From contig CAWEJX010000008.1 in NCBI GenBank assembly GCA_963809485.1, positions 256,001-320,000 of the forward strand: 64,000 nt of DNA, given 5' to 3'. Source of the DNA: an uncultured Acidobacteriota bacterium (lineage in GTDB: Bacteria > Acidobacteriota > UBA6911). Below the pieces are notes generated by a model. It saw nothing but the letters and a program-made list of their open reading frames with translations. It was not told where the DNA came from and did not search any database. How positions within the stretch are numbered: position 1 is the stretch's first letter; each line of letters begins with the position of its first letter. The position numbers and the translations under genes are program-made. Positions 1-64,000 of the stretch are shown here, piece by piece.

Positions 1-887
1 GTTGTGACTGACGATGAATGTCTGTATGCCCGTCACTCCGTATTCGGCGGGCACGGCGATGAGCGCGAACCCGCCAATCATCATTCCTTTGATAATGTAG
101 TCAAGTTCACCCATGGGCGCCGCGGAGCCCTGGCCCTTCAGAAGCCGGAAATAGTAGCCGCTGTAGGCCGATCCCGGACTCAGCGAGTAGCCTTCCTCGA
201 TCGCTTTCGCTACACTCTTTGCTGATCGGACCGCCCGGCGTGCCGTCGGCATTCTCCCAATACAAACCATCCTGCTTGCCGGGAGCGCTGATGAGCTTTT
301 GCGCATACTGATTAATTCCGGAATTGTCATGAATTGTCGATGCATATTCCAGTTCCGCTTCCACGAATCCACGGCATACCTCGATCGCATTCAGCTCGTT
401 GGCCCCAATGCGCCGGTAGAGTATCTCGTCATGGCCGGCCTTGGAGTCGAAGTACCATTTGCCCTCCCGCTTGACAATCGGAATTGGCATCGGCCAATCC
501 AGCTTTCCTACCGAGAGAATTTAGCGGTTCTTGTCCGAAGGATCTTTTGCAGGGACTGCTTTTCGCGAGCCGCTCTCCGCGAATGCCGTTGCGTTGTTCT
601 TATCCAGAACAGGATCTTCCGTGCTCACCAGGCTCTTGCCATCGGGCCCGAGAATTTCCAGCAGCGCAGGCAAATCATAGCTCTCCGCCGCTTTAATCAG
701 CGCTTCGGCTGCTTCCTTCGGCTTGGCAAATCCCTTCTGCGCAACCGCTGCCGGTTCGCTTGACTGCTGCGGCTGCGCCTGACAGGATTGCCGGAAGACA
801 GAACAGCGCAGCCATGAGTACGGCAAGAACAAGTTTATTTTCTATATGGATCGATGATTTTGATTTCATATCTTTTCCCTCAGTCAT
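1..887 (-). CDS. DUF2950 family periplasmic protein, split by frameshifts and running off the window start
   Basis: Fragments 693-887 (signal peptide), 521-832 (QKGFAKPKEAAEALIKAA...LLEILGPDG) and 107-490 (PIPIVKREGKWYFDSKAGHDEILYRRIGANELNAI...YAQKLIS..GKQDGLYW) join into a DUF2950-like protein. It lies downstream of DUF3300, the usual pairing. Confidence 0.8.
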
Positions 888-890
888 GGC

Positions 891-2239
891 TCACTTACCT
901 CCGTCCACCGCCGCCGCCGCGGCCCCCTCCACCGCCTCCGCAGCTTCGGCACCGCCTCCGAAGCTGGAAGAGCCTCTGCTGCTGCTGGATCGAGCGGAAC
1001 TTCCGCTGGTGCGATTCGAGGCGCCGCCGAATGCGCTGCTGCTTCGGCTGCTGGAAGAGGGAGAGACACTCCGATTTCCGACGCGGTCTCCTCCTGAACT
1101 GCCGACGGCTTCTATCCATGGAGCCGGCGCTGGCTCCACTCCGGCTGCCGCCATAGTTTCCTGAGCCGCGATCCATCGTGCCGGACTGATACCCTGCCCC
1201 CCTGTTGGCCGATGCTCTGGCGTGCACTTGCCTGGCGCGTTGCGACTGGAATCACCGCGGGCGGAGCCACCATATTTATTTGCCGTGGCGCGATCCGAGT
1301 AAGGCGCAGCACCGCGATGTTGCGAATTGTGCTGCCACTTGCTATTGCCGCTGCCCACGTTCGTCCTGTTGCCGCTGCCGCTGTTGATGGTATTATCGCC
1401 CCTGTTGATATTGGTGTTCCGGTTGAAATCATTGTTGATATCTATGTCGATATCATTGTGGCCCCAGCCGCAACCCCAGCCCCAGCCTCCGCCCCAGGCG
1501 GCCCCCATCGCGATGCCGACACCGAAGGAAATCGCCATCCCTGCAGCGTAATAGCCCGCCGGAGGATAATAAATTGGAGGGTACGGGTAAATGGGCGGGC
1601 CATAGACATATACGGGATCGTAGCTGGGAACATAGACGACCTGGGGATTAGCCTGTTCCACCACGATTACGGTTTTGGTTTCTACCACCTTGGTCTCAAC
1701 CTTTTGCTGCTCGGTGGTTTTCAGGTTTCCCTTATCCGCGGCCTTCTTTGCGCATGCGTTGCACCGCATCCATAACATCGGCTTGTTGCGCCAGAAAGGC
1801 ATTGCCCGAGATCGGTAGTCCACCGTATGTCATCCGCCAGCCGCTTGACCACGTCGGGAAGCGCAGCCATGGCCTGGATGCTTGGGTCCCAGTTCTGCTT
1901 CTTGACAGCATCCGCCAGGGCCTGGTCCTTCAAATCCTTATTCTTCGCCAGCCATTGCTGAAGCTGGATGATTTCCAGCGGATAGGTCGAAGCGGCAAGC
2001 ACCTGCGCCAGAAGAGGATCCGGATAAAGCGCGATCGGCGCTACCAGAGAGTCCAACTGGTCTGCAGGAATCTTGACGGCGGTCTCCGGAGCAGGCGTCG
2101 TTGGCGTTGTTTGTGTTGTTGCCTGCTGCGCCGCCCAGGATAGTGAATTCCCGGGAACGAGCAATGCGGCGCATAATAGCGCCACAAGACAGCGGGAAGC
2201 ATGATTCATGAAGCAGAGTCGAACACTTTTGGGATTCAT
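891..2239 (-). CDS. DUF3300 domain protein with Gly/Ser/Arg-rich tail (frameshifted near 1800 and in the tail)
   Basis: QLDSLVAPIALYPDPLLAQVLAASTYPLEI, WDPSIQAM, GNLKTTEQQKV and ANPQVVYVPSYDP motifs across ORFs 1721-2239 and 891-1823. Confidence 0.85.
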
Positions 2240-2414
2240 GGTGTACTCCTGTCTAATCGATGATCAATGAACCCGTCCCATCAGGCAACTGTAAGTTTTT
2301 ACAGACGGATTCCAAGCCTTCTGCAGACCCGGTTTCCGCAATTTCTCCCGGATGCCTATTGGATGATCATACCCAATCGAGGCTCTATTCCAGAGAATAC
2401 CGTGTCGCCCCTTT

Positions 2415-2656
2415 GGTCATGTTTATCAAGCTAAGGGCCAGATTCCGGCCGCGGAGCGGCCGCCTGAATTTAGGCCGTCCTTTCAAGGCCGGCACATAGT
2501 CGGAGGAGAAATCGAGTCGCGTTAGCGACCCCTGAATTCAGTCGTCGCTGGTGCGACGGACCCTGTCCCTCCTTGCTGCATGGGCCTTAAAAGGCCCGGC
2601 TACATTCAACTTGCCGCTACGCGGCAATAAATCCTCATCGCTTGATGCGCATGCCC
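2415..2656. repeat. REP-like palindrome cassette with imperfect terminal inverted repeats (MITE-like)
   Basis: Same inner order of palindromes as 18922-19219 and 62264-62561 (GCCGC..GCGGC, CCTTTCAAGGCC, GTCGC..GCGAC x2, GGCCTTAAAAGGCC, GCCGCTACGCGGC). Ends GGTCATGTTTATCAAGC / GCTTGATGCGCATGCCC. Confidence 0.7.
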
Positions 2657-2756
2657 TTTGGGGCTGAGAGTTGAGAGTTTATCAGCATATTGCTTGATTA
2701 TGAATAGCGCCTTCCACCTTCCACATGAAAGCTGCTCGAGATCCAGGGAAATAGGC

Positions 2757-3407
2757 TTACTTGCTGACGAGGCCGGCTTTCTGCAATTCTTTGCCGGCTG
2801 CCTTTATCAGTTCTTGCACAAACTTATGAATGTCCTTCGGATTGGTGGATTCGCTTTGTCCGGCCCAGATCAGCTCGTCCTTGTCGATAGAATATATCAG
2901 GGTTTCCAGCGTGATAACCTTATCGGTCCATGTATATCCCGAGGTGTAGACCGCCGACCATCCGTAGCCCCAATAGTTATAGAAACCCTGATAGTATGGT
3001 TGCGAGTACCACACGGTCGTGGCAGCGGATGAGGTGGTCCTTTCCTCATCTCCAATCAAGCGCACCATGACAACGCCGCTGATTCCGGCTTTTTCAAGGA
3101 ACTGCTTTGATTTTTCCCTGTCCCGGACCAAAGGTCCGGGCAGGATCATGTATCCCGCGATGCAATCAACGCCCCGATTGCGCAGTTCGGCTGCCAGCGT
3201 CTCCTCGCGGCCTTCGCGGAATTCCTCGGCGGGTATGATCACAAATGCCGCCACTTTTTTCCCCCTGAGCTCGGTCAGGCCGGCGCGGGGACTTCGGAAA
3301 ACTGAAACATACTTGGTCGATCCCGCCCACAACAAAGTGCAAGTTTGAATAACGACAAAGAACACCCAAAAGCATTTTTTGATCCGCATCATTTGCATAG
3401 GATCCAT
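2757..3407 (-). CDS. exported hypothetical protein (DUF4136-like C-terminus)
   Basis: Signal peptide, Tyr/Gly/Trp-rich loop and LETLIYSIDKDELIWAGQSESTNP C-terminus. Confidence 0.7.
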   Translation of the reverse strand: MDPMQMMRIKKCFWVFFVVIQTCTLLWAGSTKYVSVFRSPRAGLTELRGKKVAAFVIIPAEEFREGREETLAAELRNRGVDCIAGYMILPGPLVRDREKSKQFLEKAGISGVVMVRLIGDEERTTSSAATTVWYSQPYYQGFYNYWGYGWSAVYTSGYTWTDKVITLETLIYSIDKDELIWAGQSESTNPKDIHKFVQELIKAAGKELQKAGLVSK

Positions 3408-3461
3408 CCGCAGTTTATAGGGGCGGCTCCGGCATTCAGTGTGCGCGATGCCGCTCCAGGA

Positions 3462-3818
3462 TTACTTGATCCAGGCTCTGGCTACATCTATTTCGGAAGG
3501 AGCAAAGAACCGGATATCCATCGATCGCAGGCCCTTCCCCACGAACACCTCGGCCATTTCCTGCCATCTCTTTTCGCCGACCATGGCGATCTTTTCTATC
3601 TGCTCGTCGTATTGCGATTGGAAAGACACATCCCCCCAATTGCCCTTGTTATCCCACCCCTGAAAGCTCTCAATGATTATGAGGATTCTTACTTTGCCTG
3701 CCGATCCCATAGCCTCAATCGCGACTTTTTCCGCCTGCGCAATCTCCGCTCTCTTCAGCAGGCCGCTGATCTTAAGAGTGATGAGGCCTTCCCTGTTCTC
3801 CAGGACTTCGCATGGCAT
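3462..3818 (-). CDS. STAS/SEC14 (SpoIIAA-like) domain protein
   Basis: ITLKISGLL...GKVRILI...FQGWD...IEKIAMVGEKRWQE...IRFF...ARAWI. Start taken at MPCEV after a GGGG RBS. Confidence 0.85.
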   Translation of the reverse strand: MPCEVLENREGLITLKISGLLKRAEIAQAEKVAIEAMGSAGKVRILIIIESFQGWDNKGNWGDVSFQSQYDEQIEKIAMVGEKRWQEMAEVFVGKGLRSMDIRFFAPSEIDVARAWIK

Positions 3819-4025
3819 ATATTCCCCCTTTAGTGAGGCTCTGCGCACGATAAAGATAAAATCTTTTGCCTATGCCGGGGACTGTCAGTTTTGACAGTAA
3901 GTATAAGTTCCCGGGGGGCTTTAGTCAAAGGAAGCAACAAGCAATGTCCTGAATGGGTGCTTGACAGAGAAAGCTTTGTTGGGAGAATATTTTGGGTTGC
4001 CCCGGTCGGGGGAGGCACTGCTGAT

Positions 4026-6260
4026 ATGGATCCAATTGAAGTCTGTTTGCGGTCACTTTTCGCCCACGCGTCGATTGCCGTAAGTGTCAGTCGCGATGGC
4101 GCGATCCTCTATGTCAATAATGCATATCTGAAAATGTTTGGATTCGATCGCCCGGACGAAATCGAAAGCATGCCGGCTGCCGGTCGCTGGTCCCCCGGAT
4201 ATCAGGCATTTATGCGTGAAGACGCTCAGCAAAATTCGAGAGGAAATCCCGCTCCTTCCGAATACGAAGCTCTCGCCTCGAGCAGAGAAGGTTCACAGTT
4301 CCCCGTGCACGTCATCGTGACGACGTTGGATCTTGCAGATGGGCCGGCAATAGTGGAGTTCATCACCGATCTCACCCGGCGCAAACAGGCAGAGCAGGCA
4401 CTGCGGTGGAAGAACCAGAATATTGAGACCATCCCGGATGAAGCACCCATCGGCTTTGCGGTGCACACGATTGATGATGGCGTGGGCCGGATTGTCAGTG
4501 CCCGATTCGAGGAAATTTATGGCGTTCCCCGCGGCACGATAGATTCCCATAGCACTTTTTTTGACAAGGTGTGGCCCTACCATCCGGATTTTCGAGAGCA
4601 GATCCGCAAGCGCGTGGTAGCTGACATGACTTCAGGCGACGTCTCCCGGATGCACTGGGAAAATGTTCCGGTCTGGGACGCCAAAGGCGTAGTCCGCTAC
4701 ATCAACGCAATGAACATTCCTTTGCTGGATCAGAACTTGATGGTTTCCACTGTCCAGGATGCCACGGAACATGTTCGCGCACAGGAGGCGCTGCGGAAAA
4801 GCGAGGAGCGATTCCGCGGCATCTTTGAAAGTTCCATCGAAGGCATCTATTCGAGCTCGTTGGAGGGGAACGTCCTGGCGATGAATCCTGCCATGGCGAA
4901 GATGCTCGGATATGACTCCCCGCAGGCAGCGATCCGAAACATTCGAGATTTGGGCCAACAAATCTGGACAAATCCCCAAGAGCGCTCCTACTATCTCCAA
5001 CGACTCGATGAGCAGGGCGCGGTCCGGGGTTACGAGTGTCAGTTCAGGCGCAAGGACGATACACGGATATGGGTGTCGCTCAATGGCCGCTCCATTCGCG
5101 GTCCCGATGGACAGGTTGCCCACTATTTAATGTCTGCATCAGATGTCACCGAGCGAAAAAACGCGGAGCAGGCCCTGGAAAAGAACCGGAATCTGCTCAT
5201 GCAGATTGAAAGGATCGGAAGGGTCGGCGCGTGGGAGATTGATCTGGCCACGATGAAACTGACATGGACGACCGAGGTCTACGCCATCCATGAGGTTGAT
5301 TCCGCCTACGAACCGACGGTGGAAAAGGCGATCCAGTTCTATACGCCCGCTTCCAGGTCGGTGATTCAGCGGCTGTTGCGCTGGGCTACAGAACAGGGCG
5401 AGCCGTACGATACAGAACTGGAGATTGTTACCGCAAAGGGCAATATCCGCAGCGTTCATGCTATAGGAAAAGCGGACCTGCAGGAGCGCAGGGTTTATGG
5501 TTTCTTCCAGGACATCACCAAGTCGAAGGAGAACGAGCGTGAGATGTCCCAGTTGCGCTTTGAGCTAACGCATCTGGCCCGAGTCCTGACGCTGAACGAG
5601 ATTTCAGGCGCCCTGGCCCACGAAATCAATCAGCCGCTGGGGGCAATCCTGAATAACGCCGAGGCGGCGAGGCTGCTGCTGACCCAAAATCAGGACAATT
5701 GGGTGGAAATGCCCGAAATTGTGGAGGAAATCATTCAAGCCTCCCGGCGGGCAGGGGATGTAGTCCGCAAACTTCGGACCTTGGTAAAAAAAGGCGATAC
5801 GGCGTTCGAGCCTTTGGCCATCAATGTCCTCATCGAGGAAGTCCTGGTTCTGTTGCATAGCACCGTCACCATAAATAATGTTACGCTTCAGCTGGATCTG
5901 AAGCCGGATCTCGCTAATGTCAGAGGAGACCGTATCCGCTTGCAGCAGGTTCTGTTGAACCTCGTAACGAACGCCATCGAGGCCATGAAGGAAGCATCCT
6001 CAAGGGTATTAGCGGTCCGCTCCGCTATGCGGGATACGAATGTGGTTGTTGTCAGCGTAAGCGATTCCGGACCGGGAATCGCCGAGGCCCGGCGAGCGGT
6101 ACTTTACAAGCCATTCTTTACAACAAAAAGGGATGGTCTGGGGCTCGGTTTATCCATCTGCAAATCGATTATAGAGGAACATGGGGGATGGATGTGTGAG
6201 GAGAACAATCCGGCCGGGGGCGCAACATTTTCGTTTTCCCTGAAAGCCTCGCCGCAGTGA
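4026..6260 (+). CDS. multi-PAS sensor histidine kinase (FixL/NtrB-like)
   Basis: Several PAS/PAC repeats, H-box ALAHEINQPL, N-box QQVLLNLVTNA, DSGPG, FFTTKRDGLGLGL. GGAGG precedes ATG 4026. Confidence 0.92.
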   Translation: MDPIEVCLRSLFAHASIAVSVSRDGAILYVNNAYLKMFGFDRPDEIESMPAAGRWSPGYQAFMREDAQQNSRGNPAPSEYEALASSREGSQFPVHVIVTTLDLADGPAIVEFITDLTRRKQAEQALRWKNQNIETIPDEAPIGFAVHTIDDGVGRIVSARFEEIYGVPRGTIDSHSTFFDKVWPYHPDFREQIRKRVVADMTSGDVSRMHWENVPVWDAKGVVRYINAMNIPLLDQNLMVSTVQDATEHVRAQEALRKSEERFRGIFESSIEGIYSSSLEGNVLAMNPAMAKMLGYDSPQAAIRNIRDLGQQIWTNPQERSYYLQRLDEQGAVRGYECQFRRKDDTRIWVSLNGRSIRGPDGQVAHYLMSASDVTERKNAEQALEKNRNLLMQIERIGRVGAWEIDLATMKLTWTTEVYAIHEVDSAYEPTVEKAIQFYTPASRSVIQRLLRWATEQGEPYDTELEIVTAKGNIRSVHAIGKADLQERRVYGFFQDITKSKENEREMSQLRFELTHLARVLTLNEISGALAHEINQPLGAILNNAEAARLLLTQNQDNWVEMPEIVEEIIQASRRAGDVVRKLRTLVKKGDTAFEPLAINVLIEEVLVLLHSTVTINNVTLQLDLKPDLANVRGDRIRLQQVLLNLVTNAIEAMKEASSRVLAVRSAMRDTNVVVVSVSDSGPGIAEARRAVLYKPFFTTKRDGLGLGLSICKSIIEEHGGWMCEENNPAGGATFSFSLKASPQ

Positions 6261-6376
6261 TCCGCGCAAGTGTCTGCAAAATGCCCACGGGTAAAGGCGC
6301 CGGGGCTTCCGTGCTGATGCAGATATCTCTTCGGCAACGATGGCCGGCCAGGCAGAACACCTAAATAAAAAGAAAC

Positions 6377-6766
6377 TCAGGGTTGGGGATCGGACTCCTC
6401 CATTTCTTCCTTGCGAACCAATTCCAGCAGAGAGTCCCCCGAAAACGGCTTCTGAAGAAATCCCACCACGCCGCTTTGTATGGCCCGCTCTCTCGCATCG
6501 GCTTCCATGTATCCCGTCATGAATATCACAGGCATGCTATAGTGCAGATCACGCATTTTCTTTAATAAATCAAAGCCATCACAACCAGGCATGCGAATAT
6601 CAATGACGGCGTAGCCTGGCTGTTCCGGAGGCACAGAATCGATGAAGGATTGGGCCGAGCCGAAGTACTCGGCGCGAAATCCTCTGCAGCTCAGCATCCG
6701 CCTGAGCGACCTGCCGAACGGCAGATCGTCGTCGATAATCCAAAAACAAACGGAGGATTTACCCAT
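6377..6766 (-). CDS. single-domain response regulator (FixJ-like receiver)
   Basis: IIDDD, DIRMPG, FMTG, FLQKPF. Confidence 0.9.
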   Translation of the reverse strand: MGKSSVCFWIIDDDLPFGRSLRRMLSCRGFRAEYFGSAQSFIDSVPPEQPGYAVIDIRMPGCDGFDLLKKMRDLHYSMPVIFMTGYMEADARERAIQSGVVGFLQKPFSGDSLLELVRKEEMEESDPQP

Positions 6767-7078
6767 TTTATTTCTCTGATAGAACCCTGCATGCCGCGCA
6801 AAGGTTGTTTAAGCAATCATAATTTGTACAAGGGCATTGTCGAATACGGATATACAGGCGAATGATGCATCCAAAGACCGAAAAGCGTCCAAAGCAGCAA
6901 CTCTGCCTGCGTCAGTTTATGGAGTGCCGTCCGGCCAGGCATCATTTCCGGAATCAAAATCTGACTGGCATGTCGTGCGGGTACCCCTTGCCCGTACCCG
7001 CACGACACCAACCGCCTTTTTTTCGGCACAGGCCGCTTGTCTGCACTTACATACCGGCACCGAACACTTGTTACTCAA

Positions 7079-7690
7079 CTAAAACTTGATGACTGCACCC
7101 AGCTGGTAGCGTAAGTTATGAAACATTCCGGGGGCGCCGCCGGCGCTTGTCAAATCCTGGATGTCCGAATCAATCAACACGTAATCAAACTGTGCCGGAC
7201 GCAGGGCAAAATTCTTGCCCAGGTTGATATCCACGCCTCCGCCAACAGCCATGGCGTATTGCCACGCAGTATACGAGTTGTAGTTGAATTGGCCGATGTC
7301 ATCGTCCAGTTTTGTGGTGCCTGCACCCAGCAGGACGTGGCCGAATATTGTGACGGGCTTGGTGCGGTAGGAAACCCGCGGCCCAAACAGGATCGTCTGG
7401 ATCCTCGTATCAAGCTTCGGAATAGAATAAACTCGCCCGTCCTGTTGAAAACTATGGGGCCCCGATTCCCCGTGAGTCGCGTTCCACTCCCCGACCAGGC
7501 CGAAATACTTATTGACGTTATACTGCGCGCCGATCCCGTATCCCCACATGGTCTCATTGTCAAGTATATCAACATCAGCAACCAGCATGGACGCCATCCC
7601 TGAAAGCTCGAACTTGGGATAGTCATCCTGAGCATAGACAGAAACAGACGCAATAAACAGCATAGCGACAACTACAAAAACTTTCTTCAT
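7079..7690 (-). CDS. outer membrane beta-barrel protein
   Basis: Signal peptide MKKVFVVV...AQD, alternating beta strands and terminal Phe (LGAVIKF). GGAG RBS before 7690. Confidence 0.8.
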   Translation of the reverse strand: MKKVFVVVAMLFIASVSVYAQDDYPKFELSGMASMLVADVDILDNETMWGYGIGAQYNVNKYFGLVGEWNATHGESGPHSFQQDGRVYSIPKLDTRIQTILFGPRVSYRTKPVTIFGHVLLGAGTTKLDDDIGQFNYNSYTAWQYAMAVGGGVDINLGKNFALRPAQFDYVLIDSDIQDLTSAGGAPGMFHNLRYQLGAVIKF

Positions 7691-7939
7691 CCAATTCTCC
7701 TTTCTAATTTGTAATGACCTCGATAATATGGGCACGATCAGAGCTGAGAAACTGTCAGAACTGACAGGGGTGCTCCCGTTCATGCCTGAACCGGCTGCGA
7801 TCACCGGGTACAAACCGCAATAAATGGAGTTCACCAGCGCTTTTGTCCCCTGTATGCCTGCATTGTCAAATAATGAATCTGCCAATGGTTTAGGTCCCGC
7901 AATAATTCGGGTGGAGGGCTGCTGAATCAACAGCACCCT

Positions 7940-8998
7940 TTAGTATTTCAATCCTACGGAGCGCGGCGAATACAGGTTGAAGTCGAGGGCGTCGGCAAAG
8001 TACTCAATGACCTTCTGAGCCTTTACGCTATTCCCCGCTTCATCAAGCGGCGGAGCAAAAACCGCCATAGCTCCCTTGCCCGGGACGATGGCAACAATTC
8101 CGCCACCGACTCCGCTCTTGGCCGGAAGGCCGACATGCCATGCCCAGCTGCCCGAACCGTCATACAATCCCGCCATCATCATGGTTGAAAGAATGTATGG
8201 GACATTTTCCGCCTTGATGATCTGCTCGCCGGATGCAGGATTCTTGCCGCTGTTCGCCAGCGTTGCCCCCATGCGAGCCAGTTGGGCCACGTTCACGCCA
8301 ACGGAGCACTGCTTGGTGTAGACATCGACTGATTCAAACGGATCGGCGTAGATGCGTTCATATTTCGCCAGCAGCATTGCCAGCGCCTTATTTCCGGTGT
8401 TGGTCGCGGCTTCCGACTTGTAGACCTCGTCGATCAGTTTCAGCTTTGCGCCCGCACACCGGCTGTAATAGTCCAGGATCTTGTTCCACTTCTCATCCGC
8501 CGTCTTTGCGGAAATCAAACTGACGGTAGCGATCGCACCGGCGTTTACAAACGGGTTACCCGTGTGCGTCGGCATGTCCGCAACCGCAAAAACCGAATTA
8601 AAAGCCCGTCCGGTGGGCTCGGATCCGATTTTCTCGAAAACCCTTGCGGCGCCCAATTCGTCCATTGCCATCGCCATGGAGAACACCTTAGAGATCGACT
8701 GAATCGAAAACGAGTAGTCGATATCACCCATTGTCAGGACCTGGTTGTCGGTCGTTACTATCGCAATGCCAAAGAGGTTTGAGGGAACTTTGGCCAGGTA
8801 GGGAATGTAGTCCGCGTTTTTGCCTCCCGGGTCCTTCTTGAATTTGTCGTACGCCTCCCGAACGGCCGCCTCCGCCCTGGCCCTGTTGGGTGCAACCGGG
8901 CTGGACTTCTGAGCAAGGACCGGCAGAGGCGATGACGCAAAAGTCATGACAATAAAAAGTGCGACAAGCATCCGTGTTTGAATTTTTTCCCTCAACAT
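7940..8998 (-). CDS. glsA: glutaminase A with N-terminal signal peptide
   Basis: NADYIPYLA, FSIQSISK (SxxK), EPTGRAFNS, NPFVNAGAI, GLYDGSG, PAKSGVGGG. Confidence 0.93.
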   Translation of the reverse strand: MLREKIQTRMLVALFIVMTFASSPLPVLAQKSSPVAPNRARAEAAVREAYDKFKKDPGGKNADYIPYLAKVPSNLFGIAIVTTDNQVLTMGDIDYSFSIQSISKVFSMAMAMDELGAARVFEKIGSEPTGRAFNSVFAVADMPTHTGNPFVNAGAIATVSLISAKTADEKWNKILDYYSRCAGAKLKLIDEVYKSEAATNTGNKALAMLLAKYERIYADPFESVDVYTKQCSVGVNVAQLARMGATLANSGKNPASGEQIIKAENVPYILSTMMMAGLYDGSGSWAWHVGLPAKSGVGGGIVAIVPGKGAMAVFAPPLDEAGNSVKAQKVIEYFADALDFNLYSPRSVGLKY

Positions 8999-9691
8999 GG
9001 AATTTCCTCCTCCAATATCGACCGATGCGGTTTGGTTGCCTGGCCGATTATTTCATCCGAGCAACTTGGTTTTCGAAACTGTCAAAACTTACAGATAAAG
9101 TCCATTGAGCAGTTCAAGGCATGTCTGGAGATATTAGATCAATTGCTTCAAGGAGATCAGCGGAGGATCGGAAGGCAAGAAAACGGCAAAGAAGGTTGTG
9201 GGGGGGCGGCAGACCAGGCGCCATTGCCGGAGGAATCGCGGGCGGATGCAGGGGAAACTGCTAAAGAACCGACTGTAATAAATGACAGTTTCGCGCTACG
9301 TACCGTTGACCTTAATCTGTGCTTTATGGAATGAGCCAGCCTGTAAAAACCGGTTGGCCGCGGTGCAATTGGGATGCTTGGATAACGGGAAAAGACAGTG
9401 CAAACCATATTCATCCGCATTTATCACATGGCATTGATTTGGAGGCGGAATCCCAGCTGTTCTTCGTGGCATTTCGTGCCTGCCTCCCATGGTTGGCTAA
9501 GTCGGCGGCTACGACTGCCGGTTCTTAAAATTGCAAAATCCGAAAAGGGATTCGCATTGGGGATCGGCAGATCCCGCCGCGCAGCAATAATTGCGAGGGC
9601 GATGGAGAACGTGCAATAATTCCGACAATATTATATTTTGTGCTTCGAACAGGTAACAATAGCTTTCAAATATGGCAAGGAGAATATAAAA

Positions 9692-10237
9692 ATGACCAAC
9701 AGGAGGATGACGCTATTGGCCTTTTTGGGATTGGGCTTCGTGCTCTGTTTCTGCGCGCTTCTACAGGCGCAGGATGTCAAATACAACTATGATCCGGGCA
9801 CGGACTTTTCAAAATTCAAAACCTACAAGTGGGTCGATGTCCCGGATGCCCGGTACCCCGATCAATTGACTTCCAATATGATTAAACAGGCCATCGATGG
9901 ACAGCTGGTGTCGAAAGGGCTAACCAAGACTGAGGACGACAAAGCCGATTTGTATGTCGCCTATCAGATAGCTGTTAGTGAAGAGACGCAGTGGTATGCG
10001 ACAGGATATGGCGGCCGCTATCGTACGATGGGTGGCATGGGAACGGCAACCAGTTCGACTATCAAAATCGGCACGCTGGTTTTGGACATGTACGACGTGA
10101 CGGACAAAAAGCAGGTCTGGCACGGAGATGCCACCAAGACCCTGGACCCAAGCAAGGATCCCAAAAAGAACCAGGAGAAAATGGAAAAAGTTGCCAAGAA
10201 GCTTCTGAAGAACTATCCGCCTCCGGTCAAGAAATAG
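9692..10237 (+). CDS. DUF4136 domain protein
   Basis: NYDPGTDFSKFKTYKW...GTLVLDMYD...QVWHG...KNYPP. Signal peptide and AGGAG RBS. Confidence 0.88.
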   Translation: MTNRRMTLLAFLGLGFVLCFCALLQAQDVKYNYDPGTDFSKFKTYKWVDVPDARYPDQLTSNMIKQAIDGQLVSKGLTKTEDDKADLYVAYQIAVSEETQWYATGYGGRYRTMGGMGTATSSTIKIGTLVLDMYDVTDKKQVWHGDATKTLDPSKDPKKNQEKMEKVAKKLLKNYPPPVKK

Positions 10238-10455
10238 AGGACGTCAGCATGTACGCCTGAGTCTGGCAGCATGACGGCAGCCGAAAAGGCTCGAGGTTTT
10301 TCAGCCTGGCTGTCAGTCATAACTGTCATGGAAAAGGCTCCTTACTGCAGATGGGCACAGAGCTCGGGCTTTCTCTCTAAAGCCTGCGCTTCGCCTCCGC
10401 GAAGTTTGGTGTTCTCCGCGCATCTGCAGCTCGCCCTAATGTGGGAAAAAGGTTC

Positions 10456-11508
10456 ATGCATACTGCCCGTTTGAATCCACTCTGTTTCTACGTTTTGCTA
10501 ACCGTCACTTGCGTCATCCTGCCGGTGTCCGCGCGCGAGAAGACAGACGTGGTTATCCTGAAAAACGGAGACCATATCTTCGGTGAGATCAAGAGCCTGG
10601 AGAGGGGCATGCTCAACGTCAAGACCGATTCGATGAGCACCGTCTCGATCAAATGGCAGGACGTCAAAAGCGTCACAAGCAATTTTCTCTACACAATTCA
10701 GGACACCCAGGGCCTGATCTATGTCGGAAGCCTGCAGCCTGCCGCTGACGAGCGGCATATGAACATCGAAGGTTTGCAGGGGGAGTGGGTCGCATACCTG
10801 GACCCCATTTCCATTGTGCAAATCCAGGAACTGGGGATCAGCCGGTGGAAGCGCTTTTCGGGCTCCGCCGATCTCGGCTACACTTTCACAAAAGCCAGTG
10901 ATCGCACCCAATTTAACTTTTCGGGAGATGTCACCTACCGCACCCAGCATTACTCAAGCCAGCTGTACTACAGTTCCATATTTGGCACCTCGCAGGGAGA
11001 AACTGACGCAGATCGGAAACTCCTAACTCTCAACGGCACGCGGGAGTTTACAGGGAAATGGCTGGCATATGGGCAGGCGGGCTTTGAACACAACCTGGAG
11101 CTTCAACTGGACCGTCGATATTCATTTCTCGGAGGGCCGGGTTACAGGATTGCGCAAAGCAACAGGTCACTGGTTACGGCGATCGCGGCCGCTGCTTTCA
11201 CTCGTGAAAGTTACTATGGCGAGGTTTCCATGAAAAACGCCGAGGGCTTCTTCGGAATCGACGCACAATTCTTCAAGCTCTATTCGCCGAAGTTCGACAT
11301 CGTCAATCAACTTGTGTTTCTGCCCAATTTCACAACCAGGGGCCGACGCCGTTTGGAGTATAACGCGAAGGTCCGTCTGGAGGTCTTCAGGGACTTTTTC
11401 GTCACGCTGACCTTCTACGACAGTTACGACAGCAAGCCTCCATCGGCAAATGCTTCCCAAAACGATTACGGCTTTACCACCGGCCTCAGCTGGTCCTTCC
11501 GACGATAG
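10456..11508 (+). CDS. DUF481 (YdiY-like) outer membrane protein
   Basis: DVVILKNGDHIFGEIKSL N-domain, beta-barrel C-domain ending TTGLSWSF. Confidence 0.82.
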   Translation: MHTARLNPLCFYVLLTVTCVILPVSAREKTDVVILKNGDHIFGEIKSLERGMLNVKTDSMSTVSIKWQDVKSVTSNFLYTIQDTQGLIYVGSLQPAADERHMNIEGLQGEWVAYLDPISIVQIQELGISRWKRFSGSADLGYTFTKASDRTQFNFSGDVTYRTQHYSSQLYYSSIFGTSQGETDADRKLLTLNGTREFTGKWLAYGQAGFEHNLELQLDRRYSFLGGPGYRIAQSNRSLVTAIAAAAFTRESYYGEVSMKNAEGFFGIDAQFFKLYSPKFDIVNQLVFLPNFTTRGRRRLEYNAKVRLEVFRDFFVTLTFYDSYDSKPPSANASQNDYGFTTGLSWSFRR

Positions 11509-11548
11509 GCAATTCAGATCACAAACCCTTGCAGATCTCGGCCGATGC

Positions 11549-11940
11549 AGTCAGGCACCTCCGGCAAAGCCGGAGGCTTGAAAGATTTGAACCGCTCAAA
11601 GCGGTTGGACTAGTTTCGCCGGTCTTGAACGCTGACTTACGCGGGCAAAAGCCGATGAGGCGCTTCCGATCCCCGCAGGGGCCAGCGCTCCGCGCTGGAC
11701 AGTTTTCTGCGGCGGCACTGTGGCAAGCGCCGTGCGGCAAGCAGATGAAGGGTATGAGAAACCGGGCGTTTGCCACAGTGCCGCCGCAGAAAACTCCATC
11801 GGAAGCGCCTCATCGGCTTTTGCTCGCCGACCCTCGCCGAACAAATCGGCGTTTGTCAGCGCTTTTATCAGCGTTTCTCAGCGTTTCAAATTACGGAACT
11901 GTCAAACTCTTTGAGTCCCCCGGCAGAGCCGATGGTTTAC
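11549..11940 (-). mobile_element. non-autonomous IS200-ended hairpin element, copy 1 (~390 bp)
   Basis: Terminal hairpins CCTCCGGC-N3-GCCGGAGG and CCGCTCAAAGCGG at one end, CCCCCGGCAGAGCCG at the other, and long internal nested inverted repeats. Near-identical to 23517-23908 and 63082-63407. Confidence 0.75.
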
Positions 11941-12196
11941 CAATGTAATTATGACAACCCGTGAAAACCCGTGAACGATCGAGAAGCGGATGCGATAGTC
12001 TGCCTGAGGATGATCCGGATGGAAAACCGGAAAGGCAGACAACAACATCCAGCAAAGCAGTGGGAGTACCGATGTATTTATATGTCCTGCCCGGAATCCA
12101 GCGCGGCGCGGCATACTGTCACAACTGCCAGTTGTCCATTACCGTCCGCCGGCAGTATCACTCTGCAAAAAATTTCGATTACCGCATGGAGGAGAG

Positions 12197-13117
12197 ATGA
12201 TTTGGTTGAGCATCGGTGAATCAATTCGAGGCTGTGGCGCCGTAACCCTGTCGATACTCTTGTTGACGGCTCTTTGGATTTGTCCCTGTCTTGCCGCCAA
12301 TCTTGAGGAAACAAGTACTGTACCGGAAGATAGAGGAACCGATGCTGCAAAGCAGGTTGAATCGGCTTCGCTGAATACCCCGATCTCCGACCAGTTGGCC
12401 AGACCTGAAAGCAGTCTTCCAGCCCTGAATACAATGGCAGCCAGTACAAACGCAATTGAAGCCGTGGAGGCTCCGCGCCGCCATATAGACTGGTCGGGGC
12501 TCATCAACCAGTCCGCCCTTTTCCTATCCATCGAACAGGGTTTCCGTTTGGGAACCCAGCCGGGCACAAGGGAAGCTTTGAAAGGTCCCTTCTTCGATGA
12601 CTGGTTTACCAGCGTCAAGTCGACGAAAGGGTGGGGGGATGCGGATGATTTCCTGGCCAATTACATCGGCCACCCGATGCAGGGTTCCGTAACCGGCCAT
12701 ATATTTGTGCAAAACGATCCCGGCGGCCGCTATCAGACCTTCAACTGGTCTTCCGCCTACTGGAACAGCCGGCTCAAGGCCACGCTGTGGAGCGCAATAT
12801 ACAGCACACAATTCGAGCTCGGACCGATCAGCGAAGCATCCATAGGCAATGTCGGCTATCCCGGATCATCGTTGAGCGGGGCCGTGGATCTGGTCATGAC
12901 GCCTCTGGGTGGGCTCGGTTGGCAGGTCGGCGAAGATGCTCTCGACAAGTATCTTGTCATGAGGATCGAAACCTGGACCAGCAACCCCGTTATACTGATG
13001 TTGGCTCGCGGATTTCTGAATCCTACCCGGTCCTTCGCCAACGTCATGCGCTTGAAGGTTCCCTGGCACCGCGACACTCGCCCGGGAATATGGAACACCT
13101 CCGTTGACAATCGTTAA
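12197..13117 (+). CDS. conserved hypothetical exported/membrane protein
   Basis: 306-aa ORF with signal-like segment and protein-like motifs (WGDADDFLANYIGHPMQG, YSTQFELGPISEASIGN). GGAG RBS; true start uncertain. Confidence 0.7.
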   Translation: MIWLSIGESIRGCGAVTLSILLLTALWICPCLAANLEETSTVPEDRGTDAAKQVESASLNTPISDQLARPESSLPALNTMAASTNAIEAVEAPRRHIDWSGLINQSALFLSIEQGFRLGTQPGTREALKGPFFDDWFTSVKSTKGWGDADDFLANYIGHPMQGSVTGHIFVQNDPGGRYQTFNWSSAYWNSRLKATLWSAIYSTQFELGPISEASIGNVGYPGSSLSGAVDLVMTPLGGLGWQVGEDALDKYLVMRIETWTSNPVILMLARGFLNPTRSFANVMRLKVPWHRDTRPGIWNTSVDNR

Positions 13118-13124
13118 TCCGTTG

Positions 13125-13423
13125 GGAGATCCCCCGGCTCTGCCGGGAGGCAGTATGAGCTTGACAAATCCTGGATATTTTTTGTTCCCGGGTCCGGACA
13201 ATAATCCAGAGGGTAAACACTGGAATATCGAATGTCGAATTTCGAATATTGAACCGCAGAAGTTGGCGCCACACTTCGAGATTCATCGTTCGCTATTCGA
13301 CATTCTGCGGTTCCAAAACATCTATAGTGTATGGAACCTCTTTCATCTTTTGTCGGATGCAATCCGGCCCCTTTGAGGGCCTGGCCACCGTAAAGCCTTC
13401 GGCTCTGCCAGAGGATACTTACT
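13125..13423 (+). mobile_element. IS200-ended non-autonomous element with different cargo (heptamer hairpin)
   Basis: Left CCCCCGGCTCTGCCGGGAGG...TTGACA and right CCTTTGAGG...AAAGCCTTCGGCTCTGCCAGAGGATACTTACT match the end motifs of the 390-bp element family. Confidence 0.6.
13223..13313. repeat. heptamer inverted-repeat element A (GAATNTC class)
   Basis: gaatatc gaatgtc gaatttc gaatatt gaaccgc ... cttc gagattc atcgttc gctattc gacattc tgcggttc. Confidence 0.8.
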
Positions 13424-13499
13424 TTGAAGATTCGTGTCCGGAGTATTTCTGTTTGGGTCATAAAAATCGACTTGGGGAAATCCTCAGGGGAAATGAGGC

Positions 13500-14951
13500 C
13501 TAGCGACGGATACCGGAACTGACGTACCCTTCCCCTCGAAGGACGGTCTTCGCCGCCTGCAAAAGCTCGATTCCGACGTCCACCTTGAGAACGTAGCCCA
13601 GCGCTCCGGCCCTGAGCGCCGCACCGACAAAGTCCGGGGAATCATGCTGGGTGAGGAAAAGTATTTTCGCATCGGGGGCAACGGTGCGTATCCTGGAGGC
13701 CGCTTCCAATCCGTGGACCAATGGAAGGCCGATATCCAGCAGTACCAGGTCGGGTTTCAGTTCCGCCGCCTTTTGGACCGCTTCCGCCCCGTCCGCAGCC
13801 TCGGCCAGGAGTTTCAATTCAGGCAGTTCTTTCAATATTGTGGAGACAGCCTTGCGGAATGCCTGCCTGTCATCGGCAACGAGTATCGTTATCCCCTGCG
13901 ACTGTTGCCCGGCTTCGCTCTTGAAATCCCGATGTTCCGCAATCTCAAGCGCCGGCTGGAAAGCTCTTTCCAAAGGCAAAGCCACGTGAAATGCAGCGCC
14001 ACGGTCGGCATTATTTTCAGCCCATATCCTTCCGTTGTGTCCAAGCACAATGGAACGGCTCAGAAAAAGCCCCATGCCCAACCGGTCCGGTTTGGTTGTG
14101 ACGAATACTTTGAAGATCGAGTCAAGACTCTCTTCAGGGATTCCGGCGCCCGTGTCCACCACATCCAGGATAGCTTCCCTTTCGGTTGCCCGGGTTTTCA
14201 GGACCATCTTCCGGGGCTGGTCGGCAGATTCCATCGCTTCAAACGCGTTGACAATGAGACTCAGGATTACCTGCTGCAACTGGATGCGGTCCCCGGCAAT
14301 CGAGGGAATGGATGCGCCGAAATCCAGATCGACGGCAATTTTCCGGATAAGGAAATCATTGCGCAGGATCGACAGGACTTCCTCAATCAGTTCATTGAAC
14401 CCAAGCGGCCGGCGCTCAGTCCCAGCAGGCTTAAGCATGGATCTCAAGCCACGAACCACTTCCGCAGCCCGCCGGTCATCGGCAACAATATCCTCGACGA
14501 TTTCCTCCAATTCCTTTTTGTCCGCTGCTCCGCTTCCCATCAATAGCTGCGCCGCTTCCGCATTGCCCAGAATGGCCGCCAGCGGTTGGTTGATCTCGTG
14601 CGCCAGCGAGGATAAAAGCTCCCGCACCGCGGCGACACGCGAGAAACCTGCAAGTTCGCGGCGCAGCCGCTCCTGGCTTGCGCGAATCAATCCTTCCTTG
14701 CGTCGCCGTCCGGCAGATTTTACCAGCAAAGCGACAATGAGTATTGTCTCGATCAGGAGCAGCAATGCGATACCGGCAAGCCACCATTGGTACGATTGCC
14801 AGAATGTCGCAGCGCTGCGATCAGATTCGACAATTGACGTGGCTGCCCGTAATCCTGGTGCGGCTTGACCGGCAATGGAAATCAGCCACACGAGTTTAAT
14901 CGATCGTGCCACGTTATTGCGAGCATTGGGCATTACGGGTGAATATGTCAC
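13500..14951 (-). CDS. hybrid histidine kinase with C-terminal NarL-type receiver
   Basis: TM helix, LAHEINQPL, HATPase, then ILVADD...DIGLP...FLTQH...YVLK. Start uncertain. Confidence 0.85.
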   Translation of the reverse strand: MTYSPVMPNARNNVARSIKLVWLISIAGQAAPGLRAATSIVESDRSAATFWQSYQWWLAGIALLLLIETILIVALLVKSAGRRRKEGLIRASQERLRRELAGFSRVAAVRELLSSLAHEINQPLAAILGNAEAAQLLMGSGAADKKELEEIVEDIVADDRRAAEVVRGLRSMLKPAGTERRPLGFNELIEEVLSILRNDFLIRKIAVDLDFGASIPSIAGDRIQLQQVILSLIVNAFEAMESADQPRKMVLKTRATEREAILDVVDTGAGIPEESLDSIFKVFVTTKPDRLGMGLFLSRSIVLGHNGRIWAENNADRGAAFHVALPLERAFQPALEIAEHRDFKSEAGQQSQGITILVADDRQAFRKAVSTILKELPELKLLAEAADGAEAVQKAAELKPDLVLLDIGLPLVHGLEAASRIRTVAPDAKILFLTQHDSPDFVGAALRAGALGYVLKVDVGIELLQAAKTVLRGEGYVSSGIRR

Positions 14952-15132
14952 GGGTCATCTATTGCGTCAAGCAACAAACAGTTACCCGATGGATCCAAAT
15001 TCCTTGAGTCCTGGAGGCTTGGAAGTTAACAATAATGCGGATTCTCCCACGCCGGAGTTCCTTCAAGGCATTGACACCCGCTATTGCCTGTGGTTTGCTG
15101 GAAGGCAGGGCGGTGAACGAGGGATATACTAT

Positions 15133-16161
15133 ATGGAAGAAAAGACAAACCAGTTTTGCGCCACGACGGATGAGCTGCCGGCCATGATCTGGGCGTCAGG
15201 CCCGGATGGGCTCCGGATATACTTCAACAGGCGTTGGCTTGATTTCACCGGGCGGCCCATTCAATTGGAACTCCATGGCCGGTGGACCGAAGGTGTTCAC
15301 CCGGATGACCTCACGCGCTGCCTGGGTCTCTATTCCAGAATCCTTGATCTACGGCAGGAATTTCGGGTCGAATACAGATTGCGCCGCTTTGACGGGCAAT
15401 ATCGCTGGGTGCTTGAAACCGGCGCCCCTTGCCTTGACACAGACGGATCGTTGACCGGCTACAGCGCGGTCTGCTTCGACATCACGGAAAGCAAGGCTGA
15501 CGCCGAAGCACTCTCGCGAGCCACCCGGCGTCTTATTGAGGCACTGGACCAGGAACGCATTCGAATCGCAGGAGAGCTTCACGAAGACATCGGTTCCTCA
15601 CTGTCAATCCTGGGCATTGAGCTGATGAGAGCCGGCCAGCCGGTTGAGGGCTCATCCGGGGTAAAATATCCGGACATGCAGGAGATCTATCAAAAGCTGC
15701 AGGAAATTGGATCAAAGGTTAGCCGCCTTTCCAATCAATTGCAGCCCTCGATACTGAAGTACTTCGGGCTGGCAAAAGCGGCCGAAAGCGAATGCCGGGA
15801 GTTTTCCAAAATGCACCAGGTACCTGTATCTTGTTCCTGCAACAGTATCCCCGCCAGGCTGGATCCTGATGTTGCGCTCAATTTCTACAGAGTTTTGCAG
15901 GAAGCACTCAGCAATGCGGCCAGACATGGCCACGCCATCGGCATAGCCGTGGATTTGACCGGAACCTCCGATGAACTCCATCTCGTGGTGTCGGATGACG
16001 GGATTGGCTTCGATGCGGGGCATGAATGCTTTCCGGGTGGGCTTGGCCTGATCAGCATGCGGGAGAGAATGCGACGGGTCGGCGGCCAATTGGAAATATC
16101 TTCCCGGCCGGGCCGGGGGGCAAAAATATCGTGCCGCGCACCACTGGCTCCATCCATATAG
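15133..16161 (+). CDS. PAS-containing HisKA_3 (NarX/UhpB-type) sensor kinase
   Basis: PAS_3 (VHPDD, EYRLRRFDGQYRW), ERIRIAGELHEDIG, QEALSNAARHG, DDGIGF, GLGLISMRER. Confidence 0.9.
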   Translation: MEEKTNQFCATTDELPAMIWASGPDGLRIYFNRRWLDFTGRPIQLELHGRWTEGVHPDDLTRCLGLYSRILDLRQEFRVEYRLRRFDGQYRWVLETGAPCLDTDGSLTGYSAVCFDITESKADAEALSRATRRLIEALDQERIRIAGELHEDIGSSLSILGIELMRAGQPVEGSSGVKYPDMQEIYQKLQEIGSKVSRLSNQLQPSILKYFGLAKAAESECREFSKMHQVPVSCSCNSIPARLDPDVALNFYRVLQEALSNAARHGHAIGIAVDLTGTSDELHLVVSDDGIGFDAGHECFPGGLGLISMRERMRRVGGQLEISSRPGRGAKISCRAPLAPSI

Positions 16162-16372
16162 CCGCCAGAGCGTTACAGCAGGCACTGCGCGGTATAAAGC
16201 TTGAGGGAGTTTTTCCTTCGCCCTCCTCCTGCGGCAAGCTTTTCCAGGCTTAACCAAAGTATAAATTGAAAAACTCGCCAAAATCTGCAAAATTGACTTC
16301 TGGACGCAAGAGAATATTGGCCAAGCGGCAGGCAGAGGGCTCTCTGTTGATCTCCATGGGAGAAAAATAGCA

Positions 16373-17032
16373 GTGGCAAAATTCCGCGTAGTGCTTGCGG
16401 ATGACCACAAATTGGTGTTGCAGGCGTGCGCCAAGATGCTGGAATCCGAATTCGATGTTCCCGCAGTCTTTACGGATGGACGGGCTCTGCTCAAGGCCGT
16501 GCCTGCGCTCAAGCCGGATGCCATCGTACTCGATATCGGCATGCCTCTCTTGAACGGATTGGATGCCGGCAGACAGTTGAAAACGCTGCTGCCATCGGTG
16601 AAGCTGATCTTTCTTACGATGCATGAGGATCCCGGCCTTGCCCACGAAGCGATCCAGGCCGGAGCCTCGGCCTTTTTGCTCAAGACATCCGCCGCCGCAG
16701 AACTCTCCAAAGCTATCCGCGAAGCACTCAAGGGACGCGTGTACGTGACGCCGGCCATAGCCAGGAAGATGGAGGAATCGTTTATCCGCAATCCGGAGGC
16801 CAAGCATGCCTCAAGGGAATTAACCCCGCGCCAGCGCGAGGTCCTGCAGTTGCTGGCCGAAGGCCGCCCGATGAAAGAAGCAGCTTACATACTGAAGGTG
16901 AGCACCCGAACCATCGCGTTCCACAAGTATCGAATGATGGAACAACTGGGATTGAAAAGCTCTGCAGAGCTCATCCAGTTCGCCGTCAGCCAGCATCTTG
17001 TATCCCGGCAGCCTGACCTGACGCTGGATTGA
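16373..17032 (+). CDS. NarL/LuxR family response regulator
   Basis: LADDH receiver, DIGMP and LTPRQREVLQLLAEG HTH. Confidence 0.93.
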   Translation: MAKFRVVLADDHKLVLQACAKMLESEFDVPAVFTDGRALLKAVPALKPDAIVLDIGMPLLNGLDAGRQLKTLLPSVKLIFLTMHEDPGLAHEAIQAGASAFLLKTSAAAELSKAIREALKGRVYVTPAIARKMEESFIRNPEAKHASRELTPRQREVLQLLAEGRPMKEAAYILKVSTRTIAFHKYRMMEQLGLKSSAELIQFAVSQHLVSRQPDLTLD

Positions 17033-17405
17033 TTGGCTGAATCAAGGCTGGCAAGGAGATTGGGTTCTGCCATATCCGCGTTTGCTTAATGCCTGGCCTG
17101 TTCGTGTCCGCAGACCTGGCCAAACCCATCCGTGGAAAGCCCCGGGCCTGGAAATCAGTAAATTCTGGAGTCTTTGAGGCAGAGGCCGGGCAAACCACTG
17201 TCATTGTTTACAGTCCCTCCGGGATTCGTGCCCTGGGTTGCCGCCCCGGTTGCGTCCGCACTTCATACGCTGCCGATCGACTGTAACAATTGACAGTTCG
17301 CAAGAGCCGGTAAAATAGTGAAAAATCCCCCTGCATGAAGCGCCTCGGAAACTTTCGAGGATACGTAGTTAGTTTACGGATGTCACCTAATCATGGAGGA
17401 AAGCT

Positions 17406-17891
17406 ATGAGACATCGCGGAGTCATGTTGATGCTTGTTGCCGCCGCATGTTTGTTCACCGGAACCGGATGGGCACAGACTGCCAGCGAGGATGGGGTTCA
17501 AACCTACCTCGATCTGATGCGCAAAGACATGCGCAAGGAAAAACAGTCGATCGTGGATCAGGCTATGGAGCTCGAGGCCGCCCAAAAATCTCAATTCTGG
17601 GCAATTTACAAGGACTACCAGGCCGCGCTTGATGCGATCTGGGACCAGCGAATCGCCAACATCAAGATGTACGCGGACAACGCCGAAAAAATGACGGACG
17701 CGGTTGCCGATCAACTCGCGGCCAAAATGGTGGATCTCGAAACCCAGAGGACAGCACTCAGGAAGAAATATTATGACGTGTACAAACAGAAAATGGGATC
17801 GCGCATAGCTGCGCGTTTCCTTCAGGTCGAATTTTCGCTCGCATGCCTCATCGACCTTCAGCTTGCATCGGAGATACCGCTGCTGCAGTAG
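17406..17891 (+). CDS. exported helical hypothetical protein
   Basis: Signal peptide (..GWA-Q), GGAGG RBS, FWAIYKDYQ...AARFLQVE. Confidence 0.75.
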   Translation: MRHRGVMLMLVAAACLFTGTGWAQTASEDGVQTYLDLMRKDMRKEKQSIVDQAMELEAAQKSQFWAIYKDYQAALDAIWDQRIANIKMYADNAEKMTDAVADQLAAKMVDLETQRTALRKKYYDVYKQKMGSRIAARFLQVEFSLACLIDLQLASEIPLLQ

Positions 17892-18346
17892 GGCTTATGC
17901 CCTTGCCGGGGAATCCTGAGATCTTTCGCTCCTTGGCTTCCCGGCGCTTTAATGAACCTGAGTTGCAGGACCGAGGATATTGCACATGCCATACATGATT
18001 CTGCCCGGTATTAGAAACATCCGATGTCGGAGAAAAGGAGCTATATAGATGTGCCTTTCGCCTGAAATGTTCTGCTGCGGGTGTCTGATGGAATCCTTCG
18101 GGCAGTTACTCCGATATCCCGTTGAAGAGATTGAAAATGGGTTAAGGCTGTGCTCCAAGCATAAGCTGGAATATCTTGCAAAGACGCTGACGCTGAATTT
18201 CCCGGCCGTTGGCGGCGGGGGCATTGCAGTGCCTCCGTCGCAATCGGCTTTGCCGTCGTCCTCGTCATTTATCCGGATATAGCGGAAAAACCGGCGAGTC
18301 AAAGGACCTTCGCGGGATTCTACCCGCCAAGAAGGGAGGCTGAATC

Positions 18347-18568
18347 GTGAAATGCAGTTTTGAGAGCTTGTGCGCATATCTCAACGACCAATTGAACGAG
18401 CGACGCAACCATGAGGTATTCGCACATCTCCAGGAATGTGAAATATGCCTGGAGGCCGTGGTTACAATGCTCCAGGACCGTGATTTCGCCAAATGCTCCG
18501 CGAGCGTCCCTGAAATCCATAGCCCGGAACCGACAGGCCTACCCATGACCCGCCAGGTATCGCTATAG
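18347..18568 (+). CDS. small zf-HC2 (anti-sigma-type zinc finger) protein
   Basis: C-x6-AYL...HLQECEIC (HxxxCxxC). GGAGG RBS before GTG. Confidence 0.65.
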   Translation: MKCSFESLCAYLNDQLNERRNHEVFAHLQECEICLEAVVTMLQDRDFAKCSASVPEIHSPEPTGLPMTRQVSL

Positions 18569-18712
18569 ACGCCTTCGGCCGCAGTCCAATATTGCCGATT
18601 CCAGCATATTCGACCTTTCTCACCATATTTATGCAAAGGAAATCGGCAACCTCCGGTAAAGCCAAATACTTGATGGCAGGCCCCTTAAAGCGGTCGCATG
18701 AGCTTCACTAGC

Positions 18713-18885
18713 CGTAAGTATCCTCCGTCAGAGCCGGAGGCAAGACTTGAACCGCTCAAAGCGGTTGGAGGAGTTACGCCGACCCTCGCCGAACAAATCG
18801 GCCTTTGTCAGCGCTTTTGTCAGCGTATCTCAGCGTTTCAAAATACGTCAGACTCTGTGAGCCCCAGCAAAGCCGGGTGATTTCC
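18713..18885 (-). mobile_element. short, internally deleted version of the IS200-ended hairpin element
   Basis: Both end motifs present, but TTACGCCG joins directly to ACCCTCGCCGAACAAATC, so the ~210-bp inner palindrome is missing. Confidence 0.7.
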
Positions 18886-18921
18886 GATGCACTCAGGATG
18901 GGTTTACATCCATCCTACCTA

Positions 18922-19219
18922 GTTTCTGTCGCGAAACTGGTTTGTGCCGCGTAGCGGCACTATGATTTTAGCCCGGCCTTTCAAGGCCGGGAACCATGGT
19001 ACAGCGAGCAGCGCGTCGCGTAGCGACGCCTGAGATTCAGCCGTCGCTACGCGACGGAAAACTTAACTCCTTTCGACCCAGGCCTTAAAAGGCCTGGCTA
19101 AATTCAGCTGGCCGCTACGCGGCCTGACTCCAATTATCGGCTTCTATGTAATATCAAATATCCTATTGACGGTTGAAAAATCTGGCTTTTTCACAAAACC
19201 CGAGTTTCGCGACGAAAAC
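18922..19219. mobile_element. 298-bp MITE with TIRs carrying REP-like palindromes, copy 1
   Basis: TIR GTTTCTGTCGCGAAAC / GTTTCGCGACGAAAAC, flanks TACCTA / TACCTG. Inverted copy at 62264-62561. Confidence 0.8.
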
Positions 19220-19920
19220 TACCTGGGAGTCGTTTTCTTTTTTTTCAGGATTACGCGGCAGGGGCCGGCATCTCCCTTTTCTATCCGCAGCGGCAAACAT
19301 ATAAGCTCGTATCTCCCCGGCTTGACTCCGGCCAGATTCAGCGCTTCGAGGATATAGATGCCGTTGCCTAAAAAGGCCTTGTGGACATCGCCGACATTTT
19401 CCATCGGATCCGCGCTGGCGACAGAAATATAGTCGATCCCAACCAGCCGTATCTTTTTTTCCGCCAGGTATCGGGCAGCCTCGAGCGAGATCGTGACGAA
19501 CTTTCCGGCATATTGCCTTGTAGCCCAGACTCCAGGTGAATTTTTCGTCTTGAACAGGATGCGTTCACCGGCCCTGATTTTATAGGGTTTGAGTTCCTTC
19601 ACCGTAACCGATTGATCATTCTTGATTCCGATAACCCGGCAAGGACCGATTGTGGTGTCCAGGGGCATCGCGTCGATCGTCGTACCGCCCGGGATAAAGT
19701 GCAGGGGAGCATCGATGTGGGTGCCGTCATGCGATGTCATTTCGATGCGCGACATTGTCACCTTGTCGCCTTTGTCCACATCGAAAAAGCGGTACACCGT
19801 CGCCAGCGGGACGCTGACTTCAGGAGGCGGCGGCTGCCCGGGCTGCGGTGGCATTGCCGGCGGGATAGGAATTTCCTTATTCAGAGGAAGGGTAATGTCG
19901 AACCATTCTGTTTTTGCCAT
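19219..19920 (-). CDS. cyclase family metal hydrolase (kynurenine formamidase KynB-like)
   Basis: SHDGTHIDAPLHF motif, VGIDYIS, ILEALNL, GDAGPCRV. Confidence 0.9.
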   Translation of the reverse strand: MAKTEWFDITLPLNKEIPIPPAMPPQPGQPPPPEVSVPLATVYRFFDVDKGDKVTMSRIEMTSHDGTHIDAPLHFIPGGTTIDAMPLDTTIGPCRVIGIKNDQSVTVKELKPYKIRAGERILFKTKNSPGVWATRQYAGKFVTISLEAARYLAEKKIRLVGIDYISVASADPMENVGDVHKAFLGNGIYILEALNLAGVKPGRYELICLPLRIEKGDAGPCRVILKKKKTTPR

Positions 19921-19982
19921 TTTATATACCCCCAAGATTGAAGAATGTGAAAAGCGGGTGCCGGGTAATGAACCGTCCTGGT

Positions 19983-22067
19983 TCACGGCGTTACTTTGCT
20001 CTCCAGGACAACGATGCTCCGCGCATCCACCCGGTAGTGCCCAAGGCGGACAACCGGCTGCCGTGTCTTTTCGACAATGTCCGCCTGGGAAGGCTGCGAC
20101 GTGTCAACAGCCCGGTACCATTGCAAGCCGGGTACGGCCGGCACCTCCATCTCGACCGCTTTGTCGGACATATTCAGCATGATATGCAGGTCCTCCTCGG
20201 CTTCCGTCAATCGGCCAAGCGTATACGCAAGGACATGCGCATTGCAGTCGTTCCAGCACGGCTCATGAAGCCGCCGGCCATGCCAGGTCACATCGGGAAG
20301 CCTTCCGGCTGCCGGCTGCCCCGTCAGGAATGACGTCCTTGCAAGACACGGATGCCGCCCGCGAAAAGCGATCATCTCCGTTACAAAACGGAGCATATCG
20401 CTGTTCTCCTCCGTCAATTTCCAATCGAGCCAGCTCAATTCGTTGTCCTGGCAGTATCCGTTGTTGTTGCCGCGCTGGGTTCCAAAAACCTCGTCGCCGG
20501 ACCGGAGCATGGGGATTCCATGGCTCAGGAAAAGCAGGGCAATGAAATTCTTCGCCTGGCGCTTTCTCAGCCTCCTGATTTCGGGATCATTGGTTTCCCC
20601 TTCCGCGCCGCAGTTCCAGCTCGCATTGTCATTGCAGCCGTCTCTGTTGCCCTCGCCGTTTTCTTCATTATGCTTGCTGCTGTAAGTGACAAGATCCCTG
20701 AGCGTGAATCCGTCGTGGCACGTTACGAAATTGATGCTGTTAATCGGGAGCCTCCCATCCGGCTCATACAGATCGCTGCTGCCCGAAAGACGTGTTGCGA
20801 CCTCGCCGATCAAACCCGGATCGCCGCGCACGAAGCGCCGCATGACATCCCTGTACCGCCCGTTCCACTCCGCCCACCGTAATCCCGGAAACCCTCCGAC
20901 CTGGTAGAGGCCGCCGGCGTCCCACGCTTCCGCGATGAGCCTCGCATTGCCGAGGACGTGGGAAAGCTCGATGTACCAGGGCATGGGCGCATACTGCAGC
21001 GGGGCGCCGTCCGTCCCCCTGACGAGAACGCTGGCCAGATCGAACCGGAAGCCGTCCACGTGCATCTCGCGCACCCAATATTCCAGGCAATCCATCAAAA
21101 AAACCGTCACTATGGGAAAGTTGCAGTTGATGGTATTGCCGCAGCCCGTGTAGTCCCGGTAGACGGAGAGATCGTTGGGATCCAGGTGATAAAAATTCCG
21201 GTTGCCAAGCCCCTTAAAATTGATTGTGGCCCCGTCGGCGCCTCCCTCCGCCGTATGATTCAGGACGACATCCAGAATCACCGCGATGCCTGCTTTGTGC
21301 AGAGCCTTAACCATATCCCGGAATTCGAGCACATGGGTTCCCTTCTCCGCCGACACGCAGTAGCCGGGATGAGGCGAGAAAAAACTGTGGGTGCTGTAAC
21401 CCCAGTAGTTAGTCAGTCCCCTTGCTGCAACAGCTTTGGGAACATCCTGCTCGTCGAAAGCCATGACGGGCATCAACTCCAAATCCGTAACCCCAAGCGA
21501 TTTCAGATAGGGGATTTTCTCGACAACCCCGGAAAAGGTGCCTGGATGCCTAACCCCGGACGAGGCATGGCGCGTAAAGCCCCCAACGTGCATTTCATAA
21601 ATGATGGACTGCTCCGCAGGCCGATGAACCGGCTGATCCCCTTCCCAATCATATCCGTCGTCGCAGACTACAATGCCACGTATCGACGCGTCGGTGTTGT
21701 CCCCGATCCTGCCGGCGCGCTGCCGGTCCCATAAAAGATCGCAGACGGCGCGCGCCCGCGGATCCACGAGAGCCTTTTGCCTGTCAAAACGATATCCCGA
21801 CCGCCCGTTCTGCGGGCCGCCGATTCTCCAGGCATAGAACACACCGGGGGGCAATCCGTAAAGATACACATGCCAGAATGAATAGGTCCGGTTCTTGACC
21901 GGATCAAGAGTTACGATCTGGAAAGGCTCCCGGCTGTCGGCGCACTCGAAAAGCAATAGTTCCGCACTTGTCGACCGCGTGCCCCACAGAGTGAAATTTG
22001 TTCCTTCGGCATCCGTCGTTACGCCGAATGGAGAGCGGCTTCCCGGACCTACAGGGTATTGCTTCAT
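19983..22067 (-). CDS. glgX: glycogen debranching enzyme / isoamylase (GH13)
   Basis: NYWGYST, DVVLNHTAEG, DGFRFDLAS, IAEAWD, FVTCHDGFTL, QRGNNNGYCQDN. Confidence 0.95.
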   Translation of the reverse strand: MKQYPVGPGSRSPFGVTTDAEGTNFTLWGTRSTSAELLLFECADSREPFQIVTLDPVKNRTYSFWHVYLYGLPPGVFYAWRIGGPQNGRSGYRFDRQKALVDPRARAVCDLLWDRQRAGRIGDNTDASIRGIVVCDDGYDWEGDQPVHRPAEQSIIYEMHVGGFTRHASSGVRHPGTFSGVVEKIPYLKSLGVTDLELMPVMAFDEQDVPKAVAARGLTNYWGYSTHSFFSPHPGYCVSAEKGTHVLEFRDMVKALHKAGIAVILDVVLNHTAEGGADGATINFKGLGNRNFYHLDPNDLSVYRDYTGCGNTINCNFPIVTVFLMDCLEYWVREMHVDGFRFDLASVLVRGTDGAPLQYAPMPWYIELSHVLGNARLIAEAWDAGGLYQVGGFPGLRWAEWNGRYRDVMRRFVRGDPGLIGEVATRLSGSSDLYEPDGRLPINSINFVTCHDGFTLRDLVTYSSKHNEENGEGNRDGCNDNASWNCGAEGETNDPEIRRLRKRQAKNFIALLFLSHGIPMLRSGDEVFGTQRGNNNGYCQDNELSWLDWKLTEENSDMLRFVTEMIAFRGRHPCLARTSFLTGQPAAGRLPDVTWHGRRLHEPCWNDCNAHVLAYTLGRLTEAEEDLHIMLNMSDKAVEMEVPAVPGLQWYRAVDTSQPSQADIVEKTRQPVVRLGHYRVDARSIVVLESKVTP

Positions 22068-22074
22068 GTTTTTC

Positions 22075-23487
22075 CTATCTCACCACCTCGATTTTAATCA
22101 GATTCGTGGTGCCCGGACGGTTTATGGGAATCCCCGCCGTAATAACCACCGTCTGCCCCTTCTTGATGAGGCCCGTTTCCAGTGCGGATCTCAATGCAGC
22201 GTCAACAATTTTGTCACTGCCTGCTATCTCCGCTCCCAGAACCGGAAGAACGCCCCTGCATAGAGCCAGTTGCCGCCTTGTTTTCTCCACCGGCGTGTGG
22301 GCCAGAATGAGCTCATCCGGCCGGCAGCGGGAAACAAGTCGGGCGGTGCTTCCAGACTGGGTTATGGTAATTATGGCGGCCGCCCCGATGCTGGCCGCAA
22401 GATTTGCCGCCGCGCATGCAACTGCGCTCGGGAGCGAACCGGGGATCGGATCGATACATACGAATCGGGACCCGGCACCCGGTGCCATTTCGGCTTCCCG
22501 GGCGATGCGGGACATCATCGCTACAGCCTCGACCGGATATTTTCCCATGGCGGTTTCCTCGGACAGCATTACCGCATCGGTACCGTCCAAAATGGCATTC
22601 GCCACATCGGTCACTTCCGCGCGCGTCGGCCGCGGACTTTCGACCATGGAGCGCAGCATCTGAGTAGCGGTAATAACGGGTTTGCCCGCAGCCAGGGACT
22701 TTCGTATGATGGCCTTCTGGACCTGAGGGATCTTCTCGAGCGGCGTTTCCACCCCCAGATCCCCGCGGGCGACCATAAGACCGTCTGCGGCATCGATAAT
22801 TGCATCCATGTTCTCCAAAGCTTCGTGTTTCTCGATTTTCGCAATCACAGGGGCTGCCCCCCCGCAGCGCCTGATGTGGCGCCGGACGGCTGCAATGTCG
22901 CCCACACTCCGCACGAAGGACATGGCGACATAGTCGACGTCATTTTCAAGCCCGAACCGCAAGTCATCCCTGTCCTTGGCCGTCAGGCAGGGCGCTCGAA
23001 GGGTTCCGGTCGGAAGATTGATTCCCTTGAAGGAACTCAGCGGGCCCCCGATGACGACCTTGCAGCGGATGTCCTTGCCGCTTACGGAAGCGACCTCGAG
23101 CTCGAGCGCCCCGTCGCTCAGCAGGAGGGTGTCGCCCTTGCCGACGTCGGCAGCCATGGCCGGGTAGCTTATCGAGGCGGTCCGCGCGTCTCCGGGCACC
23201 TTTCGGCCCGTCAAGGTAAAGATGGCTCCCGGTTCGAGGACAACGGGGCCGTTGGCTATCCGGCCAATCCGTATCTTGGGCCCCGCCAGATCCTGCAGTA
23301 CGGCGACCGGCTTATTCAAGCGGCGGGATATGCGCCTTATGAGCGCGATGACCCGGGCGTGTTCAGCCTGGGTGCCGTGCGAAAAATTCAGCCGGGCCAC
23401 GTTCATTCCGGCCCGTATCAGCCGCTCCAGAACGTCGGCAGAGTTCGATGCAGGGCCGATGGTACATACGATCTTTGTTTTGTTCAA
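22075..23487 (-). CDS. pyk: pyruvate kinase
   Basis: KTKIVCTIGPAS, ARLNFSHG, AKIEK, MVARGDLGVE, TATQML, DAVMLSEETA. TTG start after GGAGG. Confidence 0.96.
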   Translation of the reverse strand: MNKTKIVCTIGPASNSADVLERLIRAGMNVARLNFSHGTQAEHARVIALIRRISRRLNKPVAVLQDLAGPKIRIGRIANGPVVLEPGAIFTLTGRKVPGDARTASISYPAMAADVGKGDTLLLSDGALELEVASVSGKDIRCKVVIGGPLSSFKGINLPTGTLRAPCLTAKDRDDLRFGLENDVDYVAMSFVRSVGDIAAVRRHIRRCGGAAPVIAKIEKHEALENMDAIIDAADGLMVARGDLGVETPLEKIPQVQKAIIRKSLAAGKPVITATQMLRSMVESPRPTRAEVTDVANAILDGTDAVMLSEETAMGKYPVEAVAMMSRIAREAEMAPGAGSRFVCIDPIPGSLPSAVACAAANLAASIGAAAIITITQSGSTARLVSRCRPDELILAHTPVEKTRRQLALCRGVLPVLGAEIAGSDKIVDAALRSALETGLIKKGQTVVITAGIPINRPGTTNLIKIEVVR

Positions 23488-23516
23488 TTCCGCACCTCCC
23501 GGATGGGTCTTCCTCC

Positions 23517-23908
23517 AGTCAGATACCTCCGGCAAAAGCCGGAGGATTGAAAGATTTGAACCGCTCAAAGCGGTTGGAGGAGCTACGCCGGTCTTGAACG
23601 CTGACTTACGCGGGCAAAAGCCGATGAGGCGCTTCCGATCCCCTCAGAGGCCAGCGCTCCGCGCTGGACAGTTTTCTGCGGCGGCACTGTGGCAAGCGCC
23701 GTGCGGCACGGAGATGAAGGGTATGAGAAACCGGGCGTTTGCCACAGTGCCGCCGCAGAAAACTCCATCGGAAGCGCCTCATCGGCTTTTGCTCGCCGAC
23801 CCTCGCCGAACAAATCCGCGTTTGTCAGCGCTTTTATCAGCGTTTATCAGCGTCTCAAAATACGGAGCAGTCAAATTCTTTGAGTCCCCCGGCAGAGCCG
23901 AAGTTTAC
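23517..23908 (-). mobile_element. non-autonomous IS200-ended hairpin element, copy 2
   Basis: Near-identical to 11549-11940. Sits ~30 bp upstream of the pyk start. Confidence 0.75.
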
Positions 23909-24178
23909 CGTATAATTATAGGGCAAAACCGGAGTGAGGTTTTCGGAATTTGTTTAACACAAAATACGCAAGGTCCCCAGTCTCCGGCTGTGCCGGAGGA
24001 TTCCTGCTGCCTAAACTTTCATCATTGGGGTCAGGAGACCGGTCCGCACCATAATCTGGAGGAGGGAAATTGATGCCGCCTTGACGTGTGCTTGCGGATA
24101 CAGTTAATTTATATGTAAATTGATGCATGATTTGAAATTCCCTTTATCCCAACGGCCGCCATCGGGAGGAAGTGACGA

Positions 24179-26056
24179 TTGGAAAACCATCAAAAAGTCC
24201 TGTTTGTAGAGCCGGCGAGCGGCTTCTACCGGATGAGACGTTACGCAATCGGGGACTATTTCGGTCCCGTCGACCTCGGGCTCCACATTTCCGGCCGGAC
24301 ACAAAGCCTCAACATCGGCGTCGGATTGTTCGCCGGATCGATCATCCCGGGATCAAACAGGCTGTTTGTGACCGGTTATTCCCCCTGCTGGCGCGGATTC
24401 TACGTGTCCTCCATGGGCGGCGCGGGGCTTATCTTCGACAATTTGGGGATTAACATGGTCAGCCTGGTCGGAAAGGCGCCCGTCCCTTCCGTGCTCTACC
24501 TCAACCGGAGCCACGGGGAAGAAATCGAGGTCGAGGTCGAACCGGTCGACGTGAATGCTGTCTGGGCTACCGGCCGCGGCGGCGTTTACACTCTCCTGGA
24601 ATACGTTCAGGCAAAATACGCCTCCCGCTACGAGAACGATCCGCGCATCCTGGCGGTCGGACCGGCTGCGCAGTCCACCGATTTCGGCGCGATAGTTTCT
24701 GTTCCGATGGCCCATGGGAAGCTGAGCTTCGTCGACACCTGGGCGGGCCGCGGGGGACTTGGATCCAAAATGCTCCAGGACCACGGTATTGCCGCGGTCA
24801 TCTACGGCGGAACCTACCTTGACGAGGATTTCCGCGATCGCAAGGTAGCCGATGAATGGTTCGACGTGAAATACAAGCAGAGACTCGCCATCAAGGATTT
24901 CGAGGGCACGACCAAGTACCGCTTCGACCCGAAATTCGATACGGGCGGCACATTTGGCGTCAATTATGCAACGATGGGGGGACGCATTATGGCGTTCAAC
25001 TACCGGACCATCCATTGGTCCGAAGAAGAACGTCTGAAGCTGCACGAGCAGTTCATCGTGGCGCACTACCTCAAGCAGTTCAACGAAGAGACGATTCGCA
25101 CCAAACAGCAGACCAACTGCGGCGAGCCCTGCGCGGCTGTCTGCAAAAAACTGAACGGCGAATATAAAAAGGACTATGAGCCTTATCAGACGCTGGGACC
25201 GCTCTGCGGAATCTTCGATCAGCGCGCGGCCGAAAAACTCAACCACTGCGGCGACGCTTCCGGATTCGACGCGATCAGCCTGGGAGGTGTGCTTGCCTGG
25301 CTGATGGATTGCCTGGACCGTGGGCTTGTTTCCACGGAGGAACTGGGAGTGACGAAGCTGCCCCGATGGGATCACGCCCGCCTCGATCCTGTCGCGGATT
25401 CCATGCATAACGCGGAACTGGGCGTCGAGCTTGTGCATTCAATCCTTCAGAAGCGCGGGATACTCGATTTGTCCGAGGGGATCAGGAAATGGGGGAGAAG
25501 TTACCGGAAGCGGAAAGGGATCGACATCCTGGATCATTGCCTTTACAGCGCGTTCGGCCGCAAGGGCTGGATGGTTCCGAATCAATACTGGACGCCGGGC
25601 GTTCTCGTCCCCATGGCCATAATGGGGAAATATTACATGCATTACGGCACTGACTTTCTGCCTCCCCGCGAACTGGGACGATATTGCGCAGTCCGGCTGC
25701 GCAAGGAACTCAACATGGATAATGCGGGGATCTGCCGCTTCCACCGGGCGTGGGCCGAAGAGATGATGCCCGATGTCATTGAATCCCTGTACGGGCTCAA
25801 AGCACAATTTCTCCAGGCCAATGCCATCTGCGCGAGCCGCATTAACAGCCGGAATGCCGGGGTTTTCTGGGAGAGCGAGCTCAATGTCGACTTCGTTCTG
25901 GCCTTCCTTAAGAGAAAACGCGACATCGACGGGGAGGTTCATCCGGACCTTGCCCATTGGATCGAGCGCTTCGAGAGGGACAGGAAAGACGCATCGCTGG
26001 ATTACTGGTTTGAGATCCGCAAAGGCATCGACGAATCGCTGCGTGATTTCAACTGA
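24179..26056 (+). CDS. glyceraldehyde-3-phosphate:ferredoxin oxidoreductase (GAPOR)-like W/Mo AOR-family enzyme
   Basis: SSMGGAG, WAGRGGLGS, TTKYRFDPKFDTGGTFGVNY, FNEETI...NCGEPCAAVCKK...DYEPY, GFDAI and CRFHRAW resemble archaeal GAPOR as recalled. Lies next to pyk and glgX. Confidence 0.75.
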   Translation: MENHQKVLFVEPASGFYRMRRYAIGDYFGPVDLGLHISGRTQSLNIGVGLFAGSIIPGSNRLFVTGYSPCWRGFYVSSMGGAGLIFDNLGINMVSLVGKAPVPSVLYLNRSHGEEIEVEVEPVDVNAVWATGRGGVYTLLEYVQAKYASRYENDPRILAVGPAAQSTDFGAIVSVPMAHGKLSFVDTWAGRGGLGSKMLQDHGIAAVIYGGTYLDEDFRDRKVADEWFDVKYKQRLAIKDFEGTTKYRFDPKFDTGGTFGVNYATMGGRIMAFNYRTIHWSEEERLKLHEQFIVAHYLKQFNEETIRTKQQTNCGEPCAAVCKKLNGEYKKDYEPYQTLGPLCGIFDQRAAEKLNHCGDASGFDAISLGGVLAWLMDCLDRGLVSTEELGVTKLPRWDHARLDPVADSMHNAELGVELVHSILQKRGILDLSEGIRKWGRSYRKRKGIDILDHCLYSAFGRKGWMVPNQYWTPGVLVPMAIMGKYYMHYGTDFLPPRELGRYCAVRLRKELNMDNAGICRFHRAWAEEMMPDVIESLYGLKAQFLQANAICASRINSRNAGVFWESELNVDFVLAFLKRKRDIDGEVHPDLAHWIERFERDRKDASLDYWFEIRKGIDESLRDFN

Positions 26057-26311
26057 CCTTACAGAATCCGAGAAAAAAAGGATTGGATTCGGAGGGCTTG
26101 GCAAGTCGCACGGGAGATTCAGATCCGGAATAAAAGGCGCCGATTAGCCAGGATATGAGGATCGCTCTGCGGCGGCGAATCCAGGCATGCCTGTCCGCAT
26201 CCTTAATCCAGGAGGGCAGGTGACAACAGGTCCCACTGGAAAACCCGCGAGCTGGAATCAATAAATGCCCATTTACGCCGCCGCGCCGCGAACTCCCGTA
26301 AAAAATCCGGT

Positions 26312-27157
26312 CTAGTGCATGAGGGTTCCGCCGGTCACATTGATGGCCTGGCCCGTCATATATTGTGACAGGTCGCTGACCAGGAAATAAACCACATCGG
26401 CGATATCCTCGACTTTGCCCATGCGCTTGAGGGGAACCGTGGCGGTAAGCGCCTTGTATTCATCTTCACGGAATTTTTCTATCGTGATGCCTGCCTTCTG
26501 GCTCCTCATCGTTGCATCATCGTCGCGCAGGTTGGTCGCGAAGAAACCCGGATTAATGGCATTGACCCGGATTTTGTAAGGAGCCAGCTCCAGAGCCAGA
26601 GCTTGCGTGATGCCGATAACGGCCCATTTGGAGGCCGCATAGGCGGCGCTGCCCGGGCAGGCCAGTTTTCCCGCTGCGGAAGCAATGTGGACGATATTGC
26701 CTCCTTCGTTCCTGCGGATCATATCTTTGGCAACCGCCTTGGACACGATCATGGTGCCCAGCGTGTTCACGTCAAACAGCAGCCGCCAGTCTTTTTCATC
26801 GCCGTCCGCAATATTCACACCCACCGGGCCGCGTGTCCCAGCCAGGTTGACCACGATGTCGATCTTGCCGAACGTGTCCAGAGTTTTCTTCACGGCAGCC
26901 TCGACTTCTTTTGAGTTTTCCACGCCGGCCACCGCATAGGCCGCTTTGCGGCCTAAAGCTTCGATCTCTTTGACAACATCCTCCAAACCCCTCCAGCCTT
27001 CGTCTCCGGCCCACGCGCTTTTGGGAGCGGCGAACTTATCGGTCACCATCACATCGGCTCCTTCTTTCGCCAACCGCAACGCGACCGCCCGCCCCATACC
27101 CCGTTTTGCCGCTGCGCCCGTGATAAATGCAACTTTTCCGCTTAACGCATTGCCCAT
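26312..27157 (-). CDS. SDR family oxidoreductase
   Basis: TGAAAKRGMG, NLAG, YAASK, VNAINPG. Confidence 0.92.
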   Translation of the reverse strand: MGNALSGKVAFITGAAAKRGMGRAVALRLAKEGADVMVTDKFAAPKSAWAGDEGWRGLEDVVKEIEALGRKAAYAVAGVENSKEVEAAVKKTLDTFGKIDIVVNLAGTRGPVGVNIADGDEKDWRLLFDVNTLGTMIVSKAVAKDMIRRNEGGNIVHIASAAGKLACPGSAAYAASKWAVIGITQALALELAPYKIRVNAINPGFFATNLRDDDATMRSQKAGITIEKFREDEYKALTATVPLKRMGKVEDIADVVYFLVSDLSQYMTGQAINVTGGTLMH

Positions 27158-27189
27158 AGGACTGCCTCCTTGTTTTGTCTCAAAGCACC

Positions 27190-28560
27190 TTATGTTAGAA
27201 GACGTATCATTTCCCGGATATCCTCCAGCCGCTCGAGCTGGCCGACCCGTTGTATGATTCCTTCAATCCGCCCGGCCTCCAGGCTCCTGGCGCAATCTCT
27301 GAATTTCCGTGCGCAATCCTCGAAGGACATCGGCCGCTCGAGGCTGCCCAGGGGATTCTCCACCACCTTTGCAAACTCCTTCCCGTCGTTCGTAATTACC
27401 TTCACGCGCGTGGGCTCCGGGCCGGGTTTGTGAAGCGTGTTGTCCACCTCCACGCGCATCTTTTGAGTAACCTCCAGCACTTCCCGATTCCTGATGGCGT
27501 TTTCCGTAAAGTCATCCAGGCCGACGCGCCTGCCGACGATGGCCGAGGCCACTCCCCAGGGAATGCTGAACTGCGCGTCTACGGGGCTTCTCGGCGTCCG
27601 CTTGGATTCCAGAGGCTGGCAAAGCAGCGAAAGATGCGCGTCGGTGACCGAAAGCACGATCTCCTTTATGTCTTTGCTCCGGATATTCTGCTCGGTTGCC
27701 AGAGCCAAAGCGGCGTCAATGGCCGGATGGATGCCCCGGCAGCACGGATAGGGCTTGATCGCGACGTTGACACCCTCGAAACGTTTGCCAAGCTCGGCCG
27801 TAAGTATTTCCCGACTGTAATCCCCGTGCATGTATTGCCTATAGAAACCCCACTCGCCTTCCAGGCTGTTTTGGGCGCCCGTGACACCGGCCTTAGCCAA
27901 GAGCGCGGCCGTGATGCCTCCCTTTACGGCGAATCCGGGTCCAAGCCTCTTGGTTAACGCGCCATCCTTGACACACTGGCCGTTGCCCCCGCACTGGTGA
28001 TAACCGATGCCGATGGCATCGACCGTCTTCTCTTCGCCTAAGCCCATGATCCTGGCAGCCGTCGCGGCAGAACCCATAAAGCCGAACAAGGATGTCAGGT
28101 GCCATCCCAGCTCGACCGGGCTCCTGCCCGGGGTAGTTGCCAAAGCCAGCCGGCACATCATATCGACGCCCAGCGCCGTGCTGGTAATGAATTCCCTGCC
28201 GCTCAAGTTTCCCTGCGCTTCCGCCACAGCCATAGCGACAGGTATGGATGCTATTCCCGGATGCATGACAGCCGCTTCGTGGACATCATCAAAGTCCAGG
28301 GCATGAGCCATCGTGGCGTTGGCCTGCGCGGCATTGGGCGCGGGCACCTTCTGCCGGCTGCCGATGAGACTGCTCTCTTCCTTGCCGCCCCAGTCCTTTA
28401 CGAGTTGGCATACATGCGTCGCGCCCGGCTGAGAGGCGCCGCCCAGTGCAACTCCCAATAAATCCAGGATCTCCTTTTTTGTAGCCTCCACCACTTCCGA
28501 CGTAAGATCCTCGAACTTCGTGTTTGCGAAGTTCCTGGCGAATAAAAAGGCAGCGTCCAT
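27190..28560 (-). CDS. MmgE/PrpD family protein
   Basis: AHALDFDDVH...HPG, GWHLT, KPYPCCRGIH, AQFSIPW. Confidence 0.93.
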   Translation of the reverse strand: MDAAFLFARNFANTKFEDLTSEVVEATKKEILDLLGVALGGASQPGATHVCQLVKDWGGKEESSLIGSRQKVPAPNAAQANATMAHALDFDDVHEAAVMHPGIASIPVAMAVAEAQGNLSGREFITSTALGVDMMCRLALATTPGRSPVELGWHLTSLFGFMGSAATAARIMGLGEEKTVDAIGIGYHQCGGNGQCVKDGALTKRLGPGFAVKGGITAALLAKAGVTGAQNSLEGEWGFYRQYMHGDYSREILTAELGKRFEGVNVAIKPYPCCRGIHPAIDAALALATEQNIRSKDIKEIVLSVTDAHLSLLCQPLESKRTPRSPVDAQFSIPWGVASAIVGRRVGLDDFTENAIRNREVLEVTQKMRVEVDNTLHKPGPEPTRVKVITNDGKEFAKVVENPLGSLERPMSFEDCARKFRDCARSLEAGRIEGIIQRVGQLERLEDIREMIRLLT

Positions 28561-28568
28561 ATCTTTCC

Positions 28569-28652
28569 CCAGTCTCCAGTCTCCAGTTTCCAGTTGCCAG
28601 TTTTGAGATTTGTTTTTAACTGAAAACTGGGAACTCTGAACTGGAAACTCGA
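28569..28652. repeat. heptamer inverted-repeat element B
   Basis: ccagtct ccagtct ccagttt ccagttg ccagttt / aactgaa aactggg aactctg aactgga aactcga (5+5 units). Confidence 0.9.
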
Positions 28653-28655
28653 TTC

Positions 28656-29534
28656 CTATTTGTCGAAATCATCCAGCACTTTGAAATAATCGTGTTTTTC
28701 GTGGGCGGCTTCCCGGACCCCTTTGTCCCTTCGCAGTTTGAAAAAGTTGAGTTCGCCTTCGTCGAGCACTTTATTGGTCTGAAAGCTGTGCATGATGTAG
28801 TGCTCCACCAGGCCCCGGTCGATTCCCATGGTGTGATAAATCAATTCCCGGGTAGCTTTGCCCAATGCAATACCGTCTTTGGGATGGAGGCAGAGCCCAT
28901 GAGCCAGGTTCCGGACTTCCTCATCGAGTTTGTCGGCCGGCACGGCTTTGTTGATCAGATTGTATTGCGCCGCCTTGATGCCGTTGAATCTGCGTCCGGT
29001 GAGGCAAAGCTCCATCGCTCGCGTCAGGCCGCACCGCAGGATCATCATGGGCGTAAGCGTCATGCCGCCCTGGCCCAGACGTTCCTCGACATGCCCCATC
29101 TGGCAGTCTTCGCTGGCGATGATCAGGTCGCAGAAACTCACGAGATTGAATGCGACGCCCAGACAATAGGTGTGCAGCTGCGCGATCGTGATCTTCTTGC
29201 AGTAAAGTATTCTCCTGTGGAAATCCACAAAAAGGTTCCTGTCGAATTCCAGCTTAACCCGCTGCGGAATGCGCTGCTTGCCCTTTTCGCCGGGTTTCGG
29301 CTCCCTCATGCCGTAAACAAATCCCACGCCGGTTAAATCGGCGCCGGCGCTGAAGGCGCGTCCTGCGCCTTTGAAAACGACGACTTTCACGTCATCATCC
29401 CGTTCCGCTTCGTTTAATGCCGCCGTCCAATCCCGGAAAATTTCGGGGCCGATGGCGTTGAGCCGGTCCGGCCGGTTCAGGGTGATAAATGCTACCTGTT
29501 TGTCTTTTTCGTATTTTATAAACTCCAGTTCCAT
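28656..29534 (-). CDS. enoyl-CoA hydratase/isomerase (crotonase) family protein
   Basis: ITLNRPDRLNA, GRAFSAGADL, CDLIIASED. Confidence 0.9.
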   Translation of the reverse strand: MELEFIKYEKDKQVAFITLNRPDRLNAIGPEIFRDWTAALNEAERDDDVKVVVFKGAGRAFSAGADLTGVGFVYGMREPKPGEKGKQRIPQRVKLEFDRNLFVDFHRRILYCKKITIAQLHTYCLGVAFNLVSFCDLIIASEDCQMGHVEERLGQGGMTLTPMMILRCGLTRAMELCLTGRRFNGIKAAQYNLINKAVPADKLDEEVRNLAHGLCLHPKDGIALGKATRELIYHTMGIDRGLVEHYIMHSFQTNKVLDEGELNFFKLRRDKGVREAAHEKHDYFKVLDDFDK

Positions 29535-29551
29535 GATGAGACCTCCGTTAT

Positions 29552-30769
29552 TTATTCAAGCACCCCTGAGGCAAGAAGCTCGACGAACTCCTCATCTGTC
29601 TTGCCCAGGATCTTCGTTAAGACATATTCGTTGTGCTCGCCCATGCAAGGGCTTGGCGTCGATGCCTGTGCCGGCGTCTTTGACAGAACCATGCTCGATC
29701 CCAGATGAGTGAACACGCCCATCTCACTGTGTTCCATGGGCCAGAAAAGTCCGCGCGCCCGCAACTGCGGATCTTCGAACAGGTCCGCCGAGTTTTCGAC
29801 GATGCCCGCAGGAACGCCTGCCGCCTGCAAAGCCGCCATTGCCTCCTCCGCTGTCCGGCCGGCCGTCCATGCATCAATCAAAGCATCCAGGGCCGCTTCA
29901 TTTTCTTTCCTGTGCTGCAGGGTGTCGAACTGGGGATCCTCAGCCAAATCCGGACGGCCCATGGTTTTGCATAGTGCAGACCACTGGCGGTCGTCGCTCA
30001 CAGCAATTGTGCACCACCGTTCCTTTCCCTTGCAGGGATACACATTGTGCGGTGCGCCATGCGGTACCGCGTTGCCCTTCCGGACCGGCTCCCTTCCGTT
30101 GACCGCCGCATCGAGGAGTCCGGGCAGCAGAAAGTAGAGCGCAGTTTCAAATTGCGCCAGATCGATGAGCTGGCCCTTTCCCGTTTTATCGCGATATTCC
30201 AGGGCCGCAATAAGGGCGGCCGAGGCGAAACGCGGACTGATACAGTCGGTGTAGGCGCCTACGCCAATCGGAAGCGGTCCCCTGTCCGGCCACCCGATGT
30301 AATTGGGAATGCCCGCAATGGCCGCCAGAATCATTCCGAAAGCTGCCAGATTTTTGTAGGGGCCTTCTGTCCCGAACCCGTTCTGCCGTACCATAATGAT
30401 GTCCGGCTTGATCTTCGTCAGGGCCTCGTACCCAAGCCCCCATTTGTCCATGACGCCCGGCGTGAAGTTTTCCATCACAACGTCGGCCCAGAAGATAAGG
30501 TCTTTGGCAACGCCGACCCCCTGAGGGCTGTTCATATTGAGCGAAAGGCTCATCATGTTAGCGCTGAAATGATTGAAGTAGCCGCTTCTGTTGAGACCGG
30601 GGACATTATCCTTGAAAGGCGCCGACGTCCTTGTGACACAAGGGCGATGACTGGTTTCCACCCGGACGACGGTTGCCCCGTAATCTGCAAAAAATTTCAG
30701 CGTCAGCGGCCCCACCATCGCCCAGTTAAACGCCGCTATCTTCAGATTGTCGAATACTTGATTGTTCAT
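29552..30769 (-). CDS. class III CoA-transferase (CaiB/BaiF; BbsF-like)
   Basis: WAMVGP, ADYGATVVRVE, ENFTPGVMDKWGLGY, AYTD, PHNVYPC. Confidence 0.9.
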   Translation of the reverse strand: MNNQVFDNLKIAAFNWAMVGPLTLKFFADYGATVVRVETSHRPCVTRTSAPFKDNVPGLNRSGYFNHFSANMMSLSLNMNSPQGVGVAKDLIFWADVVMENFTPGVMDKWGLGYEALTKIKPDIIMVRQNGFGTEGPYKNLAAFGMILAAIAGIPNYIGWPDRGPLPIGVGAYTDCISPRFASAALIAALEYRDKTGKGQLIDLAQFETALYFLLPGLLDAAVNGREPVRKGNAVPHGAPHNVYPCKGKERWCTIAVSDDRQWSALCKTMGRPDLAEDPQFDTLQHRKENEAALDALIDAWTAGRTAEEAMAALQAAGVPAGIVENSADLFEDPQLRARGLFWPMEHSEMGVFTHLGSSMVLSKTPAQASTPSPCMGEHNEYVLTKILGKTDEEFVELLASGVLE

Positions 30770-30780
30770 CCACTCCTCGC

Positions 30781-30860
30781 CGTTTCGCGTTTCCCGTTTC
30801 CGGTTTCCCGTTAAAGCCTTCCATTCCAAACGCGGAACCGGAAACGGGAAACGTGAAACG
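30781..30860. repeat. heptamer inverted-repeat element C (CGTTTCC class)
   Basis: cgtttcg cgtttcc cgtttcc ggtttcc cgtt / aacgcgg aaccgga aacggga aacgtga aacg. Confidence 0.9.
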
Positions 30861-30865
30861 TTTTT

Positions 30866-32962
30866 TTATATTTCACGGGCTGTGCGGAGGCCGGTGCCGA
30901 TTGCATCCGCAATCAGCAGGGGATCTTTGCAGTCGCCGATGGCATAGACTTCAGGCACTTTGCGCTTGAGGCTTTCGAGCAGATCGTTGTTTGGCGTCAG
31001 AGGCAAAGCCGTCACGATGCTGTCGGCCTCGATCGTCTGTCTCTTGCCGTCACCCGCAATAATGGTCAAGCCTCTATCGGTGACTTCCACGTACTCCTTG
31101 ACTCCGCTTATCAAAGTCACTCCCTTTTTCCTGAACCAGATTAGGAGATAGGCCTGAAGTGCATCCACCATGCCATCGCCGATCGTCGGCTTGGTCTCCA
31201 CGACGGTTACTTTTCGGCCCCGTTTGGTGAGAAATTCGGCAAGTTCGGCGCCCTGGATGGCTCCGCCGATTACGACAACCCTTTTCCCGACCGGCATGTA
31301 AAACCGGGTCAGGTCCCGTATGGTCTCGGGTTTAAAAAACTTCAAGTAAAACTTTAACTTTTGATGCAAAGCCACGCCGCTGACTACAATCGGCTTATCG
31401 ATGCCCGGGATTTTCGGGATTGTAGACGTAGCGCCGGTGGCCAGGAAAACCACGTCGGGTTTAAGCCTGTCGACCACGGAGAGATCCGCCTCCTGCCCGA
31501 GCTCGATTTTCACGCCAAGCTTGGCAAGCTGACGTGAAAAATAATTGATGATGAGCGACAGGTCTTCCGGATGGGTTCCCTTCACAATCGACGCTATGGG
31601 AAGCAATCCCCCGAGCGCGCTTGACTTTTCGTGAAGCGTTACATCGTGGCCCCTCAGAGCGGAGACCCTGGCTGCCGACATCCCTGCGGGCCCGCCGCCG
31701 ATCACGAGGACTTTTTTCCTTTTCTCCGCTTTTTCAATGGTGTTATAGGGGGTGCCCAACAAGCCGTTTATTCTGCATCTTCGGCTTCCGAGACAGTTGT
31801 CGCAGCCGGTGCACGGCTGGATGTCCTCCAGCCTTCCCTCCGCGATCTTTTTGGGATAATCCGGGTCGGCCAGAAGGCGCCGGGTCATCGCGATGAAATC
31901 AACCTTGCCCTCGCGGAGCAATCCTTCGCCGATGTCGGCATCGAGTTTGGCTACAACCGTAACAGGTATGGATACGGCGCTTTTGATCCCTGCGGCCGCG
32001 TAAATATTCGCGGCCACGCCTTGCTGGCTGGCATTATAGGCCTTTGGAAAAGCTTCGACCGGGATAGGAGGCTCCGGGTAGAAGAGGGCATCCGTGAGAT
32101 AGGCGCCCACGTGATAGCCCAGGAAGTGGCTTCGGACCTGCAGGGCGTCGGCGCCCGCAGCCTGGAGGCATTTGGCGATTTCCCTTGCGTCCTCATGAGT
32201 GAGGCACTGGCTGTCAGGAACGCCGATTCCCTGTCCCATCTCGATGCCGTTTATGATCATGGAAACGGGGAAGTCCCTCCCCAGGCGCTTTTTGATCTCC
32301 CGAATTACTTCCATCGCGAAGCGGGCCCGGTTTTCGATGCTGCCGCCATACGCATCGGTGCGCTTGTTCCAGAAGGGAGAGAAGAAGTTGTGCAGAAGGT
32401 GGCTGCTGGCTGCGTTGATGTCCACGCCGTCGAATCCCGCTTTCTGAGCCCGGACTGCTGCGCTGGCGAACTTGTCCACAATCTCCTGGATCTGCTCCAC
32501 AGTGAGCGCCCGGGGCACTTCGGCGTGAAAATCCCCATCGGACTGGAAGCTGACGGGCGACGCTCCTATGGGCGGCCCGTCGTACATCGGCTGCGGCGCG
32601 AAGGGGAGCTTGACCTGCCAGGGGCCGTCGTGATTCATCTGCATGAAAGTCGGGCAGTCATGTTTGTGAATGATTTTGACCAGTTCGCTGAGGCCCTGGA
32701 TGTATTTGTCATCGTCGATGCGGTACCTTTCTTTCCAGCGCACGCCCAGCGGGTAATCGATGGTGGGCGATTCAACAATCAACAGCCCCACACCGCCTCT
32801 GGCGATGCCTTCGTAAAATGCCAGGACTTCTTCCTGCATGTGCAGGTCGTCCTCGTGCCACATGAGCATGCCGGCGCCTGATTTGACGATTCGGTTTCTG
32901 GTTTTTACCGACCCTATGCGGCCGGGTTCGAGGAGCTTTTGGTATTTCGAAAAAGTACTCAT
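30866..32962 (-). CDS. NADH:flavin oxidoreductase (OYE barrel + 4Fe-4S + FAD; 2,4-dienoyl-CoA/enoate reductase-like)
   Basis: AGFDGVDINAASSHLL, NKRTDAYGGSIENRARF, CTGCDNC...C, VIGGGPAG. Confidence 0.9.
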   Translation of the reverse strand: MSTFSKYQKLLEPGRIGSVKTRNRIVKSGAGMLMWHEDDLHMQEEVLAFYEGIARGGVGLLIVESPTIDYPLGVRWKERYRIDDDKYIQGLSELVKIIHKHDCPTFMQMNHDGPWQVKLPFAPQPMYDGPPIGASPVSFQSDGDFHAEVPRALTVEQIQEIVDKFASAAVRAQKAGFDGVDINAASSHLLHNFFSPFWNKRTDAYGGSIENRARFAMEVIREIKKRLGRDFPVSMIINGIEMGQGIGVPDSQCLTHEDAREIAKCLQAAGADALQVRSHFLGYHVGAYLTDALFYPEPPIPVEAFPKAYNASQQGVAANIYAAAGIKSAVSIPVTVVAKLDADIGEGLLREGKVDFIAMTRRLLADPDYPKKIAEGRLEDIQPCTGCDNCLGSRRCRINGLLGTPYNTIEKAEKRKKVLVIGGGPAGMSAARVSALRGHDVTLHEKSSALGGLLPIASIVKGTHPEDLSLIINYFSRQLAKLGVKIELGQEADLSVVDRLKPDVVFLATGATSTIPKIPGIDKPIVVSGVALHQKLKFYLKFFKPETIRDLTRFYMPVGKRVVVIGGAIQGAELAEFLTKRGRKVTVVETKPTIGDGMVDALQAYLLIWFRKKGVTLISGVKEYVEVTDRGLTIIAGDGKRQTIEADSIVTALPLTPNNDLLESLKRKVPEVYAIGDCKDPLLIADAIGTGLRTAREI

Positions 32963-32981
32963 TCGTTTCACCTTTTTGAGA

Positions 32982-33056
32982 GGTTTCCCGTTTTCAGGTT
33001 CCCGGTTTCCCGTTCTGATTTCTTGAATTTGAACGGGAAAGAACGGGGAACCTGAA
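32982..33056. repeat. heptamer inverted-repeat element D
   Basis: Five GTT cores in 32982-33014. Right arm gaacgggaa...gggaacctgaa is complementary. Confidence 0.8.
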
Positions 33057-33058
33057 TT

Positions 33059-34303
33059 CTAGATAACTCCAGATTCTCTCATGAATGCGATTTGGTTCTC
33101 TGTCAATCCCAGTTCGCGGTAGACTTCGGCATTATGCTCGCCGACCATGGGCGCACGGCATTTGACGGACGTCTCATTTTCCGAAGATCGCGCGAACTGC
33201 TTTGGATACGGGATCGTCGATTGTAGTTCCGGATGCTCCATTTGCGTCCAGAAACCTCTGGCGGCGAGGTTGGGGTCGCCGAGCAGGTCCTTCATACCCA
33301 TAAGCGGGCAAATCGAGATGCCTCTCGTCGTCGCCGCTTCGAGCGCTTCAGTTTTTGTGCGTGTCATGAAAAACTCTGCGATAGGCTGCGATATCCTGTC
33401 TATCAATTCCTGCGTTGCGGTGGCCATGTCGAAACTTTCCCATTCGTAGGACAGAAGGAATTCGTTGGCCATGCCCTTTTCATTCATCCATTGCACCAGC
33501 TGGCGGCAGGTCTTGGCTCCCTGCTGCCCGCCGATCATGAAGAAAAATATGAAGCCGTCTTTGCACGGCCAAACCTGCCGCTGCAGGGTCCCCCGGCTGC
33601 TGGTGCGAAAGGTCCCCACCCGGCCGAGAATCAGTTTCTCGAGCTCCCAGTGCGGTATCGTTTGAGCCAGGAACCAGGCAGCGCTGTGCTGCATGGAAAC
33701 GTCCACATGCTGCCCATCCCCCGTCTTTCTCCTGAAATGATGTGCGAGCATGGAACCTACGGCAGCGTCCGCTCCGGCGTGAAGGCATGCCTGCGGCATG
33801 CTTATGTTCACTGGCCGTCGGTCCGAATCGCCGGTCAGAAAAAGCTCTCCGGCCATCCCCATGAGGACAAGGTCGGAAGCCTGATAGTGACGGTACGGCC
33901 CTGTCTGGCCAAAGGGCGTAATCGACGTCAGGATGATATCCTTCCGGATACGGCACAACTCGGGGTAGCCGAAGCCAAGCCTGTCCATCTCGCCCGGCGC
34001 AAAAGATTCAATGACAAAGTCCGCGGTTTTAGCCAGGTCGCGGAAAATGCGCCTGCCTTCCTCTGTCCCCAGATTGAGCGTGATTGCGCGCTTGCTGCTG
34101 TTATAGGCAAACCAGTAAAGGCTTTTTTCGGGATCCGTCTGATCGTGCCAGAAAGGACCGATTTTGCGTGAGGGATCTCCTCCGGGCCTCTCAACCTTTA
34201 TGACATCCACGCCCAGTTCGGCCAGGATCTTCCCGCACAGAAATCCTTTTTCGTCGGTCAGATCCAGGGCTCGATACCCTTCCAGCATTCTGGTCCGCGG
34301 CAT
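33059..34303 (-). CDS. class III CoA-transferase (CaiB/BaiF; BbsE-like)
   Basis: LDLTDEKGFLCGKILAELGVDVIKVERPGGD, SITPFGQTGPY. Confidence 0.9.
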   Translation of the reverse strand: MPRTRMLEGYRALDLTDEKGFLCGKILAELGVDVIKVERPGGDPSRKIGPFWHDQTDPEKSLYWFAYNSSKRAITLNLGTEEGRRIFRDLAKTADFVIESFAPGEMDRLGFGYPELCRIRKDIILTSITPFGQTGPYRHYQASDLVLMGMAGELFLTGDSDRRPVNISMPQACLHAGADAAVGSMLAHHFRRKTGDGQHVDVSMQHSAAWFLAQTIPHWELEKLILGRVGTFRTSSRGTLQRQVWPCKDGFIFFFMIGGQQGAKTCRQLVQWMNEKGMANEFLLSYEWESFDMATATQELIDRISQPIAEFFMTRTKTEALEAATTRGISICPLMGMKDLLGDPNLAARGFWTQMEHPELQSTIPYPKQFARSSENETSVKCRAPMVGEHNAEVYRELGLTENQIAFMRESGVI

Positions 34304-34307
34304 AATT

Positions 34308-34730
34308 TTATGCTTTCCCCCTGGCTTTCAGATCGGACCAGAGATCCGCAATGGCTGCCTTCACATCCGACGCGGGCGGGTATACACGGTCAAATCCCAG
34401 CTTCTTGAACTTTATCTCGTCGTCCTTGAAGTCGTGCTTCCCCACACCCAGGTTCCCGCCGATATAGAGAAGCACATCGTTCAGTCCGGCCTTGAGGCAG
34501 TTTTCCTTGAATCCCTGGACATCATTCTCGCCCATCCCATAAAGAGAACTCATCAGGATGGCATCCGCCTTGTTTTCCAGAGCGGCTTTGATGAACTCCT
34601 CCGGAGGCGTCAGGATTCCCAGCTCTATAACGTTGAACCCGCCTTCTCGGAGCGCCCGCGACAATATCTTTGTACCGATCACGTGGGCGTCCTTGCCCAC
34701 CGTCCCCGTCACTACAGTTGGATTAGCCAT
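34308..34730 (-). CDS. mamA: glutamate/methylaspartate mutase sigma (B12-binding) subunit
   Basis: DAHVIG (DxHxxG), SSLYG, YIGGNL, GFDRVYPP. Confidence 0.88.
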   Translation of the reverse strand: MANPTVVTGTVGKDAHVIGTKILSRALREGGFNVIELGILTPPEEFIKAALENKADAILMSSLYGMGENDVQGFKENCLKAGLNDVLLYIGGNLGVGKHDFKDDEIKFKKLGFDRVYPPASDVKAAIADLWSDLKARGKA

Positions 34731-34773
34731 AATTGCGTTTCTCCTTACACCGCGATTGACGATCTTTCAGAAG

Positions 34774-34843
34774 GAGTTTCCAGTTCCCAGGTAAAAGGCT
34801 TCAGTCTTAAAACTGGCAACTGGAAACTTGGAACTGGGAACTC
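34774..34843. repeat. heptamer inverted-repeat element E
   Basis: gagtttc cagttcc caggt / aactggc aactgga aacttgg aactggg aactc. Confidence 0.85.
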
Positions 34844-34845
34844 TT

Positions 34846-36309
34846 TTACGGTTTGCCGGTCAGCTGGCCTTTGCTGAAGGCCCAGAAATCCTGAACCAGG
34901 GCGTCATAATCCATCTGCCGGCCTTCCGCCTTTTCCCTTTCCGCTACTTTGGCGCGATGGAATTTCTTGACCTCTTCGGGGAATGGCAGATTGCCAAACT
35001 CCTTCCAACGTATGGCGCCGCGAACGTCCTTAATGCCCTGCACCAGGTCTTTCACTTGCCTGTTGGGGCTGAAACTTGAATCGAGGAATCCCTCTTCCAC
35101 CGATATCAGGCATCCAAGGACGACATCTCCGTCGCCCACTTCCAGGATTTTATTCATGAGCGCACGGATTTCGAGTTCGGCCATTGCCGCTTCTTCATCG
35201 ATTTCCTTCATTTTCAGGTCGATCTTCTGCCCGCGTATGACGTTCAGGAGCCAGTTGGTCGATTCGTAGCTTTGCGCGTGGGATTCTTCCGTGGGGATGC
35301 CCAGGGCTTCATCGATAGTTCTTATGGATACGGCCTCGACATTCCCGAGGGCGGCAACCATGGCTGTGTAATTGGGAAAAGCGAAGGCGGCTCCTACTCC
35401 CTGAGGCATGGGGAACAGCGGTGTATGCTGTGCGAAAACGCCTGCTATTTCCACGTCTTTGTAGCCAAATCTGTCCAGATACTCCCTCATCAGCCGGGGA
35501 GTCACCCGGATCCAGGCCAGGTCCTGCGCGAGATTGCCCATCAGATGAACGACGGAGGTTATGCTCTTGCCCCCCTGTTCGGCCACCATGAGCGCGTCTA
35601 CGATGGTGGTAGCCAGATTCACGGTCATCGGCTGCATGCCCGTAAGGATCCACCCATGATTGTCCGTGGAAATAATCACTCCCCGGTCGGCATAATAGCC
35701 GATCAGCCGCTGGACATACTGGCTTGCGGCCATGGATTGCTCCAGGGTTGCATACTTCTCGTAGGCTGCCCATGAGATAAAGGAAGATGCGGCGATTGCC
35801 GTCATGCCCGCAGCGAAAGCAATTTCGGTTGCCAGGGGATAGGATTTAAGGGAAAGCCTGGGATTAAAGGCTCCGCGATCGACGCTCTCGATGATTCTGC
35901 GCGTCTGCTTCACTCCGTAGTTGATGATCGGATATCCGTTCAGCAGGTTTTTGCCCGTCCTCCTCATCTCTGCCAGGAGGCTTTCCACTTTTTCGAAATC
36001 GAGCTGGCGCGTATAGCTGTCCGAGGTCACCGGGATGAAAGGCACTCCTGATTCAACCAGCTTTTTGGAGAGACTGATCTCGTCTTCAATCAATCCGGTG
36101 CCCGCCCTGGGAAATATGGCGGTTTTTCCCTCGTCGTGCAGCCTCCGGGCAACCTTATGCCAGTTCTTGGAGTCCGGCAGTTTCTTCTGATACTCGACCG
36201 CCTCAACAAGATCCACCTCACGGCCTGTCGGCCAGAGGGCAAGAACCGGTCCGCGCATTTTTAGAAAATCATTTTCATCAAGCCGCTTGTTTCTCAACTT
36301 GGTTTCCAT
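34846..36309 (-). CDS. glutamate mutase epsilon-like catalytic subunit with altered active site
   Basis: VLALWPTGREVDL, PRAG, DSYTR, LLNGYPIINYG, EALGIPT. Confidence 0.85.
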   Translation of the reverse strand: METKLRNKRLDENDFLKMRGPVLALWPTGREVDLVEAVEYQKKLPDSKNWHKVARRLHDEGKTAIFPRAGTGLIEDEISLSKKLVESGVPFIPVTSDSYTRQLDFEKVESLLAEMRRTGKNLLNGYPIINYGVKQTRRIIESVDRGAFNPRLSLKSYPLATEIAFAAGMTAIAASSFISWAAYEKYATLEQSMAASQYVQRLIGYYADRGVIISTDNHGWILTGMQPMTVNLATTIVDALMVAEQGGKSITSVVHLMGNLAQDLAWIRVTPRLMREYLDRFGYKDVEIAGVFAQHTPLFPMPQGVGAAFAFPNYTAMVAALGNVEAVSIRTIDEALGIPTEESHAQSYESTNWLLNVIRGQKIDLKMKEIDEEAAMAELEIRALMNKILEVGDGDVVLGCLISVEEGFLDSSFSPNRQVKDLVQGIKDVRGAIRWKEFGNLPFPEEVKKFHRAKVAEREKAEGRQMDYDALVQDFWAFSKGQLTGKP

Positions 36310-36317
36310 CTATTCCC

Positions 36318-36400
36318 CCAGTTCCCAGTTCCCAGTTCCCAGTTTCCGGTTTCCCTGTTTTGATTTCAACTCGAAACTCGAAACTGGGAACTTGGAACTA
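36318..36400. repeat. heptamer inverted-repeat element F
   Basis: ccagttc x3 ccagttt ccggttt / aactcga aactcga aactggg aacttgg aacta. Confidence 0.9.
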
Positions 36401-36401
36401 T

Positions 36402-37628
36402 TTAGATCACTTCCTCATCCTTGAGCTGTTGTATCTTGTCCCAGTCGTAGCCGCAGACATCCATCAGGACTTCTTCCGTATTCTGACCGAAACAGGGCGC
36501 AAAGCCGTCCACCGTCACCGGAGTTCCGCTGAAATTGACCGGATTTCCAACCATCTTGATGGCGCCCAGGGACGGATGATTGATTTCCGCGATGTAGCCA
36601 TTCTGCAGCGCCTGTTCGTCATTGGCCAGATCCGTCGGTCTCAGGACAGGGGAATAGGCGATTCCTTCGCCCTTCTCATCCAGAATTTTCATCCATTCCT
36701 GGCGTGTTTTGGTCTTGAAAACCCCTTCTATGATAACCAGCAGTTCCCTGAAATTTTCGCGCCGTCGGGCGGCATCGGAATATTTGTCATCCTTCTCGAG
36801 GTGCTGAATGCCCAGGGCATCGCAGAAAGCCGGCCAGAACCTGTCGGCCTGCGGCTCCGAAAGCAGCAGCCACTCCCCGTCGGCGCACTCGAAATGGTTT
36901 GCCATCGGGTTTTTCAGGGATCGCCTCGAGGGTCTGGGAATCTGGCGGCCTCTGAGGAGCGCCGTATTGAGGTTATAGGCCTGCAAATGTATCCCCGATC
37001 CAAGAAGCGAAACTTCTACCTGCTGGCCTGTTCCCTGTCTGTCCCTCGCGACCAGTGCGGCCAGTATTCCATAAACCAGAAGGGTGCCGGTCATCTGGTC
37101 GAACACGGGTCCGCCAATCTGCGCGGGAGGCGTGTCCGGCTCTCCACCGAGCGCATACATGATCCCCGATCGCGCCTGTGCCACGCTGTCAAAAGCGCGC
37201 CGGTTGCTTTCCGGCCCAGCAAGTCCATAGCCGGTCGCAAGCCCATAAACAAGCTTTGGATTGTATTTCTTCAGGGTCTCGAAGTCGATCTTAAGTTTTG
37301 CAATCGCCGACTGCGTGAAGTTGGTGCAGAAAACATCGGCTTTGGATACCAGCTCATAAAGCAGCTGCCTGCCTTTTTCTTTCTTCAGGTCCAGCGTGAT
37401 GCTCTTTTTATTGCGGTTTGCGGTTTCGAACAGTATGTTTTCGCCATTGGGCAGCGTCATGGAGGAACCAAAAACCGCGGACGTGCCCCGCGATGGATCG
37501 CCCTTCTCGCGGTCCTCTATCTTAATGATTTCGGCTCCCAAATCGCCCAGCATGTAGCATGCCGTGGGCGCGCTGAGATAGCCCCCACATTCGACGACCC
37601 GTATGCCCTGCAATGGTCCACCACTCAT
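36402..37628 (-). CDS. class III CoA-transferase (CaiB/BaiF)
   Basis: GPLQGIRVVE, LGDLGAEIIKIE, NRNKKSITLDL, AFDSVAQARSG. Confidence 0.92.
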   Translation of the reverse strand: MSGGPLQGIRVVECGGYLSAPTACYMLGDLGAEIIKIEDREKGDPSRGTSAVFGSSMTLPNGENILFETANRNKKSITLDLKKEKGRQLLYELVSKADVFCTNFTQSAIAKLKIDFETLKKYNPKLVYGLATGYGLAGPESNRRAFDSVAQARSGIMYALGGEPDTPPAQIGGPVFDQMTGTLLVYGILAALVARDRQGTGQQVEVSLLGSGIHLQAYNLNTALLRGRQIPRPSRRSLKNPMANHFECADGEWLLLSEPQADRFWPAFCDALGIQHLEKDDKYSDAARRRENFRELLVIIEGVFKTKTRQEWMKILDEKGEGIAYSPVLRPTDLANDEQALQNGYIAEINHPSLGAIKMVGNPVNFSGTPVTVDGFAPCFGQNTEEVLMDVCGYDWDKIQQLKDEEVI

Positions 37629-37645
37629 ATCATCTCCCATCTCAA

Positions 37646-37762
37646 AATTACGAATTACGAATTACGAATGACGAATTTAAACAATCTACTTGGCTATCTA
37701 TCATAAAATGCAAACTGCAGATGTTGATTCAATTCGTCATTCGTAATTCGTAATTCGCAATT
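37646..37762. repeat. heptamer inverted-repeat element G (AATTACG class)
   Basis: aattacg x3 aatgacg aatt / aattcgtcattcgtaattcgtaattcgcaatt; 31/32 positions complementary. Confidence 0.92.
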
Positions 37763-39461
37763 ACGTTGTGAGCCAGCGGAGCATCTGAAGCTCCTCCGGA
37801 CTCGGTCTCGGCACTTCTTCGACGACGGGTGCAGTCTTCAGATCCCACCCGCAGTTATTTTTTATTTCTTTGATCCGTTCTTCCAGTTTTCGAGCCTGCG
37901 GATCCGGGAAGCATGCCACCAGATACAGCTCGTCCTCCGGGTCCGGTTTCCTGAAGATGCCCATAGTCGAAACCACCGTTGTTACGGCATGCCCGCGGCC
38001 GGTCACGTATGCAAGCTGGTCCACGAACCGATCCCTGGACTGATCCAGGCATAGGATGGCCTCGCGGGCGTTGAGCGCATCGTTGACTCCTCCCGAGCCG
38101 ACGAGGAATTTCCCCTTGGAGGTTTTTGTGGAATTGATGTTCCCGAACCGGTCCATCTGGCCTGCGCCGAGGATGCTCAGACAGCGGCTGTTCTCGCCCC
38201 CGACAAAAACACCCTGCATCATGACAGTATCCGTCAGGATTTTTGAACTGCGGACCCCGGCTTCGCTGGCCAGGATGGATTCCCCGGGAACGGGCGTATA
38301 GCCGATCTGACCGTTTCCGGTTCCCAATTCAAATCCCGCCGACTTCAGCTGATAATAGGCCAGAAATGCGGCCGTCGCGGCTGCGCCCGCTCCGGCGAGC
38401 ACCATTTTGTGCCCTTTGCTGTCCACGCTGTTGCGGATTTCCCGGGCCAACGCAATAAGCATCATCTCCTTGGGCTGGAATTCCGTGTCCTGTTGAGGCG
38501 ACGGGACAAACTCGAATCCCGTTGTCACCCGCCGGGACTTCTCTTTAAGCTCGTCGATTCGCTGCTTTCCAAGCTTGCTCAAATAGTGTTCGTGATCCAG
38601 ACAATCAAGGATCCATTCCCTGATCCAATCATCCAGTGCGGGGCCGCTTGCGGAAGCTTCATAGAGAGCATTGAGAAAATCTACATCCTTTTCGTAGGGA
38701 TCGATATCGCTGATGCCTGGATTGGCCAGGGAGAAAGGATGAAGTCCCAGAGGCGCAGGCGCCACAGCCTGAACGGCATAGGCAGGGATTTTGACCAGCG
38801 CCGCATATTTTTTTATGAATTCTGCAGGCACGATCTTCTCAACCGTTACGACCACTCCCCCTTTGCTGGCAAGGGAGCCCCAAACGTCTTCGCCGTAGGG
38901 AGCAGGCAGAATCGTGTTGCCATCGAGGTCCGCAGCACAGCCGTGGACAATGGAGATATCGGGCAGAAGAGCGCTCGCCAGGCCGACTTGGACTCCGGAT
39001 CCAAACGGATCGTCCATTGTCGTAAACGCTGTCGCGTTATCCTCGGCAATGCTGCTACCGAGAACGGATCGGGTGGGCATGAACGGAACGCCGAAAGCAC
39101 CCGCCATAAGCCGCTGCTGGAGAGAGTTCAGCGACCAGTTTTCCATCTCGATCTGGCCGCTTTCGTAAGCGTTCTGAATAACCTTACTCGGGCGTCCGGT
39201 GCCGGAAATATTGGCACACACCGAACAGATGAGCTTCTTCACCAGTCTGCAGTGAACCAGATTGAGCGCATGTCCCGTTACGGTGCTTTGGATCAGCGTG
39301 AATTCGGGATTTTTTCCATGATATTGCCGGATTATGTCGCAAATGGCGGCGCTGGCTCCCCCGATGCCCGAGGCGATATGCAGCTTCATCCCGGGCTTCA
39401 CGAAGCGTTTTACAGCTTCGCGCAACTCCAGCAGTTTCCCCTGTTCCTTAAGCGCAGTCAT
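37761..39461 (-). CDS. family I CoA-transferase, fused alpha+beta (glutaconate CoA-transferase-like)
   Basis: RLMAGAFGVPFMPTRSVLGS, AADLDGN, LGAGQMDRFGNINST, LVGSGGVND. Confidence 0.82.
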   Translation of the reverse strand: MTALKEQGKLLELREAVKRFVKPGMKLHIASGIGGASAAICDIIRQYHGKNPEFTLIQSTVTGHALNLVHCRLVKKLICSVCANISGTGRPSKVIQNAYESGQIEMENWSLNSLQQRLMAGAFGVPFMPTRSVLGSSIAEDNATAFTTMDDPFGSGVQVGLASALLPDISIVHGCAADLDGNTILPAPYGEDVWGSLASKGGVVVTVEKIVPAEFIKKYAALVKIPAYAVQAVAPAPLGLHPFSLANPGISDIDPYEKDVDFLNALYEASASGPALDDWIREWILDCLDHEHYLSKLGKQRIDELKEKSRRVTTGFEFVPSPQQDTEFQPKEMMLIALAREIRNSVDSKGHKMVLAGAGAAATAAFLAYYQLKSAGFELGTGNGQIGYTPVPGESILASEAGVRSSKILTDTVMMQGVFVGGENSRCLSILGAGQMDRFGNINSTKTSKGKFLVGSGGVNDALNAREAILCLDQSRDRFVDQLAYVTGRGHAVTTVVSTMGIFRKPDPEDELYLVACFPDPQARKLEERIKEIKNNCGWDLKTAPVVEEVPRPSPEELQMLRWLTT

Positions 39462-39527
39462 ATCAAAACCTTCATTTTAAAAAATTCAGCTTACTTTAGT
39501 TTGGGAAATTTCGCACCCATATGATTG

Positions 39528-39689
39528 GAGTTCCCAGTTTCGAGTTCCCAGTTTCCAGTTGGATATAAATTGCTTTTGAATGGAGATTTTGAACCGGGAT
39601 TAAGCCTTACAGGATTTACTGCATGGGGGTGATGCCAGTTCCCAGTTTCCAATCCAAACTGGGAACTGGAAACTGGGAACTGGAAACTC
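39528..39689. repeat. heptamer inverted-repeat element H (with extra internal partial arm)
   Basis: Arms 39528-39560 and 39657-39689 (5 units each), plus ccagttcccagtttcc at 39635-39650. Confidence 0.88.
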
Positions 39690-39696
39690 AAAAGGT

Positions 39697-41178
39697 CTAA
39701 CCGAGCTTGCCTTGCCAGGGGCTGGCCGGTGTTCCGACCAGGTCGATCCAAACGTTCTTCATCATGCTGTATTCATCGAGGACCATGATGGAATTTTCCT
39801 TGCTGTGCCCCGACTCTTTGCATCCGCCCCAGGGGCATTCAAAAACAATGGACAGGTGCTGGTTCAGCCACACGGTGCCCACTTTGAGCTGCTTGGTCAT
39901 GACCAGGCCCAGCCGTATATCCTTGGTCCAGATCGATGCGCACAAACCGAAACGGGAGTCGTTGGCGATAGCCACAGCCTCTTCAGGAGTCCTGAATTTT
40001 GCCAGGGCAACCACCGGGCCGAAGACTTCCTCCTGCATGATCTCCGATTTGGGATCGCAGTCGCCAAAAATCGTGGGGGGAACGAAATATCCATCTTTCG
40101 TTTCCGGCGTATTGGGACGTTCACCGCCCAGCAGCAGTTTTGCGCCGGATCTCCTGGCACGCTCAACGAAGCGCTCGATGTTGTCCCTGTGGCCTTTGTA
40201 AGCGACAGGCCCGATCATAGTCTCAGGATTCAGAGGATCCCCCACACGCAGCAGCTTCGCGGCAGCAACAAATTTTTCGGCGAATTCGTCGTACACCGAC
40301 TCGTGAACAAGGTACCGGCTCGAGGCGCCGCAGTTCTGGCCGGAATTAAAGAAACCGCCCCAGATGGCCCCTTCGACGGTGGCCTTCATATCCGCGTCGG
40401 GAAGCACGATGAATGGATTTTTGCCCCCCAGCTCGCAAGCGACCGGTTTCACTGCAGCGCTGGCCAGAGCCAGGATCCGTTTCCCGGTTTCCGAATCGCC
40501 GGTAAAATTGATTTTGGCAATATAGGGGTGTTTGACCATGGCTTCTCCAACGGTAGATCCGGGACCAGACACGATATTAAGCACGCCCGGCGGGAATCCG
40601 GCCTTGGCGGCAAGCTCGCCAAGCTTCAGAACCGTAAGGGGAGCGCAGGAAGCAGGCTTCACCACGGCGGTGTTCCCCATCATCAACGCCGGGGTAATTT
40701 TGGATATTGCCGTAACAAGAGGGAAATTCCATGGCGTGATCAAACCCACAACCCCCAAAGGCTGGCGGATAGTAAAGGACATCGCCTGCGGGCCGACGGG
40801 CAGCGTTTTACCTGTTACCGCCCTTGCGACGCCGGCCATGAATTCGAAATGCTGCGCATCAAAGGTCATATCGAAATTGGTTGTTTTGAAAATTGGCCCG
40901 CCGTATTGCATGGTTTCCAATTTGGCCCACTCGTCCCGTTGAGCCCGGAGCAGCTCTGCCATCTTGAAGAAAATGGCAGCCTTATCGGTCGGGGATGTTT
41001 CCGCCCAGGCAGGCGCAGCCTTCCAGGCCGCCTCAGCCGCCCGGTCGACCTCTACCGAACTGCATTTGGGAGCGAGGCCTACGACCTTGCCATTTGCAGG
41101 ATTGATCACTTCCATCGTTTCCTTGGTAGATGCTTCGCAAAGCTCCCCATTGATTAACACCCGGTAATCTGAATTCAT
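39697..41178 (-). CDS. aldehyde dehydrogenase
   Basis: ITPWNFP, VKPAS, FTGDSETG, ELGGKNP, GQNC, EEVFGPV. Confidence 0.95.
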   Translation of the reverse strand: MNSDYRVLINGELCEASTKETMEVINPANGKVVGLAPKCSSVEVDRAAEAAWKAAPAWAETSPTDKAAIFFKMAELLRAQRDEWAKLETMQYGGPIFKTTNFDMTFDAQHFEFMAGVARAVTGKTLPVGPQAMSFTIRQPLGVVGLITPWNFPLVTAISKITPALMMGNTAVVKPASCAPLTVLKLGELAAKAGFPPGVLNIVSGPGSTVGEAMVKHPYIAKINFTGDSETGKRILALASAAVKPVACELGGKNPFIVLPDADMKATVEGAIWGGFFNSGQNCGASSRYLVHESVYDEFAEKFVAAAKLLRVGDPLNPETMIGPVAYKGHRDNIERFVERARRSGAKLLLGGERPNTPETKDGYFVPPTIFGDCDPKSEIMQEEVFGPVVALAKFRTPEEAVAIANDSRFGLCASIWTKDIRLGLVMTKQLKVGTVWLNQHLSIVFECPWGGCKESGHSKENSIMVLDEYSMMKNVWIDLVGTPASPWQGKLG

Positions 41179-41195
41179 GACCGCCCCCATATCTT

Positions 41196-41724
41196 GAGTT
41201 TCCAGTTCCCAGTTTCAAGTTCCCAGTTACCTGCCGGTTCATTTTAGACTGGACACTGGTAATCTACGGTTTTTGTTTATATGTCAGAAGATATTTTATA
41301 AAACCCCGAATTGCTGCGCGGGTTTCGCCCGCATGATTGTAGACATCCTGAAAGTCGGCTTTCGAAATGTATTTCTGATCCAAGGCCACGTAAAGCTCGC
41401 TCTGTACCTCAGAGCATGAGCGTTTGGCATATCGAAGGAAGCGAAGGAATTCAGCATTAGTCTCCGAATCGAATCCTTCCGCAATATTATGCATAGCCGA
41501 ACCAGCAGCGCTTTGAATCTGTCTTCTTAAGGCCAAAATCCCGGGCAAACTTGTCCTTATTTGTTAGGCCATAGATTTTACTGGTTAGCTCTCGAGCCAG
41601 CTGCCATGCCTTGATTTCCTCAAAACGCTGAATTTTCATGTTAGATACAGTTACTGGTTCGAAGTAGCCGGCTTCCATCAGAGCTATACCAAACTGGAAA
41701 CTGGAAACTGGGAACTCGGAACTC
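41196..41724. repeat. heptamer inverted-repeat element I enclosing the four-helix-bundle gene
   Basis: Arms 41196-41228 (gagtttc cagttcc cagtttc aagttcc cagtt) and 41692-41724 (aactgga aactgga aactggg aactcgg aactc). Confidence 0.9.
41264..41639 (-). CDS. four helix bundle protein (23S rRNA IVP / Avd-like family), one-base frameshift near 41530
   Basis: MKIQRFEEIKAWQLAREL...FARDFGL + RRQIQSAAGSAMHNIAEGF...EFLRFLRYAKRSCSEVQSELYVALDQKYI. Span is 376 nt, one base too long. Confidence 0.9.
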
Positions 41725-41726
41725 GT

Positions 41727-42488
41727 TTAATCGGCGACGATGCCTCCATCCACGGGCAGCGCGGCGCCCGTAATGTAAGAGGCTTCATCCGAGCACAGGA
41801 ACATGGCTGCGGCGGCTACCTCTTCAGGTTCGCCTATCCTTCCCATGGGAACTTTCTGGTCCATTGCCTTGACCATTTCCGGATTCGCGGCTACCAGGCT
41901 TTCATTCATGCCCGTCCGGATGGGGCCCGGGCAGACACAGTTAACCCGAATGCCTTTTCGCGCAAACTCCAGCGCGGTCGATTTCGTGATTCCCACAACT
42001 CCGTGCTTGCTGGCCGGATAGGCCGGATTGCTCGGCGCTCCAACCAGTCCCGCGGCCGAAGACGTGTTCACAATGGCGCCTTTCCCTAGCTTGAGCATTT
42101 GCGGGATCTCATATTTCATGCACAGCCATACGCTCTTGAGATTCACATTGATCATCTCTTCCCAGTCCGCGGCTGTGAAATCGGCCATGGAAGCAAATAC
42201 CTTATGAATCCCGGCATTGTTGAAAGCGCAGTCAAGCTTCCCGTAAGTTTCGACCGTTTTCTCTACTAAAGCTTTAACATCTGCCTCCGAAGATACGTCC
42301 GTTTTTACAAAAAATGCGTCGCCACCGGCATCCTTGATCCGGCGTAGAGTTTCTTCTCCCCGCTTGACATCGACGTCGGCGATTGCCACCTTTGCTCCTC
42401 TTTGAGCAAAGCCTATTGCGGCCGCTCTGCCGATGCCATAAGCCCCCCCAGTCACGATCACAACCTTGTTTCGATACTCGTTTGGCAT
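41727..42488 (-). CDS. SDR family oxidoreductase
   Basis: TGGAYGIG, LDCAFNNAG, YPASKHG, LPVDGG. Start MPNEY after GGAG. Confidence 0.93.
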   Translation of the reverse strand: MPNEYRNKVVIVTGGAYGIGRAAAIGFAQRGAKVAIADVDVKRGEETLRRIKDAGGDAFFVKTDVSSEADVKALVEKTVETYGKLDCAFNNAGIHKVFASMADFTAADWEEMINVNLKSVWLCMKYEIPQMLKLGKGAIVNTSSAAGLVGAPSNPAYPASKHGVVGITKSTALEFARKGIRVNCVCPGPIRTGMNESLVAANPEMVKAMDQKVPMGRIGEPEEVAAAAMFLCSDEASYITGAALPVDGGIVAD

Positions 42489-42515
42489 TTCTCTATCTCC
42501 TCTTTTCGGGGTCTC

Positions 42516-42588
42516 TATTTCCGGTTCCCGCTCCTCGCCGGCAATCTTGGTTGTCCTCAATGGAAAAGCGGAAACGGGAAACCTGGAA
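42516..42588. repeat. degenerate heptamer inverted-repeat element J
   Basis: tatttccggttcccgctcc / ggaaaagcggaaacgggaaacctggaa. Confidence 0.55.
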
Positions 42589-42639
42589 TGTCTATTCTTA
42601 GGGATGTCTTCAGCATTAGTCAACAACCGAAGAGCCCGT

Positions 42640-43947
42640 CTAATACTTCCCGGGTAGATAAGTTGCCATCTCCGGGAAAACAAAGAGCAGGATGAGGCAG
42701 AGGACAAGCGTAATCAGGAACGGCAGGACTCCTTTGTATATTCGGCCGATGGATTCCTGCGTGATGTTTTTTACAACAAAAGCCGCTACGGCCACAGGAG
42801 GCGTGATCACCCCGATCATCATCGTCACCCCAAGGACGATGGAAAACCAGATGGGGTCATATCCGAGCTTGACGGCCACAGGGAAAAAAATAGGCGTTGC
42901 TAAAATCATGAATGCGATGTCGTCGACGAAGGATCCGCCCAAAAGATAGATGAGAAGGATGACCACAAGGACCAGATGGGAGGGCAGAGGCAGGCTGAGC
43001 GTCCAGGAAGCCACGACGCCCGGTATTTTGGAAATGACGATGAAGTGGCCGAGCACCGCAGATCCCCCGATCAGCATAAGAACCATGCAACCCATGCGCA
43101 GCGATTCGCGTACGGATTTTGCGAACCCCCGGCAATCCAGGTCCCGCTTTAAAAGGGCAAGCAGGAGAACGGCAATAGCGCCGACGCTGCCCGCTTCCGT
43201 TGGCGTAAAATAGCCCGCCAGCATGCCTCCCACCGTAACGACAAAAATCAGCAGCGGTCCGAAAATTTGAGGCACCGACCGGGCGCGTTCTCTCCATCCC
43301 GCAGCCTCTGCCCTGGGGGCCAACGAGGGATTCATACGGCACCACAGGGCGATCGTCACAAGGAATAATGCGGCGATCAACAGACCGGGGACGATGCCCG
43401 CAAGAAACAATTTCCCGATCGATTGATCCGTGATCATGGCAAGGATTATGAGAGTTCCGCTCGGAGGCAGGAGGAAGCCCAGAGTCCCCACACTTGCGAC
43501 TACACCGGTGGATAATTTCCTGCTGTAGCCGTATTTGTCCATCTCGGGAATGGCAACGCTGGAAAAGGTCGCTGTGGTTGCCAGCGAAGATCCTGAAATA
43601 GCCTTGAAAATTGTCGCGCCGACGACCGTCGCCATGGCCAGCCCTCCGGGCACATGGCCCACGAATTTCCGGGATGTCCCGTACATCTTTTCCGCAATCC
43701 CGGAATTGAAGGCCACCTGACCCATAAGGACAAAGAGCGGGATCACCACAAAAGCATAGGAGGCAAAGGCATCATAAAAGTCTTTAGCCAAAAGGTCGAC
43801 GGCGGCAGGAAAGGACCTCAGGATGCCGAATCCGACGAACCCGACAAAAGTCATGGCGAAAGCCAGTTCAATCCCCGTCAGGAAGAGCGCCAGCAGCAGG
43901 CCGAGACCGATACATCCAATCAGCACCTCGTTCATAGCAGGATTCAC
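42640..43947 (-). CDS. dctM: TRAP transporter large permease
   Basis: IPLFVLMG, GSSLAT, GTLGFLLPPS, FTPTEAG, ITPPV; highly hydrophobic. Confidence 0.92.
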   Translation of the reverse strand: MNPAMNEVLIGCIGLGLLLALFLTGIELAFAMTFVGFVGFGILRSFPAAVDLLAKDFYDAFASYAFVVIPLFVLMGQVAFNSGIAEKMYGTSRKFVGHVPGGLAMATVVGATIFKAISGSSLATTATFSSVAIPEMDKYGYSRKLSTGVVASVGTLGFLLPPSGTLIILAMITDQSIGKLFLAGIVPGLLIAALFLVTIALWCRMNPSLAPRAEAAGWRERARSVPQIFGPLLIFVVTVGGMLAGYFTPTEAGSVGAIAVLLLALLKRDLDCRGFAKSVRESLRMGCMVLMLIGGSAVLGHFIVISKIPGVVASWTLSLPLPSHLVLVVILLIYLLGGSFVDDIAFMILATPIFFPVAVKLGYDPIWFSIVLGVTMMIGVITPPVAVAAFVVKNITQESIGRIYKGVLPFLITLVLCLILLFVFPEMATYLPGKY

Positions 43948-44432
43948 CGTTCGCGTTTTTGTATCGTTCCCAGCAATTCGGAAAACAGGACCAGGGTTTG
44001 TATCAGGAAGGCGCCGCCTACGGCATAGGCCACGTAGTAAAAAGGAAAAGCCAAGACAGCCGTTACCTCGCCCGAAATCTTCAGACGGACGCCCATTTGT
44101 ATCGTGCCATAGCCGGCAAGAAGAAATATCCCGATGCCCATGCCTCGAGTAATCACCGCAAGCAAAAGATTGGACTTTGCCGAGAGTTTTGCCGTTAAAA
44201 GATCCGTGCTGACGTGCCCTTTCGCCATGGAAGTTGCCGGAAGAGCCAAACCGATGATCAATCCACCCGCGAGGGAGACAATCTCATAGGTCCCCGGGAC
44301 CGGGTGGCCGAAAAGCCTCCCGACAATGTCCGCTCCTATCAGCAGCATCACACCGATGAGGGCTGCCCCCGCGACAAATTCCATCCATGCGCTCAAATGG
44401 CCGGAGGCCTGGCTGAAAGACAATCGCATCAT
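43944..44432 (-). CDS. dctQ: TRAP transporter small permease
   Basis: Four TM segments, DIVGR..GHPVPGTYEIV, GHVSTD. Confidence 0.88.
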   Translation of the reverse strand: MMRLSFSQASGHLSAWMEFVAGAALIGVMLLIGADIVGRLFGHPVPGTYEIVSLAGGLIIGLALPATSMAKGHVSTDLLTAKLSAKSNLLLAVITRGMGIGIFLLAGYGTIQMGVRLKISGEVTAVLAFPFYYVAYAVGGAFLIQTLVLFSELLGTIQKRER

Positions 44433-44534
44433 TCTCTCTCCCCGCGACTCGATCGCGGTTTTCTTAGCCTGAAGACATGTCAACCCGAAAGCCTGATTCC
44501 ACAGTCTATAGGATTCATAAATTGCCGATACAAA

Positions 44535-45554
44535 TCATCGCTGCATGTTTTGCTGCACCCAGTCTTTGCAGAACTGCAATGCCTCCATCGCCGGCAAACC
44601 TCTGGCGGATTTCTCCTGTACCAAAGCTTCGTAGAGAGGCAATACGGCCCTCTCCCATCTTTTCTCTTCTTCGCTGCTTAGATAAATGGAGACGTGATCT
44701 TTTGCCGACCACTTTCTTATGGTGTTCTGATCCTTCTCGTCCCAGATCCGGCTTAGCTTTTCCGCGTATTCATCGGACATTTGGTTGATTATGTCCTGCA
44801 TTTCGACGGGAAGGCTGTTCCACTTGGCTTTGTTCATAAAAACGAGACCGGGGGCGCCCACAGAGGCATAGCGACTCACGGTGGTGTAATGCAGGATTTC
44901 GCCCCATTTAAGGGTCTCCAGCGAATCCCAGGCCGCCACCACGCCATCCACGATCCCTTTACGCAACGCATCGTAGGTATCGCTGGTCGGGATAACGATC
45001 GAGACAGCGCCCAGAGCTTCCAGGACCTTCGCTGCGTTGCCCCCCAGGCACCGAATCTTCATGCCCGATAAATCTTCAAGTTTCCTCACCGGTCTCTGGG
45101 TATGGAGCAGGCCGGGACTGGCGCTCAGGAAAAAAAGCACTTTCACCTGCTCCAGTTCCATGGGCTTGAAAGCACGAAAAAAGCCGTTGGACAACCGCGT
45201 CATCATAAAGGAGCTTCCGATGCCCAGAGGCTGTTCCATGACTTCAGTCAGCGGGAAACGGCCGGGGGTCAAGCCCATAGGCCCAAATCCGATGTCCGCG
45301 ATGCCCGTAGTCACGGAATCGTAGATTTGGGTTGCAGGAGTGAGAATTCCTCCAGGGTAATAGGTAGCCTGGATGCTCCCTCCGCTCCTTCGGCCCAGAT
45401 CCCTGCACCATTCTTCCAGCACCTGGCTGAGTTTGTCGTGGGCAGGCAGGATGCCGGAAAATTCGAGTTTGGTTATAGGTTTCTCCGGCCGGCAGGCTTG
45501 TCCGGCAAGCAGCGCAACGCAACAAAGCACCCGCAGGATATGTCTCATGCTCAT
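44535..45554 (-). CDS. dctP: TRAP transporter substrate-binding protein
   Basis: YPGGIL, GIADIG, TPGRFPL, LEDLSGMKIR (conserved Arg), YDALRKGIVDG. Confidence 0.9.
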   Translation of the reverse strand: MSMRHILRVLCCVALLAGQACRPEKPITKLEFSGILPAHDKLSQVLEEWCRDLGRRSGGSIQATYYPGGILTPATQIYDSVTTGIADIGFGPMGLTPGRFPLTEVMEQPLGIGSSFMMTRLSNGFFRAFKPMELEQVKVLFFLSASPGLLHTQRPVRKLEDLSGMKIRCLGGNAAKVLEALGAVSIVIPTSDTYDALRKGIVDGVVAAWDSLETLKWGEILHYTTVSRYASVGAPGLVFMNKAKWNSLPVEMQDIINQMSDEYAEKLSRIWDEKDQNTIRKWSAKDHVSIYLSSEEEKRWERAVLPLYEALVQEKSARGLPAMEALQFCKDWVQQNMQR

Positions 45555-45801
45555 AGCATCAATAAGTCAGCCATCATCATCGATTTTGTCAAAATAAGTC
45601 GGCGCCACACAATCCTGCAGCGGTCGAACTCCGTGATCCGCCCAAAAAATTCAGATTTTTCAGGCAATCCTCCATCGGCGAACTATCCTGCCCAAAAGCC
45701 GGAACGATCTTTCCTATATTAAGCCGAAGCCGTTTTTTTTTAGAGAAAATATCAAAGCGCTCCCATTTCTGCCCATTGGATGACATGCTAAAATCATCGG
45801 C

Positions 45802-47430
45802 ATGTCGACACAAGAAACTGTAAAGCCGGTAGAAATCAGTCCGCTTCGGCCGAAGTACGCCGAAAAAACGCCACCCTGTGTCTCTCACTGCCCGAATGAA
45901 GCCGATATCCGGGGCTGGATCACCACGATAGCACAGGCTGAAGCTTACGGGAGAACTGACGAGCAAGCCCTCGAGCTGGCATGGCGAAAAATCACCGATC
46001 TCAATCCCTTCCCCGCTATTTGCGGCCGTGTCTGCCCGCACCCATGCGAGGCGCAATGCAACCGCAAGGACAAGGATGGCCCTGTAGCCATCAACGCATT
46101 GGAGCGGTTTGTCGGCGATTACGGCATCGCCCGGGGATTAGGGCTTGAACGGCTTTCAGAAGACAAACGCCAGGACAAGGTTGCGGTCATAGGATCAGGT
46201 CCGGCAGGCCTTTCCTGCGCCTATCAGCTGGCTCGCCGCGGATATCCGGTCACGATTTATGAGGCCTTCAGCCAACCCGGCGGCATGCTGCGCTACGGCA
46301 TTCCCCAATACCGGTTACCCAGGGAGATATTGGACGCGGAAATTCACCGGATCCTGGATCTCGGGGTCGAGCTGAAGTGCGGCGTGATCGTTGGAAAGGA
46401 TATCTCCCTTGCGCAGCTGCGGCAGGAGTGCAAGGCAATTTTCGTCGGCATCGGCGCGCACAAGGGGCAGAGGCTCGGCATACCGGGTGAAGATGCCGGT
46501 AACGTTTTAACCGGCGTTGAATTTCTCAATCAGGTCAATAGCGGCCATCCCATGAACCTGGGCAGTTGCGTCCTTGTCGTCGGCGGCGGGGATACTGCCA
46601 TCGACGCAGCTAGAATCTGCAGGCGCCTGGGCGCCGAAGTCACAATACTCTATCGCCGGACCCGAGTCCGAGATGCCCGCAATCGCAAGGGAAATCGACG
46701 CCGCTATGGAAGAAGGAGTGGCCATTGAATTCCTGGCTGCGCCGACGGAAGTGCTTCGTGAAAATGGCACGGCGGTTGGATTGAAGTGCATCCGTATGGA
46801 GCTTGGAGCGCCCGATGCTTCCGGACGCTCCCGGCCGATGCCGATAGCCGGATCCGAGTTCGAAATAAAAGCCTCAACGATTATTGTCGCCGTCAGCCAG
46901 GAACCTGAATTGACCGCTCTTGCCGATTTGCAGGAAAACATGGAACGGATCCGGACCGATGAATGGGGAGCCACCGGCATCGCGGGTATTTATGCCGGCG
47001 GCGATGACCTCGAATTAGCCCTTGGTGGCCACAGCCGTATACCAGGGCCGATTGGCTGCCCAGGCGATCGATTCCCATTTCGCGGGGATAGATCCTGACA
47101 AAACCGGAGACACATCCTCCGGCTACCAAGGTGATCGCGGACTGGCATATGGAAGCGGAACGTCATGAACGGCAGCGTCTTCCGGTCGAGCAGCGCGATA
47201 TGGACGCTGAAATCGAGCAGGGCATGTCTCAGGAAGAAGCCCTCGAGGAAGCAAAACGCTGCATGTCGTGCGGCATGTGCATGGATTGCGAAAGCTGCTG
47301 GATGTACTGCACCAACAACTGCTTTGTCAGGCTTCCGAAGGGGGAGCACTACAGCATCAAGATGGATCTGTGCAACGGCTGCAAAAAATGCGCCGATGGC
47401 TGCCCCACCGGCTATCTCGAACTCGTTTAG
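45802..47430 (+). CDS. DsrL-like / GltD-family NAD(P)H iron-sulfur flavoprotein (frameshifted near 46670 and 47020-47100)
   Basis: KTPPCVSHCP..DIRGW, NPFPAICGRVCPHPCEAQCNR, GSGPAG, GGGDTAID, YRRT, EAKRCMSCGMCMDCESCWMYC...CNGCKKCADGCPTGY. Confidence 0.8.
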
Positions 47431-47630
47431 TTTCCAGTTCCCAGTTTCCAGTTCCCAGTTGGAAAAAGGATTGGAAATCATCAAAGGCATCGGAATTTGG
47501 CCATGCAGCGCATGAGAGACATATAGGCAGAGTCACCCCCAACAGCTATTCGAGCTCTTCCACTTTTGTGTTTTCCAGTCTTGGGTGGATGGTTTTGAAC
47601 TGGGAACTGGGAACTGGAAACTTGAAACTC
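47428..47630. repeat. heptamer inverted-repeat element K between convergent genes
   Basis: Arms 47428-47460 and 47598-47630 (5 units each), 137-nt loop. Confidence 0.9.
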
Positions 47631-47631
47631 A

Positions 47632-49526
47632 TCAAGCTAGATCCTGAAGGTCCAACTCCTGTAGCCTCTCTTTGCGAAACTTGCCGGCCTCAAAGTCGAA
47701 GCCCATGGCTTCGAAGTATTGATGTTTTAGTCCTTCAAATTCGAGCGTAACACCCTTGGTCGGACCCGCAGTAAGCGGCGGGTTTCCACGTGCCCTTTCC
47801 GGCATGGTAGAAATCCCGAAGCTTGAATCCTTCTCTGAGATTGAAAAGATGAAGCATGGTGCCGATGCGCTGGCCCGTCTGTTTCAGATTTTCCACATTC
47901 AGGTCCCAGCCGGTGATCGCCCTCATCAGTTCTATCCACCGGAAATTCAGGCCGTCGGCGGCAAAAATGCAGACGCCCGAAGTATTCATCAGATGCTGCC
48001 AGCCCGACATAATCACCTGGTACTTTCCTTTACCTTCCGGATTGTACTTATCCATCTGGGTTGGGACTCCCAGCGGTTCATAGATATCCGGATTCGCCAT
48101 GCCGGTTTCCGGGAACTGGGTCCCTCCCCGGGTATGGATTGCAGGAGAGGCTTCCGAGATGTAGGTTGCGCCCCATCCGGCGGCCCGTCTCGGATCGTGC
48201 ATCGGAATCAGTTGCCCGCCGACATGAATGGCTAATTGTTCAGCCCCTTTGCCGAACTTTTCCGCGGCGATTTTGGCTCCTTCGCGCCAGAGATATCGCC
48301 AATCCCTTCGCGCCGGGCTATTTTGTGAATGAGCTCGATGATCGCGTCGGCATTCCCCCACTTCAGTTCCAAACCATCGGTATCCTTGTTGGTGAGAATG
48401 CCGTTCTCGTAGCAATCGATGGCAAAGGCAATCGTTCCTCCCACACCGATCGTGTCCATCCCATAAAGGTTGCACAATTCATTGGCATAGATCAGGGATT
48501 CCGTGTTGTCGTTCAGGAGATTGGGGCCAAAGGCCGCCAGCGATTCGTATTCGGGCTTATGCGCTCGCTTGACCGCATACTTGCCTTCGTCGACCTGCAT
48601 CCAGCCGCCGCAGGCAATCTGGCAATCCACGCAGGCATATCGGTCTACGGAGTATTTCTCCAGCGATTCCCATCCGACTTTTTCCCACTTCTCCCTCGGG
48701 AAAATCCTCAATATTGTTTCCCGCCCAATTCCTGATGGGAACATCGTGATCCATAAAATGCGGCATCATCGCGCTGGCGGTTCCGCCGTGGAACAGCACC
48801 GCCATCATGGGCCCGGGATTGTTCTGCATCTCACTCGTAATGCTGGTTACAAGGTCTCTTTACCTTGTCTTTGTCAAAAATCCCGGGCCGCTGGAAACCG
48901 AAACAGGCGACGGCCTTCAGATTCTTCGATCCCATGACCGCGCCCAGGCCCGATTTCGTGCGGCGGCTCTTCCCTTGTCATTGATTACGGCGGCAAGCGC
49001 ACGCACTTTTCCCCGGCATGCCCGATGCTGACGATTTTATAGTCTCTGCCCGGATTTTCTTCGCCAGGATCATCTCTTCCGTCCGGGTCGTATCCTTGCC
49101 CCACAGATGGCGCGCGTCTTTGATCTCCGCCTTCCCGTTGGTGACCAGCAGGTACACCGGATGCTCAGCCTTGCCTTCAAAAAAGATAAAATCGTAACCC
49201 GGACGCCCTGAGCGCGATCGCAAAATTTCCCCCGCTGTTGGCGTCTCCCCAGTAGCCGGTCAGCGGGGACTTTGCCCATGACGGTGTACCGGCAGGTGGA
49301 GACAGTTCCGGCGAGCGTCAGCGGCCCGGTGCCCAATGGCGAAAATGTTGTCCGGCCCCAGCGGATCGACTCCGGGCTTCATGCGCTCATACATAATCCT
49401 CGAACCGATGCCGTAGCCGCCGATGAATTTTTTCGCCAGATCCTCGGAAAGCTCCTCAGTGCGGGTTTTCCCATCACTCAAATTCACGAAGAGCATCCTG
49501 CCCACATACCCATATTTTGCTTTCAT
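47632..49526 (-). CDS. aldehyde:ferredoxin oxidoreductase family protein, broken by multiple frameshifts
   Basis: GYVGRMLFVNLS, CVDCQIACG, KPEYESLAAFG, CNLYGMDTIG, PMHDPR, FNLREG across fragments. Error or pseudogene is unresolved. Confidence 0.8.
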
Positions 49527-49544
49527 GAATATCTCCCTACAAAT

Positions 49545-49570
49545 CGGGGACAGTGCGTTGACTGTCCCCG
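49545..49570. repeat. CGGGGACAGT-N6-ACTGTCCCCG palindrome between the two AOR genes
   Basis: Perfect 10-bp stem, followed by a T run on the + strand. Confidence 0.6.
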
Positions 49571-49598
49571 TTTTTTGACTCGCCCTTCAGATCAGGGA

Positions 49599-51428
49599 TC
49601 AGTCGAGTCCAATCCCAGATTCTTCAAAGTTTCCGGCAAAGGTTTGCCGGTTTCCGGGTCCCAGCCCATCTGTTCGTAGTAGTTCCTGTCGCAAAGCTTC
49701 CCACTGAGCGGAGATGGATTTGCCTTGCGCCGGGCCGTCCACAGGGGTGGAGCCATAGCGAACGGACGGCGCCTCCATTTCTTTCGTCAATCCGTGCCGG
49801 AAATTAAACGCCCGGAATTGATTGACTATACGCCGCCCTGCATTCATAGCCTCCGGGATGTCAAAGCTCCAGCCTGTTATGATGTTCAGAGTCTCTATCG
49901 GCGATTTGAAATCCGGCATGCAAAAACGGCAGAGTGGCAGACTGTCCAGAAATTGCCCTTTGCCATTGAGCTTGGCATTCATGGTCGAGACTTCAATCGG
50001 ATTGAAGGGATCTTTGACCGGGTCCAATCCCAATTCGTCCGGTTTGGGAGCGCCGCCCGTCACCTCGATGGTGCCCGTATTGGACAGGCAGGTGTCGATC
50101 AGTTCCGGCCAGTTGGCGCGGTGGTCGTGCGTGCGCGGCGAAGCGCCTTTCATTGTGTACACGGCGCAGTTTGCGGCCTCTCCACCGATTTTTTCGGAAG
50201 CCCGCTTGACTCCTTCGGCCAGCATATTGCCGCATCCCTGACGGTGCGCGATTTTTTTCAGCATCTCCAGCACAGCCCCGCCGTTCCCCCACGTCATCTC
50301 CACGCCGTCAAGATCGTTCTTCTTCAAATACCCTTTCTCATAGCATTCCATGAGCCAGGCGATGACATAGCCGCTTTCGTTGATATCCATGCCGAGCCGG
50401 TCTACCTGATTGCACAGAAAGATGGTTGTCGCAGGATCCGTCTGGCCGATCAAAGATCCCATGGCAGCCACTCCTTCATAATCGGGCTCCTCCCCCTTAA
50501 AACCGGCATAGGGTCCTTCATCAATCTGAATAGCGCAGGTGTGGCCCTTGCGGCACGCCCAGCATGGCGTAGCTTTGGTTTTAAAATTTGCACGAATGGA
50601 TTGACCGGTGAATCTTTCAAATTCCGGGAAATTACTGGTGGTGTAATTTCTGACCGGAAGCCAGCCCAGTTTCTTTGCCAGCCCGACCAGGTCGGCTGTG
50701 CCGTATTGAAAAAGCGGATTTTGAGATTCATGGAAATTTTTGACGAATTCCTTGACCGCTTCCGCATGGCGCGCCGGATCGGCGACCTCGATGGTCTGGT
50801 GTCCACGCTCTGCGGCAATGGCTTTCAGCTTCTTGGATCCCATGACCGCGCCCAGCCCGTTGTGGGCTGCAACATGCCCATGGTCGCCAAAAATGGCGGC
50901 ATAGCGCACCAGGTTTTCTCCCGAGGGCCCTATGCCATAAACGCTGCACTGCTTGCCCAATCGGGCCCGGACTGCATCTTCGGTCTCCAGGGTATCCTTT
51001 CCGACTAAGTCCCGGGCATCGCACAGTTCGGCAGTGCCGTCATGAATATGCAGATAGCACCACTCCTTGGCCGCGCCCTGGACGACCACCCCGTCGAATC
51101 CGGAAAATTTCAGATAGGTGCCGAAAAAGCCGTTCGCCTGGGACGATCCGGCCATATTGGTCATCGCTCCCTTGCTGACGACCGATATCATTCCCGATCC
51201 CGCATAGCGCGTGCCGCCGAACGGACCGGAAAAAAACAGCAGCCGGTTTTCCGGGTCCGACCATCCCACACCCGGAGGCACTTCATCATAGAGATACCTG
51301 GCTCCCAGGCCCGCGCCCCCGATGAATTTTCGCAAAATGGATTCGTCCAGCGACTCTTCCGTGATCTTTTTGCGGCTGAGGTCCACGCGCAGGACCCGCC
51401 CCAGATAACCCAACGTACTCTTCGCCAT
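49599..51428 (-). CDS. aldehyde:ferredoxin oxidoreductase family protein (indel near the 3' end)
   Basis: GYLGRVLRVDLS, GAVMGSKKLKAI, CWACRKGH, EPDYE, LGMDINE. The expected C-terminus (NYYEQMGWDPETGKP) is in a shifted frame. Confidence 0.9.
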   Translation of the reverse strand: MAKSTLGYLGRVLRVDLSRKKITEESLDESILRKFIGGAGLGARYLYDEVPPGVGWSDPENRLLFFSGPFGGTRYAGSGMISVVSKGAMTNMAGSSQANGFFGTYLKFSGFDGVVVQGAAKEWCYLHIHDGTAELCDARDLVGKDTLETEDAVRARLGKQCSVYGIGPSGENLVRYAAIFGDHGHVAAHNGLGAVMGSKKLKAIAAERGHQTIEVADPARHAEAVKEFVKNFHESQNPLFQYGTADLVGLAKKLGWLPVRNYTTSNFPEFERFTGQSIRANFKTKATPCWACRKGHTCAIQIDEGPYAGFKGEEPDYEGVAAMGSLIGQTDPATTIFLCNQVDRLGMDINESGYVIAWLMECYEKGYLKKNDLDGVEMTWGNGGAVLEMLKKIAHRQGCGNMLAEGVKRASEKIGGEAANCAVYTMKGASPRTHDHRANWPELIDTCLSNTGTIEVTGGAPKPDELGLDPVKDPFNPIEVSTMNAKLNGKGQFLDSLPLCRFCMPDFKSPIETLNIITGWSFDIPEAMNAGRRIVNQFRAFNFRHGLTKEMEAPSVRYGSTPVDGPAQGKSISAQWEALRQELLRTDGLGPGNRQTFAGNFEESGIGLD

Positions 51429-51541
51429 TGTATAGCCCCCGAAAATCCTGCAATTGGCTGCCTAAATGCTAAAAGCCGATTGGCTCTGAATATGGATCGA
51501 ATTGCGACCAAATCCGATCCAACGATGCAACGATTTGATGC

Positions 51542-51967
51542 CTAAAACTTGACCCTGGGGATCTTGTCTTCTTTCATGCTGTCCGCCATCGTCCAAAAGT
51601 AGGCTTCACCGGTGTATATCTTGAAAACGGCAAGCAGCGGATTGTCCGGCTCGGTTATGCCGAAGTTTTTTAAGAAGGGTCGCTCCTGGATGCATTTGGC
51701 CCTTACTTCAGGATCGTCGATAAACTTGATTTTCCCTGATACCCTCATGACCTTGCTGAAATCCTTGGCGTTGAAATAGACCTCAACGTTAGGATTCTTT
51801 TGCAGTTGTTTGCACATGGCCTTGACGGATTGCGCCTGAAAATAAAATCCCGTCTCATCCGCATACCACATGCCCAGGCATCGGACTCGTGGCTGGTCTC
51901 CGTCAACCGTGGCCAGGTAACAAGCCTTGTTTTCATTGGCAAATTCCGCGTATTCCTTCAGGCTCAT
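51542..51967 (-). CDS. pyridoxamine 5'-phosphate oxidase-like FMN-binding protein
   Basis: YLATVDGDQPRVR, QLQKNPNVE, MRVSG. Confidence 0.88.
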   Translation of the reverse strand: MSLKEYAEFANENKACYLATVDGDQPRVRCLGMWYADETGFYFQAQSVKAMCKQLQKNPNVEVYFNAKDFSKVMRVSGKIKFIDDPEVRAKCIQERPFLKNFGITEPDNPLLAVFKIYTGEAYFWTMADSMKEDKIPRVKF

Positions 51968-52204
51968 ATTTTACTCCTTCCCGAATAATGGGCAGAAAGC
52001 ATTGACCGCAGCCTTGCGCAATCTTCCTGCACGATATTAGGATTATCATACAAAATTGCGTCTATACATCAATATTTGGGGATGTTTCAAGGCTTGGAGT
52101 CTTTGCGGATACCGGCCGATCCCAAAGCTTTCAATCCTCAGGATGTCCGGAAGCGCAATGAACCGGCCACCGGATCTGTCGCCGCAATATTCAGGAAAAC
52201 CGGA

Positions 52205-54646
52205 TCAGGCTTTGCCGAGAGCTTTGAGAATCCCGCATGGGGTAACGGGGTAATTCTCCACCCATACGCCTGTTGCGTTGTGAACGGCGGGGGCCAGCAG
52301 CGACGGCACAACGGTTGCGATATCTTCGGCGATCCCGATGGCTCCGTAGGGGCCATAACCCATTCCCGTTTCTACCAGCAGGGTATCGACAGAGCCAATG
52401 TCCTCAATGGTGGCTATTTTGTAATCGAGGAGATTGCCATTCAACAGGACGCCTGTGGCCGGGTCGTGGACAACTTCTTCGCTCCGGCTCCTTCCCACCG
52501 CCATATAGGATCCTCCGTACTGCTGCCCTTCGCATCCCTCCCAGCTTATGACCTTGCCGACATCATTGACGTTTACGACTCTGGTGACTTCCACTTCGCC
52601 CGTCTCGGTATCCACTTCCACTTCCATAAAATGAGCCTGACGGCACATCCGCAGGCGAACGCTCGCATACGCCCCCTGCTGTACCTGCCAGCCGCAGGCG
52701 AACAACGGCTCTGTGAAATTGCTGCGCTGGGCGCCTTTTCCCATCTCCGGCACGCTGCACAGCGGGCCCTCCCCGCCGGCGGGTCCGACGAGATCGGCAA
52801 TAGACATCCGCACGGATGGATCATGCTTGGCAAAGATGATGCTGTCTTTTATGTCCAGATCCTCCGGCTTCATCCCGGGGAATGCCGCCGGGAAGCTGCC
52901 TCGCGAGGTTTCGCCGCGGGGTTTCGTCGCAACCTCGAGGATCTGCCGCTTCAGCAGTCTGGCCGCATTCCGTATCGCATAGCCGTTCACCGACAGATTG
53001 GTCGATGAATCCGGAGTCATGGTAAAGAAGCCCGGATCGATGTGCGGCCGGTAAAAGACATCCTCGATCTTCATGCCCAGTTCGTCAGCGGCAATCTGGC
53101 AATAGGTCGTTTCGGAATTAAGGCCTATGTCACACCGCATTCCCAGGACGTTTGCCGTGCCGTCCCTGCGCTCAATCCGGATGGCGAGTTCGCTGGATCC
53201 GGAAGAATCCTCCCACTCGTGGGTCCAGGCGAAAGCCATTCCGTGCATCCTGCCGTTCGGCAGCCGTCGGGCTCCCGGCGGATGATATTTCTTGTCCCAT
53301 CCGATCGCCGCCTTGCCCTTATCGATGCACTCCCGCAGGCTGTCCCGTACCGGGAAACCCAATTCGGCCTTGCGCTGATTGAGCCATTCCATGCCGCGGC
53401 CTTCGGCGCCGTCGTTCTTGAGCGCTACATCGATCGGGTCCATGCCCAACGCGGCCGCAACATGCGCGCAAATCAGCGTGAGAGTCAGGGCATTGGAATT
53501 CTGTTCGCAGCGCACGGGAACTGTGGGACCTTTGTTGACCAGAATCGCGTCCAGCTTGCAGTCAAAGTTGGGGATTCTGGTGTTCTCTCCCATGTGATGA
53601 AACGCGCCGAATACGGGGAACCACTGGTTGACGACCTGCGCCCTCCCCTGCACCGCCGTGATGGTTCCATCCTTTTGGGCTCCTACCTTGACATGATAGG
53701 TTCCTTCATCCATCTCCCCGCCGTAGAAGTCCTCCCTGCGGTCGAAAATCCATTTCACAGGCTTGCCCGTCCTCTTCGCCACAAGCGCCGCGCAATAGTA
53801 AGGCCCCATCATCCAGGAACAATGGCTCCAGCCGCCGAAACTTGCACCCTGGTACGGGCAGTGAAGCTGGATCCTGTTCATGGGAATGCCGCCGAACCAG
53901 GAAGCAATGACGTTTTTGCTGACCAGGGGATGCTGTTGCTTCAGCCAGACTTCCGGGTATTCGCCGTTCCAGCGGACGATGCCGCAGGGACGCTCGGGCC
54001 CCATCCAGGTATTGGCGGTTCTTCTGGCCTTGAATTCGATGATGGTGTCCGCTTCGGCGAATCCATGATGGACATCCCCGTGCTGTTCGACATCAAAAAA
54101 GCCTTCATTATAAATATTGCTTTGCGGATACATTTCCGGATTTGCCAGAGGCGCCCCATCTTTGGCTGCTTCCTCGTGGTCCAGAACGAAGGGAAGCTCC
54201 TCCCATTCCACCTCGATCAGTTTCAGAGCTTCATCGGCGATGCTTTCGGAATCCGCTGCAACGAACGCCCCGACCTCCTCCCCCTGAAAATAGGCGATAC
54301 CGGGGAACACGGTAACCGAGTTTGGAACATGGCCTCCCAGGTTCGCCAGAGCCGGGATCTCGGGATCGTCATATCGGAGCACTGCCCTGACACCGGGATA
54401 TGCCTCTGCTTTTGCCGTATTCATGCCCCTGATTCTGGCATGCGGATAGGGTGATGTAAGGAATTTGGCAAAAAGCATCCCGTGAAGCTGCAAATCGAGA
54501 GTGTAGATGGCGCGCCCGCTCGCCTTTTCATATCCGTCCAGCCGGCGGACCCCGCGCTTTCCTATCGAGTTGTATCGGCTCAGCGGGTATTTGTCAGATC
54601 TCAGGTTGTCCAGCAGTTCCAAGATTTTTTGCATTTCTTCGCTCAT
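52205..54646 (-). CDS. xanthine dehydrogenase family molybdopterin-binding subunit
   Basis: RRLDGYEKASGRAIY, SPYPHARI, GASFGG, AHFMEVEVDTETGEV, DVGKVI, GIAE, AVHNATG. Confidence 0.92.
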   Translation of the reverse strand: MSEEMQKILELLDNLRSDKYPLSRYNSIGKRGVRRLDGYEKASGRAIYTLDLQLHGMLFAKFLTSPYPHARIRGMNTAKAEAYPGVRAVLRYDDPEIPALANLGGHVPNSVTVFPGIAYFQGEEVGAFVAADSESIADEALKLIEVEWEELPFVLDHEEAAKDGAPLANPEMYPQSNIYNEGFFDVEQHGDVHHGFAEADTIIEFKARRTANTWMGPERPCGIVRWNGEYPEVWLKQQHPLVSKNVIASWFGGIPMNRIQLHCPYQGASFGGWSHCSWMMGPYYCAALVAKRTGKPVKWIFDRREDFYGGEMDEGTYHVKVGAQKDGTITAVQGRAQVVNQWFPVFGAFHHMGENTRIPNFDCKLDAILVNKGPTVPVRCEQNSNALTLTLICAHVAAALGMDPIDVALKNDGAEGRGMEWLNQRKAELGFPVRDSLRECIDKGKAAIGWDKKYHPPGARRLPNGRMHGMAFAWTHEWEDSSGSSELAIRIERRDGTANVLGMRCDIGLNSETTYCQIAADELGMKIEDVFYRPHIDPGFFTMTPDSSTNLSVNGYAIRNAARLLKRQILEVATKPRGETSRGSFPAAFPGMKPEDLDIKDSIIFAKHDPSVRMSIADLVGPAGGEGPLCSVPEMGKGAQRSNFTEPLFACGWQVQQGAYASVRLRMCRQAHFMEVEVDTETGEVEVTRVVNVNDVGKVISWEGCEGQQYGGSYMAVGRSRSEEVVHDPATGVLLNGNLLDYKIATIEDIGSVDTLLVETGMGYGPYGAIGIAEDIATVVPSLLAPAVHNATGVWVENYPVTPCGILKALGKA

Positions 54647-54850
54647 AGAATCACCCTCTCCCATGGAACCGACCACCCGGGCAGGCCAATGATGAGTTTT
54701 TCACAACTGGCTGTCAATTGGAGATTCTTCCGTGCCTGGGGTGAGGCCGAAGGATACGTCGGGAGCGTCTCCTTGGCTCTTGCACGCCGACCGTCGTTCT
54801 GTTGATCAGTGTTCGTCAGCGTTTGGTCCTTGTATGCCGGCGTTAAGCGA

Positions 54851-54905
54851 TCCTGGAAATGTCAAACTCTATGAGTTCCCCGGCAGAGCCGGGGATGACG
54901 GGTTT
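54851..54905 (-). mobile_element. solo IS200-type left-end remnant
   Basis: Minus strand CCCCGGCTCTGCCGGGGAACTCATAGAGTTTGACATTTCCAGGA matches the end of the 390-bp element family. Confidence 0.55.
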
Positions 54906-54907
54906 AT

Positions 54908-56474
54908 TTACTCGGACACCGGCGCCGATGGTTTGCCGCGAGGGCGCCGCATGAGATAGCAGACCGGCACGAACGTGACCATAATGAATCCCATGAGGCG
55001 AAAGATATCGTTAAAGGTCAGGATCGAAGCCTGCTGTTGAACCGCCATCCATAGAGTACCCTGGGCACGCTGGAGGGCCGTTACCGGGTCTGCACCCTGG
55101 GTCGTGAATGCTCCCTGAAGCTGGCGCAATCTTTCCTGCGTAAGCGGATCGTAGGGGGAAACATGAGCACCGAGGATGTTGGTATGGCGTTGCCGGCCGC
55201 GGGCCATCATGGTCTGGGTGGACGCGATACCGACGCTGCCGCCGATATTCCTCATGAGGTTAAAGATACTGGTGGCGTTCCCCATATTCTCGTTGGAAAT
55301 TGGATCCATGGTCGCCGTGGTGATAGGAACGAAGAGCAGGTTGAAGCTGGCGCCCTGTATTACCTGCGGCCAGAAAAAATCCCAGTAACCGGCCGTCATG
55401 TCCAACAACGAAAACCAGTATAGAGTCACAGCCCCGGCGGCGAATCCGGAAGCCATAAGCAGCCGGGCATCCACCCGTCCAATCAGTATTGCCACGACCG
55501 GCGTCATCAGCAGCATTCCCAGTCCGCGGGGAACCATGGCGATGCCTGCCTGCAACGGGGGGTATTGCAGGAGCATCTGAAGCAGAATCGGAAAGATAAC
55601 CATGCTGCCATAAAGCACGAATCCCGTCATCGTCATGAGAAACACACCCGTCGTATAGGTGGGCTCTCTGAAAATCCGCAGGTCGATGACAGGAGCGCGC
55701 GCGAACAGTTCGCGGATCAGTAAACCCACGAGCGAGATGCCTGCCAGGACCAACATTGACGTAATCCAGTTGGATGCCAGCCAATCCTCTTCCTGCCCCT
55801 GGTCCAAAGCAACCTGCAGGGCCCCGATTCCCACAACCATCAAGACGATGCCCCAATAGTCTATTCGTGCGGTTCCCCGGCGGATGTAGGATAGGGTCGT
55901 AAACAAATCGCCGGATCATCATCAGTGCAGCTATGCCAATCGGGATATTAATGTAGAAAATCCATCTCCAGGAGTAGCTGTCTGTTAGCCAGCCGCCGAG
56001 CACCGGACCAAATATGGGAGCGACGACGATGCCAACACTCCAAACGGCCATGGCACGGCCTCTTTCGTGCGGCGGAAAGGATTCCAGCATGATTGCCTGA
56101 GAGAGCGGCTGCATGACTCCACCCGACACGCCCTGGATGACCCGGAAGGCGATCAGCATGGGGAGGCTTAAGGCGAAGCCGCAGAAGAATGAAGCCACAG
56201 TAAAACCTACCACGGCGATCTGCAGCAGCCGGCGGCGGCCGAAGTAGTTTGCCAGCCATCCCGTAATGGGTATGATGATCGCGTTGGCCGCCAGATAGGT
56301 CGTCAGCACCCAGGTTGCTTCTTCGACGGTCGCAGAGAGGTTCCCGGCAATATAGGGCAGGGAAACGTTGACGACGGTGGAATCGAGAATCACCATGAAG
56401 GTGCCCGCAAGCACCGAGATCCCTACGAGCCAGGGATTGACGTTATGTTCTGCAGTAACTTCAGGGTCCGCCAT
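54908..56474 (-). CDS. DHA2 (EmrB/QacA) MFS efflux permease (frameshift near 55893)
   Basis: FMVILDSTVVNVSLP, WVLTTYL, APIFGPVLGG, WRWIFYINIPIG, FNLMRNIGGSVG. Confidence 0.9.
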
Positions 56475-56675
56475 CAGGTTTTCCCGCAATCATTGAAAGG
56501 GAGCGCTCGGCGAATGCAAGCGCTCGAGGATTACTTTTGGATCTATTTCCGTGCTGAAGTCCCCGTGTTCATCAACACTTTTGTCAGCGTTATAAAATCC
56601 CGGAGCTTTCAGACTACAGAGGCTCTCCGCAAATCAGGGGAAGTATCAATAAATTTCTCAAACAGGCAGCTATGG

Positions 56676-57119
56676 TTATTTTGCCCCGATCCTCTTCAGC
56701 TCGGCTTGACTCAGAGCTATTCTTGCGGCGGCCAGCCTTGCATAATACTTTCGGATTTTCTCCGTGTTCCCTGCCGCGACCGCCTTCACCAGATCGCCTT
56801 CCAATTCGGCGACCTCCAAAAGCCTGTAATAATCCAGTGATTCCTTGAAATGAGCCAGCACTATGAGCCCGGTGAGGATGGGATGGTTGTTGGTCACGTT
56901 GGCATCCTTGAAGCGAATGCCATGTTCCAGTTCCACCTCCAAACCTGCACGAAAATCCTCCGGGGCGATCTTCATCTTTGAGGTATTCACCTTCGCCAGG
57001 ACCGTTTTCCCCTCCCGGGGAAGCACTTTGGCCGCAGCCAGTTTGGTCCAGTCCCTGATCTTGAGTTCCTTGCAGATCCGTTTTACTTCTTCAGCTGTTA
57101 CATATTGTTGAATTTTCAC
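56676..57119 (-). CDS. DUF5661-like protein
   Basis: GLEVELEHG...NVTN...IVLAHFKESLDYY. Confidence 0.7.
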   Translation of the reverse strand: MKIQQYVTAEEVKRICKELKIRDWTKLAAAKVLPREGKTVLAKVNTSKMKIAPEDFRAGLEVELEHGIRFKDANVTNNHPILTGLIVLAHFKESLDYYRLLEVAELEGDLVKAVAAGNTEKIRKYYARLAAARIALSQAELKRIGAK

Positions 57120-57686
57120 TTCCGTAGATCCCTTTCTTTGAGCGGATCGGAACGGTTCGCTTCCAGGTTCCCTGCTACTTTGCCTCTGCTCCGTTTATTT
57201 ATCCACGAAGACATCCAAATGGATTCATCCTCATGCACGCTCGTCATATTAGCCGCATTGCCGCATCAGAGCAACACCGGTTGATTCTCTTAAAACACAC
57301 TCCAACGGAACCGTGTTCGCCCGCGCCTCATGAATCGAGGGAAAGAGCCATCCCGAAAACACGATTTTCGCTGCCATAAGTCCGCAGTTAATATGGTATA
57401 CATCCATCCCTCCGTGAATGCCATGCGAGGAATCGAGTCCTTTGCTCATGCGGCATCCGGAGTGGCGGAGGGCGACGGTGCTTTTCACGCGTCTGTAATC
57501 CGTCCATGTTTTTGTAAAAATGCTGTCTGCCTGAAATGCAGGTGCGGAAGAGGCGTATTATATTTATCAGGGAAATAGAGGCTGTGGAATCCCGGGAGGG
57601 GCTAAATCCCGATGCCTTCATTGAAAAAAAGCGATGTGGGCTAAAATTCCCCTGAACCTGATAGATATTGAAGGCACTGATTATCG

Positions 57687-58166
57687 ATGAGGCCAGGTAA
57701 TTTTCTTGAATCGGCCAACAAAAAACTGCTGGCTTTTATTACAGCGGGGCTTACACCTGAACGGCTTGCCCTTTGCATTGCTTTGGGCATTGCTCTGGGA
57801 ACAGTGCCTGCACTGGGGACAACAACGCTCTTGTGCACCCTTGCTGCTTTCCTCTTTCGGCTGAACCTGCCGGCCGTCCAGCTCGCAAACTTCATGGTTT
57901 ACCCGCTTCAGCTTGCGTTGCTGATCCCCTTTATCCGCGCAGGCGAATGGCTGTTCGGCGCCAAACCCCTGGACCTGTCCCTGGGACTGATCCAGCGCAT
58001 GATGGAGGCCGATTTCCAGGCAACGGCCACTCATTTATGGATGGCCACCTTGCGGGCGTTGCTGGTCTGGGTAATGCTCGCTCCGTTGGTGATGGGCCTA
58101 GTCTATCTATCTGTGGTTCCGATCCTGCGAAAGCTGAAGATGCAGCGGCTCGATGCCCGGCCGTAA
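57687..58166 (+). CDS. DUF2062 membrane protein
   Basis: GLTPERLALCIALG...RLNLPAVQLANFMVYPLQLAL. Confidence 0.85.
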   Translation: MRPGNFLESANKKLLAFITAGLTPERLALCIALGIALGTVPALGTTTLLCTLAAFLFRLNLPAVQLANFMVYPLQLALLIPFIRAGEWLFGAKPLDLSLGLIQRMMEADFQATATHLWMATLRALLVWVMLAPLVMGLVYLSVVPILRKLKMQRLDARP

Positions 58167-58269
58167 GGACAGGCAAGTTATTAGCTTAACCACCTTCACG
58201 CTGGCATACACTGATAAAACCCCGATAAACGCCTGGCAATAATTATGGACCAGCACTTCGCGAGACCGG

Positions 58270-59562
58270 CTAGCGTAGGAAAACGAGGGAGTCATCCGCG
58301 ACCTTAACCGGAGATCTCCTTCGGTGGCCCTTGAATACATCTATCGCCGCAAGGATGCCATTTTCGACAATCAGAATTTCACTGTCATTTATCCATCCCA
58401 CCAGGGTTGCATGACGGAGCAGCGCGATCGTTTTGGAGGGAGCGTCCGCACGAACAACTTCGACCGCAGGCAGGTCCGCAATCGATTTCTGTATCCGCGC
58501 CAGTTCGTCGGGGTTTGGCTTGCCTTCGTCCGCCAGCCGGATCTCATTCCCAGGCATTGCTGTGGAAAGGATTGTCATTGCAATCGATCTCAAATCAGGT
58601 GAGAACCTTGAATTTGACGTGAAAAAGCTGACGTCGTAGTTGGGATTCCGATATCGCCTCAACTCGTCGAAAAGGACGGTTTCTCTTCCATCAGAGTACA
58701 GGATCGTCTGGTCATCACCGGCATTGTCCCATCCGCAACAGGCTCCGTCGAGAGCGCGATATATGATGCTGGCTCCTCCGCGCGCCGCATCCTCAACCTT
58801 TTCCAGCGCCCTGGGCAGTTTGTGCTCGGACCACACGGAGCCCCGTCTTCGAAAGAGCGAGCTGGATTCATAAGTTGCGCCGATCTGCCCGGGTATCCAT
58901 CGGGTAACCAGGAAAAAATCATCCACTCCTTCATCGGGAAACCAGAAAGATGCTTCGGGACAGGTTTCGGAACAATCCCCCGTGGCGCACTTGCACTCAG
59001 GGAATGCAGACCCGGCGATCTGCACCCGGTTTTCGTCCGCCAAACCGGATCGATATGCACGCCAGGTTGCAGAGACTGACGACACATCCGCGTCGCCTTG
59101 ATTCTTCCGCATCCGGAATTCGTTCTCGAACCAATATATAGCCCCGCCATCAGCCGAAAGAGCGCATCGTTGCCTGCGTTCCACCATCGTCTCTCCGCTG
59201 GCTCCCGCCATGGAAGAAGGTCTAGGGATCGCAGCATGATCGATGGAAACAGCCTTCCGGCCGTTCCAGAACCAGGTTTTTGCAGCAGGGGCATTTTGCA
59301 GCATGCCGATTGGGACTGCTTCCTGAGCCGGGCCAAACAGCATCTGTGCGTGTCTGTTGACTGCAAAGCCTTGAGGATCGCGGGACATTTCTGAAGGAAG
59401 ATTTATTAAACTCCTTACAGCCCATGTTGAGGGATCGATTTCCGCAATTTCTCCAGAACGGCTCAATACCCATAAACGTTTCCCGGATTGCGTTGCCGCT
59501 GCAGGATTGAAGGCTATCAGGCTGAAAAAGATAAGTGCGGCAATTCCTGCTTTAGGATTCAT
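58270..59562 (-). CDS. exported hypothetical protein (possible beta-propeller, Cys cluster)
   Basis: 430-aa ORF with signal peptide and a CKCATGDCSETC motif. Confidence 0.65.
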   Translation of the reverse strand: MNPKAGIAALIFFSLIAFNPAAATQSGKRLWVLSRSGEIAEIDPSTWAVRSLINLPSEMSRDPQGFAVNRHAQMLFGPAQEAVPIGMLQNAPAAKTWFWNGRKAVSIDHAAIPRPSSMAGASGETMVERRQRCALSADGGAIYWFENEFRMRKNQGDADVSSVSATWRAYRSGLADENRVQIAGSAFPECKCATGDCSETCPEASFWFPDEGVDDFFLVTRWIPGQIGATYESSSLFRRRGSVWSEHKLPRALEKVEDAARGGASIIYRALDGACCGWDNAGDDQTILYSDGRETVLFDELRRYRNPNYDVSFFTSNSRFSPDLRSIAMTILSTAMPGNEIRLADEGKPNPDELARIQKSIADLPAVEVVRADAPSKTIALLRHATLVGWINDSEILIVENGILAAIDVFKGHRRRSPVKVADDSLVFLR

Positions 59563-59814
59563 GAACCCACCTTGCGCGGCAGTCTGGTTCTTGTCTATCT
59601 ATATTATCATCGTCCTTAAACGACAGACACCTTTGGGCAAGGGTATTAAGTGGTTGGCAGCTCCAGGAAGAACAGCGTCAAAAGGCGAAGGAAGCAGGGA
59701 TTCGTACCGCAGTTTCCTGCGGAAACATAGGATTAAAACCCCGAGGGGGGCTTTGGGAACCCTGGAGATCAAGCCCCAAAACTCCAGGATCCCGTAGATT
59801 CCGATCAAGATGCT

Positions 59815-60975
59815 TTAAGCCAGAAGCTCCTGTGCGCGGATCAGGCGATCCTGCACATGCACCCCATTGGGGCATTGGATGGCGCAGGTGGAGCAATCAC
59901 TGCACCGCACATCGCGGATTTCCTTAGCCAGACCTTTGAAGCTCATCGCGGCCTGGTGATAGTTGCCGCAGAAGTCGTGATATGCCAGGAATCGAAGCAC
60001 ATCCGCCACAGGAATGCCCTGAGGACACTTTCCTTCGCAGTCGTAGCACATGCGGCAATAATCCGGCCGGATTCGCTCGTTCAGCACGAACAGCAACTGC
60101 TCATCCGCAGCGGTATAAGTCTCCGACATTGCCCGGAAATTCATCTCGAGTTCCTGAATCGTCTTCATGTGAGGAACGGTTGTTCCTATCCCGGGATTTG
60201 TCAGGACCCACTTAATGCCGGAAAGCGCACCTTCACCCGTCGTCTTGGGCTTTCCGCCGAAGTCGGCCAGGTTGAGCCCGCTTACGGCCACCACTACCTT
60301 CATGGCTATGACGCCAATGCCCGCTTCACGAAGCTTGTCGACTGCCGCATTCCTGAGGCGCCCGCCGATGGGGTAGCTGTAAGTCATTTGCATGACGTCG
60401 AATGTCTTGGTTTTTATGATGAAATCGACCATCGCATACGGTTTGTGGCAGCTGAAGCCGAGGTAGCGCGCTTTGCCTGACTTCTTGGCCATCTGCATGG
60501 CCTCCAGGGCCCCATCCGGGATCGATGCCGGTGTGTCCCTGGCGTGCAGATGCCAGATATCGACATAATCGGTGCCAAGTTCCTTGAGGCTGGTATCCAG
60601 GTCCTGCAATATTCGCTCTTTTTTATAGGAGGGAGACTTGGTAGCAATAATGATCTTGTCTCTCTGCCTTCCCTTAATGACGCCGCCGAAAATCCTTTCG
60701 CTGTCCTTATAATCTCGGGCAGTGTCGAAATAATTGACACCCATATCAAGGGACCGTGCCACAACATCGGTGTATGGCACGTATCCTATTCCGTAACCGA
60801 CACCCGAGGGTTTAAGATCCGTTTTACCCAGAGTTCGGTATACAACCTTAGGAGGTTCCTTGGTTTTGGGAGCCTCCTGGAAAGTTGATTCCAGTGCGCC
60901 TGTGGATACGAGCCCGGCCGCCGGCAAGGCCACACCGGCTTGCAGAAACTGCCTTCTTGATGGATTTGAACTCAC
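59815..60975 (-). CDS. Tat-exported aldo/keto reductase with C-terminal 4Fe-4S domain
   Basis: SRRQFL Tat motif, YRTLGKT, NYFDTARDY, YLGFSCH, CRMCYDC...CP and CSDCSTCAIQCP. Confidence 0.9.
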   Translation of the reverse strand: MSSNPSRRQFLQAGVALPAAGLVSTGALESTFQEAPKTKEPPKVVYRTLGKTDLKPSGVGYGIGYVPYTDVVARSLDMGVNYFDTARDYKDSERIFGGVIKGRQRDKIIIATKSPSYKKERILQDLDTSLKELGTDYVDIWHLHARDTPASIPDGALEAMQMAKKSGKARYLGFSCHKPYAMVDFIIKTKTFDVMQMTYSYPIGGRLRNAAVDKLREAGIGVIAMKVVVAVSGLNLADFGGKPKTTGEGALSGIKWVLTNPGIGTTVPHMKTIQELEMNFRAMSETYTAADEQLLFVLNERIRPDYCRMCYDCEGKCPQGIPVADVLRFLAYHDFCGNYHQAAMSFKGLAKEIRDVRCSDCSTCAIQCPNGVHVQDRLIRAQELLA

Positions 60976-61239
60976 AAATCCTCCTTTGATGTCTCTTCCT
61001 GGATCAAATATTTGGATTCCCCACCCTGTTTTCAGGAAACCTTGATTCTCATTTTCATCTCAAATGATGATAATATGCAACTCCTAAATCGCGATGGCGT
61101 AGATTCGCGGATTATCTTTCCGACTTTTTTTTGCCCGGAGCAGGCTCGATCCGTGGCAATTGCGAGGCATTTTTACATGGGTGTCCCCAGACCCTCCCCA
61201 GACCCCAACCCCATATCCCATAACCAGGAGACGCAAAGG

Positions 61240-62115
61240 ATGCAGAATCGAGACATTTGGAAAGCCGCTCTTTTTTTCGCCAGCATTGCCTGTATTTTGC
61301 CGGGAGCGATTGCGGCTTTTGTCACTGCTGAGGAAAAAAAGGAAATTCCCGACCACTCCAGCTTCCAATCCTGTCATACCTGCCATGCCGAAAAACAGAA
61401 CATGTGGAGGGCCTCCAACCATAGCGGCGCAGTCGGGCTGACTGCCTCCAATAATCCGGCGGCGGCCGGCTGCAGCGGCTGCCATTCCCCCAGGAAGCCT
61501 GAAGGGGGCGTACCACAGGCGATAGCCGTCAGCGCACCAAAAGAAAGTTTCCACAAGGCGCCCTGCCTGGCCTGCCATAGCCTCCAGAAGACCGAATTTG
61601 ACCATAGAGTGGTTATGCAACCTGAAAAGCTATGCGATACATGCCATACTCAAAGACCCATATTTCTTGGTCTAGGCGCCAAGGGAATCGAGGATTCAAG
61701 GAATTTCCACTCCGGCGTACCCTGCATTTCATGCCACATGACCGAGGGAAATCACGCGATGAGGGTTCTTCGACCCGATGATCCCGGCTTAACGGAAAAG
61801 AGGCTGGACACGTGCACGGCTTGTCACAAGGACAACAACCGGGAAGCCCGGGTCGAACAAATACAGGAATGGCAGTCAACCTATGATGAAAGCATGGCTC
61901 CTTTGCTGGCAGATGTTAAGGCAATTGAGGAAGCCCTGAAGAAAAAGCCTGAGCTTTTGGATGCCTCTCTAAAACCGAGGTTTGAAGGTGTGAAAGCGAA
62001 TCTCGCACTCCTGGAAAATGACGGTTCCCGAGGCTTTCACAATTTCGTTTTTCTTTTGGAGATCACGTCGCTGGCTTCCGGCGATCTTAAGGAGATCAAG
62101 GCTGCAATCAAATAG
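61240..62115 (+). CDS. periplasmic multiheme cytochrome c (6 CxxCH)
   Basis: Signal peptide; CHTCH, CSGCH, CLACH, CDTCH, CISCH, CTACH; C-terminal DGSRGFHN. Confidence 0.9.
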   Translation: MQNRDIWKAALFFASIACILPGAIAAFVTAEEKKEIPDHSSFQSCHTCHAEKQNMWRASNHSGAVGLTASNNPAAAGCSGCHSPRKPEGGVPQAIAVSAPKESFHKAPCLACHSLQKTEFDHRVVMQPEKLCDTCHTQRPIFLGLGAKGIEDSRNFHSGVPCISCHMTEGNHAMRVLRPDDPGLTEKRLDTCTACHKDNNREARVEQIQEWQSTYDESMAPLLADVKAIEEALKKKPELLDASLKPRFEGVKANLALLENDGSRGFHNFVFLLEITSLASGDLKEIKAAIK

Positions 62116-62179
62116 AAACGGCGGCCTCCGGAAACATCAATAATCTCTGCCCAAAAAAAAACAAAAGAAAATCGTGCCA

Positions 62180-62230
62180 CGGACAGGACCTGTTATGGGC
62201 ATGCATAGGGGACCCTGTCCGCGTTTGTTT
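62180..62230 (+). terminator. possible intrinsic terminator after the cytochrome gene
   Basis: CGGACAGG...CCTGTCCG stem followed by TTTGTTT. Confidence 0.3.
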
Positions 62231-62263
62231 CGTTGGCCTCGGAGATGATCCCTGACCTAATTA

Positions 62264-62561
62264 GTTTCTGTCGCGAAATTCGGTTTTTGCGAAGAAACCG
62301 GATTTTTATGCAGTCGGTAGGATATTTGATATTACGTAGAAGCCGGAAATTAGAGACGGGCCGCGTAGCGGCCGGTCGAATTTAGCCAGGCCTTTTAAGG
62401 CCTGGATCTAAAGGGATTAGGTTTTCCGTCGCGTAGCGACGGCTGAATCTCAGGCGTCGCTACGCGACGCGCTGTTCCCAATTCCATGCCTCCCGGCCTT
62501 GAAAGGCCGGGCTAAAATCATAGTGCCGCTACGCGGCGCAAACCGGTTTCACGACAGAAAC
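62264..62561. mobile_element. 298-bp MITE with TIRs carrying REP-like palindromes, copy 2 (inverted)
   Basis: TIR GTTTCTGTCGCGAAAT / GTTTCACGACAGAAAC, perfect TAATTA direct repeat on both sides. Confidence 0.82.
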
Positions 62562-62956
62562 TAATTACACTGCTTGTCTTCCTCCGACTGTTTCGCTTCG
62601 TAATCCGTTTCGAGATCAAATTCGAGGTATTTGACGCCCTTGGATTTGTACATCATACAAAGGCGGCATTTCTGTCCGCTGGTTGTTTGGGCCAGGATAT
62701 AAAATGTCGGGCTGCCTTTTAGTTCTTCGGGGACGTCGAATTCCGGAGGATTGCCCGGCGCCCATGATCTCCAAAAACCATAGGAACTGCTGGTTGCCCC
62801 GGCGTAGTACGCCATCCTGGGAGGTTCCGGATTTGGGGCAATCACCTTAATCCACCAGCCGTCTTTTTTTGCTTCCTGGACCTTCGCCCCCTGGGCGAAC
62901 GCTCTACCTCCAAAAAGGAACACCAAAACAGCTACAATCAGCAGGTTGTGTCGCAT
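62561..62956 (-). CDS. small exported hypothetical protein
   Basis: Signal peptide (..AFA-Q) and GGAGG RBS. Confidence 0.7.
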   Translation of the reverse strand: MRHNLLIVAVLVFLFGGRAFAQGAKVQEAKKDGWWIKVIAPNPEPPRMAYYAGATSSSYGFWRSWAPGNPPEFDVPEELKGSPTFYILAQTTSGQKCRLCMMYKSKGVKYLEFDLETDYEAKQSEEDKQCN

Positions 62957-63081
62957 TTTATTCCTCCGGATAATGCCCCGATGCTGGCCGCATCATAGTT
63001 TGCCGGTTCCGTTTGCGTTTGTTTGGAATAGCCTGGGATATAAGAACAGAGTTTGAACCGCCGAGTCAATGACCATCTGCA

Positions 63082-63407
63082 AGTCAGGCACCTCCGGCAC
63101 AGCCGGAGGCTTGAAAGATTTGAACCGCTCAAAGCGGTTGGAGGAGTTACGCCGGTCTTTAACGCTGACTTACGCGGGCAAAAGCCGATGAGGCGCTTCC
63201 GATCCCCGCAGGGGCCAGCGCTCCGCGCTGGACAGTTTTCTGCGGCGGCACTGTGGCAAGCGCCGTGCGGCAAGGAGATGAAGGGTATGAGAATCCGGGC
63301 GTTTGCCAAAGTGCCGCCGCAGAAAACTCCATCGGAAGCGCCTCATCGGCTTTTGCTCGCCGACCCTCGCCGAACAAATCGTTTGTCATCGCTTTTGTCA
63401 GCGTTAC
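63082..63407 (-). mobile_element. IS200-ended hairpin element, copy 3 (one end missing)
   Basis: Near-identical to copies 1 and 2 up to GCTTTTGTCAGCGTT; the terminal CCCCCGGCAGAGCCG hairpin is absent. Confidence 0.72.
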
Positions 63408-63411
63408 CTTT

Positions 63412-64000
63412 TTAAAAGGCTCTATGTCTTGGCCCGAGTATCTGCTTCACACCTTCCTTAACCTTCTGTATTACCTGCATCTTGCGCATTTCAGCAGAAT
63501 CCTCCAAGCATACTTCAAGCAAAGTAACTCCCGACATTTGCAGGCAATTCCTGAGGATTTCTTCAGGATGGCTCTCCAGCTTGAAATAATTCGCTCCAAC
63601 AGCTCTGGCAAGCATTGAAAAATCAGGATTTTGCAGTTGGGTGGCGAAGCTGTGCCCCCCTCCCCCCATCTGGGCCAGGCGTATGAGTCCGAGATGGCCG
63701 TCTTTAAAGACAATGACCAGCAGCTGCAACCCTTCTCTTATCGCGGTGAGAACTTCCATCCCTGACATTGCAAAGCCGCCATCACCCATTAGAACAACCA
63801 CCGTTTCTTCCGGGCGAGCCAGTTTGGCACCAATTGCCGCGGGCAATCCGAAGCCCATGGACTGGAAGTCAGACGGGACGATAAGTCCTCGAGGCGCCAG
63901 CACCGTAAAGTATTTCCGAGCCAAAAACTGATGCTCTCCGCTATCGGTTACCAGACAGGATTGCTGAGGCATGGCTTTCCTCAGAATCCCGAAAAAGGCG
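63412..64000 (-). CDS. thiamine pyrophosphate-binding protein (acetolactate synthase-like), C-terminal part
   Basis: SMGFGLPAAIGAKLA, GDGGF TPP motif, NPDF. Extends beyond the window. Confidence 0.9.
   Translation of the reverse strand, partial: AFFGILRKAMPQQSCLVTDSGEHQFLARKYFTVLAPRGLIVPSDFQSMGFGLPAAIGAKLARPEETVVVLMGDGGFAMSGMEVLTAIREGLQLLVIVFKDGHLGLIRLAQMGGGGHSFATQLQNPDFSMLARAVGANYFKLESHPEEILRNCLQMSGVTLLEVCLEDSAEMRKMQVIQKVKEGVKQILGPRHRAF

Follow-up and report, generated by a model that had tools for sequence, protein, structure and literature searches.

We analysed a stretch of 64,000 nucleotides from an uncultured Acidobacteriota bacterium (GTDB lineage UBA6911; contig CAWEJX010000008.1, positions 256,001 to 320,000), referred to here as the window. 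At positions 41196-41724 inverted tandem-heptamer arms bracket a gene of the PF05635/TIGR02436 four-helix-bundle family (IVP), the whole occupying the spacer between a short-chain dehydrogenase (SDR) gene and an aldehyde dehydrogenase (ALDH) gene, with all of these features on the minus strand. In the sense of the genes, the 5′ arm (41692..41724) comprises approximately 4.7 heptamer units reading AGTTYCC on the sense strand and adjoins the SDR stop, and the 3′ arm (41196..41228) reads GGRAACT. The arms are 33 nt each, are complementary at 29 of 33 positions (88 %) and are separated by 463 nt; Tandem Repeats Finder assigns a period of 7 to each, with these same units. The upstream SDR gene (41727..42500, start approximate) has its stop codon (41727-41729) 2 nt from the nearest arm, while the downstream ALDH gene (39697..41178) begins 17 nt from the other arm, its start codon at 41178 being set from orthologues. 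The first-pass annotation had described two complementary heptamer arms around the gene at the SDR-ALDH junction and had placed the gene inside the loop of a heptamer hairpin filling that junction, and the coordinates of arms and gene bear out both descriptions. The cassette is thus built as a stem-loop of the intervening sequence (IVS) type, with an ORF in the loop of a long terminal-inverted-repeat stem. It lies outside any rRNA gene, its neighbours being the SDR and ALDH genes; no Rfam family was matched at gathering score, with one sub-threshold miRNA match, and a promoter and terminator scan of the cassette returned nothing beyond the level of shuffled sequence. We found no relatives among phage records. 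As had been noted at the outset, no transposase, integrase or reverse transcriptase (RT) is encoded within the operon, and the single RVT_1 match of the whole genome is partial and approximately 290 kb away.

The IVP gene (41264..41639) spans 376 nt including the stop, equivalent to 124 codons, a stop and one base, and this extra base breaks its frame. Of its two overlapping frames, 41678..41487 aligns with positions 1-33 of PF05635 and scores 17.4 bits, under the cut-off, and 41548..41264 covers positions 30-104 and scores 74.3 bits (cut-off 33.8). When the gene is aligned with three intact orthologues (G043, 124 aa; G003, 123 aa; G006, 127 aa), the insertion falls at approximately 41531-41534, where the sense strand reads GGCC in the window and GGC in the orthologues, so that the 1-nt frameshift noted near 41530 holds in the assembled sequence. 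An intact frame of approximately 120 aa is absent from the window as assembled and present in all three orthologues. The family assignment likewise stands, given the PF05635 score of the C-terminal fragment and a TIGR02436 score of 100.5 bits (cut-off 24) for the intact G043 orthologue. Solved relatives of the protein are 2gsc (E = 5.8e-11) and 2rld (E = 0.013), each entry containing 5 chains. We know of no catalytic motif or activity of IVP proteins, and PADLOC profiles run against two of them returned 0 families. A link between the family and HEPN proteins was considered and dropped; the HEPN survey (PMC3710099) has 0 mentions of it.

None of the sequencing runs listed for the locus is of RNA; the best DNA runs share at most 0.34 of the words of the locus, and the Logan contigs belong to relatives approximately 92-93 % identical. 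At 41523 these related-strain contigs are shorter by one letter, and one heptamer fewer was seen in a related strain at 41691. The whole cassette is spanned by independent metagenome contigs in three runs. Contig joints that skip 460-484 nt were considered as an empty allele and rejected, their sides being only 18-30 nt and read as other hairpins with the same arms.

Orthologous cassettes were identified in four other genomes. At the SDR-ALDH junction the cassette is intact in G043, G003 and G006 and decayed in G018. Substitution rates in the IVP gene (dN 0.10-0.18, dS saturated) are set beside those of the ALDH N-terminus (dN 0.09-0.11, dS 1.3-2.2). The cassette is vertically inherited at this junction in part of the genus, its protein being under purifying selection in three lineages and in decay in two, including that of the window. 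Arm units have drifted, with CGTTTCC in both arms of G006 and in the 5′ arm of G018, and AGTTYCC in G000. Gene-less sites, which the first-pass annotation had expected in relatives, do exist: the junctions of G023, G022 and G004 carry only short heptamer hairpins. The hairpin directly upstream of ALDH is kept in most members of the genus despite the drift of its unit. Apparent inserts of 1.55-1.65 kb at the junction in G002, G015, G019 and G044 were considered as hairpin cargo and proved to be a second ALDH paralogue.

Eight more heptamer hairpins, none containing a gene, were identified at neighbouring gene junctions of the window. Arms of AGTTYCC units are found at 39529..39681 (26 nt, 25 matched, loop of 101 nt), at the CoA-transferase/ALDH junction next to that of the cassette, at 47429..47622 (26 nt, 25 matched, loop of 142 nt) and in a short hairpin at 34775..34828 (16 nt, 15 matched, loop of 22 nt). 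Related units form the hairpins at 36320..36399 (AGTTCCC; 27 nt, 24 matched, loop of 26 nt), 28578..28649 (AGTYTCC; 27 nt, 22 matched, loop of 18 nt) and 30781..30860 (CGTTTCC; 32 nt, 29 matched, loop of 16 nt), the last having the unit variant common to the orthologous cassettes of G006 and G018. A weak, short hairpin of GGTTCCC type lies at 32993..33056 (15 nt, 14 matched, loop of 34 nt), and the hairpin at 37646..37762 (39 nt, 36 matched, loop of 39 nt) belongs to the class ACGAATK, the commonest in the genome. A shared TAAAGC motif behind the 5′ arm was sought as a sign that gene-less hairpins arose by deletion; some junction orthologues and two of the window's hairpins have it, but it is not general in the genome.

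The 6.04-Mb genome contains 248 arrays of at least four units at period 7, compared with 46, 20, 34, 3, 5 and 0 at periods 5, 6, 8, 9, 10 and 11 respectively. There are 73 inverted heptamer pairs and 3 IVP genes, and inverted arrays also enclose ordinary genes at kilobase distances. All three PF05635 matches of the genome are armed. Of the three IVP genes two are broken, and hairpins of their classes are still numerous, so that hairpins persist without an intact gene. We found no identical cassette copies within a genome, and thus no sign of recent transposition of the IVP gene itself.

We define an armed cassette as an IVP gene with inverted period-7 arrays within approximately 200 nt on each side and 5′ units of the form AG[T/G]NNNN, a class that includes the window cassette with its AGTTYCC units and arms on both sides. 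In a comparison of 107 related genes from more than 10 phyla, inverted period-7 arms surround 68, and the other 39 fall outside the criteria for arms. Arms occur at 20 of the 29 loci from relatives that could be tested and at 48 of the 78 loci in a broad set, which was searched from an 8-sequence alignment and is biased to genes with [VI]S[IV]P[SA]NIAE, leaving the window's subfamily under-represented. No such arms were found around 200 shifted pseudo-genes or 1500 random 340-nt intervals, so that the enrichment of arms at TIGR02436/PF05635 genes, proposed in the first-pass annotation as a test of its model, came out strongly positive. Under the same criteria, periods 4, 5, 6, 9 and 10 gave 0 loci and period 8 gave 2. 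The three named cyanobacterial plasmid copies that we inspected are all armed. Loops of 344-569 nt fit an IVP gene, and tight heptamer arms were not seen to enclose any other cargo gene. The layout of arms around IVP genes is strongly non-random across phyla.

Across the 68 armed loci the 5′ unit rule AG[T/G]NNNN reflects A at position 1 in 62, G at position 2 in 67, and T (37) or G (19) at position 3. The 3′ arm is the complement of the 5′ arm, and a typical arm has 4-5 units. The distance between units falls with rising protein identity (r = -0.25), a value reached by 0 of 2000 permutations. Common units occur across phyla, for example in a Ruminococcus MAG and a genome of the window's genus (70 % protein identity) and in a Chitinophaga MAG and a betaproteobacterial MAG (68 % identity). 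The variable part of the arm unit tracks protein lineage.

Gene-less arrays follow the gene at the level of whole genomes. Period-7 arrays number 41, 72.5, 208 and 216 per Mb in genomes with 2-3, 5, 8 and 11 PF05635 matches respectively, against 5.7, 2.5, 4.3, 0 and 0 per Mb in five genomes with no such matches. PF05635 count and array density are correlated (Spearman rho 0.92, n = 9) in this set of mutually related genomes, chosen for extreme IVP counts and, for all but G000, sampled at 97-400 kb. Array units were matched to arms in three genomes, where 171 of 370, 25 of 39 and 74 of 104 arrays (46-71 %) have a unit equal to a 7-mer of the IVP arms of their own genome, compared with 18-49 % for the arms of other genomes and 3-6 % for letter-shuffled units. 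The other 199 of the 370 arrays in the genome of the window match no IVP arm of that genome. Within the genus, an IVP subfamily with ACGAATK arms is present in 8 of the 12 genomes that have many ACGAATK arrays and in 0 of the 18 that have few (one-sided Fisher p = 8.5e-5), and the cognate gene was not detected in four of the array-rich genomes. Density, common unit classes and the two-by-two table of subfamily and class together tie the IVP gene to the gene-less hairpins, of which it had been proposed to be the coding member. Among the genomes compared, gene-less hairpins of IVP arm unit classes are abundant only in those that carry IVP.

The cassette folds as RNA at -177.2 kcal/mol (z = -4.42), with the arms paired as the terminal stem in both the MFE and the centroid structure. 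Mismatches between the arms show no sense-strand G-U bias (46 GT/TG vs 53 AC/CA), and arm pairing may consequently be preserved in the DNA itself or on both strands. Of the 55 armed cassettes with clear neighbours, 27 run in the direction of both neighbours, 8 run against both and 20 are flanked by genes that diverge or converge. The description of these elements as mRNA-borne therefore fails for the class as a whole, only 27 of the 55 being co-directional with both neighbours.

On balance we lean towards reading positions 41196-41724 as a decaying copy of a widespread IVS-type cassette whose protein partners a population of hairpins that have no gene, much as in REPIN-RAYT systems. Upon transcription of the operon the arms would pair into a stem of approximately 33 bp that could be cut by RNase III, as demonstrated for the Coxiella IVS, and such a cut would split the SDR, IVP and ALDH messages. 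By analogy with its solved relatives the protein probably forms a pentameric ring, which may recognise heptamer arrays of its own unit class and would maintain or spread the gene-less hairpins, as a single-copy RAYT does with its REPIN population. DNA-level copying between arms or elements would keep the arms alike, and unit number would shift by slippage.

Some of the same observations could be accommodated if IVP were a host post-transcriptional or DNA-binding regulator and the hairpins were its binding sites where operon genes join, with an autoregulatory pair around its own gene, all kept for control and not for propagation. The purifying selection on the protein, the co-variation of units with protein lineage as in regulator-site pairs, the tight fit of hairpins between the cistrons of a single catabolic run of genes and the retention of the ALDH hairpin across the genus are all in keeping with a regulon. 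We nonetheless regard this as unlikely, as it leaves the origin of hundreds of inverted arrays of 60-200 nt at unrelated junctions unexplained, hairpins stay plentiful in genomes whose cognate gene is broken or was not found, and the cassette is also present in rRNA and CRISPR loci. It is more doubtful still that the hairpins are made or spread by another agent, for example slippage during replication, an enzyme yet to be identified or a transposase of the Y1/RAYT type, with the IVP gene merely lodging or surviving in their loops. Unit class follows IVP lineage across phyla and genomes without IVP are nearly array-free, neither of which fits a passenger gene, and the tight arms, with loops that suit an IVP gene, were seen with no other cargo. 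The excess of 73 inverted pairs over 3 genes and the inverted arrays around ordinary genes do favour such an agent. All four heptamer-rich genomes tested have Y1_Tnp genes, but so do three of five heptamer-poor ones, and none of the 4 Y1_Tnp genes in the genome of the window has a period-7 array within 1.1 kb.

Avd, the accessory protein of diversity-generating retroelements (DGRs), belongs to PF05635, and bAvd forms a pentameric ring. The window gene resembles it in Pfam family and four-helix-bundle fold, with the relatives 2gsc and 2rld having five chains per entry, and differs in that there is no RT, there are no template or variable repeats and the Avd equivalog model is not reached. An origin of the gene as an Avd orphaned by loss of the RT and repeats is very improbable: the equivalog model NF033474 (cut-off 80) gives no match for the lineage of the window, the operon has no RT and the only RVT_1 match is the distant fragment, although L001 matches the model weakly at 25.5 bits, far under the cut-off. 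L001 is the other intact IVP copy of the window's genome. Heptamer arms are, to our knowledge, not a feature of DGRs and would be foreign to such a remnant. A chance or assembly artefact, in which unrelated simple repeats surround a small ORF, has only the general abundance of heptamer arrays in the genome in its favour and is refuted by the controls (0/200 and 0/1500), by the orthologous cassettes in four other genomes and by the metagenome contigs that span the whole cassette in three runs.

The reading of IVP as a partner of gene-less hairpins can be extended, tentatively and as rather less than an even bet, to the proposal that non-DGR PF05635 proteins are sequence-specific heptamer partners. 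Each lineage would recognise, after the common AG[T/G], four variable bases of its own, a ring of five would cover an arm of approximately five units, and the protein would make or maintain hairpin populations, with rRNA IVSs and STRR-type repeats as special cases. PF05635/TIGR02436 is a very widespread family of small proteins for which the only function known to us is the DGR accessory role of Avd, and no explanation known to us has accounted for the ORF-bearing rRNA intervening sequence since about 1990. Genotyping has long drawn on the tandem heptamer repeats that lie between bacterial genes, with their origin unexplained. Here the orphan protein family and the heptamer repeats are tied together by their physical arrangement at the locus and by the statistics of the genome comparison, and the sequence comparisons suggest that the IVP family is the protein partner of the heptamer hairpins scattered in these genomes. 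If the protein does read heptamers by lineage, it would constitute a compact programmable nucleic-acid recognition module with a natural modular 7-nt code, and a second REPIN-RAYT-like system built on a non-transposase protein. Were RNase III to cut the stems, the hairpins would act as natural insulators that separate one cistron from the next.

STRR are intergenic heptamer repeats of cyanobacteria. Like STRR and the TAACTGA repeats, the arrays described here consist of tandem 7-nt units between genes, often just upstream of starts, in scattered phyla, as far as the available descriptions allow comparison. The TAACTGA repeats of Beggiatoaceae, cyanobacteria and Bacteroidetes are described in the accessible text of their report as direct repeats with a possible translational role, with only one inverted set, and that text contains 0 occurrences of a four-helix-bundle gene or a 23S IVS (PMC4679880). 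In REPIN-RAYT systems, according to the available portions of the reports, a low-copy, vertically inherited gene has inverted repeat copies alongside it and the repeat is dispersed as gene-less hairpins, each gene lineage having its own repeat class and gene-free genomes lacking the repeats (PMC3116915, PMC3337134, bioRxiv 10.1101/2021.07.10.451892). On these accounts the IVP system is similar in logic, not in membership, with three of three genes armed, unit classes matched and arrays scarce where the gene is absent. Unlike RAYT, however, IVP is a four-helix bundle of approximately 120 aa and not a Y1/HUH transposase (PF01797), and its linked repeats are tandem heptamers and not REP palindromes as described for REPINs.

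ORF-bearing 23S rRNA intervening sequences are known from Leptospira as well as from Coxiella. The accessible text on the helix-45 IVS of Coxiella burnetii describes a 28-bp terminal stem with tandem GACAGAT heptamers in strain-variable number, which RNase III cuts at the first repeat, and argues that its S23p ORF is decaying and not expressed; the heptamers are handled there as a local detail of one IVS, without generalisation (PMC4990558). As described in that text, the Coxiella IVS shares with the window cassette a PF05635-family ORF in the loop, a terminal stem of approximately 28-33 bp and arms of tandem heptamers that differ in number from strain to strain, GACAGAT fitting the AG-type units in another register. 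In contrast, the window cassette lies in the intercistronic spacer of a catabolic operon and not in rRNA, its gene is accompanied by gene-less hairpins of the same unit classes, and orthologues of that gene are under purifying selection, unlike S23p as portrayed in the same source. In the literature text available, heptamers were found together with an IVP ORF only in that report, for the Coxiella IVS alone, and no description of the cassette outside rRNA was found.

We identified a gene of the 23S rRNA intervening-sequence protein family (IVP; PF05635/TIGR02436) enclosed by two inverted arms of tandem heptamers between a short-chain dehydrogenase (SDR) gene and an aldehyde dehydrogenase (ALDH) gene. 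Both arms are 33 nt long with a period of 7 by Tandem Repeats Finder, one lying by the SDR stop (41692-41724, minus strand) and the other by the ALDH start (41196-41228, minus strand). They are separated by 463 nt and match at 29 of 33 positions (88 % complementary), the element reading 5'-(AGTTYCC)n ... (GGRAACT)n-3' on either strand. Only 2 nt separate the end of the SDR gene from the nearest arm, while the ALDH start codon, placed at 41178 from orthologues, is 17 nt from the other arm, a gap with room for a G-rich ribosome site only. In the RNA fold of the cassette (-177.2 kcal/mol, z = -4.42) the terminal stem consists of the two arms. Alignment of orthologues gives a coding stretch of 376 nt (41639..41264, minus strand), which is split into two overlapping frames under translation table 11. 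The frame 41678..41487 matches PF05635 positions 1-33 with 17.4 bits, below the cut-off, and the frame 41548..41264 matches positions 30-104 with 74.3 bits, which passes the 33.8-bit cut-off. The first-pass annotation had placed a 1-nt frameshift near 41530, in agreement with the orthologue alignment, which shows one base too many and locates it in GGCC at approximately 41531-41534; this base may be genuine or an assembly error. Three metagenome runs each contained one contig spanning the whole cassette with approximately 92-93 % identity, all a letter short at 41523 and one also a heptamer short at 41691; the window's own strain was in none of the sequencing runs examined.

To survey PF05635 genes for such arms we used two sets, 30 loci (29 testable) taken from the 32 genomes, among 41 from the genus and class, that contain the gene, and 80 loci (78 testable) from a degenerate-pattern scan limited to one genome per species and covering Acidobacteriota, Planctomycetota, Chloroflexota, Proteobacteria, Bacteroidota, Firmicutes, Elusimicrobiota, Verrucomicrobiota, Nitrospirota and other phyla. 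Under fixed criteria (a score of 14 or more for the best ungapped inverted match between the two 200-nt flanks, together with a period-7 self-identity no lower than 0.7) arms were present at 20/29 loci of the relatives and 48/78 of the broad set. The enrichment for arms proposed in the first-pass annotation is thus borne out, with 68/107 genes armed compared with 0/200 pseudo-genes shifted 700 nt within the same loci and 0/1500 random intervals of the window's own genome (G000). The same criteria passed no loci at periods 4, 5, 6, 9 and 10, and two at period 8, one from each set. L023 (G023:C300), of the same IVP subfamily as the window's gene, has arms of period 8 (ACGTGCTA units) rather than 7. 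Locus L010 of the relatives (G034, an unpublished genome) was negative and no conclusion draws on it, and broad locus L053, a duplicate of L009, was left out of later counts. In draft genomes of the relatives many PF05635 genes lie no more than a few hundred bases from a contig end (e.g. G008:C398, G024:C413, G001:C104, G007:C351). This would be expected if short-read assemblies break at the repeat arms, and fragmented genomes probably yield counts of such genes that are too low. All three cyanobacterial plasmid copies inspected were armed, these being on Nostoc punctiforme pNPUN02, Trichormus variabilis plasmid C and Anabaena sp. 90 pANA02 (L283, NC_019429.1:44265-44633), the last in a CRISPR-Cas locus, where it is placed between cas6 and cas4. 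The annotated start of cas4 takes in the 3' arm of L283 and may therefore be mis-called.

The armed loci share a common anatomy. Arm arrays have median lengths of 31 and 30 nt with a mode of four units (longest 180 and 240 nt), and the distance between arms has a median of 414 nt (IQR 390-462), with room for one IVP gene. Very long arms occur in L054 from a Planctomycetota MAG (approximately 170 nt of GGACAGT/GGACGGT units) and in L013 of G040 (>100 nt of GGAGACA/GGAGACG units), and judging by these the length of an array is only loosely constrained. Once aligned in a common register, 5' arm units carry A at position 1 in 62/68 and G at position 2 in 67/68, followed by T (37) or G (19) at position 3 and variable positions 4-7. 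Since an inverted repeat reads alike on both strands, this polarity is relative to the centre of the element and not to the gene. Arm mismatches showed no sense-strand excess of G-U (46 vs 53). With neighbour strands assigned by a crude longest-open-frame rule, 27 of 55 armed cassettes with clear neighbours were co-directional with both, 8 were antisense to both and 20 lay between divergent or convergent genes; where both neighbours shared a direction the gene was aligned with them in 27/35 (binomial p = 0.002).

Arm units also follow the lineage of the protein. Across the 68 loci unit distance falls with rising protein identity (r = -0.25, reached by 0/2000 label permutations), the mean number of differences (of 5) being 3.5 at <40 % identity, 2.1 at 60-70 % and 1.0 at >70 %. 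Pairs from different phyla can be alike in both, including a Ruminococcus MAG paired with one genome from the window's genus (70 % protein identity, units AGTGGTT/AGTGGTC) and a Chitinophaga MAG paired with a betaproteobacterial one (68 %, common unit AGGATTG), which together argues that gene and arms travel as one unit.

Within the genus, the cassette at the SDR-ALDH junction is present with an intact gene in G043, G003 and G006 (124, 123 and 127 aa respectively), with several frameshifts and deletions in G018 and with the one extra base in G000. A search for cassette-free sites, advocated in the first-pass annotation, recovered gene-less junctions of 70-100 nt with short heptamer hairpins in G023, G022 and G004; G016 has a GC-rich hairpin without heptamers, and G001 has heptamer arrays in a 540-nt stretch of other sequence. 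In G002, G015, G019 and G044 (L039-L041, L044) a second ALDH paralogue of approximately 480 aa lies between SDR and the conserved ALDH, directly upstream of which is a heptamer hairpin or array in G002 and G015, a single array in G019 and none in G044. Between intact orthologues the IVP gene has dN of 0.10-0.18 with saturated dS, and the neighbouring ALDH N-terminus dN of 0.09-0.11 with dS of 1.3-2.2, so that the cassette is old at this junction and its protein has experienced purifying selection comparable to that on a metabolic enzyme. The unit is AGTTYCC in G000, G043 and G003, and CGTTTCC in both arms of G006 and the 5' arm of G018. The G006 change is concerted, with every unit in the two arms altered alike, and in the window a hairpin with CGTTTCC units lies a few genes from the cassette (30781-30860), which points to copying from arm to arm or from element to element. 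The cassette in the window very probably belongs to the class of heptamer-armed IVP cassettes, as a frameshifted copy inherited at the SDR-ALDH junction.

The cassette falls within a minus-strand gene run (26.3-45.5 kb) encoding SDRs, a PrpD-like protein, enoyl-CoA hydratase, three family-III CoA-transferases, an OYE-type reductase, a MutE-like protein, a CoA-transferase, ALDH and a TRAP transporter; as previously annotated, no transposase, integrase or RT was found in this run. Eight further heptamer hairpins in the window lack a gene: six fill junctions of the run, one lies approximately 470 nt downstream of a run gene and one beyond the run. The whole 6.04-Mb genome contains 248 period-7 arrays of at least 4 units, and 46, 20, 34, 3, 5 and 0 at periods 5, 6, 8, 9, 10 and 11. 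Its three PF05635 matches all lie between inverted heptamer arms of different unit classes, namely the window copy (AGTTYCC), an intact copy on C1 (AGGGATT/AGYGGTT) and a decayed copy on C20 (ACGAWTK). A tandem hairpin cluster of the window cassette's unit class occurs at C19:41291-41912, outside the window, with six AGTTYCC arrays in approximately 620 nt at approximately 100-nt spacing. Gene-less ACGAATK hairpins (e.g. C1:357249-357405, C7:304319-304487, C8:474676-474762) have in common an inverted motif immediately internal to the arms, about TTGAAACATACGG ... CCGTATGTTTCAA, and resemble a single MITE-like family with elements of 80-160 nt. Another sequence repeated in or beside heptamer-flanked intervals (C5:46355-47194, C5:68681-69166, C20:788321-790473), which reads as a spurious ORF of approximately 75 aa starting MFGEGRRAKA, is an unrelated dispersed repeat or RNA gene.

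Across genomes, the density of period-7 arrays of at least 4 units was 41 per Mb in G000 (2-3 PF05635 matches), 72.5 in G012 (5 matches, 400-kb sample), 208 in G018 (8 matches, 395 kb) and 216 in G035 (11 matches, 97 kb); sampled genomes without a match had 5.7 (G014), 2.5 (G038, complete, single contig), 4.3 (G009), 0 (G017) and 0 (G030). PF05635 count and density correlate with a Spearman rho of 0.92 (n = 9) among genomes that were chosen by IVP counts and are kin to one another. The array consensus unit is a 7-mer of own-genome IVP arms in 171/370 arrays of G000, 25/39 of G012 and 74/104 of G018, compared with 18-49 % when the arms are those of the other two genomes and 3-6 % with shuffled letters; about half of the G000 arrays match no own IVP arm. 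Across the genus, counts of triple ACGAATK units (at most 1 mismatch) have a bimodal distribution, with at least 46 matches in 12/30 genomes and at most 6 in 18, and all 8 genomes containing the IVP subfamily with ACGAATK arms are among the 12 rich and none among the 18 poor (one-sided Fisher p = 8.5e-5, the genomes compared being kin). No cognate IVP gene was seen in four ACGAATK-rich genomes, and in G000 the cognate genes of two unit classes are broken while hairpins of both remain numerous. A Y1/RAYT transposase as alternative mobiliser finds no support, as Y1 genes occur in 3/5 heptamer-poor genomes too and 0/4 G000 Y1 genes have an array within 1.1 kb. G035, of the same class as G000 and with the highest heptamer density sampled, has 29 Y1_Tnp (PF01797) matches beside its 11 PF05635 matches.

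The most likely reading, which we hold tentatively, is that the IVP protein would act in trans as a partner to the heptamer hairpins, resembling in this the relation of REPIN and RAYT. The main rival takes the protein as a regulator and the hairpins as its putative binding sites. Chances appear even that the arms would pair in the operon transcript, offering a stem of approximately 33 bp to RNase III. The composite of cassette, stem and partner protein is, by a modest preference, our best explanation of the element.

The orthologue in G043 scores 100.5 bits as a TIGR02436 member and does not score as an Avd equivalog. Its nearest solved relatives, 2gsc and 2rld, were each deposited with five chains, consistent with the pentameric ring of bAvd. 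A literature search of full main texts returned no account of PF05635 genes outside rRNA enclosed by heptamer arms, nor any linking them to dispersed heptamer hairpins. Intergenic TAACTGA heptamers have been described in Beggiatoaceae, cyanobacteria and Bacteroidetes, with no mention of a PF05635 gene (MacGregor 2015, PMC4679880). In Coxiella burnetii the 23S intervening sequence (IVS) has the same build as the window's cassette: Warrier et al. (2016, PMC4990558) describe terminal inverted repeats that form a stem of 28 bp, GACAGAT heptamers in tandem, two or three depending on strain, upstream of the S23p ORF, and an RNase III cut where the first repeat begins, shown in vitro and by RACE. Experimental evidence for processing comes from this IVS only. 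The proposed relation of IVP protein to hairpin would be alike in working to that of REPIN and RAYT, the IVP cassette not being a member of that family.
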